Assembly (NCBI GenBank): GCA_024679065.1
Contig: JAGIQG010000001.1
Coordinates: 123,876,001-123,940,000, forward strand
Source of the DNA: Sphyrna mokarran
Taxonomy: Eukaryota
DNA length: 64,000 nucleotides
Direction of reading: 5' to 3'
A model generated the notes under the pieces. The model was not told the origin of the DNA. It did no database searches and saw only the letters and a program-made list of their open reading frames with translations. Position 1 is the first letter of the stretch, and every line of letters begins with the position of its first letter. Below, piece after piece: positions 1 to 64,000 of this stretch. Position numbers and translations under genes: made by a program.

Positions 1-148
1 AGAATGGTATTTTTTTACGACAACTGCTTTGCTCCTGAGGCTGGGAGTAAACCATTTCATAATGTGCTCTCCCTGCTTCTGGAAGCAAATGCATGGCCCA
101 GCTTCATGTTAAGATGTCGCTGAAAAACGAGCGTCTTGTTAAACTTAC

Positions 149-362
149 CAGTGGAGTGAGTAGCCTGGAAACCTTTCCTTTGTACAGATGCATCAGAAAC
201 AAATCTGATAAACATTTTGTTTCCAGTGGAGATGACAGGAGCTGGAATAATGCTGCCGCAGAATCGGCCCAGGATTGCAAATTTATCAGTCTCTCCATCA
301 AACACTTCTAGATGATCATAAGCACATTCCTGGTGCTGTTCAATTTCAAATTCATTGAAAGT
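149..362 (-). CDS. TLL1: TLL1 coding exon (~exon 19), CUB4 second half
   Basis: [71 protein letters not shown]; acceptor CATAG|ACT, donor G|GTAAGT; 214 nt. Confidence 0.96.
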
Positions 363-2519
363 CTATGAGAAAAAAGACACAATTGACTATGAAATGTTTT
401 CTCCTGACGTACACTTGTATTGCACAGTAAAAATATTTATTAATATCCAGATTAACCACCAAGAAGGGAAATGACATTGATTGGGAAGAATTCTCCCTTT
501 CAGTGAATTGTCAGAGAATTTATTCACTTTTTTTTGTTTTAGTTTCACCGTGGATTCAAGTAATGAATTGCAGTCTTTGATCATGAAAGACATGTGCTGT
601 TCGGAGGTAAGCATGTGACCTTATCTCCAAACAGCAAGATTGTAAAGGTTGGATTTAATGTAGCCCTCCACAACAGGAACCATGACAGCATTTAGTCATA
701 GGAGAGATCCCGAATCAATATCCTGATGGCAGGAAAGCCTTCGATGATTAAGCAGGAGAACAGAAGGCGCTGATGTGGGATTCTCAGTCGCTGGTGGCAG
801 GATGTCAATTTGGCTCATTAGTCATTTGACACCCATTATTCACAAGACCTCAGCAATTTAGTGGTACCTCCAGGAGTTAACAGGAGTGGCATGGCTTCCC
901 CATGCCCTTGAAAGGTTGCTCAACAAATAGTGGTCTCTCAGGTTGCAGGTCCACAATGGGCTGTCTCCAATGTGATTCCCTGATCAGTCCAACATCCGGC
1001 CATAAACGTGAATATAAAACTTCACATTTTACAAGGCAAACTGCTAATCGCATATTGATGACATTGCATATTGATGACACTGCCTCGTACCTGATTTCAG
1101 ATGACCTTGTATTTTAAAGCATTTTGTAGGACATGGTACTAAGGTAACATAGGTGTAGGGGGTGATTCTCCTAGCCTGCTGTATCACTGGGAGACATAAG
1201 CAGAGGCCATTTAGTGGCTTTTCTGCTCGGCACCACGGCCTCCACACATCACCGGATTTCCAGTGTTGTCAGCGCCATGCCAGAAATCAGCACGGAGCTG
1301 AATAAATTATTCTAATGTTAATTTGAATAGCGGGCATGGGACTGAAGTCCTGAAGAGTTGGTGGCCTTACCCCACTGGAGTGAAAGGGGGTGCCAAGGCT
1401 GCACCACAAATGGATCGAGGGTAAAGGGTAACTTCATTGCAATGTTAATGTAACCCTACTTGTGACACTAATAGATAAACTTAGCAAAGAAACAGTTCAG
1501 GCACAATGGGGTAGATCTTCACCTTCACTACAAGTGCAGTAATCTGGTAGAGTGGATTACTGACTGTCCTTTATTGAGCTCATCTAATGACTGTTCAATA
1601 TAAAGGTGTAAATCTAACCTGCTGCACTGCAAACATTTATGAGTCTACAATCATTAAACCTTACTTTCTGAAAAAAAGTAATTTTTATTTGTATTTTGTG
1701 ATCCCTGTGAGAATTTTCTCCAGCACTAAGGTTTAAGCATGAGAAACATAATATTTCATATTTAGTGCTGTTGTTAGTAGGCAAACTTTTACAGCTGGAG
1801 ACCAGATTGATCCTTATGTTTAAATTCAAAGTTCGCTATTTAGTCTAGACACTAACCTAAATGTTTTCTACATTTAACGTAATTGAGAAAATTAAGTTTT
1901 CTTGCAAAATGATGCCTAACGCTTCTCCAAATCCTTCATCTTTTTAGAAATCTTATGACTCAGGGTTGAGCAATTATGTATCAAGGATTTAGCCTGAAAT
2001 CAGATTTACAAATGGAATAACTCATGGATCTGCAAGTTGACTTTTAATAGCTAAAGGCTGTTCTCATCTTGCAATCTAGTATAACATGTTCTTTTCTGTA
2101 TATGCACTGCTCCCACTAGGGCTAGAATCTCTAAGCAGAAGGGAGAGGTTCTCTGTTTCAGCCAAAGTCCAGATCCAGAGATCCTATCCCCTAATCTGAC
2201 CCATACCATTATCACAATGGAGGAGAGGAGATAAGTTCTAATGCGAACAACCACAGTTTATAGAGGCAACTATGCAAGTTAAAGTGAAGCTGCCTCAGCC
2301 AGATCTGGTTTTCACTAGTGGGGTGGCTAAAAGACACCTTGTGCATTATCGACTTTCTAGAGGGTTTAAAGCTGCCTGGATTCTTTGGAGAAGTAGGGTA
2401 TTCATTTGGAGATAAAGTACTCTTTTAGATATGGCTCCGTGACATCTTTGGGAGAGGTCAGGTGTCCTATGCAATTTTCAGAAGTAGATATGAATTGTGC
2501 ATAAACTTATTATAAATGT

Positions 2520-2671
2520 AATCCATGCAGACACTGGGAAGAATGTGCAAACTCCACACAATCACTCGACTGGAATTGAACCCGGGTCCCTGGAGCTGTG
2601 GGGCAACAGTTCTAACCACTTGCCACCCAAATGTGAACAATGTGACATAACACTTCTTTCCCCTGTTGGAA
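2520..2671 (-). repeat. Inverted duplicate of 3667-3816 (5' part of an HE1-like SINE plus unique flank)
   Basis: Reverse complement matches 3667-3816 with about 4 substitutions and one 2-nt indel. Confidence 0.9.
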
Positions 2672-3709
2672 CAGTCAAGAGAACTAACAAACTGTCAATG
2701 AATTTAAATGTACTGCCTACTAAATATTAAAATGAACGTCTGCAATGCATAAAAAAAATCAGTGTTTGCTATTTCACTCTGACTGTTGACTTAAACCTGA
2801 AGTTTACCATTTTTACAATGGGATGCATGTCAGTTTAGTTCCACTGACAGCTAAATAGTTATAAACAAAACAAATGTTAGTTTTCATAAGAGATTAAAGC
2901 AAGTTAAAAGGAGTGAATGGTTTTTTATCAGAGTATATTTTTTGTAATAACACATTCATTAATAGAAACTTAAGAACTGGATTTAATCTCAGCATGTGTT
3001 CTGAGTTCTGCTTATGGCGGGTAATAGATGAGTTGGCATTGCAGCTCACCTGCAAAGGATGGTAGACAGGCATATAGGTGGGCATGAATTGGCATTAATT
3101 TGGCATGGAGCTACAAAGGGCCACGAGTGCAGGTGTAGGGACATAGGATGCTTGGAGAATATGAGAGAAAATAGGGGTGAAGAAAGGAGCATAGGTTGGC
3201 ATGCAAGAAATGGGAGGCCATGGGGATAGGTGGAGGGTCATGACCTTATATGGGTTGGCAATGGATGGGGAAGTGAAGGCTAGAAGGAGATTTTACTTAA
3301 TTCATTTTTTAATATTTTCAAAGTGCCTGAGCATCAAGGCATACCTTCATCCAGCCCAACCATGCACCTAGCGGCCTCCAAACTTTTTCCAATGTTGCCC
3401 ACCATGATTACCATTTTCACCTCCCACACTGGAAATCAATACTCCTTGACACTGACAGTGGATAATTTTAGAAGAGAAAATCCTTTTCTGCATTTAATTT
3501 GTTTTCAGTTTTGTTGAAGGATTGTCACAGATTTGATGAAACAAGTGGAAAAATATTCAGCAGAAAAGAGTGAAAGAGCTGAATTAATGCTAACTAAATT
3601 AGTAAGCTTATTGCAACCTTGGACATATGACTGTATTTAGAAATATTAGTGCATCAGATGCAGTAATTCCAACAGGGGAAAGAAGTGTTATGTCGTATTG
3701 TTCACACTT

Positions 3710-4005
3710 GGGTGGCAAGTGGTTAGAACTGTTGCCTCACAGCTCCAGGGACCCGGGTTCAATTCCAGTCGAGTGATTGTGGAGTTTGCACATTCTTCCC
3801 AGTGTCTGCATGGATTTCCTCCCACACTTTAAAGAAGTGCAGATTAGGTGGATTAGCCATGCCAAATTTCCCCTCAATATCTACACGATGTCTAGGTTAG
3901 ATGGATTAGTCATGGTAAATGTATGGGGTTGCAAGGGTAGGATGAAAGAGAGAACCTGCACTCGATGGACTGAGTGGCCTCTTCTGCACCGTCGGAACTC
4001 TATGA
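3710..4005 (+). mobile_element. HE1-like tRNA-derived V-SINE
   Basis: A-box-like GGTGGCAAGTGGTTAG, B-box-like GGGTTCAATTCC, V-domain TGTGGAGTTTGCACATTCT..., CR1-type tail ending CTCTATGATT. Confidence 0.85.
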
Positions 4006-4752
4006 TTAAAGAACATCTCAGAGATGAGTAAAACTAAACAGGTGAACGTCGGGAAAAATGCGAATGAACTTGAGAATGACCAAAGGCACGGTCAAAGAGA
4101 TAAGTTTTCAGAGTGTTTTTAAAGACAGAGAGCAGAGAGATAAAAGCAAAATGCATTTGCTGGAGAGTCCAGTACGAAGAGGTATAATGGCTGAAAAGCT
4201 GGATTCGGATAATGGAATAGGGAATGAACAGTAATTGAAATTGGGAGGAACACAGATGGGTCATATTGTTGGGGACATTTTGCTAAGTGGAGTTAGGTTA
4301 GGCTGTACAGCAATTTGTAAGGGAAAATGAGGATCTAGGCCAGGGGAGAGGGAGAAGGATCAGGATTGAGGGTTGGGACAGGTTTAATAAGTAATTTTAA
4401 GTCAGGGGAAGACAGGCAACAGGGTTTGGGAGCAGCAGTAATGCCTCGTGTCTATTAGTGTGGAGCTCAGTAAGGCAAGCATCAGACATACGGATTGGAA
4501 TTTGATACCCTTCCTACAACAACCTCATATGGCCTGCAGGAAACCCAATGCCCTCATGAATGGGCATCGGCCAAAAAAGATCCTGATGGGCGTGAGGGCC
4601 CTTGGGAATCACCCAACCAATTGATCCTGAAAAGGTTCCTGTCCAAACCAATAAGTATGCAAACCTGTTAATTTAAAAGTCATTAGCAGGTTTGACAGGC
4701 CATTCACCAGCCTCCTGCCATTCAACTGGAGATGCCTGCAGAAACGGCAACC

Positions 4753-4970
4753 AGGTGGGCTTTACATGTGCTACCACAAGCAGGAACATAGCATGCTGGA
4801 CCCTGAGAGCAGAGGGAAACACAACCAATCCCTCAGAAGAGGGGCATTTTCTCCTTCGACCACTCATATCACAGGCCACATCACCAGGGAAGCATGAGGG
4901 GTTTGTTGTGTTCACTTGGACTCTCGGGCTCTAGTAGACCATGTTCCTATAGCTCATGTAAAGCCCACCT
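4753..4970. mobile_element. Hairpin/MITE-like element with ~80-bp imperfect inverted arms
   Basis: AGGTGGGCTTTACATGTGCTA at 4753 pairs with TAGCTCATGTAAAGCCCACCT ending 4970; arms 4753-4835 and 4895-4970. Confidence 0.65.
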
Positions 4971-5779
4971 ACATTTATTTTCATTTCCCTTCATAGCTGA
5001 ATGCACTACAAGCGCTCCATTAATCCTGACCACAGAATCCAAGCCTGATTGACAGCCTGTGGTGACACTTCCTTCTTTTGCAAATTACAAACATTTTGAA
5101 GAAAGGGAAGCACTGAGTGGGGAGTTTGGGGGAATCGATCAGGTTTTGTGATGTATGTGAGTGAAGATGGAGTTGGAGTTACCCATTATTGAGGGGGGAA
5201 TGTCCCTCTTTGTGAGGGGGTTAGTGGTGCTCACCTAGGGATGGCACCATTTCATTTTGTAGGGGGTGTGGGGGCAGTCTGTCTGAGTGCGAAGGTTGGG
5301 GCGCCCTTTAAAAATGGCAGCCGAGTCTCGGAACAGTGGGGATGGCCAGTGTGTTAATCAAAATTATTTCATTAACATCTGTCAGGTGGGTGCACCACAT
5401 CTGAAAGACACTGCCACGCCACATTCTGCTGTTCCCACTGACATGGGCACTTAGTGCGGAATTTTACCACCCCGCCTGCCACGAGAATTGTAGTGGGCAG
5501 GACATGACCATGCGATGGTCCATTGAGCTTGGGCGGGGCTTTCTTGACTTTGGGTGAGCGCAGCCAGTAAACCTCGCCCTAAGTCCCAATTTGAGAAAAT
5601 CGGGCCCAACAAGCTGTGAAATGACTCGGGCATAAGATTGAATGGATAGTTTGATAGTACAACAGCACATAAATAAATAGAATTTGTGCATGTATCAGAA
5701 GAATACGTGCTTCAAATTAATATTACCAAGAGCTTGCATGTAGACAATAATTGGAAGAAAAACTGTAGACACTGAAGGA

Positions 5780-6260
5780 GGAGCAGTCTGAAGAAATATG
5801 ACATCATTTAGGATAGAATGAGAAGGGAGCATCATGAATGCTGTGAAAAGGTGGAGCAGGAAGATATGATCAATAGATCAATGAAATGAAAATAACAGAG
5901 CTTTGTGTGGAGTCACTTAAAGCCTCATTGATGATTATTGTCTTGGCTCAGTGGGCAGGTCAGATAGGAAGAATTCAAACAGACAACAATGAGAAAGATG
6001 AGAAACTGGAAGAATAACAATACTACAGTCAAAAAACTCATGGAACAAGGAAATGTTAGAAACAGGACAATAGCTTAAAAAAGATGGGAAAAGTCAATGC
6101 TGGGCTTTTAATGAGTAATGACAATGAAGCTGAAAGGAATGGGGATGATACCAGATTATAGGAAACAGTTGGTGATATGGAAGAGAATGCCAAGGACGAC
6201 AACGTGAAGAGAAATTCTAAAGCATAGAGGCTGGTCAGGATGAGTTGAAAGGAAGGTTGA
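5780..6260 (-). mobile_element. Highly decayed L2-like LINE relic
   Basis: Purine-rich plus strand with a degenerate match to the reverse complement of an L2 RT region; similar decayed sequence at about 4050-4400. No ORF remains. Confidence 0.35.
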
Positions 6261-7633
6261 AAGGTTTGTGGGAAGGAGAAGAAATAGAGCTAGCAGAACC
6301 TATGGTCATAATATTAGTGATGAAGAAATCTCATGCTGGATTTCTCAGGAATTTCCTTGGAGGATCAGGATATGATTCCTGCCAGTCATCCCAACCCTGC
6401 AGTGAACCAAGTCCAAACTGCCTGGTTGGGTTTAATTAAGTGGAAATGCTCTCAATGGGAAGTTCACTGGAAAGATAGATGTCATCATTCAAGCCCTCAG
6501 GTTGGATGTGTCATTTTCTTTTAGGTCTCTGGCTAGGTTGGATTCTAAAATAATGCACCAGAGACTATCAGCACACTTCTGTCAATCAAAGAAGTTGAGA
6601 ACAGTGCCAAATGGGGACAACTTGTCTCAACAAGACTCCCTAATAGACTTTATTCATGAAGGGTGGAGAGGGACAGCTGATAGCTTGAAAATAAGAGAAA
6701 GGTATTTGTCAGAATTAGAATATGATTATTGCACTAATCCTGAGCTCAACGGTTAGCTGTGCACAAAGTGGAGTGGTTTGGATTAGCCGAAAGAGGGTGG
6801 GAGGAGAACACATGGAATAGAATGAATACAAGCAGCCACCTGTTTGGCAGAATGGCCTGTTTCTGTGTTGTAAATTTGATACAGACTGCAGAATTGATGC
6901 AAAGGTTTGAGAGCCTGATCTTCAGCCTATGCTCCGTTTGACTGTGGCACTTCACTGAGAACGTGATTGAGTGCAACTTCAGTTATTTAGAAACAGTTGC
7001 TAAGATGATATGCTCTGAGATATTTTATACTTCAGAGGTTTTAGTAATTGCAGTTTTTTTTTACAATGTCAGTGGCTTCTATGCAAGTTTACTAGACTCA
7101 CACTTGATTGACTGTCTTTCACATATACTTTAATTGACAGTCTTTAACATACAGCTGGCCAAATGTATCAAATAACAGATTCTTTGAAAGCTTTCTTTAA
7201 AAAAAATGCACGACTGATCCATCTTGATCATACAGTACAAACTGCAAAAACTAATTTGGTGCTGGATCAATAACATTATTCTTTTTTTAATTATGGTGTA
7301 CACTTTTGGCAGCAGATGAAGGATTAAGATGCACCTCATATTAATAACTGAAAATAGCAAAATACAACATGTTGTTAATACCACATATTGAATCCCTTAC
7401 AGCAAACCCATCTAACCTAATTCCCACTGGCATCCAGTCAAATCACTGGGAGTTTGCACTCAATATTAACAGTTGCCCTTGAAAAGGAGTTCCACAACCA
7501 AATTCTGACCAGCATGTGAAAATATTTGATAGGAGCCAAAGGGTGGAGTGCATAAAATGTGCTATTTATTTTGGCTAGTTTTAAAATATATATTAATCAT
7601 CAAATACTCACAATAAGTACCAATCACAATTCA

Positions 7634-9063
7634 CCCCTGTCTTTCCAGGGAAGCTTGTCAATGGCATGATTCACCATCTTAAAAGGTATGATCTTTGGAA
7701 ATAGCTTCAGTTTTAACTCCTTCTCCACTCACCTTTTCAGTGAGAAACCTAAATCCTGTCATTATCTTGTAACACATGTTTTTGGTATGTATGGTTAACC
7801 CAACCATAGCTCCTGTAACTGGTAGTAATATTGAAAAGAAGTGTAGTTGGTAGTTGCAAAAGTTTACAGATCATTGTTAAATGTGGTTTCACATTTATAA
7901 TTGAATTTGATATTTGATAAATATAGTCAGGTTTGCACAATGTCTGACTATATATCAAAAATCAGCATCAAGTACTCAAATCATATATACGTTAGATACA
8001 GAGTAAAGCTATTTACACTACTCTAATAATGAAAGGTACTTCTCTAGTTTACATTAATTGGGGAGGTGAAACTTCTGTTTAACACAGTGTACATTCAACA
8101 CTAGAAGGGTATTGCTCCAGTTTGTCATTTTAAGCTTCCCTTACTACAAGATAAACTTGCCATGTGGGTTCTTTCAATCGCTTGCTGCAACTTCAGCACT
8201 TTATTATGTTGAAAATACCTCTCCTTTCAAAGTATAAATAAGCTGTTTAATGTTTTATAGATTAAATATAATTAACAGGAAGAACAAAGACTTATGGTAT
8301 TTCCATTTGTTATTAATGTTAATGATTTTATGGCACTTCATGACTGACTTTCCAAATACTATCTTCTGCAATTTTACACAATAGAAAAGCTAATTAAGTA
8401 TATTTGCCTTCTTGATACAGAAGCATTTATTTTCATGTTTAATTGGTGACAGGAATGGTGGCACACCAGAAAGTTTGATGATGTGGAAACTGCCAATTTT
8501 AACTCCAGGACTGCAATAAGATAAATATTCCTGGAGTCCAAACCAGACACTCAACAAGATTTATTATCTGATTAATGGGTGGAGTAGTAACATGGTGCAA
8601 AAAATGCGTAGTCAAAGCCAGATGGGAGGGAAATTTCTGTATGATCAGGATCGAGGAAGGCTGGGATTGAGGAGGCTCAAAAGCTCCTTGTACTCCTCCT
8701 GAGATAATTAGAGATAATTCTGGGGGACTTACCTTAGGCTCTTCTGGCCCATTGGCATCTCCTGCAATGCTTCTACAGCTAGGCACAGACGGTGTGGGGT
8801 TCTGGTGTCAATGACACAATCACGCTTTGACTTACAAACAGACCCCCTGCCTTTCCAGTGAAACTTGTTGATGGCATCATTCACCATCTTAAAACGTACA
8901 ATCTTTGGAAATAGCTTCACGTTTAACTCCTTCCCCACTTGCCTTCTCAGTGAGAGACTTAAAATTCATGTCCTTATCTTGTAATGCATATTTTTGGTAT
9001 GTATGGTTAGCCCAATCATAGCCCTGTAACTGGTAGTAATATTGAAAGAAGTGTAATTGATAG
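7634..9063. repeat. Direct duplication of a ~220-bp intronic segment (7634-7853 and 8844-9063)
   Basis: Shared blocks TTCACCATCTTAAAA, ATCTTTGGAAATAGCTTCA, TTTTTGGTATGTATGGTTA, CTGTAACTGGTAGTAATATTGAAA; roughly 80% identity by eye. Confidence 0.9.
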
Positions 9064-9089
9064 AATTATTTTTAATATTATAAACTTAC

Positions 9090-9217
9090 TATCTTCACTC
9101 TGTGGCCTGGAGTTGCTGAGATCTCCCATGTACATTCTTTGCGGCTAGGGTATTTATCAGGCCAATTGGGACTTGTGATAATACCAGTGGCACTGTAGAT
9201 CTTGTGTTCACATTCAG
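9090..9217 (-). CDS. TLL1: TLL1 coding exon (~exon 18), CUB4 first half
   Basis: (A)[42 protein letters not shown]; acceptor ATCAG|CT, donor ATA|GTAAGT; 128 nt. Confidence 0.96.
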
Positions 9218-9499
9218 CTGATAGAAAATAACAAGAGCAATTAGTTCATGAGCATAGCGACATTATAACTAAGGTCACATCATATAATTAATCAGGAAGC
9301 ATTTATTCACAAAAGCATTGTAAAAGGATAAAATATAAACACTCTCATAAGTAATGAATTATCAATATCTTTAGAATGTACACTGATACCCTGGGAACAA
9401 AGACCTTGTGAGAAGCACAAGACTGATATGTGTTGCATTTAATTCGTTTATTTGAACAGCTGTATTTTTATCTCTTCTATGCTCCAGCAGTCTGTATAG

Positions 9500-10560
9500 C
9501 AAATGAACATATGAATTAGGAGCAGGTCATTTGGTCCCACAACTCTATACCTCCATTTATTGAGACCATCGCTGATCTGACTGTAACCTCAAGTTCACAT
9601 TCCTGCCTACCCCTGATAAACTTTTATCCTCTTCTTATCAAGAATCTATTTACCTCTATCTTAAAAATATTCAATGATCACCCCACTCCATCAGCTTGTT
9701 AGTACTGCTTTCTTAGCAATTGTAATTTCACCAAGTTCCTCTCTCTCATCTCCGGATTTACAGCTATCATTGGAATGTTTTTGTATGCTCTGCATTAAAG
9801 ATAGAAGCAAAATACTGATTCATTTCTACACCATTTCTTTATTATCTATTATTAATTCCCCATTGTCATTTTCCAGAGGACTAACAGTCGCTTTAGTTAC
9901 TCTTTTCCTTTTTTAAATTATTGTAGAAACTCTTGCTATCCATTTTTACATTTCTAGCTAGCTTCTTCTCATTATCTAAATTCCTTCTCCGAACTAACCT
10001 TTTACTTATTCTCTGCCATTCTTTATTTTCTGACTTGCCACTCACCTTGCTGCATTTAAATGCATTTTTGTTTGAATGTTTTAATTTTTCTTTACAATAG
10101 AAACATCCTTATCCTGAGTATTCTGAAAAATTCCCTGAAATGTCTGCCTTGCTTCTCTATCATTCTACCCTCTAGCCTAGTATCCCTGTTCATTTCAGCT
10201 AGCTCAGCTTTCATGTCTACATAGTTGTTCTTATTAAGTTTAAAACACTAGTCTCTGACCCACTCTTCTCCTTTTAAACTGGAGTTCAAAATCAATCATT
10301 GTGATCACTGTTACCTCAGCTTTCACTCTGAGGTCATTAATTAATCTTGCTACATTACACAATACCAAGTCTAACATAACCTACTCTCTGATTGGTTCGA
10401 GAATGTGCTGCTTGAAAGAAAAAGCTCCCAAAAGCATTCTATGAATATTTCATCTAGGCTGATGCTGCCAATCTGATTTTTCCAGTTTATATATAGATTA
10501 AAATCATCCATGATTATTGCAGTTCCTTTATCACAAGCATTCTGTATTACTTCCAGTATA
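9500..10560 (-). mobile_element. Old CR1-type LINE relic
   Basis: Plus strand starts with the CR1 3' end pattern (GAACATATGAATTAGGAGCAGG...CCATCGCTGATCTG), followed by decayed internal fragments. Confidence 0.6.
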
Positions 10561-10714
10561 CTTTGTAATACATTGTGGTTACTGGTTATGACTTTTTTCC
10601 CCCACTATCTTCGAAAGAGTCTCTGCTGCTTTGGCTTCTGTTCACTGCATGAGCAATACTAATTCACAGCTGCTGGCCAGAGGAACAAAATACCCCAGTA
10701 CAAAGACAAATTCT

Positions 10715-10905
10715 GTTCTGATGAAAGATCATTGACCTGAAGCATTAACCCTCGCTGGGATTTTTTCACTCCAGTCCAATTCCCACCGCTGCCTCTCCAA
10801 ATTTTCCATCCCATCATGGCAGGACTGGAGAATTCCAACCTCTGTTTCTTTCCACAGATGCTGCCTGAATTGCTAAGTATTTCCAGGAGTTTCTGCTTTT
10901 ATTTA
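10715..10905 (+). mobile_element. Penelope-like terminal repeat fragment with a degenerate hammerhead motif, interrupted by a small MITE (~10753-10840)
   Basis: GTT-CTGATGA-A-AGATC-ATT-GACCT-GAAG-CA-TT-AAC, then TCTGTTTCTTTCCACAGATGCTGCCTGA...; MITE ends GCTGGGATTTTT / GGAGAATTCCAACC. Confidence 0.6.
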
Positions 10906-10974
10906 TGAAAAATTTTCAAGATGTGATAACAAGGCTAAGTCTACAAAATTACATGCCTGACATTCCGTCCACAG

Positions 10975-13300
10975 TTTGATTTGATACAATTTGACTTTTT
11001 TATCACATTTATTAGTGTACAGTAAAAAGAATTGTTTCTTGCACATTACACAGACAATGTATATTGTTCATAGAGAAGGAAAGGAGAGAGTGCAGGATGT
11101 GGTGTTACAGTCATACTAGGATGTAGAGAAAGATCAACTTAATGCAAGATAGGTCCATTCAAAAGTCTGATGACAACAGGGAAGAAGCTGTTCTTGAAAC
11201 AACAGGTATATGCTTTCAGACTTTTGTATCTTTTTCACGATGGAAGAAGATGGGAGAGAGTATGTCCAGGGTGCATGGGGTCCTTAGTTATGCTGGCTGC
11301 TTTTGCAAAGGCAGCGGAAAGTGTAGGAAGTGTCAATGGGTGGGAGGTTAGTTTGAGTCGTGGACTGGGCTTCAATCATGACTCTTTGTAATTTCTTGGG
11401 GTCTTGGACAGAGCAGAAACCATACCAAGCTGTGATATGATAAATAATGCTTTCTGTGGAGCCTCTGTAAAAGTTGGTGAGAGTTATGGTAGATATGCCA
11501 AATTTCCTTACTCTCTGAAAACGTAGAAGCATTGGTGAACTTTATTAACTATAAAGTCAGAATGGAGGGAGCAGGATAGGTTGTTGATGATCTGGACACT
11601 TAAAACTTGAAGCTCTCGACCATTTCTACTTCACTCCCATTGATGTAGACATGGGCATGTTCTCCTTTACAATACCTGAAGTTTCATGACTATCTCCTTC
11701 ATATTGTTGACATTGAGAGATTATTGTCATCACATCAGTTCACCAGGTTCTCTATCTCATTCCTATACTCTGCCTTGTCATTGTTTGAGATCCAATCCAT
11801 TATGGTGGTGTTGTCAGCAGATTTGAAAATTGAATTGGAGGTGAATTTGGCCACACACTCATACATATTTAAGGAGTATAGTAAGCGGCTGAGGTCTCAA
11901 GCCTTGTGGGACACTAGTATTGAGGATGATCATGGAGGAAGTATTGTTGCCTATCCCTACTGATTGTGATCTGTGGGTTAAGAAGTTCAGAATCCATTTG
12001 CAGAGGGAGGAACTGAAGCCCAGGCCATGGAATTTGGATTTGAGTTTTGTAGGAATAATTGTGTTGAAGGTTGAGCTGTAGTCAATAAATAGAAGTCTGA
12101 CACAGGTATCTTTGTTATCTAGGTTGACTGTAGGGCTAGAGAGATGATGTCTGCTGTGGACCTATTACAGGGTTAGGTGAACAATAATGGATCCAGGCAA
12201 TCCAGGAGGCCAGAATTGATTCATGCCATGACTAATCTTTCAAAGCACTTCATAATAATGGATGCCAGAGCCACTGGGCAATAGTCATTAAGGCACGCTG
12301 CTTGGCTTTTTTTTGGTATTGGGACAATAGTCATCTTGAAGCAGATAGGGACCTCAGATTGGTGTAAAGAGAGGTTGAAGATGTCTGTGAATACCCCCAC
12401 CAGCTGGATCTGAGTGCTCATGGTATGCAGGTACCCCATCCGGGCCAGTCACTTTCCATGGATTGATCTTTGAGAAGACTGCTCTGACATCCACAATGGT
12501 TACCTTCAATACAGGTTCACCTGAGGCTTCGGACTGGAAGGTATGCTCTAGTTGACCTGCTCAAAACAAGCACAGAATACACTGAACTCATTAGAGAGGA
12601 GTGTGTTGGAGCTGATGATTTTACATGCCTTCATCATGTAGCGTGTTATGTTTTGCAGACCTTGCCATAGTCAGCAGGGGTCCATGTGGCTAGCCTTGAC
12701 TCTAGCTTAGTCCAATTTTGTTTTTTGGCGTCTTTGATGCTTCTCATTTTCTTGTAAATATCCATGTGACTTGACTTGAACGCCTCAGAACTAGACTTCA
12801 GCAAGTTGTGGATACCCCTGTTCATCCACGGTTTCCCATTGGAAACAAGTGGATTTGCTTCTTAGGCACACTGTCTTCTACACTCTTACAAATGGAGACA
12901 GTTACTATAGTGGTGTACTCGTTCACGCTGGTTGCAGAGTTTTTAAATACCATTCTACTGACTTTCAGCAGTTCTGTATAAGATCATCCGATTCCTCAGG
13001 TCAACACTGCATGATTTTCTTTGACGGATTTTCCCATTTCAATTTTTGCTTGTAAGCCAGGAGCAGGAGCACAGCCTATGGTCTGATCTGCCAAAGTGTG
13101 GGCGTGCGATGGAGCGGTAGGCATGCATGATATTTATGTAGCAGTAGTCGAGCATGTTTGGACTTCTACTGAAACAGGAGAGGTGTTGGTGATGTCTTGG
13201 TGCCCATTCAACAGGCAGCAGCTTCCTATTCTGACCTGCCAATTGTTAGATGAATGTGCACAAACTCATTTACTCATCTCTTGATAGAAGTGTGCACAAG
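10975..13300 (-). mobile_element. Rex1/Babar-clade non-LTR retrotransposon, 5'-truncated and degenerate
   Basis: ORF fragments [14 protein letters not shown]...IVPIPKK...[21 protein letters not shown] (RT N-terminus), LDYCY...PHFGRSDH (APE end) and RVRKFGISTITLTNFYRGSTESI; short (ATCAA)n-like tail at 10975. Confidence 0.85.
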
Positions 13301-15456
13301 ATCTTGAACTTGTGCTTATGCAAGTTCAAGCACTTGTACAAGGGCTGAATTTTCAAGCACTTGTACAAGGGTGAGAGGATAGATTCAGAGGAAGAAAGAC
13401 TATAAACATAGAGTGGGGGTAACCTCCACCCTTCCCAAATGCCTTCTTCTCACCTTCCCACTCTGCCACTTCAGTGAGCAATTAAGAGCGTCTTTCCACC
13501 TCTGCTGGCAGTGGCGGGGTAGGGCAGCTTCTTCAGTGGAAACACTTTGGCCCATAAACAAGATCCCCAGCAGCAATGGCCACACCACACTCCCACAACC
13601 ATCAGCACTACCTTCCCTCAATGACCCTCTTGCCCCCTACTTGCTGGCATCTGCTTGATGAGCCCCAAAACACCCAGGTGCTAGGTTGTGAGGATGCATG
13701 TAGACCACTGCACTTTTTTCCTACAGTTTCAAGCTCAGGACTGCCCACTGCACTGCTAGGCTGGCAGTTAATCAAGCAGGCCACAGTCCTTAATACAATA
13801 GTGGGATTGGTAACTGAAACTTAATTAACTTAAGAAACTTAAGACCTGTAAAATATGACTCTTGGTATTGCAGCCCAGCAAAGCATAAGTTAGTCATGTG
13901 ACAACTATGTAATAAACATTAGCAAGCTTAATTTTGCTCCCCTGTCTTTTTATCCACCTTCTATCATCAAACTTCCTAGTAGCATATAGCACATAGATAA
14001 AGTTGTCATTTTTCATTAATGGTTTCACTAATTCTTAATAAATTAATATTCCAGTAAATTCACAAACACAACATTTCATTTTTACGTAGATAGAATCTTA
14101 GCTCAATGGGTCTGTGCTGGTGTATATGCTCTACATAGGACTTCTCCCAACTTACTTTTATCTAACTCCTTCAGCATAGTAACACCTTAAAATATCTGTA
14201 ATATCTCCAGAAAAGAAATGAATCGTGAGATTGGAAGAAATATTGTTACTGCAATGAATAGAAAATAAGGCTTATTTTCCAATTTTGCACTCCCGGCAGG
14301 GATCCTAATGACTGGGCACATCTATTGGAAATTTAGCTGTGCATTGCACATTATTTAACAGCTGTTATGATCCTTCCTGTTACAGATGTGATGAATCTGA
14401 GAACTATCCATTACCCATCACGTATCAAAGGACCTTGGTGAGAGCTCCCTCAGTCCTGTTTCAAATTGCATTATTGTATTTTCAAATACTATGATTATTT
14501 GTTGAAATGCTAGGGCAGAATTCAGTATTATAATGGCATTGTTTGATTTTTTATTAAATGAAAGCTTAGCATGAGTTCTTGTGGATGAAGTGATGCACTT
14601 GACTGGCTACTGAACCCTCAGAAAACCATTTCATGAATACATGCATTTAAATACGTTGATTTGTTTCTCATTATGCCTGTAAACTTTAAAATACTTTTGT
14701 TCAACAATTTGTACATTAAAAACATAGATTTGTTGCTGACTCCATTTTTGAAATAACTTAGGTCAGGAAACTCATGCATACAAAAGTGAAGCTTCTGTCT
14801 AGCTTGTAGTGCAATCCTCACTATCTACAAGTTTTACAAAGATTGTTAATAAGAGAAATTTTCTAATGAACTATATAAATGCTATTAACCCCAGTAACGC
14901 AGTAGTACATTGCAACTGCTGGAGATGTTCTTCCAAGTCATTGATAAGGAAACACAAACTGTTTTCCCAAACAAGCAGTCAGCTGCATCCAAATTTCTGT
15001 TTTGTAAACTGGAAAATTGAGTTCATAAATATAAGGCATTTGTGGAATGTTTTGTCAACATCTTTTACAATTGTAAAATTGACAGAACTCTGCACTTGTC
15101 AACATATAATATTTATCATCATGATGTTGACATAATGAAAAGTGTTCTCGGCATTGCTGTCATTAAAGTGATAGACAGCGCTTTAATCATATACACTTTT
15201 TGGAAAAGACCTTGTCTTTGACTCCATTCAGGTTTCTGACATCACACAAACATCTAAGATTATCTATGATCACATAAACAACACAGTTTTAGTTCTTATT
15301 CAAAAGCTTTTGATACAGTTGTTCAGTTTGTGTGCATCATTTTATGATATTCATTATCCCATTATGGAAGCATATGTTAAGAAGCTGCAAATTGGTATCC
15401 CAGGTTATTTTATTTGTTCTCTTTTGGTTTAAGCATTAAACAATAGACATGTTATT

Positions 15457-15720
15457 ATAGAATCCTAGAATTCTACAGTGCAGAAGGAGGCCGTCGAGTC
15501 TGCACTGATCACAGTTCCACACAGACCCTATTCCAGTAACCCCACATATTTACCCTACTAATCCTGTGACACTAGAGTCAATTTTTAGCATGGCCAATCA
15601 ACCTAACCTGCACATCTTTGGACCATGGGAGGAAACCCATGCAGACACAGGGAGAAAGTGCAAACTCCACACAAACAGTCACCTGAGGCCTGGCATCCCT
15701 GGCGCTGAATGCTAACCATT
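15457..15720 (-). mobile_element. HE1-like SINE, 35 nt from the exon 17 donor
   Basis: ATAGAATCC...CAGTGCAGAAGGAGGCC tail and TGCAAACTCCACACA V-domain in reverse orientation. Confidence 0.85.
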
Positions 15721-15754
15721 TAGTTCTTGTCAAAGGAATCACAACATCACATAC

Positions 15755-15880
15755 CTTCTTTGCAGTCATGTTTGTTTTCATGCAGTACAAATCCATTTCG
15801 ACACTGACACACATAACTGCCTACTGTATTGATGCATTCATGTTGACAGCCACCGTTGTCTTTGGAACATTCATCCTTAT
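15755..15880 (-). CDS. TLL1: TLL1 coding exon (~exon 17), calcium-binding EGF2
   Basis: (D)[41 protein letters not shown]; acceptor CACAG|AT, donor G|GTATGT; 126 nt. Confidence 0.96.
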
Positions 15881-18800
15881 CTGTGAGGAGGTCGAGGAGA
15901 GATCATACAAAATATACTCATGAGCCACCAGCCCAAAACATTTAAGTAAAAATGAAAATACACCGGTGTGTTCGTCCAGAAGAAGGTAAACTAAAGCACA
16001 GGCCTGATTGCCCACAGTACACCTTTTGCTTTAGCTATACCCATTCATTATTAAGCTTGCACTTTCACCCACGATTACCAATCCATCAAGCAGGCCGGAA
16101 AAGAAGCTTTTGGATTTGGCAATGGCTCCAAGCTTGTTCCTTAGAAAGGAGAACTTTGCTCATTAAAACCATGTGTAATTTTTAAAGTGCTTGGCAGTGC
16201 ATTACCTTTAAATGAATCTGGACATTTCTTAAACACACAATAAAAGCCAGCAGTAGTTAAAGAACTAGAAGTAAAAAATTCTGTTCACTTCAAACAAACC
16301 TACTGGTCAAGGAGACAGTTTAGCAAATAATTTTGCTTAATTAAACTAACCTCCTAATAAAGGTACAACTGTGTTAGAGGTGAAGCAAATATTAGCACAG
16401 AAGATATAACACCTTGTATCTGCGTAAAACAGCCACAAAATTCACTACAGGGAGGACAAGCAAAAAATATTATTAGCAGCCATTCCAGTGAGTGGCAGTC
16501 AACTCTTGTCATTCTACACGAGCTTTCATGTCAGGTAAGGGATGGTTCGTCCATTTAATCAAAACTGGCAGACTGTTTCTGATACTCTTAGTTCCGTGAT
16601 GAACTATGCTTTATCACTTCAATATGTACAGAAGTGAAAGGCACAGGGTACTATTAAATACTAACAGGTATTAACAGGTGGGAGTATTTGAGCAAAATAA
16701 AAATTCCCAGTATCTTCTACTTGCTCTGCAATCAATAAAATACAAGGGAGATGAAAAGAATGCTTTGAGCCTGTGATCATATGCATCAACAAATTTTCTT
16801 CAGATATTAATAAGAGTAATAAATGGTTTGCAGGGACTGAAGAAACTAAGGTAAAATGACTGGTTTTCAGAAAGCTTATAAAATGAAAGCAGTTTGTTAC
16901 ATAAAAGATGTATTTCTATATAATAAATCATATTTACTCAGCAACTTTGCTTGCTATGTTACAGGTTTTGATTACAAACAACTTAATACATTGTAATTGG
17001 TAGAATGAAATAAGATCTACATACATTTTATGTAGGTGAAATATTTAGCTTAAATAAATGTTACATGGCAGAAAATTAGTTTTGCTGCTGTTGAACAGAA
17101 ATCAGTCTGCCAGCTTTGAATGGATGCATCAGTCCCCACGTAATGAAAGATCCAGCCCGAAAACTGTGTTAGATGCCAACCAAGCAGAGGACATGTGGTC
17201 GTACCGCTGAGACTCTCAGAGGCCACCAGTCTGTCAATAATACGTACTCGGCTGGAAGGGGAAACCTGCATCAAGTTCTTGCAAGATTCAAAAACAAAAA
17301 TTTTCTCTTTGCATGGTGCTTCCTTGTCTGTGAAAGAAAATGTACCAAAATGGCACCAGAGATGAATGTATACTGATTGCTCTGAAGTTCATTATCTCAT
17401 TGAAACTAGGGTTCAAAAATTCTCTTTTGTTTTCAAATGAAGACTTTTGTGATTATACAAGCAACATAAGAAAGATTGACTTATATTGTAGTATTAAGTA
17501 ACATTTGTTAGACTATTTCAAGATAAAGAATGGGATCATTTTCTTTAGTTTTACAATGCAACAATGTTAAAATTACTTGACTAAATAGAGTAATACATCA
17601 ATGTACAAATCTAAATTTTGCAATATTTTATTCCAAGAAGCTATTGTGGAAATGTCAATAGACAAACATGCATCAACATGCGTGATATTCTTCTGTTTGT
17701 TCTTTTAGAGCAGGTTTTAACCCATTCATTTTAAGTGGCTAATTACCTTCTGAAACAACAGACAGAAAATGCAAGCATGTTAAGTGTTTGTCTGCTAAAG
17801 AATCACAATAAAAGACAGATTCACTGATAGCACATTATTTAGTCCCTTCAGCCTGTTCTACCATTCAATGAAATCATGGTTGATTTGTAATCAAACTACA
17901 TAACCTGTATTCACTGCCTGTATTCACTCCCTGTGGTGCTTAGAAGAGTAAGGATGCATTACAGTTCCTTGAAATCGACTCCTGGAGAAGTGGTTTGAGG
18001 CTGAGTGTGGAGGCAGGCTAGATAAAACATACTTTAGCCCAGCTGTGAAAAATAAATTAAAAAAAAGCCCTTCACCACAGACTCCCCTCACTACCATCAT
18101 ACATTCCCCATCATGCAATCTCAGATAACCACCTGCCCCTCCTCCTTTGGCCCTTTATTATCTCTCTGCCATGGATGCCCCCTTCCATAATCCTTTCCCT
18201 TTATATCCCCCATGCCAACTCACCAAGTATTCATCACAGGCAGACCTCAGGCCTTATGCTGCGATTAAATAAAGTTCATAAGTGTCTATATCAGGATTCA
18301 CAATTCAGAAGAACACTCCAGCTGAGTACATTTCACTTCTTTTAATTCTCTAATATTATAAGTATTTGTATTCATTGTCTCACTTCAAAAATTTATAAGC
18401 ACTTGGAGCCATCAATCAAATTGTGAACAATAGGAACTCTACTGTGATAATGATAGGTTGTGAAATTAGTCATGTACTGCTAACTCTGTGATGGTAACTC
18501 ATGCTTATGTCTGTAATTACTGTATTTTCGAACACTGTGACAAATATTTTTTAATATTTGAAGGACAAGAGATTTAAATTCCTGACAGGTTGATTGCCTC
18601 CTTTGACAATGCTAATAAATATGAAAGTTCTGATGAATTTATCCACATGTTACACATGTTATCCACATGTTACTTTTAATATTCTCAAAGGGCACCTGAC
18701 ATCTCCCAGAGATGTACTGGAACCATGTCCAAAAGAATACCACCAACTATTCAAAGAACTCTGGTAAGTTTAAACTTTCTACTATCCTAGGTTTAATGTG

Positions 18801-19111
18801 CATAGGTTGTATTTCCCACTCCCTACTTGTGAAAATCAATAAACTGAAGACAGCTGCATTTTAGCATGTTCAGCTGCCTCCATAAATCACGGATGTCCAA
18901 AGATCGACCAGTACCTTTTACTTCTTGGTGAGCATATGTGCTTTTTTACTGCAACATGCTATTTTATCATTTATAAAAAAAAGATTGATTTGAAAAGTCA
19001 TTTACTTTATACTAGTAAAATATTAATGGTAAAAATTATAACATTGTCTTCATTGAAATAAAGACAATCTGTAACAACTTCTAAACTTGACAATTACTCT
19101 TGGTGATGTTA

Positions 19112-20525
19112 CATAGAACATAGAACATAGAACAATACAGCACAAACAGGCCCTTCGGCCCACGAGTTGCGCCGATCACATCTACCAATCCACAGACCTA
19201 TCTATAACCCCCTATCCTATTCTTTTCCATATACTCATCCAGAAGTCTTTTAAAAGACCCCAGTGAGTTTGCCTCAACAACCTCCGACGGCAGTCGGTTC
19301 CATTCACTCACCACCCTCTGAGTGAAAAACCTACCCCTGACATCTCCTTTGTATTTGCTTCCCTGCACCTTAAATCTGTGTCCTCTCGTAGTGACCATTT
19401 CAGCTCGGGGAAATAGTCTCTGAGAGTCCACCCTATCTATTCCTCTCAACATTTTATAAACCTCTATCAGGTCGCCTCTCAACCTACGTCTCTCCAGTGA
19501 GAAGAGTCCCAGCTCCCTCAACCTATCTTCATAAGGCCTGCCTCCCAATCCAGGCAGCATCCTTGTAAATCTCCTCTGAACTCTCTCAATAGCCTCTACA
19601 TCCTTCCTATAATGAGGCGACCAGAACTGCGCACAATACTCCAACTGGGGTCTGACAAGAGTCTTATAGAGCTGCATCATTACCTCCTAACTCCTAAACT
19701 CTGTTCCTCGATTAATGAAGGCCAGTACACCGTACGCCTTCTTGACCACTTCCTCCACCTGCGAGGCCGATTTAAGAGTCCTTTAGACCTGGACCCCGAG
19801 ATCCTTCTGCTCTACAATACAGCTAAGACTCCTACCCCTTATATTGTACTCCTTCATTCCATTATTCCTGCCAAAATGGACCACTACACATTTATCTGCA
19901 TTGAAGTCCATCTGCCACTTCTCTGCCCAGTCTTGCATCCTGTCTATGTCCCGCTGCAACTTTTGGCATCCCTCCAGACCATCCACAACACCACCGATCT
20001 TTGTATCGTCGGCGAACTTGCTAACCCATCCCTCCACTTCCTCATCCAGGTCATTTATGAAAATGACAAACAGCAGGGGTCCCAGAACCCCAGAGTCCCT
20101 GGGGCACTCCACTGGTTACCGACCTCCATGCAGAACAAGACCCATCCACAACCACTCTCTGCCTTCTGCCGGCAAGCCAGTTCTGAATCCATGAGGCCAA
20201 AGCCCCTTGGATCCCATGCCCTCTCACCTTCTCCAGCAGCTTTGCATGTGGAACCTTATCAAACACCTTATTAAAGTCCATGTACACTACGTCCACCGCC
20301 CTTCCTTCGTCAATGTGTTCAGTCACATTTTCGAAGAACTCAACTAGGATCATAAGGCATGACCTGCCAAAACCATGCTGACTATTTCTAATCAGTCCAA
20401 ACTTCTCCAAATGTTCATATATCTTATCCCTCAGAAGCCTCTCCATCAGCTTACCAACCACTGAAGTCAAACTCACCGGTCGGTAATTTCCTGCACTATC
20501 CCTGTTCCCTTTCTTAAAGATAGGA
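19112..20525 (-). mobile_element. Relatively young CR1/HER1-like LINE, 5'-truncated (RT domain to 3' tail)
   Basis: Collinear ORFs: SLTSVVGKLME...QHGF...DVVYMDFNKVFDKVPH; GPLLFVIFINDL...KFADDTK; LYKTLVRPQLEY...FFTQRVVSEWNRLP; (TTCTATG)3 tail; candidate TSD ATGTTA at 19106-19111 and 20526-20531. Confidence 0.95.
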
Positions 20526-20603
20526 ATGTTAGTGTGAGAATGCTAATTGCACTTGTATCAAATTCCTCTCCCTGCTGTTGTTTGTCCAGAAGAAGCTATT
20601 TGA

Positions 20604-20890
20604 TCATAGATAAACATAGAAAACATAGAAAATAGATGCAGGAGAAGCCCATTTGGCACTTTGAGCTGCACCATCATTCAAATGTGATCATGACTAATCG
20701 TGTACTTTCAGTGTCCCACTACCGCTTTCTCTCCATATCCCTTGGTCTCTTTAGCTGGCAGGGTCGCTTCCAGCTGCCTCCTGCAGTATCTGATGAACCG
20801 ACCCCAACAGTTTTTTATGGTAGAGAATTCCACAGATTCACAACTTTCCAAGTGCAAAAGTTCTTCTTCAGCTCAGTTCTGAACGGTTTA
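20604..20890 (-). mobile_element. CR1-type LINE 3' fragment
   Basis: CATAGAAAA tail repeats and GGTAGAGAATTCCACAGATTCACAAC (reverse of the RVV..WNSL coding segment). Confidence 0.75.
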
Positions 20891-20954
20891 GCCTTAGTAA
20901 GAAAGAGAATGCTAGCCAATTTCTGTCTCCCTTAATTCAGAGACAACAATCTCA

Positions 20955-21993
20955 ATTGAAGTGGTCATTCCAGCAGGTAACTTAATGAATATGGAGACAT
21001 GTCAAAGATTTTCATCTTGCACTTATCAGAACATGTCATAAGATTATTAATATATAGAAAAAAACAACCACTTATACTGTATGAACAGAGATCATTGGTT
21101 GACAAGCAGATTCTGGTTGGTAGAGGTATTGGCATGGAGAATGCACCAGTTGATAGTAGCTGACAATTAACTGTCAAACATTATTTGAATTTTAAACCAG
21201 ATAGCTTCACCATGATTGAATCATAGAATCCTTACAGTATAGGAGGAGATCACATGGCTCATTGAGTCTGCACTAAAAACAATCCAACCTGGACCCTATC
21301 TCCGTAACCCCACTAATCCCCTTAACACTAAGGGGCAATTTAGCACGGCCAATCCATCTAACCCACGTATCTTTGGACTGTGGCAGGAAACTGGAGCCTC
21401 AGCAAACATGGAGAAAATGTGCAAATTCCACATAGTGAGTTACCCGAGGCCAGAATTGAACTTGGGTCCCTGGCGCTGTGAGGCAATGGTGCTAACATTG
21501 CGCCATCATTCCTGCAGCATGAGTCAGTGAATGGCAGTCACTTATTTTGTTTAGCTGAAACTAACTCACTGAGTGTGCATGTACTGTCTACAAAATACTG
21601 TGCCCTATGTATTGATGTTTGTAGCTACCATTACATGTAAATGAGTCACACAGAAAGCCTGAATGACAATCTTAAATTGGTTGTCAGTGTAATTCTTAGC
21701 ACACTAAAATAGGGTGTGGCAAAGGCATCCTGTGGGATAATGGTTGTTCTGCTCAGATCATTTCATGTTGTATACTTAAAAACTCATTAATGGGCTTAAG
21801 GTCTTCATTTTCACCTAAAAGCACCCAGTCTTTCTCAGATTACCCTGTATTTTCTTTCCATACAGTATAAATGGCTGTTTTCACATTATATTGATATTCT
21901 TGTGAAATGTCCTGGTGAGTGCGAGATGAAAAGCTTTGACACAAGTCTTTTTTTCAATATTGAAGTTCTGAACTACCAAATGACCACTTCAAT
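20955..21993. mobile_element. Old element with ~135-bp inverted terminal arms, each carrying a degenerate hammerhead motif (probably Penelope-like)
   Basis: Arms 20955-21089 and 21853-21993 begin ATTGAAGTGGTCATT / end AATGACCACTTCAAT; motifs at 21000-21033 (-) and 21908-21941 (+). Confidence 0.65.
21218..21507 (-). mobile_element. HE1-like SINE nested in the inverted-repeat element
   Basis: Full head-to-tail SINE pattern on the minus strand (GAATTGAACTTGGGTCCCTGGCGCTGTGAGGC...). Confidence 0.85.
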
Positions 21994-24900
21994 ATAGAAT
22001 TTGAGATTTTCCTAGTCTGCACAACTGAGCAAGCAGTGCATCTAATGAGGTCATTGAGAATAAGTTTATTTTCATTATTAGTATCAATTTAGTGCACCTT
22101 TCCTTATATTTTTCATCCTATTTGTAATAATTTGAGGACAAAATGAAGTGCCATCATATCAGCATTCTGCCATAATGCAAAGCTGCTTCTGGTTCAATAG
22201 TCTGCACAAGGCTGATTATGTACTTCACTTCTCTACATTTGTTGGTTTGAGAAATGAAAATATCTCCAATAAGGTCCAGTGTAAAACTGCCTTTAAAATG
22301 TGTCCAGAGGTTTGTTGGATGCCAGGGCATTGTATTTGTGTCATAATTACCTTGCTCATGGTTCATAGTTAATATTTTAAAGATAATTTCTAGTTCTGGG
22401 ATGATCAAAGTTTAACTGCAGAGCATGTGATAAATGCAACCAAAACAGCTTAAAGACTGTTGCACATGCCTAGCCCAGCCTTCTCTAAACCTACCTGCCC
22501 ACCTTCGAAAGCACCTCAACCATTGAGATGTTCTCTTATCACTGCTGTAGTCTCAACAATGCCCACTGTTAATAATAGTTAACAATGCTAAGGCTGCATA
22601 GCTGCCAACTATCTATTTGGTCTGGTAGCACTTGGTCACCATTCTAAATCGATTGCCACCAGCAAAATGCTGTCCCACAGTCCCAACTATTGACTTAACT
22701 GAGCTTATATTCTACTTTTGACTCTGGTGGTGGGACCTTTGCCTCCAGTATTAAATTCAAACTCCCGAGAGAAATGCTGTACAAATACCACCAGACCTGC
22801 AGAGTGTCATGTGAGGGAATTGATATAGTGTTATTGGGTGAGAAAAAGGATGGGGATCAAGAATATATCCTTGGATACAAATAGAAATAGGATTTTGGAA
22901 TTCTCTTGACCCATTCAGTAATGATGCTGTTTGCTCACAATATTTCACTAAACCTTGGTTTCTGGATGTTGCTCTGATGTTATCAGCCAAGATTTAAGTG
23001 GGTAATCCTAGTCTCCTGACATGTATACTTTGGTACGACATTGTCTCTGCTCTGGTAGATCCACGGTTAGAATATGAAGCCATAGAATTCTCGCACACTG
23101 CTTGTCAGGAGAATTTTATAAATTATGTCTGTAGATTTGTAAATCTGTAGGTTTACTGCAACATCTATTATTTCAAATGGCATCTAACTTCATGATGCTG
23201 TTTACTGCTGCATCTTTTTGTTCCATTTCCCATCCTCATCATTGCTTCCTCAAAACATTACAAAAATACATTTCTGAGAAGGAAATTCATTATTTATCTA
23301 CAAGGTTAATCTGATTTTAAATCCTTTTCTAACAACAGCCTTTAATTTCTAATTACACAATACTCTAATGCAGGTATGAATATTATACTCATTACTCATT
23401 GTTGTAACGTAAATCATCCAAGCCTAATCGTCCTAAAAAAAAGATGTATTTATTGACTTTTGGCTTTCACTATTCTTTCTCATCTCTTGGGCACTGCAGA
23501 CGTTTCAAATATGTCCTTTTTATAAAGTTGGTGCTTTTTAAGCTTGTGAAATCAGCATAAATAGAAGTAAAATAGTGAGGATTAGTAAACCATATCCTGT
23601 GCTATTATATACAGGCAGCCCGAGCAGGATGAGGGCAGGCAGATCAAGACCATGTCAGGGTCACTGGAAAAATATTAAAGCGGCCATTTATTAGGATTGG
23701 GGAAATCAATGGAAAGCCCATCCTATTCAACCTTTCCAGAAAGAAAACCTTTAAACCATCCAAAATGGTTTTTCAGATGAATTGTCAAACTTGTATCTCT
23801 TTTCCATCTCGTCTTCTTACGCCATTTCTCATCTCTGTTGTCTCTACTCCTTAACTGCCTCTTTCTCAAATGCTTTTCTCTCTTCTTTTCTAATTCTCAT
23901 TTCTCTCCTTTTCAATCCTTGATTTGGTTATTTCTTTGTCATTATTCTCTTGTTATGGACCAGCACTTACTGGGGACAATGAAGATTTTGGTTACTGATG
24001 TGGCAAAGACAGTTTGGAGTGAGTTTGGCTGCAGGAGCAAAATTTTGAATGAGGATGACCAGTGAGGACAAAAATAAGATGTCTAAATCCTGCCATTAAC
24101 TGTTGAACATTACTCATATCAATAAGCAATGTAAACAATTAGTGAATTCACACTGTTTTGCTATCAAGACAAAACACCGAGCTTATATCAGTAAGACATG
24201 CATATCCAAATTTTAGGTGAAAAGGTAGAGTGCACAAAACATTTTAAAAACAGAAACAAAGAAAATGCAAGAATAACAAACAAAAGAAAAAGAAGCGAAA
24301 AGCAAAACAAACTTGAAAACCAAGAATAATCTCACAGCTACTCCAAGAACATCACTCTAGCTTGGCCGAAAGTGTGACAAAAAGTTGGTCCAGGGAAATT
24401 ATTGATCAAAGAAGAAAGGAAATAACAAAAGCAGATTCAAGATTTTGAAAGTATAAACTTTATGAAAAGATTCATACTTTGAAGCTTTTTTGCATATAAA
24501 CCGCACTATTGGGAAGTGAAGTTCTGAAGAGGTAGTTTATGCATTTGTATCTCATGAATGGAAACTCTTTAATGGCTCCAAAACTCTCCTAATTGCTGCA
24601 TAAAGACACATCTGCTTATTCACAAATTCTCAAAAGACTCCAGAAAGACAACAATGCCTTTGTACAGCACAATTGTTGCAATAATGTATTATTGCAACCA
24701 GTTACCACATCCAGGTGGATAGAAAGATGAGCAAGAAAATCTGCTGCAAAGAAGTAATCTGACTTCTGTAAGTTATCATTGAGACGCAATACTTCCTTTC
24801 ACCTCTTCCACTTTCAGTTTTGTCATGCAATGTCATGCTTGAGAGGGGCAAAAAATGACTGGCTCCCACATTTCTTCCTATGTTGCTTAAAAAACCTAGA

Positions 24901-25416
24901 GGAAGATGTACCCTAAGTAAACCCTTCTTTTGATGGTCGTTCCTTCTGCTCATGTTTCACAGTGAGCTTTGATAAGTCATCTACCACCATTCCATGGAAA
25001 GTATATTGCTGTTTCAAAGTGCGAGTTACTACCCTGTTTTGCTTCATCGATGTTTTATAACTTTTCATCTTAATGTAAGCCTACAGTGATGAGATCATAA
25101 ATTAGTACATCATTATTCTATGTTCATCAACACACAATTTTAAATGAGATATTGAATTCCTCCCCCACACTTCAATTATTACTTCTATTTTTTGAGCAAA
25201 ACAAATAAATCAATTAACTCAAGAGCCAGCCTAAAAGACGCAATAATAACATTATATGCACGATATTGTATGAGTACCATAAACCGCTGTAACCAATTTC
25301 CAGGTTTTAAATTTTCAGTCAAACTTCCTGACAGTTTGCAATGTCAGAACATCTTGATCTCAAATGTGAGAATTCAACAACATTTTTCAGAGATACTCAC
25401 TCTCTAGTTAACCTAC

Positions 25417-25597
25417 CTGAAAAGAAGTGAGCCTTGAATCCTTTCTTGGAAACAGTATTGTCAGATTTGAATTCAATCCTCATATTATTGTATTGGGATG
25501 TTATAACTTCAGGCACTTCAGTACCACAAAACTTCCCATGAAGTTTCGAATCTGATGAAAGGCCACTGCGGATCTCAACATAATCATATTTGCATAT
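25417..25597 (-). CDS. TLL1: TLL1 coding exon (~exon 16), CUB3 second half
   Basis: [60 protein letters not shown]; acceptor ACCAG|ATA, donor CAG|GTAGGT; 181 nt. Confidence 0.96.
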
Positions 25598-26339
25598 CTG
25601 GTAAAAGCCAAACAGATAACTTTGGTTACATAAGACATGTTTGTGGATACCTCCACAGTATGCTTTCTCATCATTGTCGCTTTTAAATTATTCAATACTG
25701 CTTTGGCATTTTAATTGAAGTGTAGAAAAATAAACATACATAATTTGGAGATTTTTTTGTAAGCGGAACATGAATTGTCACCATTAAAATCCTTAATATA
25801 TCGTATTTCATCAAGAATTACATTCAACATTAATTTATTAAGGAATTAAGTTTATCAGACAAAGTGGTCAAATATATCACAGGGATAATGCTAATTATAT
25901 ATAAAGTGCAGAAATAGGCCATTTGGCTCACCAGTCCATGCAGGCATGGAGATTATGCGTTAACAATTGATTCCTGGTGTCTGGACTCAAGAATTAAACA
26001 GCAATGTCACAAGTTGTTAATGTTAGTGAATACACCTTCACACGACTTTTCCTACCGACTACAGCCCCAACCCCACAAAATATTCACATATCATAGCCCT
26101 ATCACTCACCCATTTGCAGCAGTTCAAGGTAATCGACTTATCAAGGAAATTAGGCATGGGCAACAATACTGGCCTTCCCATGAAAGGATATTTAAAAAAT
26201 TTTCTAATGCCAAGTATCCAGATACTCCAACTCGTGCTCACACAGTAACTAATCACACAAGTCTCAGACCCACACCTTGCTGCCTCCATATATCACTAGT
26301 TGTGCAAGCATATTAGCTATATATATGACACACTCATCT

Positions 26340-26530
26340 GACATTCTGCCCTCTCACTTGAAGGACAGACTGACACTCAAAGAGCTGGATGGGATACACA
26401 AACATCTGCATCTCTTCAACCCCACGGAGGAGATGTTTTTCCACATCATGCAATCAATAGCGGCAGAGACAATGGCATCCAATGTCAGTAAGCATACTGA
26501 AGATAATGTCATTGTCCTGCCTTGTGCTTC
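26340..26530 (+). mobile_element. Possible Harbinger Myb/SANT-gene relic
   Basis: Peptide HLHLFNPTEEMFFHIMQSIAAETMAS loosely resembles the segment that follows the Myb/SANT domain in Harbinger ORF2 proteins (recalled, weak). Confidence 0.3.
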
Positions 26531-27456
26531 TTCTCAATCCCCAACTCATCCCCAGCCTGCTATCTGACATGATAAGCAAGCTGCAGATGCTGTGACCACA
26601 GAACTTTCTTTTGCCAATCCAACCCACTTCTTTGACACAATCTCCTTCAGATTTTCTTCTTTCAAACACACACAAATTAAAACCTGCCCAGTTACTGCAA
26701 CTCAAAGAGATGGGGCAACAATGCACATACTAATGTTTACAGAGGAATTAAGAGACATTTCCTTTATTGTGAAAAAAACAATGCCGTGTTTTTGCAAACA
26801 TTCTTCATTGAATGTCATGCAAGCGTCCCGTGTTGTCCTTGCCTCTCTGTGGAACATGGCAGAACTTGCAAGCTCAGCCTTCTTTACATTGCATGAGATC
26901 ACTCTCACTGGGCCTAAATGAAACTTAGGTGACTCAAAGCCCTGTAAGGACAATGCCAGACAATACCCTGAGAGGGACACACATTTGAATGATGCCGCAT
27001 TTTCTTAACTGACTGACTGTCCAACCACACCACCCTTCCTAACTATGCAGAGGATTCCAAGCCCTTACCACTTTGTCTTCCTTTGAATCCGAATTCTATG
27101 TCTCCGTGCCCCTAAATGCAATCCACAAATCCCACCTTAAAACCGATTCACCCTTGCCAGCCTGGAGGCCCCTGTAAGCTGTCATTCTTCTGTTCCCCTT
27201 CCTCAAGCTGTAGAATTAAATAAAGAAATTCACTGACCTTACACACAACTGCACAGTGCTAGCTGATACACACCACCTTTAAACAAATGCGAACCAGGCA
27301 TCAGGAGATTCTCATGTGCTCTGAATTTAATTTGCAGGCAGGATGAAATTCAAATACGTTTTGCTCTAATGGAAGTGTTATTACCAAATCAGGAGGAATA
27401 AAATGACTCCTCTCATTCTACTGCCCAAAGTGGTTATAATACAATTTGGATTTAAA

Positions 27457-27823
27457 ATAGAACATAGAACATTACAGCGCAGAACAGGCCCTTCGGCCTT
27501 CGATGTTGCGCCGACCAATTAGGAAAAAGCAATGACCCTCTAACCTAAACCCTTCCCTTTTCGTCCATAAACTTATCTACTAACCTCTTAAACGCCACCA
27601 AACTTGGCGCATCTACAGCTGACGCAGGCAGGTCATTCCATACCCTTACCACCCTCTGGGTAAAGAACCTACCTCTGACATCCGTCCTATAACTACCACC
27701 CCTTAATTTAAAGCTATGTCCCCTCGTGCTAGCTTTCTCCATCCTAGGAAAAAGGCTATCACTGTCTACCCTATCTAAACCTCGAATCATCTTATATGTT
27801 TCAATAAGGTCTCCTCTTAGCCT
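27457..27823 (-). mobile_element. CR1/HER1-like LINE 3' end
   Basis: ORF MIRGLDRVDSDSLFPRME...TRGHSFKLRGG...FFTQRVVRVWNDLP plus (TTCTATG) tail. Confidence 0.92.
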
Positions 27824-29899
27824 GTAAATGGTGGTGATATTGCCAATTGAAAAATGTACTTAGCTCAATGCAAGAAATAAACTGGCAAGTTTCCTAAATT
27901 AATAAGTAAATTGTTCATTTTGTTGCTAAAACTCATTCAGATAAAGATACATATACACACAGACACATTGACCCCTGTCACAAACATACAGATCTTAAAA
28001 CTTGGCCAAGGAAAAAGTAAAGTCAGAAAAAAATTATTCACGGATTGACATGAATTGATAGCAGTTAAGGATCTTGCCCCCTTTTCCCTATGATAGACTC
28101 ACACTGCTAGCTCAAAGTCAGTGTATTTCATCCAAGAACTGGGTCAGTTGACCTCTCTTTGGTTTCAATCTGGGCTTATTTTAGCCACTATCTCTGAGAA
28201 CTCTCTATACACTGTGTCTCTTTGAAGTAGCTTGTAGCCTTCAAAGTAGCTGCTGCAGAACAGTGTTCTTTTAGAAAAAGTGTTATATTTTGTGTGTATG
28301 ACCAGCTAATAACAGTACAAATTAATGTTCTATATAATACATCTCTATTACAGGGTATTTATGTCATATAAATGTATAACTAGTGTGAATCTGCCACAGG
28401 TCTGCATGAGATTCAGCATGCCACAAACACATCCTTCATTTTATCTCTGCATTTCCACCCAACAATGGCAAATTGAGATTTTGCAACTCTCTTAATTAAG
28501 TCACCCCACATGCCAATGTTTCCCACTCTTGCGTGCTCCATAAAATTTCACCTGTCAGACAATTTACAATAGCATACATTCTACTTTCATTGCAAGTTGG
28601 ATGCCCGGCCTTTTAAATAACTCTAGTGCAAGGCACATCTTGCAGCGCAACACTCACTCTGTGTTCAGTGGCATATTTGTCGTCCACACCTGCACAGGTG
28701 CAATTAAATGTTCTACCATCACATCAGCTGGTTTGCTGCATTACATTAGTATAACACTTCTTCTGTGTGTTCTGGTACATTCAGGGGACATTTGTAAAGA
28801 CACACTTTTTCCAGCATGGTCAGTTTGAATATTACTTAGCTGTGGTGTGGAAATAGAACATTTGTACAGTGAATATTTTTTCCTAACAAATAAGAAAGGA
28901 AAACAGTTTCAGTAGTTGATATATGATATTTCATAATATCCTTTAAAATTTTTACCTTGTTGGAACTGAATAGTGTTAATTTGATTTTCTTGGACAATCA
29001 AAATATTCTTCTTTCTGATACTAATTAGAACTGACTGGCAGCATATTACAAAACTGAATTCTCATATCTGCCTTTAGTTGAATTTGAATTAATTAGCATT
29101 TTGTTGATGTATATGAACTCTTCCTATCTTTGAGAGTTTTATTGGTTTGTGCCCTCTTGTGATCAATTTTTTTTTCAATAATATTGCATCTTACAAAAGA
29201 ACATTTAATTTTTTGAAGTTTAGTCTAGTAAGGAAGGTGTGTTTTTTTCAAAAACATAACTGTTCTCAAGTTCAATTTGAATTTCCATTATTTGCTGCAC
29301 ACGAAACAAGGAAACAAAAGAAAGCAATTCAGTTGAGTTTCAATTCTGCCTGTGTGAATATTGGCAAATCTCTTCTGAAAAGCTTGTGATCAAGAAAGGT
29401 TCTAGTCAGAATGTTGGACTCCATGGCACCTAATTCTTCAGAGCTGCAAGTGTGCTACAGACATGTATATATACAGCTGGTGCTCACCACACCGATGCCA
29501 TATTGACAGTGACATATACAGACACAGACACACACACATACACAGAGGTATGCACATAAGGCAGGTCATGATGTCACATTGACTTAATGTCAATGCTGCC
29601 ATTTTGGAGCTCTCAATGCCCCAGCTAACATCCTCTCAACTTTGCACAGTTGAAGACTAATTCAGCAGAAATGATCTAATCAATGCTATATAAAGATTGC
29701 ATTAACAGCTTAAGAGGTGAGTTATTGACTGATTCTTTTCTAGCTGTAGCTGCAATTGTAGAACAGTTATTTAAAGTTCCTGAAGGCTGCAGGGAATGTG
29801 CTGAAGAACTTCGAACTGACATCTATGAATCAGCACAAATCCTTTGCTCCCAGACTTGCATTCCCACAGCATCACTTGGATAATCAGCAGAAGGGACAC

Positions 29900-30870
29900 A
29901 GCATGGCAAACTGCTGGACAAGGGAGGGGAAAAGAGTTTTCAGCAGAAAGCCATATCCACCCAGAGTTTTCAGGGAGCATTTTGGTTACCTCAACCTTTG
30001 GAAGGATAAGTGGGAGAGGGGAATTCACCAACTTCATTAGATGGCTGGTGGGAGTCTTGATGCCTTGCTGAATGGTGAATCTGCCAAAACTTGGGATTCC
30101 CACTTCGTGTGAGAGCATCAGGATTCAAGCAACCTGCTCCACAAGCCCCAGTTGGATTCCCATCCATAGCTACCCGATTGTTATGCAAACCTATTTAACG
30201 GCCATTCACCAGACCCCAACATTGACCTGCCTCTCCAACGAGAAATGCACCGGGTGGGCTTTGGTGCTGGTCATGATCAAAGTGGACCTGGCATGCTGGA
30301 CCCCAAAGGGATTAAAGGAACCAAATCCAGTGGCCATTTACCCCTCTGATTTGTCAGGCTGCAGAGGGATAGTCCCCCAAGGGCCTTCAAGTTTGGGGGC
30401 TAGGGATTGATCATACCACTCTCCCAATCTCTGAACAGTGGGGCTGGCCAGCATGTCTCGTGGGATGCATATTTTGGACCCATCAGATGGGCGAATCCCA
30501 CCTGACAGACGCTCCCAGCAGCAACGCGATTCACTTCTGTTTTCACACCAATAGGAGAACTCAGCCTGAAAACGGAAGAATCGCCCCCAGTATGTCAGAT
30601 GTTCCCACTTTACAAGGAATGTTTTCGTGAAATCTGCCATCTGCTGCAGCCACAAGTGCAACCTCCAGCAGGGTAAGTACAGCACTGTTCGTGGCTGCAA
30701 AGCTAACTGTCACTATGAATGTCCTTCCAGGCTGGAGTACGCAATATTTGCAACATTTCCCACTCTGCCATCTGTTGTTGCAAAAAGATCACTGATGTTC
30801 TGTTATTTCAAGAAAGCTGAATATAGTTCATTCTTTCTTGCTATAGAGAAAGGAGGAGGGGCCAGCACTT
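29900..30870 (+). pseudogene. PIF/Harbinger (HARBI1-like) transposase relic, split by an insert at 30012-30588
   Basis: RKPYPPRVFREHFGYLNL before the insert; after it, across frameshifts, YVRCSHFT..EICHLLQPQVQP..STALFVAAKLTV..FQAG..NICNISHSAICCCKKITDVL; AGT flanks both sides of the insert. Confidence 0.7.
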
Positions 30871-31499
30871 CGCTCTGAGAGAGTTGTAGGGTTTCCCAAG
30901 GTACAGGATAATGACTGTCCTGCACTTTACTTTGTAGATACTATTTGCCAATTCTAAGAAAACCGACAACACAAAGTGATTCCATTCCTTCAATGTTCTG
31001 CCTGTGTGCAACCATAAGTAACAAGGGTACACATTTGTGTATTTTGACCTTGCAATCTCAGTATGCAGTTTTCGAGAGTCATATCAAAATAGTATAAGTG
31101 TTAAAAAGTGTGATCGTGCTGCTGTAATTCAATGGGGTGATTTTCAAATCCCTTCACCAATGGAGTAATACAGATCACACCAAAGAAGATCGAGAAGTTG
31201 ATTTTAATATATTTGCATGTTATTATCAGACAATCTCACAGGCTTTTTACCCCTCACAGAATATTCACAAAGCACTGGAGTGATGTCACACTGGCGCCAT
31301 TTACAGCAGCTCTGTATAAGTGTGAACGTTTACCTCTGGGAGGTATTTCAGGGACAGATGGTCAAGTGGACATCACCTTAAAATGTGTTCAAGGCTCTGG
31401 GGACACAGTGGATGCAGTTAAGTGTAAGTTGGGGCCGGGGTATTAGTCACATGATCTTGGAGGGGAGGGGTCACTTGTAGCCCTCAGCTTCCACTCATC

Positions 31500-31900
31500 T
31501 CAGGATGAGACCTGCCTCAGTGGGTTACAGTTTTGCCCTTCCACCCCATGCTCCCGATCTATGGGCACCCAGTGCATAGGAAGGCAGGGAAGGAAGAGGA
31601 TCTCCTTGCGAACCTGGTCCTGGGCCTGGCCGAACTTACCATCAACAGGTCCAGCCAAGGGAGTCTTCCAACTTCAACATTTGCTCCTCTACAGCAGCTA
31701 CATTCACAGCCAGATGCCCTGGCAGAGGGAGCATGTGGTGTCCGCTAGCGAGGACTGGAGTGCCTAGTTAACCCCTTTAATCACATTTTAGTTTGATACT
31801 TTTAAGTTTTATTTATGATTTGTTTTTGTTGAAGCAGTATCCCTTTTACTTTCTTCTTCAGTTTGTTTGATTTGGTTTTAATTGGTTTATTCAAATCGTT
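31500..31900 (+). mobile_element. Tx1/L1-clade LINE 3' fragment
   Basis: FHPMLPIYGHPVHRKAGKEEDLLANLVLGLAELTINRS and LLYSSYIHSQMPWQREHVVS resemble the C-terminus of Tx1 ORF2; followed by a T-rich 3' UTR-like stretch. Confidence 0.65.
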
Positions 31901-32471
31901 GGAACTTTAGGCCCCAAGCACTGAAAAGAAAAGCTCATACAAGCTTAACATGGCACAGATTACACAGGGGTGAGGGGAAGGTGGGCCCGTAGCTGCTGTG
32001 GAAGGAGCACCACAATTGCTAGAACCTTGTAAGAGCCATTATTAGCATAGGGTCTTCCTCCTCCCCACCTACCTCAAGTGCTCTCTCCTCATAAGGCATG
32101 TGAATTATGAGCTCTGACATGACTCAAACTCTGTGCCCCCTTCACCTTCTTTGGACTTGGTCCTAGAAGCAGATTGATAGGGAGAAGTGTTGGTGGGATT
32201 CCTGTCAGTTCAGATGACGTGTGGCATGCACAGGGCTTGAGTAGAAGCTGGAGTGTGAGGAGCATAGAAGCTGATGAGGAAGAAACTTGGTGACTAGAGA
32301 GGTTGGGGCAGGAGGGGTAGGAGGAATGAGAGAGGGTCTCATGATAGGTACTGGCAAACCTCAGGTTGGTGGAAGAGAGATCAACTTGGAAATGCGAGGG
32401 ATGTGAGGGGAAATCCAACAGGAGTCTGGAGGAAGCACACTTATCCTGGCCATGTGAAAATGATGTAGGAA

Positions 32472-32666
32472 TAAGAGGTCTGGCAACACCAATTTTAAAT
32501 GCAACCGATTTATTTGATAGTAAATCTGCTAGCTTTCGGCGTTTGTGTCTTCATCAGGTGAATGAGGTGACGAAGTTCACCTGACGAAGGCACAAATGCC
32601 GAAAGCTAGCAGATTTACTATCAAATAAATCGGTTGGATTTAAAATTGGTGTTGCCAGACCTCTTA
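32472..32666. mobile_element. Penelope-like pLTR palindrome (91-bp arms, 13-nt loop) with two hammerhead cores
   Basis: Arms 32472-32562 and 32576-32666 with 4 mismatches; flanking 14-bp near-duplication CCA(T/C)GTGAAAATGA at 32450-32463 and 32667-32680; same family as 44767-44895. Confidence 0.85.
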
Positions 32667-32853
32667 CCACGTGAAAATGACCATTCATCTTCTTATAGCA
32701 CTGCTGCACCATCCTCTCTTGTAGTGGAATTTGTGAGGGCCTCCTGCTTCCTTTTGAATAGATGATATCTTTCCTCCTCTCTGCCATCAGCACCAAGATA
32801 TCCAGTGTAGTGTTGAAAAACATTGGAATCCTGCTTTTGCCATCTTGTGCCAT
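32667..32853 (-). pseudogene. Harbinger-type Myb/SANT DNA-binding gene relic
   Basis: MAQDGKSRIPMFFNTTLDILVLMAERRKDIIYSKGSRRPS...QQCYKKMN resembles the R.P.F....LE.L...V..RRD.L.....RRP...QCRKKFNDL motif of Harbinger Myb-like proteins. Confidence 0.6.
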
Positions 32854-33529
32854 TCTTCTGTCTTTTCCAGTTCAGGGTCAATTGAAGTACCTACTCTGGC
32901 TACAATGCATCTCCCCTTCAAGATATCCAAATTTAACTCATTCTAACCAGCTGACAACATAATATAAATATTCAAATTAGAAAACAGCATGAAGTTGGAA
33001 ACAATGCAAACTTCACAATCAAATCCTATTCAATTTCACAATCTTCATCTTTGATGAAGCCTTACCTCATACTAGGAATATCTATTACTGGACTACAGTA
33101 CGACACTGTAGCAGTAGATGTTATTGTACAATGTCAAAACTATTGGCAAAATATGCGATGAATACTAGGCATCAATCTCTGAAGTATAAAATTTGGTTAA
33201 AGATAAAGGAAACAGACCTGAGATTTGAAATAAACACATGCAGAAATGCAATCTATCCTTTCTTGTAATCAGATATCAATAATTACATTATCCCTGCTTG
33301 CTCTCAATTTTTCAATGCTACCAGATATGGAATAACAGGGAAATGAATGATGAAGCAATAGATAAATAAAGCAGCAACTATTTAAAATATTTGTTGGTGT
33401 TAGTAAAAATGGGCGCAGGAAATAAATTAACTGCAATAGATGTCAAGCAGTTTGAGTGAAGGATGAAGCATTTCCTTTGTAACAATGTAACATACAAATG
33501 TAAGTGCATCACTTATTTATACAATCATT

Positions 33530-33890
33530 TCCTTTTGTTGTGACCTGAAGAGGCTTGATAAGGTGGACACGATTGCTTCCATTGGTTGTAGAATCTAATT
33601 CATAGGAGCACAGTCGTAGGATAAGTGGCTCATCATTTTGGACTGAGATGAGAAGAAAGATCTTCTTTCAGATAGTTGGAATGCTTTACCCGAGAAGGTT
33701 GTGGATGCTTCACCACTGAATACATTGTGGGCTGGGATGGAGAGATTTTGAGTCTCTCAGGGAATTAAGGAATATGGGAAGTCGATAGAAAAAGTGTTCA
33801 AGCCCAAGATCAGTTATGATGATATTAAATAGCAAAGTAGCTTTGATGAGCCATGTGGACTACTTCTGTCCTTATTTCTAATGTTCTCGT
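33530..33890 (+). mobile_element. CR1-type LINE 3' fragment
   Basis: GGCTTGATAAGGTGGAC...GGACTGAGATGAGAAGAAA...TGGAATGCTTTACC...CTACTTCTGTCCTTATTTCTAATGTTCT. Confidence 0.75.
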
Positions 33891-34976
33891 GAATGCAGTG
33901 TTTACATTACAATTGTTTTATGTGTATTTCCACTATCTCATTGGCCAGTGCTTAAGCATCTGTTATTCTCCTTTCCAACTGGCTGTTTTTGATATTTTAA
34001 TATATTATTCAATAATTGCAAGAAAGTTTCCTTCAGACTTTCATTCTAATCATGATCAGAGTGAATCCAGCAAAATAAGTTAAAAATGTAACCACGATGA
34101 CAATTTGTCAACTATTTCCTTATAATCTCACAAAATGATCTACATTGCAATCATAAATTCAGCTCAGGGTGAACATTTGCCCCAGTTAAGACCTTTAAGT
34201 GACTAATTAGGGACGACAGAAGGCCTATTTCCAACCTACTTTTAATTTTTAGGATGGTGAGTGGAGTTCAGGAACAGATTGTAACCTGGAAAGTGACCCT
34301 GTTCAGGCAGATGTGAGGAAAACGTGGGAGAGGGGCACCTCCATCAACAACTTCCTTTCAACATTGGGTGTGCCCAATTACACAAGGTCTGGCTCCTGCA
34401 TGTGCTCACAACCTAACTATCCTTCCATTCAACCTTTCCAACAACCCATTCACCTCACCTCAACCTGATCTGATCCCTCCTTCCAGTCCAGAGATGCCAC
34501 ATGTACTTGCCCCTCGTCTCCTGAGACTGTGGGGATTGCTTGTCGTCACATTCTTCTGCACTGCAGCTTCTGGCATTGCTGCGACTAGAAAGTTGCCAGT
34601 CAGTCTGATTGAAAATTGCAACGAAGTTGGAGAACCCAGCACCATAACCTTTTGTGTAGCCAGTGGAGGAGAGGGCTAAGTTTGAAGTCCACCAGGTCTT
34701 ATGACAGATTGTACAGGTGGGATAGGGTGGGAAATCTCTTTATAGTCCCCTTGGGTCTCTTGGAACATACTACCTCTCCATCTGGCTCCAATGATGATCT
34801 TTGCTGAGAACTGGATGCAATCCCAGCAGGTACTACCACTCTCAGTGGCACTGCTAGGACCCAGAGAACTTTGTTATCTGACTGGCCTGCTCTTGGAAGT
34901 GGCATTTCTTCTTCATTTGGGAATAGAAGCTCCACCTTGAACCCTTGAATGTTCTTCTGAACATTAAACTCCCAAG

Positions 34977-35130
34977 ATATGTGAGTTATGTTAATTGGCC
35001 GGGCTAAATTGGCCCTTAGTGTCAGGAGGACTAGCAGGCTAAATATGTAGGGTTCTGGGATAGGTCTTGGGTGGGATTGCTATCAGTGCAGGCTCCATGG
35101 GCTCCTTCTATACTGAAGGGATTTTATGAT
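34977..35130 (+). mobile_element. HE1-like SINE 3' half
   Basis: TTGGCCGGGCTAAATTGGCCCTTAGTGTC...CTCCTTCTATACTGAAGGGATTTTATGATT. Confidence 0.7.
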
Positions 35131-37427
35131 TTATTATTTGTAAATGGATGCAAGCCACTGAAGGCAGCTTCGCTATTAATTTTTTCATCAAAAGGTGTTG
35201 GGAATTCCAGTGAACCAAAATCCTGTCACACCATGATGGATAGACTGAGGAGGCTGTATCGATTTTTGTTTGTCCATCTATCTAAATGAAAACGTACTTC
35301 ATTTCAAATGAAAATATGAGAAAAACAATAACTTAATCAAATAATAACCTTTAAATTGTGCCACAGATGTACCTCACATGAAAAACATGTACTGTAGGTT
35401 TTCATTGGGATTAAATTTATAATCACACCATCTGTTCAAAGTTGTGGCTTATGTACTGAAGCTATTCAATATATTATATTTCCTTGCATTTCTACTTTTT
35501 ACACAATTGGGCCTTTCATCCAGTAAACGTCACTGGTTTATCTATGATTAATTTCAATACTTAGTTATGGTGGAGATGCTGCAGTTTACCCACAAACAAA
35601 AATCCTTTGCCAAACAATTGCAATTAAACATTGTCAAGAAATCCATCATTACATCGTAAAATCATTAGTGCCCAGAATTTTCCCCGAACCCCTCAAAGTA
35701 GTTATATCTCTTCTCAAATTCAAAATCTTGCTGAAAATTCACCCTTTCTGTCATTCGCTTTGATTCTTCCACCAACTCCTACTCAGAATTAAAACTGTTT
35801 TTCATGCGTCTTGAAATATTTTGCTATAATAATGACACTTTTATTCCTGCTGTTAGTCCCATTAGACCCTTTAGTGAGGTAATAATCAATGGTTCAGTAT
35901 TTGGACGATTTGCAACAGATGTAATCAACATCATTAGTTTGTAGTTCAAGGTGGCCTTGAAGTTAAATACCATTCTCCCCAAGTTCAATCATTAGTAGTG
36001 TGGTTCAAGGCTGAATATAGTTTATTTGGGGAATAAAGCTATTTATTTTGTTAATGATATTGGGATACCTTGAATTGAAGCTTAATTACAAACAAAACGG
36101 CAATTTAACTGTTGAGCAATTGATGTCCCCAAGACAGTTCAAAAATTTAAGGATCAAGAATATTCCAAAAGATTTGAAAAAAAATGCTCAAAACAGGAAT
36201 ACTGGATGCTTAGACTTATTTGGGTAATGATACCTGTGACCATATAAAACTTCATGATTCTTAAAAAGAACTCAACTTCAACTTGAGAATTTCAATTACT
36301 TTAGATGAAAGTTGGGAAAAAATAAAAAGCATGGAAGATTGGAAATGGTCAAATTCATAGCCAACTTCAAGGAGAGACTCCAAGATCCAAAGTTGTTTCA
36401 GTAAGGAAAGAAAAAGGAAAAACAAGTTTGTGTCCCATTTACTCAATGGTTTCAAATGAAATGTTTAGATATGTTCAATGAAGATAATGAGCGCACACTT
36501 CTGAATTGTGCCCCATAATAGAACAGCCTGTTGTCGGCCTTATGCATGATGACTTGACGTTATGAAAAAATATGCTTGAATCACATAATGTCTTCAGATG
36601 AAAAGGGAAAAAATTGGGAAAAGTACAAGGCAGATCAACTGATATGATGACTGTGATTAGAAAGTTAGTAATCAATTTTTGGTGGTTGACTCCTAGCATC
36701 TACATTATAATAGTGCATAAATGAATTCTCCACAAACTCACTGACCAGTGCACTTAATATACTATATAAAGAAATTATCTTGGCAAAATAAAATGAAATT
36801 TATTATGTAAATACCATTTATTTTACCAGTGCTTTATACTCAATTAATGTGCTTAATTTATATTGCATCTTGAATAGGCTTGAATTTTACAGTCAGCATG
36901 CATTGTCAATGGCTGCAAAGATTTTTCTGATCTGACGCCACTGCCCATTTCTTCCAGATCTTTCTGATCAAGGGAAGTTGCATAGAACTGTTCCAAGTCT
37001 CCAACCTGAGCTCAGGAGGTAAACATGGAGGGTCCCAGGCAGCAGGAATCTCTCATCGGATTTTTAAATTCCCACAGAAATTCCTTATGGGGCCACATTT
37101 TATGATTTCTGCTGGGTCCTGATTTCCGCAAGGCCTCAACGTGCACATTGTACATCTGGACTTGAATGATGTAGAGACTGGAAGAATAGCATCGTTCAGT
37201 ATATGTATAGAACTCATCACACATGGACCATGAGAATGCTTCATGATATGACAGTCCCAGTAGAGAGTGGAGTCACATTTCACAAAGTGGAGTGTACACA
37301 ATTCACAATTTTCCATTGACTTATTTTTGGACAGAAAAATCAAGGTTGGTGCATTTGAGTTCCCAACATGTATTTTCTATGAGCACCAAATCATGGAATC
37401 ATCGCTTTTAATGAAAGAGATAACTTA

Positions 37428-37960
37428 TCCATAAGATTTAGGAGCAGCAGGGGCCACTTGGTCCCATTAAATCTGCTCCGCCATTCCATAAGATTATGAC
37501 TGATCAGATATAATCCTCAATTCTACATTCTCACCTTATCCCCATAACGCTTGATTCCCTTACTGATTAAAAATTTGTCCATTTCAGCTTTTGTATATAC
37601 TTAACAAAATCGCTACAGCTTGTTGTGGTAAGAGTTCTACAGATTCAATAACCTCTGAGAAAAGACATTCGTTCTCATCTCTGTCCTAAATGGGCAACCC
37701 CTTACTCTGAGATTATGGCCTTTGGTCCTGGACTCTACCACAAAGGAAAACAATCTTTCAGTATTGACTGTGTCAAACCCCATGATTCCTATGTGTCTCA
37801 ATAAAATTGCCTCTCATTCTTCTAAACTCCAATGACTACAGGCCCAACCTAATTAACCTCTCATCATAAGAAAGTCTCACCATACCTAGGATCAATCCAG
37901 TGAATCTTCTCTGGACTGCTTCCAATGCCAGTATATTTTTCCTAAGATAAGGGGACCAAA
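37428..37960 (-). mobile_element. CR1-type LINE 3' fragment
   Basis: CATAAGATTTAGGAGCAGCAGGGGCCAC tail; decayed C-terminal ORF2 (GTGAATCTTCTCTGGACTGCTTCCAATGCC, GGGGACCAAA). Confidence 0.8.
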
Positions 37961-38289
37961 CCTTTTTCCTAACATTATTGATTAATTTGTCATTTAATAC
38001 AATTTATTCTAAAATGAGGCAGTGGCATTCTTCAATGTACTGTACAGTTGTAATTATTACGAAACCATCATGGTAACAATTAGAAAGCAGGACTAACAAT
38101 ATTATTGTGTGAAGGTGTTAGCACCATTGAGATTGCTAATAGTGTGCCATTAAACAAAGAGTAGATCAACTCCAGATTATTTTCAGACTGAGCTAACAGC
38201 ATTTCTGGAAGAACAGAAAAATGGAAGCTGTAAAGCAAGTTTACTTAGCTTTTGAAGTATGACAAAATTGGAAAAAGGAAGAAATTATA

Positions 38290-38565
38290 TTAATACAACA
38301 CTTTTCATGATTTCAAGGTATCGTCAACTGCTTTATAGCCAATGAATTGCCTTTGAAATGTAATTATTGTTGTTTTGTAGGCAAACAATTTGAACTCAGC
38401 AAGCTCTCACACACACTCCTAAAACAAATAATTAATCTGTTTATTGGCAGTGTTGAGGGCGGGATAATTGTTAGTTAGAGTTCTGTGTTTTCCTTGAATG
38501 GTATTGTTCCAAGCTTTACATCCAACACAGACAGTATTTCCAGGAGTGCAGCACTCCCTCAAGAA
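38290..38565 (-). mobile_element. Deu-domain SINE relic (SacSINE1/AmnSINE-like)
   Basis: Reverse-complement match to the recalled DeuSINE tail (GCTTTATAGCCAATGAA...TTTGAAATGTA) and the GTGCAGCACTCCCTCA motif. Confidence 0.55.
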
Positions 38566-39524
38566 TATAACAAATTGTATTTAGAATCTGAAACATTGTT
38601 TGACCACAATCTTCTGGCTTTCAAAACAAGATTACTACTATTAAGCCAGAGCTGACAGGTAGTCAATTCTCATATCAGAAATCACTAGCACATGGCATTA
38701 GGACTTCTCTCATTGTATTACTTCTGATACTTCTTGCCCAGATTATTGTGTGGGTGACCTCTTGATTTCAAGGCAAAGGGTAAGCTATTAAGATTTCTTT
38801 GTTGCATTCTTCATCAGATAATCATAGAGTAGCACTGACAGTAACTATGGACAACCCATAAATCACTCCCTCCACCTAAGATAAGGAAAGAACTGTATGG
38901 ATCCGGAATGCTATGGAACATCAGAAAGAATGGGGAAAACTTGATGCAATTTTAACTTTAAAAAAATCAAAATTGCCTGTAACCTATGTTAAATCAAAGA
39001 CCAGTCAAAGGGAGACCACAGAAATCTCTCTCATTGGCTCAGGACTACAAAGGTGTGAGCTTTTTCCAATATTACTCTCGTTGATTTCACTACAATCCTC
39101 GTAGACATTGCTAATTTGTAATATATTTGATCAGCACCAAGATTCTCAATAAATGTAGAGGATCCAAACTCATAGGCCTGGATTTTCCCAAAGACTGCCT
39201 GAAATAGATATTGGCATATTTCAGACACACTCAAGAGACATGTACTGTTTGTGCCAAGTTTCCATAATCAGCTCATTTGCTTAACTCAACACTCAGATAA
39301 ATGTGAGTCCAGTTAACACATTTCAGAAATGCTAAAGGAAACAATCGGTTATCTAATCATCCTTGTCATTATTGTCATATTTTGTACCATTATCATACTA
39401 CATTGGTATAGCATATTAAAAAAAATTATGATGTGCCATAAGCACAGATTGCAATGTAATTATACATTTCAAAATAAAATTGCTTCATCAGCTCATGTCT
39501 GTTATTTGGATTTAGTTAAAATTA

Positions 39525-39767
<243 letters not shown>

Positions 39768-40508
39768 CTATATAATAGAACTAGTTTAAATATAGCTGCT
39801 AGCCTGAAACATCAGACATGTATTCAACCAGCCTGATAGCATGTCACTAATGATGAAATGAGAGTGCATATAAGTTATCTTTGACACAATTCAACATGAT
39901 TTCATGTGATAATTTGATCATGGCTTTGATCGTTTAAATGCTTCTGTGGGTAGAGAGAAAGCCAGTGAGGCTAGTTTTTGGTTGGCCTCGTAAAGAGCCT
40001 GCATAGGAGATGGCTTGTATGGTCATCTTAGTATTGTAAATCTCTGAAATAAATGGAACACTTGGTGTGATATCAAGTCAGACAGATTGTGAAAGTGCCG
40101 TACTCAATTCTTGATGTATTAAACTGATTACATCTGAGGCAGTAATGGAGAAGCTTTAGCTTGCATGAGTGATCCTGAGATAAGAAGTAGAAATCAGTGG
40201 GCTGAGTTACTCTCCAACAACCATTGCTCTAGGTGTAGTAGCATTTGTGGAAATTAGCTGAGATGCCCTATGATGGAACTGCCCACCAACACCCTCTGCT
40301 CAGGACCACATGAACAGTGGTCATTTGGATAAAACATAAGATGCATTCTGGGCAGTCTTGTATTACCTCCACAGCTTCAAGGACAGGCAAAGGCATACAA
40401 TGCTCAGCAAAATATACGCTCTATCTCACTATCAGTCATTCTCTTCAGAACAGAAGGGTTCAAGGGGTGATCGACTTAAATTTAGAGGCTTTCCCGTGTT
40501 TAATCAGA

Positions 40509-40661
40509 CATGATGTGGAGATGCCGGCATTGGACTGGGATGGGCGCAGTAAGAAGTCTCATAAGATCAGGTTAAAGTCCAACAAGTTTATCACAAGCTT
40601 TCAGAGCACTGTTCCTTCACCAGATGAGTAGATTTTAACCTGGTGTTGTGAGACTCCCTAC
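40509..40661 (-). mobile_element. Short Penelope-like terminal fragment, hammerhead core mutated
   Basis: CATGATGTGGAGATGCCGGCATTGGACTGGG...GGTTAAAGTCCAAC; minus strand reads CTGGTGA-A-GGAAC-AGT-GCTCT-GAAAGCTT; short inverted tail TTAACCTGGTGTTGTGAGACT. Confidence 0.75.
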
Positions 40662-41899
40662 AATCATATATGAGGCAGACATGCTTATGTTTTCATGGCT
40701 ATTTTTGTCTGGATATTTGCGCCATACCACATCAAGCACAGCTGACAAGGAGACCCTACCACACTTACCGCCTACCACAGGTACACCGGAAGGATTTACA
40801 AGTTTACAATCAACCTATTAGGCCACATTATGAACACAGCTTCCATGGCCATCAAGTCTTGCAGTGGAGTCAAACCAGATCTTCTGGCTCAGAACACAAG
40901 GACATAATCTCCTCTTAAGTGGATATAACTGGCATAAAAATTAGAACTCATTAAAATTAAACTGATTAATCTTGTGCTTGCATGGCAAAATGGGAAATAA
41001 ATAAGACTAATATTCAAGTGAACCTTTAATGTGCTAAGCAAAATACTTTGGCTCGCAATTTTTCTATAGCTGCCATGAATGGTATTCTATCATCCGCAGG
41101 GAGTAGTTACAGATGTGGGAAGCAGCTATCCTGCCAATTATTATTCCCTTCTGAGGACAAAGCTTCTACATCAGATGAGGGGCTGAATTTTAATCCTTGA
41201 GAAAGATTGCAGGAATTCCTTGTTTAGCCCAGCTGACTCTGGAGAAAGTGTCCACAAAGATGGGATTTTCATTCCTGGGGACAAGTGCAGGCTGTAACAT
41301 AGGCTAGCTGACCTGAGAAAATGTTTAGAGGCACCCACAAGGCTGACTACTGGCGATCCATCTTTGTGGGATTTGGTCCAGTACAATAAAACAGAAAGGC
41401 CTTCCACCAGCCTTCATCCATCATTGCCCTTGCCCCAAACACACTCCCCATGCCCTTGTCCATGCAACCTCATGCCATCCATCCACTTCTTATGTTTCTT
41501 CATGCTCACTGCATGCCAAGGTATGCACCCCCACCAACTTCTATAGCCCTTCTATCCTCCATGCCAAGATATGCCCCCAATCACCCGCTATGATCCCTCA
41601 TTTGCCCCATTTCCACTTTCTTTTTTAAAAATGTTACTTTCTTATCATAGGCCAATAACAGTGTCAATCATGCAGTTCCTTTAAAGTATCAATGGCAGAC
41701 ACTGAAAATATTTTTTATCTTGTTTAAATAAACAATGTGTAATTAACAGCTCTGGCACTCTAAAACATGCTAGAAATGAATCAATCTTTTCCTTGGGACT
41801 CAGGTGTTTAAGTACTCTAATAGATGTCTGCGCTGTCAATCTGCAGTATGAAAATTTGAACCATTAAGTTATCTTATACCCTTATTTTGTCACTTTTAC

Positions 41900-42025
41900 C
41901 TTCACAACTTTTCTTGTCTGCTGCAAGTTCATACCCTGGATCACAGCTGCACTTATAACTGCCCAAAGTGTTCACACATTGCTGCTCACAACCTCCATTG
42001 TCATGTCTGGCACATTCATCCTCTT
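41900..42025 (-). CDS. TLL1: TLL1 coding exon (~exon 14), calcium-binding EGF1
   Basis: (E)[41 protein letters not shown]; six Cys; acceptor CTACAG|AA, donor G|GTAAAA; 126 nt. Confidence 0.96.
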
Positions 42026-42325
42026 CTGTAGAAATAGTAAAGAAATGAAGAATAGATGTTAGCAGCCTATCTTTCTATATTTATGTTTTTGGATAGGATG
42101 GTTATTATTACTTTTTTCTTTGAGGACCAGTTCAGTAGATGGAATATATATCTGATAAATTATGCAGAGCAGTTGATGTATTTTTTGAATGATAATAAAG
42201 CCTGCATAATTATGAATGAAGAATATAGCAATTACCATCTGAAATTTCTATGTTCTCTAAATCCCAATCACTGGATATGTAATGTAAATGTCAATGAAAT
42301 TATAGAAATGCCTGTGCAAGCCATT

Positions 42326-42811
42326 TCATAGAATGAAGAGCATAGAATGGCATGGGCCATTCAGCCCATCATGCCTGTGTCAACTCTTTGAAAGGGCTAG
42401 GTAAATATTTTTACAGCCCTGCTCTTTCCATATAATCCTATGAAATTTTCCCTCTGAAATTTATCTTACTTCTTTCTGAAAATTATTATGAATCTGCTTT
42501 ACCAGCCTTTCAGGCAGTGCTTTCCAAAGAAACACTCTCCTCATGGTTTTTGTTCTTTTGCAAATCATTTTAAATGTCTTCTCTGGTTACCAATCTTTCT
42601 ACCACTGGGAACAGTTCTACCTTATTTACCCTATTAATGCCCTTTATCATTTGAATATGTCAGTTAAATGTCCTTTAACCATCTCTGATCTAAGATGATC
42701 TATTCCTATCCCAGTTTATGTAATCTTTCCAATCTGGTGCCATGGTGTTTTTCTGCATCTAGTCCATAGGCTTTTCTTTCTGAAAATGCAATGCCCAGAA
42801 CTGAACACAAT
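42326..42811 (-). mobile_element. CR1-type LINE 3' fragment
   Basis: CATAGAAT...GGGCCATTCAGCCCATC tail; TGCCCAGAACTGAACACAAT (reverse of CVQFWA). Confidence 0.75.
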
Positions 42812-43287
42812 GGGCCTGATTTTCCCATTGTGTCACACCCGTTTTTGGGCACGAAAATGTGGTAAAGTCGGGTGTGAGGCCACTAATGCGTTCCACGCCC
42901 ACAACCGCACAAGGCAGGAGTGGCAATCGGTCTGGGTAGCAGGAGGATGGGTGGATAAAGGAGGAGTGCATTGTGTATGGGTGGTGGAAAGGTGGATAAG
43001 GAGGACAGTGATGTCTGTGGGAGCCATCGCTCCTGCTGTTCACTCCCGACCGCTTTCTGTGGAGCGGTGTGACACGGGGGTGCTTTTTAGAATTTTTTTC
43101 GAACTGCGCTTGTACAGTTCAGAGCTCTGATCATTTGGGGCGCGCTAAGCTCTGCCCACAACATGAATGGGACTGGTGATTTTTTTCAGGCTGAGTGCGT
43201 ATGGGAGTACCTGAAAGCAAATTCCTAAGTCAGATCTGCATTACGCTCAGATTCAGCATTTAGAAGGAAAATGGTAAAATTTGGCTC
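42812..43287. mobile_element. PIF/Harbinger-type MITE related to 57546-58593
   Basis: Imperfect 17-bp TIRs GGGCCTGATTTTCCCAT / ATGGTAAAATTTGGCTC; 3-bp TSD AAT; shares GTCGGGTGTGAGG and TTTTTTCAGG subterminal blocks with the 57546 element. Confidence 0.75.
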
Positions 43288-44766
43288 AATGGCTCCAAAT
43301 ATTTAGTCAGGATTATGAAGTGGGTGGAGAAGAGGGTTCCAGGGTGTTTGGATGAAATTAATTGCAGTGCATCTTTTACATTCCCATGAGATTTTCAATC
43401 CAACCACTTATTGGAAACGAAAGCAGCCAAGTAGTGAAGGTCAGGAAAATGAAAAATCAGATATGGGAGTTAGAGATCATGTGGAGATAGTGATAGAGGG
43501 AATAGATGATTGTGGATGGGTCAGCATATTGAGCTTGGAAGAAACATTGCCCCATCTGGCCTAAAGATACTGCTATAAACCCACTTCCATTATAAAGGAA
43601 AAAGATAAATTGGAGACAAGTTGGAATCGCATTTGAGATTTTAAAATGTTTGACTTCTCACCAGCCTTGATTCACTTCCTTGGGAGTTAAAATTCCACTA
43701 TTTCTAATGCTCCACTTGGTGACTAATTAGTGATTTTTCAAGTTAGTGTAACTTCTACGATTAATCACCGAAGGCAGGAGACTAGAGGAATCCAATGGGA
43801 ATTCAACACCAGTATCCATTATTTAGAAGCTATTTATGAGTTATGAACATACAAGAGCTAGACTACAATTTCAGGTAACTCAAAAATTAAAAAAGAAACA
43901 ACTCTCCTGGAGGGTTCAATGGGCAAGAACATTTTTGTATGGTAGTGTATTGGGCTATATCTGATGAAAAGATGCTAGCTTTAATCTCCAAGCTTTAATT
44001 TAGCCCATGCAGCAATAGGGGTTATGCTATGTTGATAAGGTTAGAATAAGATTGCTTTAGCTGGAATAATGCCTAAAGTTGATTAGTTTATTGGCAATCA
44101 ATGTCCAAACTAATACAGAGACTGATCAGTGGAAAATGACAAGAATGGACTGTCCTTTCTGGTGAAGTATGAGACTTAGTACTTTTTAATTTGTCAAGAA
44201 CTTTGATGTTTTTAATGTTACAGGCAATACATTTGCTAGTGTGAAAAATTATGTTGAATTATCAAGAGTAAATGGTGTAAAATGTGAGTTGATACGGAAA
44301 GTTAGGTGAATGGATAAAAAGGATAAAAAACTGAAAACATTTCCTCAATGAATTGAGTCAAAAAATATATCTTAATTACAATTAGTCACAGATGCAAACT
44401 GAAGTAGCAACCTAATACAGAACTTGCAATGGTTTGGTGCACAGCTTGTAATCATCAGAAGATTGACCTTTAGGGGTAATTAGAATTATTGAAGGTGATC
44501 ATAGCTGAGAATTTTATAAATCAATTGACACTATAGTAATTGGTGCTCCAAATAACTTGAAAGTAAAAAGTAGTATTCACTTAACAGATTAATTGAGGTC
44601 AATTTTCTCTTCTATGAAGTGCAAATCTGATTGCCCTTTATTTTAAAATTCTTACCCTTGTTTACAAATCTTCCCATAGCCTTGTTGTTTCCTATTGCTA
44701 TAACGTCTTAGGGTCCGACAACCCTCTGAGATATCTGCACTCTTCTAATTCTGACCTCTTGTGTAC

Positions 44767-45241
44767 AATGTAGAGATGCCGGCGTTGGACTGGGGTAAAC
44801 TCAGTAAAGTTTTACAACACCAATTTTAAATCCAACCGATTTACTTGATAGTAAATTTGCAAGCTTTCGACACTCTGTGTCTTCGTCAGGCAAATGCAGT
44901 ATTCTGGTCTGCAATAGCACACATATCAACACAGACAGTCAGAGATTGCTGATTAGAATGTGAATCCTTACATCTAACCTGCTATTCAAGTGTTAAAGTG
45001 GCTAACAATGTGTGTGAAGGGAATCCTGAGCATTGGTTAGAGAATTGTGTATTTTCTCCAGACAGCACAGTAAGTGAGGTTTTTTGCTAACCCAGGCAAG
45101 TTACGGGGGTTACAGATAGTGTGTCATGAAGCCAAGATCCCTATTAAGACCGTCCTCATGTGTGCGGAACTTGGCTATCAGTCCCTGCTCAGCAACTCTG
45201 CGCTGTTGTGTGTCACGAAGGCCCCCTTAAAGAACATTTAC
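44767..45241 (-). mobile_element. Penelope-like element 3' fragment (GIY-YIG endonuclease C-terminus, 3' UTR and pLTR tail)
   Basis: Minus strand from 45241 reads VNVL*GGLRDTQQRRVAEQGLIAKFRTHEDGLNRDLGFMTHYL*, the typical PLE endonuclease end (E..LI..F.T...GLN.D), then the pLTR with a hammerhead and a tail shared with 40509 and 54292. Confidence 0.85.
44855..44895 (-). ncRNA. Minimal type I hammerhead ribozyme motif (PLE-associated), intact fold
   Basis: 5'-AUUUGC CUGACGA A GACAC AGA GUGUC GAAA GC UU GCAAAU-3': 6-bp stem I, full core, 5-bp stem II, palindromic minimal stem III, NUH triplet CUU. Confidence 0.75.
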
Positions 45242-45419
45242 TTCTGTTTCTGCTTCACTTCTGCTTCTCCTGGACCACACGCAATTCCATGAAGGCACTT
45301 ACCTTTTCATTAAGCTGCTGTGACCTCCCTTGAGCTGCTGTGCTTCCTAAGCCCCAATAATTTTTGTTGGTTAAAATCACCCCGCGAGTCTCATTTCCTT
45401 TGTATTATTTCAGACCAAA

Positions 45420-45560
45420 GACAGATTAGTTCACTTGACTAGATGGCTAACGTGTGACTCAGAACAATGCAAACAGTATTGGTTCAATTCCTGTTCTGGG
45501 TGAGGTATACTTGGACCCTGCCCTGAGGTTGGAAGGCAATGGCAAACCACCACTGGGGGT
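45420..45560 (+). mobile_element. tRNA-derived SINE fragment with an RTE-like segment
   Basis: B-box-like GGTTCAATTCC, then GGAAGGCAATGGCAAACCACC. Confidence 0.45.
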
Positions 45561-46085
45561 AGAAAATGCAAAGAAAACTACTCTGGATGAAACATTCACT
45601 AGAAACAACATTCACTGGAAACCTTGAACCTCGCCTGTGGCTGGGATTTTCTGCTCTCACTGCAGTGAATGGAATTTTGGCTGAGTGTCAAATTCTCCAC
45701 TCTTGCTGGCAGTGGAGTTGGGGCGAATGAGATTGGAGAATCTTGCCCATTATCAAACAACGAGCCAAAGACTTGTCTTCAGGCAGCACATGAATTCTCC
45801 AGATATATTTTTTACTGCAGCAAAAGAAGAATAATACTAAATTCTTCAGTTCCCCCTTTGACTACATTACAATATACTTACAATTTTCATGAATCTGTTC
45901 AGAAAGCTTAATCAAGTAACTATTCAAGAATTTGTTTACCACTTGTCCACCTGCGAAGAAAGCTCAGCAGGTTTCCTGATTGAAATACTTACATTTTTTG
46001 GTTATTGTTGCAATGTGTCAGTTATTTTTTGCTTCCTGTATATCATTAGAGAAGGTGATTAAGGATGCTACCTGAGCTATATTTA

Positions 46086-46319
<234 letters not shown>

Positions 46320-46564
46320 CTATAGTAGAATAAAGAAAATATTTTATTCATTTTTGCACAAGGTAACCAGGACTCATTTTTAAACTTGATGAACAAGAAC
46401 TATGAACCAACTAAAAATGGACTGGTTTTCAATGAATCTTGGAAATGCAAAACAAAGAAGGCAACTTAGCCTATATCAAGTCTATATCATTTCTTTCTAA
46501 GTTCCAATTTCCACTATCCCAATCTTTTCTATATCCTGATCTTCTCTTCAAATATTTCAATTGC

Positions 46565-46622
46565 CTTTATTTTTATTTTTAATTTTAATTTTTATTTTAT
46601 TATTTTATTTTTATTTTTTATT
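46565..46622. repeat. (TTTTTA)n low-complexity microsatellite
   Basis: Imperfect TTTTTA/TTTTA tandem run. Confidence 0.85.
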
Positions 46623-47230
46623 CAAGGTCATGGTAAATACATTTTCCCTACTCTATCAATAGTATATTCCAAATCCAAACCACACATTGTGTAAAATAAA
46701 ACTTTTCTCTTATATCATTTCTGATTCCTTTACTGCGTCCTCTTGTTATTGATCCTCCAGTGACCAGAAATAGTTTTGCCTTATTTACTGTACCTAAATC
46801 ATTTATGATTTTAAAGATCTCACCAAAACTCCTCTTAAACTTCTCACCACAAACAAACAGAGCTTTTGCATTTTAGCCACATAACTACAATCTTTCATTA
46901 CCAAAATAGTTCATGTATATCTCTTCTGTACCCTGTCCAAAGCCTTCACATCTTTTCTAAACTGTGATGCTCAAACATTTTTCAGGGTAATGGTCTAAGA
47001 CCAATCATTTTCAGGTGTTTTATCAATGACCTTTCTTCCATCATAAAGTCAGAAGTGAGGATGTTTGCAGATGACTAAAATGTTGAGCATCATTCATGGT
47101 TCCTCAGAGATTAAAGCATTCCATGTCCAAACGCAGTAAGATTGGACAATATCTAGGATTTGTGAAAAAAAAATCCCTAGGTCTCTCTGTTTTTGCACCT
47201 CTTTTAAAATTGTATCATTTAAATTGTATT

Positions 47231-47620
47231 GGGTTGAATTTTTACAGAGTCAGATGTCTAGAGAGACCAAGCGTTAATTTTCCTGTTAAAACATTAATGC
47301 CCAAGGGAGTTTCTTAACTGATAACTCTTTCCATTAGATCTATTTTGTAAAATGCACAATTTTATTTACATAAAATAAAGAAGTGTCAAGTGCTTACAGT
47401 TTCCGTTATTGATACTTGCAGCAAGACAGGCTTTTGAACCAACATCCAGCAGTCCTTGTGGCTGCTTCCCTTTGGGAATGACAGATCAGACTCCTGTCAG
47501 CAGTCACCTGTCCCCTGAACAAAAATCCTGCCTTTGCAGGCACTTTGTCCAAAGCTGGGCACACCAAGCTGGGGTATTTCCTGACTCCTACTACTCGCCT
47601 CTAAGATGAAAATCCAGCCA
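47231..47620. mobile_element. Harbinger-type MITE inserted in the CR1 relic
   Basis: Ends GGGTTGAATTTT / AAAATCCAGCCA; ATT on both flanks; removing it rejoins the CR1 sequence (TGTATT|GTCTCTCCTCATT). Confidence 0.7.
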
Positions 47621-49257
47621 ATTGTCTCTCCTCATTTTTCTTCCCAAAATGTTTCACCTCAATTTTTAGCATTGGATTTCACCTATCATACATTTGCCTA
47701 TTCTACTTGCTTCTCTATGGTCTCTTGAAGTCCATTTACTATCCACTTTACAGACTGCTACACTTCCAAGTTTCATGTCATCTGCAAATTTTTAAATTTC
47801 ATCCTATACCCACAAGTCCAATCATTAATGTTTATCAAAAACAACAGTGATTTTGATACAGGACCTTAGTTAGGGAACACCACTGCATTCCTTCTTCTTG
47901 TTTAACAAATAATCATTCATCACAGCTTGCTATTTTCTATCCTTCAACTAACTTTTTATCCAAACTCTTTCTATCCAAGAGTCTTCAATTTTGCAAACTT
48001 TATTAAATGCCTTAAAGCCAACATCTACCGTACCGCCCTCATTCATTTGCTTTCTTTTCAAAAACTCAGTCAAGTGGGTCAAACGTATTTGCCCTTAACA
48101 AAACTGTATTGGTTGTCCTTTATTAATCCATTTTTGTCCAAAAGTGATTGTTATTTTCTCCTGGATAACTATTCCAAAATGTTTCCCCTACCAACGTTAA
48201 AATGATTAGCCTATAATTGCAATATTTATCTGTCTTCTGTTTTTTGAACAATTTGGAACACAGGGACTATTTAACCTGAAATCCTCCAGTACTTCAGCAT
48301 CATCCCTACATCTGAGGAGAACTGTGGCTAGAATCACTGCAATTTCTACTGCTGCTTCCCTCAGCAACTTAGGATGCAATCCATCTGAATTCAGGACTTA
48401 GTCACTTTAAGTATTGCTAATTCTTCTGGTATTGTCTCTTTATCTCGTTTTGCTTAATCACATTCAGTACCCCAGCAATTTTCTAATTTACCATGGCTTT
48501 GCCAAGATGCACTTCCTTGGTAAATACTAATGCAAAATATTAATTTAATTTTAATTATGCCTTTTTGACTCCTTTGTTTCTTTAATACCTTTGTACTTTT
48601 TACATTCAGCTCAATTTTCCCTTGTACTATCAAGCTGACCTCTGTTAAACTTCAGCACACTCTCTAACTCTTGTGTTTTCCAGGGAGCACTGGTTTTGAC
48701 TGCTTTCTGTTTCTCCACATGGGTATGTGCCAAGACTGTGCCCTTCTCTTTGAAGGTTGGCTTTTTTTCCATTGCATCTTGCCAATCTATGACTCCAATT
48801 TACTTAGTCTAGATCCCTCTTCAATTCCCTCCTCTTCAGTCCTCTTCCAATAAAACACACACACTCTTGTTTGTTCCTTGTCTTTCTCATAAAATGATAG
48901 TTGACTGGAAAACTAAGATCTTAGATGATTTTTCTGTTGAATTCTGTTTAAAAATATGAATTCAACTCCTTAGTGATATAATAATGAAGTAAAAAAATAC
49001 ATTTTAAACAGCACAGATTCTACTTTACGACTCAAAAATGCAAACTCCAGTAGTTGGTTCTTGAAACTTTTCATTACCAACATACAAAAACTAAGTAAAC
49101 CCGATAATCTTATCTATAGATTATAGATCTAAGAGAATTAAATCTGAAGCTAGTTGCTCTTTACTTTGTGTCATACAAAGTGATATTCTCTGCACAGTGA
49201 TGTTCTATTCTATCATTTAAACTTTCTGCCTAAATCTTTATCATGCAAAAAAGTTAC

Positions 49258-49403
49258 CTCAAAGGCCTGAAAAATTAATCCTACGTGGTAGTGTTCAGAC
49301 ATTGTTATCTTCCACACACACTCCTTCATTGGTCTATAGTCATCTGGATAGTTGGGAGACTGTATCTGGCCCGATTCTTTATTGATCTCACCACCACAAA
49401 TTG
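49258..49403 (-). CDS. TLL1: TLL1 coding exon (~exon 12), CUB2 first half
   Basis: (A)[48 protein letters not shown]; acceptor ATTAG|CA, donor GAG|GTAACT; 146 nt. Confidence 0.96.
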
Positions 49404-52400
49404 CTAATAATTAAAAAAAAACATGTTTAAGCAAGAGAATGAATAACAAGATGTAAACTTACAAAATTCAATAATTAATATTTTAAACAGAGTAATTATA
49501 AATTCATGTGAAACCTCTCTCCCTCTGACAACAATGAAAAGGATGGGAATACAATGAATCGCATTGTGTGATTGATGCTTAGATTTCATAGTGCAGTTAT
49601 CGTCCCATATTGCTGAATGCAAGAGCAAAAGCATGATCTAATTCTACACTGTTTGCTCTTGGCAAAAAACTCTGGGGTCCTCCCTATTGTGCACCATAAC
49701 TCAACTGAAACTTAAAAGAAATGCTTAAGGGTCTTTTAAGTAATTTTTTCAGGGACTTTACCAATCTTTCTCTCAAGTTACAGTGAACAGTCAAAAGATT
49801 CCTATGTCAATTCAACCATTCTGTTGCACTGACTGCACAATGTCACACTTCGTGCATTCCAAAATTATTATTTGCCTTTGCAACCATCTGATGGACCTAG
49901 CATCATCAAAGGAACAAAAGGTAATGTTGTCTTTAAGACTGCACAGTATGATTAGTCCCAAGACATCAGACAAGCCTAATAGTTCATTATGTTGCTTTGG
50001 AAAATACAATACATTGAAATGTAGAATGCTTTTCAATCAAATCCTGAAATATGGGGTGGGATTTGCCTCTTCCTCCACAGGATGTTTCACGGCAGTAGGA
50101 GGCAGAGTGCCACTTGATCGAGACAGGATCTTATAACCCCGCCATTGTCAATGGGGTTTCCCGTAGAACACACCCCTCACCTCCAGGAAAGCCATGGTGA
50201 GCATGTGCTGTCAGCAGGATTGTAAGATTCCGCCGACATAAAAGCAGCAAGATTTCAATGATCTGTTTTTCCCTTCCTATATATCATTAGAGAAAGAGAT
50301 TAAGCCTGGTTCCTCAAACAGTGTGATTTCTTTTAATCTTCACTAATTGAAGCACAGATGTATTGCACATGGCGATTGTAAACTCCTTCAATCATGGTGA
50401 AGGTACAGATTTAATCTGATTATAAGGGGAGTGAATTTCTATGGAATTTCTCCTTTTCCGTAACATTGTCAGGAAACATTGCGTAAACCCCGAAGCACAG
50501 CATAAAAGGCATTTATATTATTTATTCAGTGGTTTCCATCACTCCCCACTGCAAATGGAAAGGAGAACTCCTGTGGAAATTCATCTTCTTGAGCTGTGAA
50601 CTTCACCGAACTGTGGATCCAATGCTAAATTACTGTCCATCAGGCGAGCATGGACAATCTCCCTAATCATCAATTGCCAATACTTCTAGACATAGGCGAT
50701 GCATTAATTGAAAAACAGGGAAGATGGAAGAAGTGGATGACCAGGCCATGTGAGAAACAAATTGCTCGATCTGTATATCGGACAAAAAGTCAGAGTACAA
50801 CATCCAGCCGATGGCACATGGAATCCAGCAGAAATTATGGCTGTTTTTCCAGAATCATAATTATATTAAGTACAAACACCAAATGCATGATAGTGTGATG
50901 AAACAGATGCCAAATCATAATAACAAGAAACACCAAGTTATCCTACTGGGAACAGATCATCTAAAATACAATACAGATACAGCAACTCTGAAAACACACA
51001 GCAGCCTCCAACCAAGATCACCATAACAAATCTGGAAGCAAACCATTGATATGTTTCAGAAACCAGTCAATTTATTGCCGTGTATAATGGCATATTAACA
51101 TATAACGTTAATTTATTTTGCAGTCTTGCAAACAGTTTGATTCTCTAAGGGATAAACTCCTAGTTTAGGAAAAAGTAGGGTGTTGTGATATGGTGTACAT
51201 GTACCTTTAAGGCTGAGTATTGCAGACCTAGAAGTCTCTCCTATTTCATCCTTTCTCCACCTTCCTGTTAAAACCATACCACTTCGACCAAATATTTGGC
51301 CACACAACCCGTATCCAATTTTCAAAATTATCACCGATTATTTTCATTACATCTCTGCAAAGCACCATGCAATATTTCCTGATGTCATTAAAGTGGATGA
51401 AAAATTTCATGATAAGATTGTTTTGGTCTTAGCAAAAGTAGCAGTAGTCCTCCATCTGTTGAGCATTAATTTTCTTTTAGTCAAAAATGTTACTTCAAAA
51501 TTAATTATAAATTAATTTCAGCATGTTTTCATTTTAATTAGTGTGCTTAATGGCTAATTTTTGAGCTCCTAGGAGATAGCATTCAGTCTCTGCTACCACC
51601 AGTCCACCCACTCTCTCCCCATCTTATCAAGTAGTTTGAAGACAGCTTTCTTCATGCTGAGCAGTCGACAGCTGTTTGTTATTATTTGCTGCCATGGTTG
51701 TGTGGTGTTGCTAAGGAGCCAATTCCAGTTGCTTGGTGCCCTGGAAATTCCTTGCAGCAAAAAAATTGTCATAACAAATTATTGATCAGAGTAGAAAGCC
51801 ATACAAAATATAAGTAACTCATGATGTTTGGTATTAAACAGGATAATTAGATATGACTAAGAATCAAGACAGGAACTAATATTGGCCATACTTACAATAG
51901 TTATTTTACCATGAAATTCTTAGCTCAATACTGAAATGGTAATGAAACCAACAAAGAGGAACCAAATCAAATTATCAGGGGCATGTACTGCACTCAATTT
52001 ACAAATACAGGTTTTTGCTGTTCCATCACAGGGTTTAATTTTTCAGCTAACATTTGAGATGAATTTTATTGCAAAGGCCACACTTAAAGCATGTAGGGTT
52101 GGAGGGACACTTGCAGTGAGCTGAGAACCCACATAACGGTATGATCAGTTTGCAAAAGGAGAAAGAGCTGACAGACCAAGTACTATGTGTAGAAGTCTTT
52201 CCAAATGGGCAAGTAAGCAGCTATGTAGTGTCACTACTGAAAGACTTTCCAGCCAATTGGGCTTATTGATCAAATATTTCCCGTTGTGCTCTTATTTTGT
52301 TCACTTTTGGGGCATTCTACAGGATTGAAATCTGTGCATTGGCAGTTAAAACCAGAATCCTTAGTTAACCATAATTGTTTACTTACCTGAATGTTTAAAT

Positions 52401-53054
52401 CACTGACCTTGTAGTTCACACAGGGTTCCTGCATAACTAGGGTGTGATTTTCCAGCCCTGCCCATTGTCAGAATTTACCAGTCCTAAAAATAGTCAATGG
52501 ACTTTTGGCTAGCTATCTCTTGTGAAGGATGCTGCCACAATAGGACTGGAATATCCTGGCTGGAAGAACACATCCTTTTCAAAACCGGAAGTGAGCAAGA
52601 TTATATCAGGTTTCTGATAGGCCAGTATTTTCAGCTATTCAGCCTCTCACTTGCACTTGAACCTGAGCTTGCACCTTTCCCTGCCATCCCTTTAGTTAAA
52701 ATCCTGCTTTATGTTTGAAAGTTTCAGTATGGTTTTCCATTGTGCTCATCTTGCAGTGAGAACATTTCAAGATATCAGGAGTCAAGGATAGCAATGAATG
52801 CATCCCTTGTGCATTCAGAGAAGAGATTTATAGCGGGGTCAATATGAGGTGCTAAAAATTGCTGATCTATTAAAGAGTTCCACAAATAAGCAGCCAAATG
52901 TTTTTACGCATCCTCAATATAGAATTGGTTGGCAACCATTGTTGTGGATTCAAATGCCAATTCAAACAATATAGATGCATTGGTGGAGATGCCATTGACC
53001 TGCTCTGCTATGTAAAACTCCCCAGTGCTATGTTTCAAAGGAGAATAAAAGAGC

Positions 53055-53340
53055 TGCTGCATTTGTCTACGTCACAACAAATGACTACCTTAATAGTAAT
53101 TCACTGATTATGAAGAATTTTGAGGCATTCCGAGGCTGTAATAAGGTGCTATATAAATACATTTTTTTCTCAGATGATACTGGTTCAGCTTATAGTACTT
53201 AAACTTGTCATCATCTAGTGCCCTGTCATGACTGCAGGACATTCCAAAACACTTTACAAGCATTACGTTATTTTGTAATTGCAATTACTATTGCAAATTT
53301 GCAACAACATGATTCCACACACAACAAATGAATTATTGGC
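53055..53340. mobile_element. Two tail-to-tail DeuSINE-like 3' relics
   Basis: Plus-strand tail ...AAGGTGCTATATAAATAC (to ~53160); minus-strand tail TAGTGCCCTGTCATGAC...GGACATTCCAAAACACTTTACA (from ~53215). Confidence 0.5.
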
Positions 53341-53429
53341 TCCACAAAGAAAGGAGAAAATTACAGAGAATTATGTAAAGAAATCCGTATATGTAAAGAG
53401 ATACTTTCAGACTAAGAGGTTAGCATTTA

Positions 53430-53618
<189 letters not shown>

Positions 53619-54291
53619 TCAGTAAAACAAATTAAAATTACATTTATAAGGCAATTAAATTGACAAAGTTCGTAAGCACAGGCTCATTTAAGCTTTAACA
53701 TTTCAATATACATTACAGCATCAATTGTTTCTGTAGATCATTTTGCTACATGTAGTTCTAGCCAGCGTTTTTATTGTTGGCAGTTTCTCCCAGGGACCTA
53801 ACTAAATTTGTTATTCTGCTAGAATGGGTTTCCTGGATTAAATCAGTAATGCTTTGAAAAAAATAAGTAGTTAGGATTCAGCTAAATATTCTTTAGGCTT
53901 TTAGTTGTCCTGTTCTGTTCATTGTTTGAATCTATTTTCTTTCATGCTAATAACAATAACAGAATGATTAATATCTTTCAATATCCTCAGTGAATTTTTA
54001 AAAGTATTTCAAGCATATGTTAATTCATTTTTCGAACACTGTAAGACTTAAATTGTTCAACAGTATTTGCAGTGATGTCCTTAGTTCTCTCTGCCTAAGA
54101 ATATAAAGAAATGATAGGAATGGTGCTTTTTAATAAGAGTTTTGGTAAAGGTAACACAATAAAATTATTCTTATTTGAGCAGCTGAAACTAGATAACAAA
54201 AAATCTTAAACAGTTATTCAAAATCACTGGTGTGCCACGAGAGCTGTTCAAGTATGCTATGAAATTTTGTCTTTGGTGCTAGATCATTAGC

Positions 54292-54435
54292 CATGATGTG
54301 GAGGTGCTGACGTTAGACTGGGGTGGGCACAGTAAGAGGTCTCACATCACCAGATTAAAGTCCAACAGGTTTATTTGGAATCACAAATTCCAAATAAACC
54401 TGTTGGACTTTAACCTCTTGTTGTCAGACTTCTTA
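54292..54435. mobile_element. Penelope-like tail plus fold-back, with 13-bp TSD
   Basis: CATGATGTGGAGG...GACTGGGG tail; hairpin TTAAAGTCCAACAGGTTTATTTGGAAT / ATTCCAAATAAACCTGTTGGACTTTAA; CTAGATC(A/G)TTAGC at 54279-54291 and 54436-54448. Confidence 0.85.
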
Positions 54436-56013
54436 CTAGATCGTTAGCTAAGACATCGCTGCATACATTTACTAGAAAGTGGATTAGTATTTAAGGCTAT
54501 ACTCTTCTTATTACTAACAATAAGTATATTTAGAGTGATGCAATGCTTCCACAATGATCCCTTTGTGGAAATCATTTGCCTATAGAAGTGTGCCATGTTA
54601 CTGAAAAGTTGGGAATCGCTGTAAATGTAAACAGAACTAACTGAATAAAAACTTCAAAAACCATGAAGCAATTGGTCAAAATGGAAAAATAAAGAATTGA
54701 TTGAATTTACAGCCTACTTAGTATAGATGCAGATTTGCTCAGTGTGAAAGATAGCTTCAAAAATCTACTTCCATTAAATGATCCTGAATATCTTTATAGA
54801 TATAACTATATAGTTCTAAATGCAGGAGTAATACTAACTGAGAAAAGAATTATCCAAGCTGACTGTTAATCATATGAGTTTAATGTACTTAATTATATTC
54901 AAGTGGTGGGCATTAATGCAAGATTCCCCTGTGTTCATATATATAGGAAAAGGCTGAAACTGTTGTTTGTTAGATGTGGTGACAGTTACATGCAATGTGT
55001 GACTCTATATATAAAAGCTTCTAAGTTTACAAAGAAGCTCCAGTTCTGTCCTTCACTACCAGACTAAGTTGTAGTGATTTCATGACTCATTAAAGAGGGA
55101 TTGTGTAACACCGTGATTTTAAAGGGTTGATTTTATTTTGCAATTGTTGCAAAAAGCTCAGACAGCAAAACTCTACTGCACTTAAACACCAATACACATT
55201 ACTGTGTTTCCTGGTGACGAGGCTGGATGATGGTATTGAGTTCTCTGATGACAGGAGGCAGCTTTGGTGGATTGTTCACATCAGATAAGTGAAGTGTTGG
55301 AGGTGGAAGAAGGAAATTTAGGACTGGAAAGTCCCAAGGTTATTTCCTAGTGTAGTTTACCGGAATATCCTGCACTATATCACCCATTAAGAAATCTCTA
55401 GCATTAAAAAAAAGTACTCATTTACACGCCTTTGATCCCTACTGGCACAATCTAGTTGCTTGCCCGATTTCTCGAGATGGGACCCATACTGTTGTCACTG
55501 CTGCTATCAGCAGCTAAGATCTTAGTGGTATCTGACTGAGATCATCAAACTTATTGCTTAAATGTTAATGCAACAAGAGCCCTGGCCATCAGGAAATACA
55601 TTCATTTTTAAGTTTTCTCTTGCATTATTCCCTTCAAATGAGGTGAATTAAGTGAAAATCATCCCCTATGACTCCATATCAATTAAAGTAAAATCTCAAA
55701 CTAGCAAGGAATTTTCTTTCAATTGCTAAGATAGATATCAAGTAATTCTAAAGTCATCTATTTAAGTCTCAGCACAACAAAATGTGAAATTAAGTTCTGT
55801 ACATCTGGTAATCTCAGTTAACAGCATAAATCTGATGCTGAGAACTGCCAGATAATTTTAAAGGGCCCAACTTGCTCACTAATGTGTTCTTAAGAAAGGA
55901 ACCCAATGGATACTGTCCCTTAAATTTCATTTCTTATAGCAAAAAAAAAGCTGTTGTTAAAACCTCAAATTCAGTGGCACAGCTATATGTCCCAACTGGA
56001 CAAAGTTCAATAC

Positions 56014-56116
56014 CAAGAAGTGGTGCCTTTCTCCAATAGCCATCTCGTACTTCTATGTAGTCATACCAGCACAGTCGACTCTTGAAGAGATCCATGGTTG
56101 TAAAATTCAAAACAAT
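56014..56116 (-). CDS. TLL1: TLL1 coding exon (~exon 10), CUB1 middle
   Basis: [34 protein letters not shown](G); acceptor TTGCAG|ATT, donor G|GTATTG; 103 nt. Confidence 0.96.
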
Positions 56117-57545
56117 CTGCAATAGAAATGAATAGAGTTCATGAAAATGTCCCATCCAATCTTCTTAAACTGCTGGATTTAAACAACACAGGGTATTTTC
56201 TCATGAAACAGGAATGGAAGCTAGTCATCCTCATTCCTGAGGGACTGCCTCAGAAGAAAAGGATATTTTCTCATGTCCTGGCTGCAGTCCTATCATGAAA
56301 CCATTATATTTCTTTAAACCAGATTCCCATTTATAACCATACAGAGAACAGTGTCACCCAAAGATCAGTAGTGAAGAGCAGATACAAAAAAGGTCAAGTG
56401 AACTGGACATTGTGGTGATCTGATGCAAGCTGTAGAATTTAGGCACACAGGACAAGATTCCCGAAATTCTAATTAGCTGAAATATTGACAATTTAGTGAT
56501 GTAATCATAACTTCAATTCATCTAAATGACCATGCTACACTTCCTGTTGAAGTGTATTTGACCATACCCCATTAATTATCATGACTAAACTTCAGAATGT
56601 TTTTCTGGAAAGCTGCTGCAAATTATAGTATTACTATTTTTGCCTCAAAAGGTCACAGCAAAAATAAAAAGTTTGAGATGTTCCCATGTGTTTGTGTAGG
56701 ATAATGTCAAATCTTGCCAGATGCACATCCAGACGGCAGGAACTACCATCCCTGCCATCAAAGACTTACTTCATCAAAAGCAACAGTGTCTCAACAAAAC
56801 CAAACACTGGATTGGGTTATGAAGTTGCTGTTCCAGCATTAAGCTAGCATAGCCATCAACTGCCTTTCATAGAAAATGCCCAATCAATGGAATTATTAAT
56901 TGTGCAGTGTCTAAGACAGGTAACCAATCTGGCTCATCAAATTTATATCCAGACAGTAACACACCGCAATGTGTTCCATGGCTGTTTTTCTCTGCTTCAA
57001 AATGTTCATCCTAAGAGCCCCTCAGATTAACAATGAAAGTTTCTGGTTTGCTTCGCAATGGTGCTGAATTTGTTTGAAGATGAAGATAAAGAGGGAAAAA
57101 GAAGGTTGATTTTTAGACTTAAAGATAATCAATCAGCCTGACTCTAAAGATAGAAAGTGGATACAATCCAAATCTGGCAGATGGTACCTGGAGGTATTGA
57201 TTTCGTTGTTGATTGTATGAAAGATGAAGTCGCATGCTTTCAAAGAGAAATCTTTAAATTATTTGAAGATAGGCCATTTGGGAAAAGTTGCAGGAGAAGG
57301 GAATCACAAGAAAACAGACCGAGTTGCCTCATGTTTGTCTTGAGGTTAATTTCATCTTGAAATCAGTAAGGGAAATGTTTTCACATTCCTGTATTTGAAA
57401 TTTTTCCCTAATTAAGAATCATAGATACCCTAAAGTGCAGAAAGAACCATTCGGCCACTGACAACAATCCCACCCAGGCCCTATCCCTGTAATCCCCCAT
57501 ATTTATCCCACTAATCCCTCTAACCTACACATTCCAGGACAATAA

Positions 57546-58593
57546 GGGCCCAATTTTACCATCACAAAAATATGGCACCCGAAAACGTCGGGTGTGAGGT
57601 GAGTAGTGTGATCCGCTCCCACTTCCGCGGCAGTTCCCCCTTTACCAAGGCTCAAAACTGGCCACAATCAGCACTATACCCAAAACGGATGCAACGGCCA
57701 TTTACATGCATTTGCATGCATTTAAATTGACTGCACCTCAACCTTATCAGCAGTTCCCCCTTTACCACCGTGTTCACCCATCCAGAATCCGCAAGAAACA
57801 GACAAGTTCTACAAAAGTCCAATTTGGGCACTCCAGTTAGTGAAGTGCCAAATATCCAATGGCTCTCTGCTTGAGATCGATGAGGGGTTGGGGGTGTGGT
57901 CTGCTGTCCTCTGCCTGGGATCATTTGGGGGGAAGTGGGGCGGGATCTGCTGCCACTCTGTCTGAGATCAGTGTGGGGAGTGGGGGAAGGAGTACCTGCT
58001 GCCACTCTACCTGAGATCAGTGACAGGGAAGGAAGAGGCTGCTACCACTCTGCCTAAGATCAGGTGGGGTGGGGGATGGGGAGGAGGAAGGGGAGATCCT
58101 CTGCCACTCTGCCTGAGAACTGAGGGAGGGAGATGGGGGTCCACTTCTAGTCTGCCTGAGTTTAGTTGTGTGGGTGGGTGGGGGGGGATTGTGTCCACTG
58201 TCACTCTGTCTGAGATAAGTGGGGCAAGGAAGGATAAGGGCCTGCGATCGGTTTGTGTGGCGGGGGGATAAGGGGGTCAGTAACGTTGTGTGGCTGGGAC
58301 AAAGTTTGTGGGGGTCAAAGAAAGACATTATCCAGCCCAGGACATGTCAGGGGAGCCTCATTCTATCATTTTGTTTCTGCACATGCACAGTTGGAGGCAC
58401 CAATCGGAGCTGCAGGGTTTCGGGAGTATTAAGCCCCACCCACAGGCTTCGGCAGCGCGATTCCGATTCACTGATATTTTTTCAGGTACAGCGCATATGG
58501 AGGCATGTGGGAACGGGTCTAAAAGTTGGATCTGAAATACTCCCAGTTTAAAGACCGCCCGGCATTTATGATCAAAATGGCAAAATAGGGCCC
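57546..58593. mobile_element. Non-autonomous PIF/Harbinger element (1048 bp)
   Basis: TIRs GGGCCCAATTTTACCAT / ATGGCAAAATAGGGCCC (15/17 match); TAA TSD at 57543-57545 and 58594-58596. Confidence 0.9.
57864..58225. repeat. G-rich minisatellite inside the Harbinger element
   Basis: About 8 units of ~40-60 nt with core CTGCCACTCTGCCTGAGATCAG followed by G-runs. Confidence 0.8.
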
Positions 58594-58835
58594 TAAAGGG
58601 CAATTTAGCACGGCTAATGCACCTAACTCACACATCTTTGGACTGTAGGAGGAAACCGGAGCACCTGGAGGAAACGCATGCAGACACTGGGTGAATGTGC
58701 AAACTCCACACTGGGAATCAAACCCAGGTCCCTGGAGCTATGAGGAAGCAGTGCTAGCTATTATGCCACTGTATTGCCCTAAAGACCCGTAAGATCTAAA
58801 CTTATATCTCTGCCAATTTTATCAATTATCTCCGT

Positions 58836-59048
58836 AAACCTACACATTTATCATGGTTAATCCAGCTAATCTACACATCTTTGAACACTAAGGGGCAATT
58901 TTAGTATGTCCCATCAATCTAACCTGCGCATCCTAGTACTGTAGGAGGAAACCCACGCAGACATAGGGAGAGTATACATATTCCACACAGGCAGTCACCC
59001 AAGACCAGAATCAACAAGGGTCCCTAGCGTTGTGAGACAGCAGTGTTA
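58836..59048 (-). mobile_element. HE1-like SINE (partial)
   Basis: ACACTAAGGGGCAATTT...GGAGGAAACCCACGCAGAC...GGGTCCCTAGCGTTGTGAGACAGCAGTG. Confidence 0.8.
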
Positions 59049-59164
59049 GGCTGACTGTTTAAAAGGTCTTCCTCGATTCTCTAGGTTTTGCCCCAGCTAT
59101 GTCATTAACTATTAGGCTGTCTAGCTAAAGCCCCTCATCCACCTGAGGAGATGATGAAATAGTG

Positions 59165-59522
59165 ATACTATAACTGGGCTAGTAATCCAAAGACCTAGCT
59201 AATTCTTTGGGGACACTGGTTCAAATCCCTCTATGGCAGATTGTAGATTTGAATTCAATTTATAAATATGGAACATGAAGATGGTCTCAGCAATGATGAC
59301 CATGAAAACGATCGTTAATTTCCATAAAAACCCGTCTGCTTCATCAATATCCTTGAGGGAGGAAAATCTGCCATCCTTATCTGGTCTGACTCTGGACCAC
59401 TGTGATATCATTGACTTTTAATTGTTCTCTGAATTGGCTAGCAAGCCAGTCTATTCAACATCAATTAGGATTAAGAACAACAAATGCTGGCATTGCCAGT
59501 CACACTCACATTGCATGAATAA
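59165..59522 (+). mobile_element. tRNA-derived SINE of a second family
   Basis: B-box-like GGTTCAAATCCC; body GATGACCATGAAA...GGGAGGAAAATCTGCCATCCTTA...; tail ATGCTGGCATTGCCAG...CATGAATAA. Confidence 0.6.
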
Positions 59523-61784
59523 ACATAGGACCCATTCCCCATGCCCCATCAATACCCACCCATCCATCCCCAACGGCCTCTCATACACTCCATGCCCCAT
59601 CACTGATATCTTTTATAGCCTCTATGTCAGCTAAATGCCAGTTTTTCCTCACACATCACCATGGACCTTACAGCCCCAGTGTTAACTTACTACCAACTCA
59701 TGGGCAGAAATAGGAATTCTTGGAAATGGGGATGGAACTTCTGAATCTAAATTCACAGCACCAGTTTGGAGAAGTTGTGGACTCTCTACAATTACAAATC
59801 AAAGCCTTAGTACACCATTAAAATCTCAGTTACTTTTGATTGACCAGGTATCCAGTTTCATCGACCTACGCATCAAGAATCCTGGGTAATTTCCATATGT
59901 AACTGAACATATGCAGGTGGCAGCAACAGCTGTCAATTTTACTCAGTAGAAATGGAGATTGCAGCTGTTCAATTATTATTATTGTAAATTTTAAGCCAAT
60001 AGATGGACTATTAAACATATAAAACTGTGAGAGATGCAAGCACAGAAAACAGAACACAAACTTGGTATGGGTTTTGAAAAATGAAAGACGAAACAGAGCA
60101 TACTGGATGGGTGCAATTGATTACAAATAAATAATTCAATGGTCTAATTCAGATGACATCAACAAAATAGAAGAATAAACTTTAGATGGCTTGTCTTTTT
60201 TCAGAAATGAAAGATTGAACTACTTACTGTAATCCTGTGCCAGTCATTTGATATATTTATTTTTAAACGCATACTTTTTTTTTTCAACTTCTACCAATAC
60301 GATTTTTATATTAAAGTAGTTTCTTTATACAACTTCATCCCACTAATCAAACTAACAGCTTATTCATACCATGACTGGATTGGTTTGCATAGCTATACTT
60401 AAGGAATTAGATAAAGCACCAATACAGCTATAACAAGAAGCTGGAAATAGTTATTTGTTGCTTCATGGTTTTATTTTCCTTTGATCTTTATTTATAGTGA
60501 TCAAGGTAACTCCAGTTAGAATGATTTCTCTCTGCCTGAACACAGAAAGCTTGTACATGCTGTCTATTTATCCAGGATTAAAATGGTTAACAACTAGCCT
60601 CATATCTGGATTTTTACTGATTGGATTGACTCTGGAGTCTTTGAAAAAAGATGGATGGGAATAGTTTCTGGGAATCCCACCTCCATTCCTATTTCTGGCT
60701 ATTTTTGCAAGCATGGGATAATGGTGCAGTCAACCATATCTAACTCTCTTATTGTGTTCATTGCAGGGATAAGTAGTTCCTATCTCTTTGCAGTTTTAGT
60801 GGGATCAGGCCCCTTCTGTAAGTAGACATGGTTACAGCCTTTCAGATGAGTCATGAAACATGGGGAACACCCAGATGCAAGTGGAAAACCAAAAATAAAC
60901 TGCTCCTGGAATTCTTTAACTTACTAGCTTTAAAATTTAGAAAAAATCCTTAAGTTTTGATGGATAGGTGCTGCATTCTAAATTAGGTATGTTGTACAGT
61001 AGTCTTAGATTATAGAACTCTGTCCTGCAAAAGTAAATTCACTATCACATTGACCAACATTCGTCGAGGTGCATGAATGCACTTTTCCCATTGGAAAGAA
61101 ATACTATCTTCCATGCAAAACTGAAGGTTGTTGTTCTTGGAAACTCTTAAATGCCCAGAATACTTTTAAATTAAACAAAAAAAGCAGTTATCACAGAGGA
61201 AACAAAAAAAACTTACTCCTAGAATGCTTTGATTGGCAGGAAACCTCAAATAATTTAGGAAAAAGCCATCCAGTTTTTTTTTACAATAGATTCCATTGTT
61301 TACGTTCCCTAGGGTTCAGTATTACGACTAAACCTATTATGAAAACTTGGCTGAGTTTCAAAAACACATAACCAATTATCTTTATGGGGGTTAAGTTCAC
61401 ATTTTGGTTGATATTGTTAAAAATTATTATTTTTTGATATGACAAGTAAAAAGGCATTGTTTTGTTTTTACAACAGATTGACCATTTGGGGGAATTTAAT
61501 TTTTTTTTATAGTGCCTTCTATGAATGAAGGATATTTTTCAGTATGAAATGTGTTTGAATGGCAGCGTCATTAGAAAGTCAAAAGAAACAGTGTGACAAT
61601 GACCTTCAAGGCCACTGGTAGGAGTAGCTTCCCACTTCATAAGGCATTAGGTCCTCTTAAACAATGTGGCACATGTGATCCACCAGAGTTCAGAGTAAAT
61701 GCAGATGTGCATGGCATTGCTTCGTAAATAGAAGATTCTTCAGTATACGTTTGATTTAGAAAGCTGGGTCCTTGGACTGTGTCT

Positions 61785-62120
61785 GGGTGGCACAGAGGTT
61801 GGCACTGCTGTTTCACAGTCCAGGAACCCAGGTTCAATTCCAACCTTGGATGACTAGGTGGAGTTTACACATTCTTCATGTGTTGGCATGTGGTTCTGCT
61901 GGATGCCCCAGTTTCCTCCCACAGTCTTAAGATTAGATGGATTGGCCATGATAAATTGTCCCTTATGTCCAAAGATATGTAGGTTAGGGTGATTAGTCAT
62001 GGTAAATGTGCGGAGTTACAGGGATAAGGGGTGGGGAGACTGGGGCAAGTAACTTTTTTGGAAAGTCTGTGCAGACTCGATGGACATCCTGCTGCACTAT
62101 AGAGGTTTTATGTTTCTATG
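61785..62120 (+). mobile_element. HE1-like SINE, full length
   Basis: GGGTGGCACAGAGGTTGGCACTGCTG head, GGTTCAATTCC, V-domain, tail TTTTATGTTTCTATG. Confidence 0.85.
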
Positions 62121-62613
62121 CATTCCTCTGTTACTCAATTTCTTGTTATGTTTCCCCTGTTTCCTGAAGCTCCACCGGAAGGCGCATTTGGTATCAGCTA
62201 ATTAGCCTTTTCTTCCTCCATACATTAGAAACCTCAAGAAGGCAATATTGAGCCCTGGACCCACAGCTATTTTATTTTTCTCTTTGAAATGAAGGACGAA
62301 ATATGTTAACGCATAGCAATTAAAAATAGTGAAGCTCATAATCTTGTACCAAAGGCAACTGTGATGATTTTTGGTGCTTCTGCTTTATTAACCTTGTCAC
62401 TGAATGCAGCCTTGGATCTAGGGTGCTAAAATACATATCAAGATGACCCAAGATGCCACCCCCGAGATTGATATCTGAATTCCAAAGAGGTTGGAGAAGG
62501 TGTGAATGACTTGAGTGACCTGAACTAGTTCAGTGCATCAATCTCAGATCTGCCACACTCATTAACAATAAGTGGTTCATGATTAATTACTGGCTGCCCT
62601 TTGGCCCATTATG

Positions 62614-62829
62614 GAATCATAGAATAGAATCAAAAACCTACAATGCAGGAGGTCATTTAGCCCATCAGAGGCACTGACTCTCCAAAAGAGTATCTTACCT
62701 GGGCCTACATCCCCATCTTATCCCCATTACCTTGTGTATTTATCAGGGCTAATCCACCCAATCTACACACCTTTGGACACTAAGGTGCAATTTACCATGG
62801 CCAATCCACTTACACTGCATATCTTTGGA
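62614..62829 (-). mobile_element. HE1-like SINE 3' half
   Basis: GAATCATAGAAT tail through GGACACTAAGGTGCAATTTACCATGGCCAATCCAC. Confidence 0.8.
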
Positions 62830-64000
62830 TGTTATGAATGCCAGTTCTGAAAATTACATGAGACTCTTTCATTCATGTCATATATGCAGCACTTGTGTCT
62901 GCTCAATACTTGCCTGCATTCCCAAATTTCATATTCCTGTGTGTTCATGCCTAAATGCAGCAAGTGCAATGCTGAGCCATTGAGTGCTATATTTCCCCTT
63001 TAACAGCCTGGTAAAAGTCACGGGTTCCAATGGCTAGCTTCTCAAGGAGAAACATGTCCCTTCTCTCAGCCTTGATTCCATTTAGATTTTGTAGCAATAG
63101 CAAGTTGCAAAGCGCCTGCAGAAAGGGCCTTTAATGCAACTGTGCAGTCCATGCACACTACCTCAGACCCATCTGTTCAGATTTGCTTACATTTTCTATT
63201 TGTGATTATGTCAATATTCCAGAGCACAAGCTGCTAGTTCTCCACTATTCTCCATTACTTAGAGATCATCTTTTCCACTCCCTCCCCCTCACTGTCCACA
63301 TCCCAGCTGGAACCTCATGATGAGAAGGTAGAACTTCTTCCTGTTGTCTATGGCCTCTCCCAGAATTGTTAGATCCTATTGACAGTGTTGTCAACATTTC
63401 TACCATATCCCCACTCCGACACTCCCCACCACTGCCCATCATTGTTGACATATCCGTGCCTCATGTGGACCTCTATCTCCCCAACTAGAGGCTGTGTGCA
63501 TAGTCACCCATTGAGAACTCCCCCCATTATTTTCTCCCCAGTGTACAGGCTATAGATACCTCCCATAACCATTACCACCCCATCTGCAGTCCAGTATAGA
63601 GCCTGACAAGCCAATGGACATGAACCGTGAAAACTGCCTGCACATCATTATTCTATATGAAAACATAGCACATACCTGTCCCTGGAGTGGGAATACAATG
63701 TGTGTGCTATTCATAGTCTACTGGGGTTCCTACAGTAGAGTAGAAACCCCAGAACTGTTTCTACTCTACTGCTCTTGATTATGAGGTCCAGAGAGCCCAA
63801 GAATAGTCTATACATTCTGACTGTGAGCCGAAGGCGATATTTTATTTTGTTACTCTGACTTGTTGGCCCGAGACTGAGGACTTTGACACATATTGAATTC
63901 CTCACTGCTCTCATAAGTGAAAACTACACTGTCTCCCAGGAAACGGGCAGTTCAAATTCTCTGGGTAAATTTATCACTGCCTACTCCCAACCTTGCCATG

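Follow-up and report, generated by a model that had tools for sequence, protein, structure and literature searches.

The window, the 64-kb stretch of DNA analysed here, contains exons of the host gene TLL1 on its minus strand. The astacin exon scores 137.6 bits for TLL1 versus 130.5 bits for BMP1. Mapped exons with AG/GT ends measure 118, 179, 106, 125, 116, 103, 117, 146, 196 and 126 nt, and the map, in which exons 1–3 were not located, extends over 137 kb. A 196-nt CUB-domain exon (46124..46319, minus strand) and the next exon, a 126-nt EGF exon (41900..42025, minus strand), enclose an intron of 4.1 kb. By human TLL1 numbering we take the 196-nt exon to be exon 13 and the intron to be intron 13; our expected exon lengths are assumed in the same way.

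This intron holds a type I hammerhead motif at 44855..44895 on the minus strand, recognized from its letters, its predicted fold and a stem-aware descriptor. The donor of the 196-nt exon lies 1.23 kb upstream, in line with the ~1.2 kb given by an earlier note on this DNA, and the acceptor of the EGF exon lies 2.8 kb downstream. That note had called the motif sense to TLL1, and it is, since the host exons are also on the minus strand. Read from 44895 to 44855, the motif consists of a 6-bp stem I, CUGACGA, an extra A, a 5-bp stem II with a 3-nt loop, GAAA, GC, U16.1 and U17; re-reading the minus strand matched the letters reported earlier exactly. The core order CUGANGA, GAAA, U16.1, H17 is complete. 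The predicted cleavage site follows U17, at 44860..44861 on the minus strand, which is also where the earlier reading had put it, between 44861 and 44860. The same reading gave stem III as AAGCUU. The palindrome is real, but the helix is shorter, comprising only A15.1-G-C-U16.1 (AGCU), because AAGCUU takes in A14 and U17, which stay unpaired in the active core. That both bases remain unpaired is a requirement for hammerhead catalysis.

Folding predictions allow stem I (6 bp) and stem II (5 bp) to pair, with the ends of the motif meeting in stem I. As an isolated 42-nt piece, the motif is predicted to form both stems at −10.5 kcal/mol (z −2.24; 4 of 200 shuffles are as good). Helix III of the monomer is unstable, a single pair with a 2-nt loop, which fits the dimer-dependent variant of Penelope-like elements (PLEs) and not a canonical hammerhead. 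The predicted fold also depends on context: the probability of stem II is 0.99 with ±30 nt of flank, 0.00 with ±60, 0.87 with ±200 and 0.52 with ±350. In the predictions, the pseudo-LTR (pLTR) segment 44896-44945, directly upstream of the motif, captures the 5' strand of stem II and unfolds the hammerhead. As a family feature, this modelled pairing may represent a folding switch or be an artefact of the prediction.

Generic searches do not single out the motif. An Rfam scan of the 64-kb window returned no hammerhead family at E ≤ 10. The loose pattern CTGANGA..GAAA occurs 11 times in the window against 6.2 expected, a count reached by 4 of 100 shuffles, so by itself the loose core pattern is within chance there. 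The stem-aware descriptor has five matches in 264 kb, every one of them inside PLE copies (one repeat).

A truncated Penelope-like insertion

The motif is carried by a 5'-truncated Penelope-like insertion of 474 bp at 44768..45241 on the minus strand, delimited by repeat alignment and made up of an ORF end, a 3' pLTR and a tail. The insertion opens with 132 nt from the end of a GIY-YIG frame: translation shows that 45110..45241 on the minus strand comprises the final 43 codons of the PLE ORF, the GIY-YIG C-terminus, with one premature stop. The stop of this frame is at 45110 and leaves 215 nt up to the motif, close to the ~220 nt noted earlier. The hammerhead thus lies 3' of the PLE ORF, in the pLTR, and sister copies have the identical layout.

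Copies at 29 other loci share 94–96% identity with the insertion and reach upstream to varying lengths. The longer ones contain a reverse transcriptase (RT), a Cx5Cx2C linker and GIY-YIG. In one sister (L024), RVT_1 (E 6e-10) and GIY-YIG (E 7e-5) both score above Pfam cut-offs, and the Cx5Cx2C linker stands ahead of GIY-YIG. A Cx2-5CxxC linker is a mark of Neptune/Nematis PLEs in the accessible text of 10.1101/2021.04.23.441226. We regard the element as putatively Neptune-type, a clade call made from the linker motif alone and not from an RT tree, Nematis having the linker too. The 474-bp copy is solo, with no inverted partner, and no target-site duplication longer than 5 nt was found within 40 nt of either insertion end. 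Among four long copies examined, two have an inverted partner; a full-length tandem element with two same-strand hammerheads was seen in none of the four.

The motif itself also has PLE-type features. By the list in the available part of PMC4209133, these are the extra base after A9, the G10.1-C11.1 pair and the palindromic 15.1-16.1 segment. Its earlier assignment to the dimer-dependent pseudo-LTR type agrees with both the position in the pLTR and the palindromic helix III. In the accessible text on this class, PLE hammerheads whose palindromic helix III is 2 nt long act as dimers, in which the AGCU of one copy pairs with that of the other; their proposed task is to excise element RNA from transcripts that are tandem or read-through. 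The minimal PLE motif of schistosomes is described there as inactive as a monomer and of low activity as a dimer (PMC4209133, in part). A review, as far as its accessible text goes, also calls palindromic-helix-III PLE hammerheads dimer-dependent (PMC6765202), and axolotl dimers are stated to cleave much better than monomers (PMC7229834, in part). Published work already covers the PLE hammerhead class, its spread over thousands of copies and its occurrence in opposite-strand pairs. A literature search by title and abstract start found no paper on shark PLE hammerheads, and no shark example was found among the hammerheads in the available part of PMC4209133.

The window contains other repeats as well. 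Older PLE-end fragments of a related family lie at 54296-54437 and 40513-40591, and a hairpin with 51-nt arms at 54331-54437 is the source of weak spurious Rfam matches. Reverse-transcriptase fragments occupy 19198-20542 and 27545-27859; we take these to resemble CR1-type LINEs.

Sequence from other organisms bears on the age of the insertion. The cross-species sample comprised contigs of four runs from four studies (X5, X8, X10, X18), none bridging the whole site, and the direction in which a contig continues was taken from record coordinates. Contigs of all four runs cover both flanks at ~90% identity. Past 45256, the right-flank contigs run on in sequence unlike that of the window for 2,019 letters in X5, 1,045 in X8 and 1,967 in X10; the X18 contig departs from the window sequence for 21 letters past 45256 and, past 44763, for 134 letters. 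Positions 44892-44982 are uncovered in X8 and X10, and missing cover alone was not counted as evidence. From these contigs, the insertion appears to be absent at the orthologous site in all four runs and to be lineage-specific. The same comparison suggests that 1–2 kb of older intron sequence was deleted at the insertion site in this genome. Beside the insertion, 44718-44761 has the appearance of a stub of another repeat.

Copy number, core decay and the cleavage triplet

Hammerheads of this kind are abundant in the genome. We counted exact patterns across its 2.77 Gb, with reversed patterns as controls. Intact-core motifs of the general layout number 23,528 genome-wide, family-pattern matches 4,261 and matches to the identical 39-mer 19, with zero in each control. 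The general-layout density of 8.5 per Mb gives 0.58 sense copies expected in the 137 kb of TLL1, and a probability of 0.44 that these 137 kb hold at least one. The 19 identical U17 39-mers divide into 3 forward and 16 reverse, the C17 form 89:80, a split that is presumably chance.

The structure of these motifs bears a mark of selection. In an even sample of 20 genomic motifs, covariation is seen in stem II (3.25 bp versus 2.30 bp with swapped partners, the observed pairing being reached by 0/5000 swaps) and not in stem I (3.95 versus 3.72 bp, 1040/5000). Because stem II covaries between families, the hammerhead structure has been selected in the source elements.

Comparisons among individual copies give no sign of selection. 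Core decay was scored at 11 core bases in 29 copies picked on sequence outside the ribozyme. All 11 bases are retained in 20 of the 29, and at least one is lost in the other 9. Of 58 cells at CpG sites of the core, 8 carry a mutation; of 261 cells at the remaining core sites, 2 do, which resembles the 0.9% background of the query region. An intact core is the norm among sister copies. Divergence was measured from the majority sequence of 27 subfamily copies, those left from 30 loci after the exclusion of 3 that were inverted partners within the same insertions. The TLL1 copy is ~3% from this majority. In a refutation test set by the earlier note, it differs at 1 of 41 positions inside the motif and at 12 of 397 outside (p = 1.0, at low power).

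The cleavage triplet is where the TLL1-intron copy departs from its family. Its triplet is CUU (U17), while the family majority is CUC, with 3,640 C versus 621 U at position 17 among the 4,261 copies and 169 C versus 19 U in the exact subfamily (n = 188). Position 44861 lies in a CpG, and C17 to U17 is a CpG-type change; the mirror G>A change of the same CpG is present in 435 copies, and decay of the CpG in stem II affects 1,018. CUU is last in the triplet ranking given in the available text of PMC8879150. U17 also lengthens the predicted self-pairing over A14, with a 10-mer duplex at −6.5 kcal/mol versus −3.9 kcal/mol for a natural C17 copy (L013), and this extended pairing would be expected to trap core bases. 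The TLL1-intron copy is predicted to be a slightly worse ribozyme than its family.

U17 is nonetheless widespread, occurring in 8 of the 20 evenly sampled genomic motifs. A CpG change at 44961 is common to 4 of the 8 U17 copies that cover the site (the window copy counted) and to 0 of 17 C17 copies. Judged from these sequences, U17 may come from a minor source element that still transposed, and not from decay in place. With U17 in 8 of 20 motifs and possibly inherited from such a source, the base need not be disabling. The co-occurrence of the changes at 44961 and 44861 may point to a minor source lineage or, alternatively, to ascertainment linked to methylation.

Candidate partners within TLL1

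A dimer-dependent ribozyme needs a second copy, and two in TLL1 were considered. The cis partner proposed in the earlier note, at ~32528-32560, does not hold up: the sense-strand hammerhead there (32524-32564) has mismatched stems I and II. The site belongs to a head-to-head PLE-end fold-back with 91-nt arms at 32472..32666 (no strand assigned), recognized as a hairpin and by its fold. We rejected this 32.5-kb copy as a partner on its broken stems, its fold of −0.2 kcal/mol and its place in one arm of a 91-bp hairpin of 96% identity.

A better candidate, and the nearest same-strand intact motif to the window hammerhead, is 58 kb off and outside the window. It is an identical 39-mer twin, on the same strand and in TLL1, 58 kb upstream at G000:C1:123978712-123978750, in the intron before the QEYN exon and 1.1 kb ahead of the acceptor. 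Such a same-gene twin would arise by chance with a probability of ~4e-4, or 5e-3 at subfamily level, both calculated post hoc. A head-to-head PLE fold-back (L034:8653-9908, that is G000:C1:123978653-123979908) holds the twin in its second, sense arm; the arms measure ~630 nt, and the hammerhead stems of the twin have a predicted probability of 0.00. By its modelled structure, the fold-back would form a very long duplex and is likely an A-to-I editing substrate. In its antisense arm, the hammerhead at L034:9777-9817 has the stem I closing pair changed from C-G to U-A, a two-sided change that keeps the pairing.

The two TLL1 copies share two CpG transitions. Gene conversion between them was considered and rejected, as they have no non-CpG variant in common. 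Co-folding of whole motifs was likewise rejected as a model of the dimer, since it yields a strand-swapped product and not an active double hammerhead.

Passenger or active ribozyme

We consider it highly probable that the motif is the 3'-pLTR hammerhead of a truncated Neptune-type PLE, lying sense in a TLL1 intron as a likely idle passenger that is spliced out uncut. A 5'-truncated reverse-transcription product would have inserted in this lineage, possibly with the loss of the older intron sequence. The motif would then be transcribed as part of TLL1 RNA, meet no free partner and leave with the spliced intron uncut. A negligible fraction of TLL1 transcripts would be cut, because there is no free partner, the triplet is the weakest and the intron would presumably be removed within minutes. 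Points against an idle motif include the intact core, the two perfect stems, the identical same-strand twin in TLL1 and the frequency of U17 among sampled motifs. As judged from sequence, the motif is ordinary cargo of a known element class, and cleavage of the host gene is unlikely. The role in TLL1 pre-mRNA processing proposed earlier finds no support, with the named partner broken and the insertion seemingly missing in the four runs from other organisms.

Activity could arise in trans, with RNA of some of the thousands of sister elements pairing through AGCU and cutting a small share of nascent TLL1 transcripts as a by-product with no selected role. All 23,528 genomic matches carry AGCU by construction, so potential partners are abundant; cleavage by related ribozymes in dimeric form is on record (PMC4209133; axolotl, PMC7229834; both as far as their available text goes), and a fast engineered intronic hammerhead reduces expression in zebrafish (PMC11856399, in part). 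Yet the 4-bp intermolecular helix is predicted at just −2.5 kcal/mol, and the cited activity comes from tandem constructs and is low for the minimal PLE motif, according to the accessible part of PMC4209133. Most natural ribozymes are too slow in vivo and an intronic position lowers cleavage, in the portion of PMC11856399 available, and the CUU triplet is bottom-ranked (PMC8879150, in part). We judge this low-level cutting in trans improbable. A dimer in cis, in which the motif and its twin 58 kb upstream cut or loop the pre-mRNA between two introns, is far less probable still. The twin matches the motif in its 39-mer, strand and gene, and the two shared CpG transitions fit as well; against this, it is buried in the fold-back, where its stems are not predicted to form, its intron could be spliced long before polymerase covers the 58 kb, and the lack of a shared non-CpG variant leaves no sign of gene conversion keeping the copies alike.

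Domestication as an intronic ribozyme that regulates TLL1 would have precedent: RECK is among the genes with conserved intronic hammerheads in amniotes, and a retroelement origin is attributed to those hammerheads in the accessible text of PMC6155905. Sense orientation and an intact core would suit it too. We give it hardly any credence: the copy is young at ~3% from its subfamily majority, the four runs from other organisms apparently lack the insertion at the orthologous position, the motif shows no excess conservation in a test of low power, and it lacks a stable helix III, while its intact core is ordinary among sisters (20/29). A bolder claim, that the two identical sense TLL1 hammerheads, descended from one minor source element, together or with sister RNA, cut a measurable share of nascent transcripts, seems to us very doubtful. 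Were it true, dispersed PLE ribozymes would levy a genome-wide, dose-dependent tax on host pre-mRNAs, and solo intact sense copies would be depleted from introns.

As an idle passenger, the TLL1 motif is of little importance as it stands, since the motif is already described and has over 23,000 copies in this genome. It would gain importance if dispersed PLE hammerheads cut host pre-mRNAs: the output of host genes would then be tied to retroelement RNA levels, and a route would be seen by which amniotes came to have domesticated intronic ribozymes. Thousands of young copies that differ at single core bases by CpG decay offer a natural comparison for selection on cleavage.

The closest counterparts of the motif are the metazoan PLE pLTR hammerheads of Cervera and De la Pena 2014 (PMC4209133). 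As the accessible part of that paper describes them, they share the type I form, an extra nucleotide between A9 and 10.1, a G10.1-C11.1 pair, a short palindromic helix III and an occurrence as thousands of dispersed singles and opposite-strand pairs. Unlike the minimal core described there, the TLL1 motif has a 2-nt GC insertion in helix III, a 5-bp stem II and a CUU triplet. The sister copies resemble the Neptune-clade EN+ PLEs of Craig et al. (10.1101/2021.04.23.441226, in part) in their RT, Cx2-5CxxC linker, C-terminal GIY-YIG, pLTR hammerhead and short tail, and inverted 5'-truncated partners are common among them; the TLL1 copy, unlike those PLEs with inverted partners, is a solo 474-bp stub.

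Non-LTR retrozymes, in the portions of PMC7229834 and 10.64898/2026.07.22.740005 available, likewise have type I hammerheads that are related to those of PLE pLTRs and depend on dimers. They are tandem head-to-tail non-coding repeats with a hammerhead per unit, whereas the TLL1 element is a single copy that keeps its ORF end. In the available text of 10.64898/2026.07.22.740005, retrozymes are reported in one chondrichthyan and as depleted from introns in Xenopus. With amniote intronic hammerheads such as RECK, as the accessible text of PMC6155905 presents them, the motif shares the type I form, an intronic position, host-sense orientation and retroelement ancestry. Those RECK-type hammerheads show conservation in both birds and mammals and make tertiary contacts; the TLL1 motif, in contrast, appears lineage-specific, still sits within its retroelement and is without a stable helix III.
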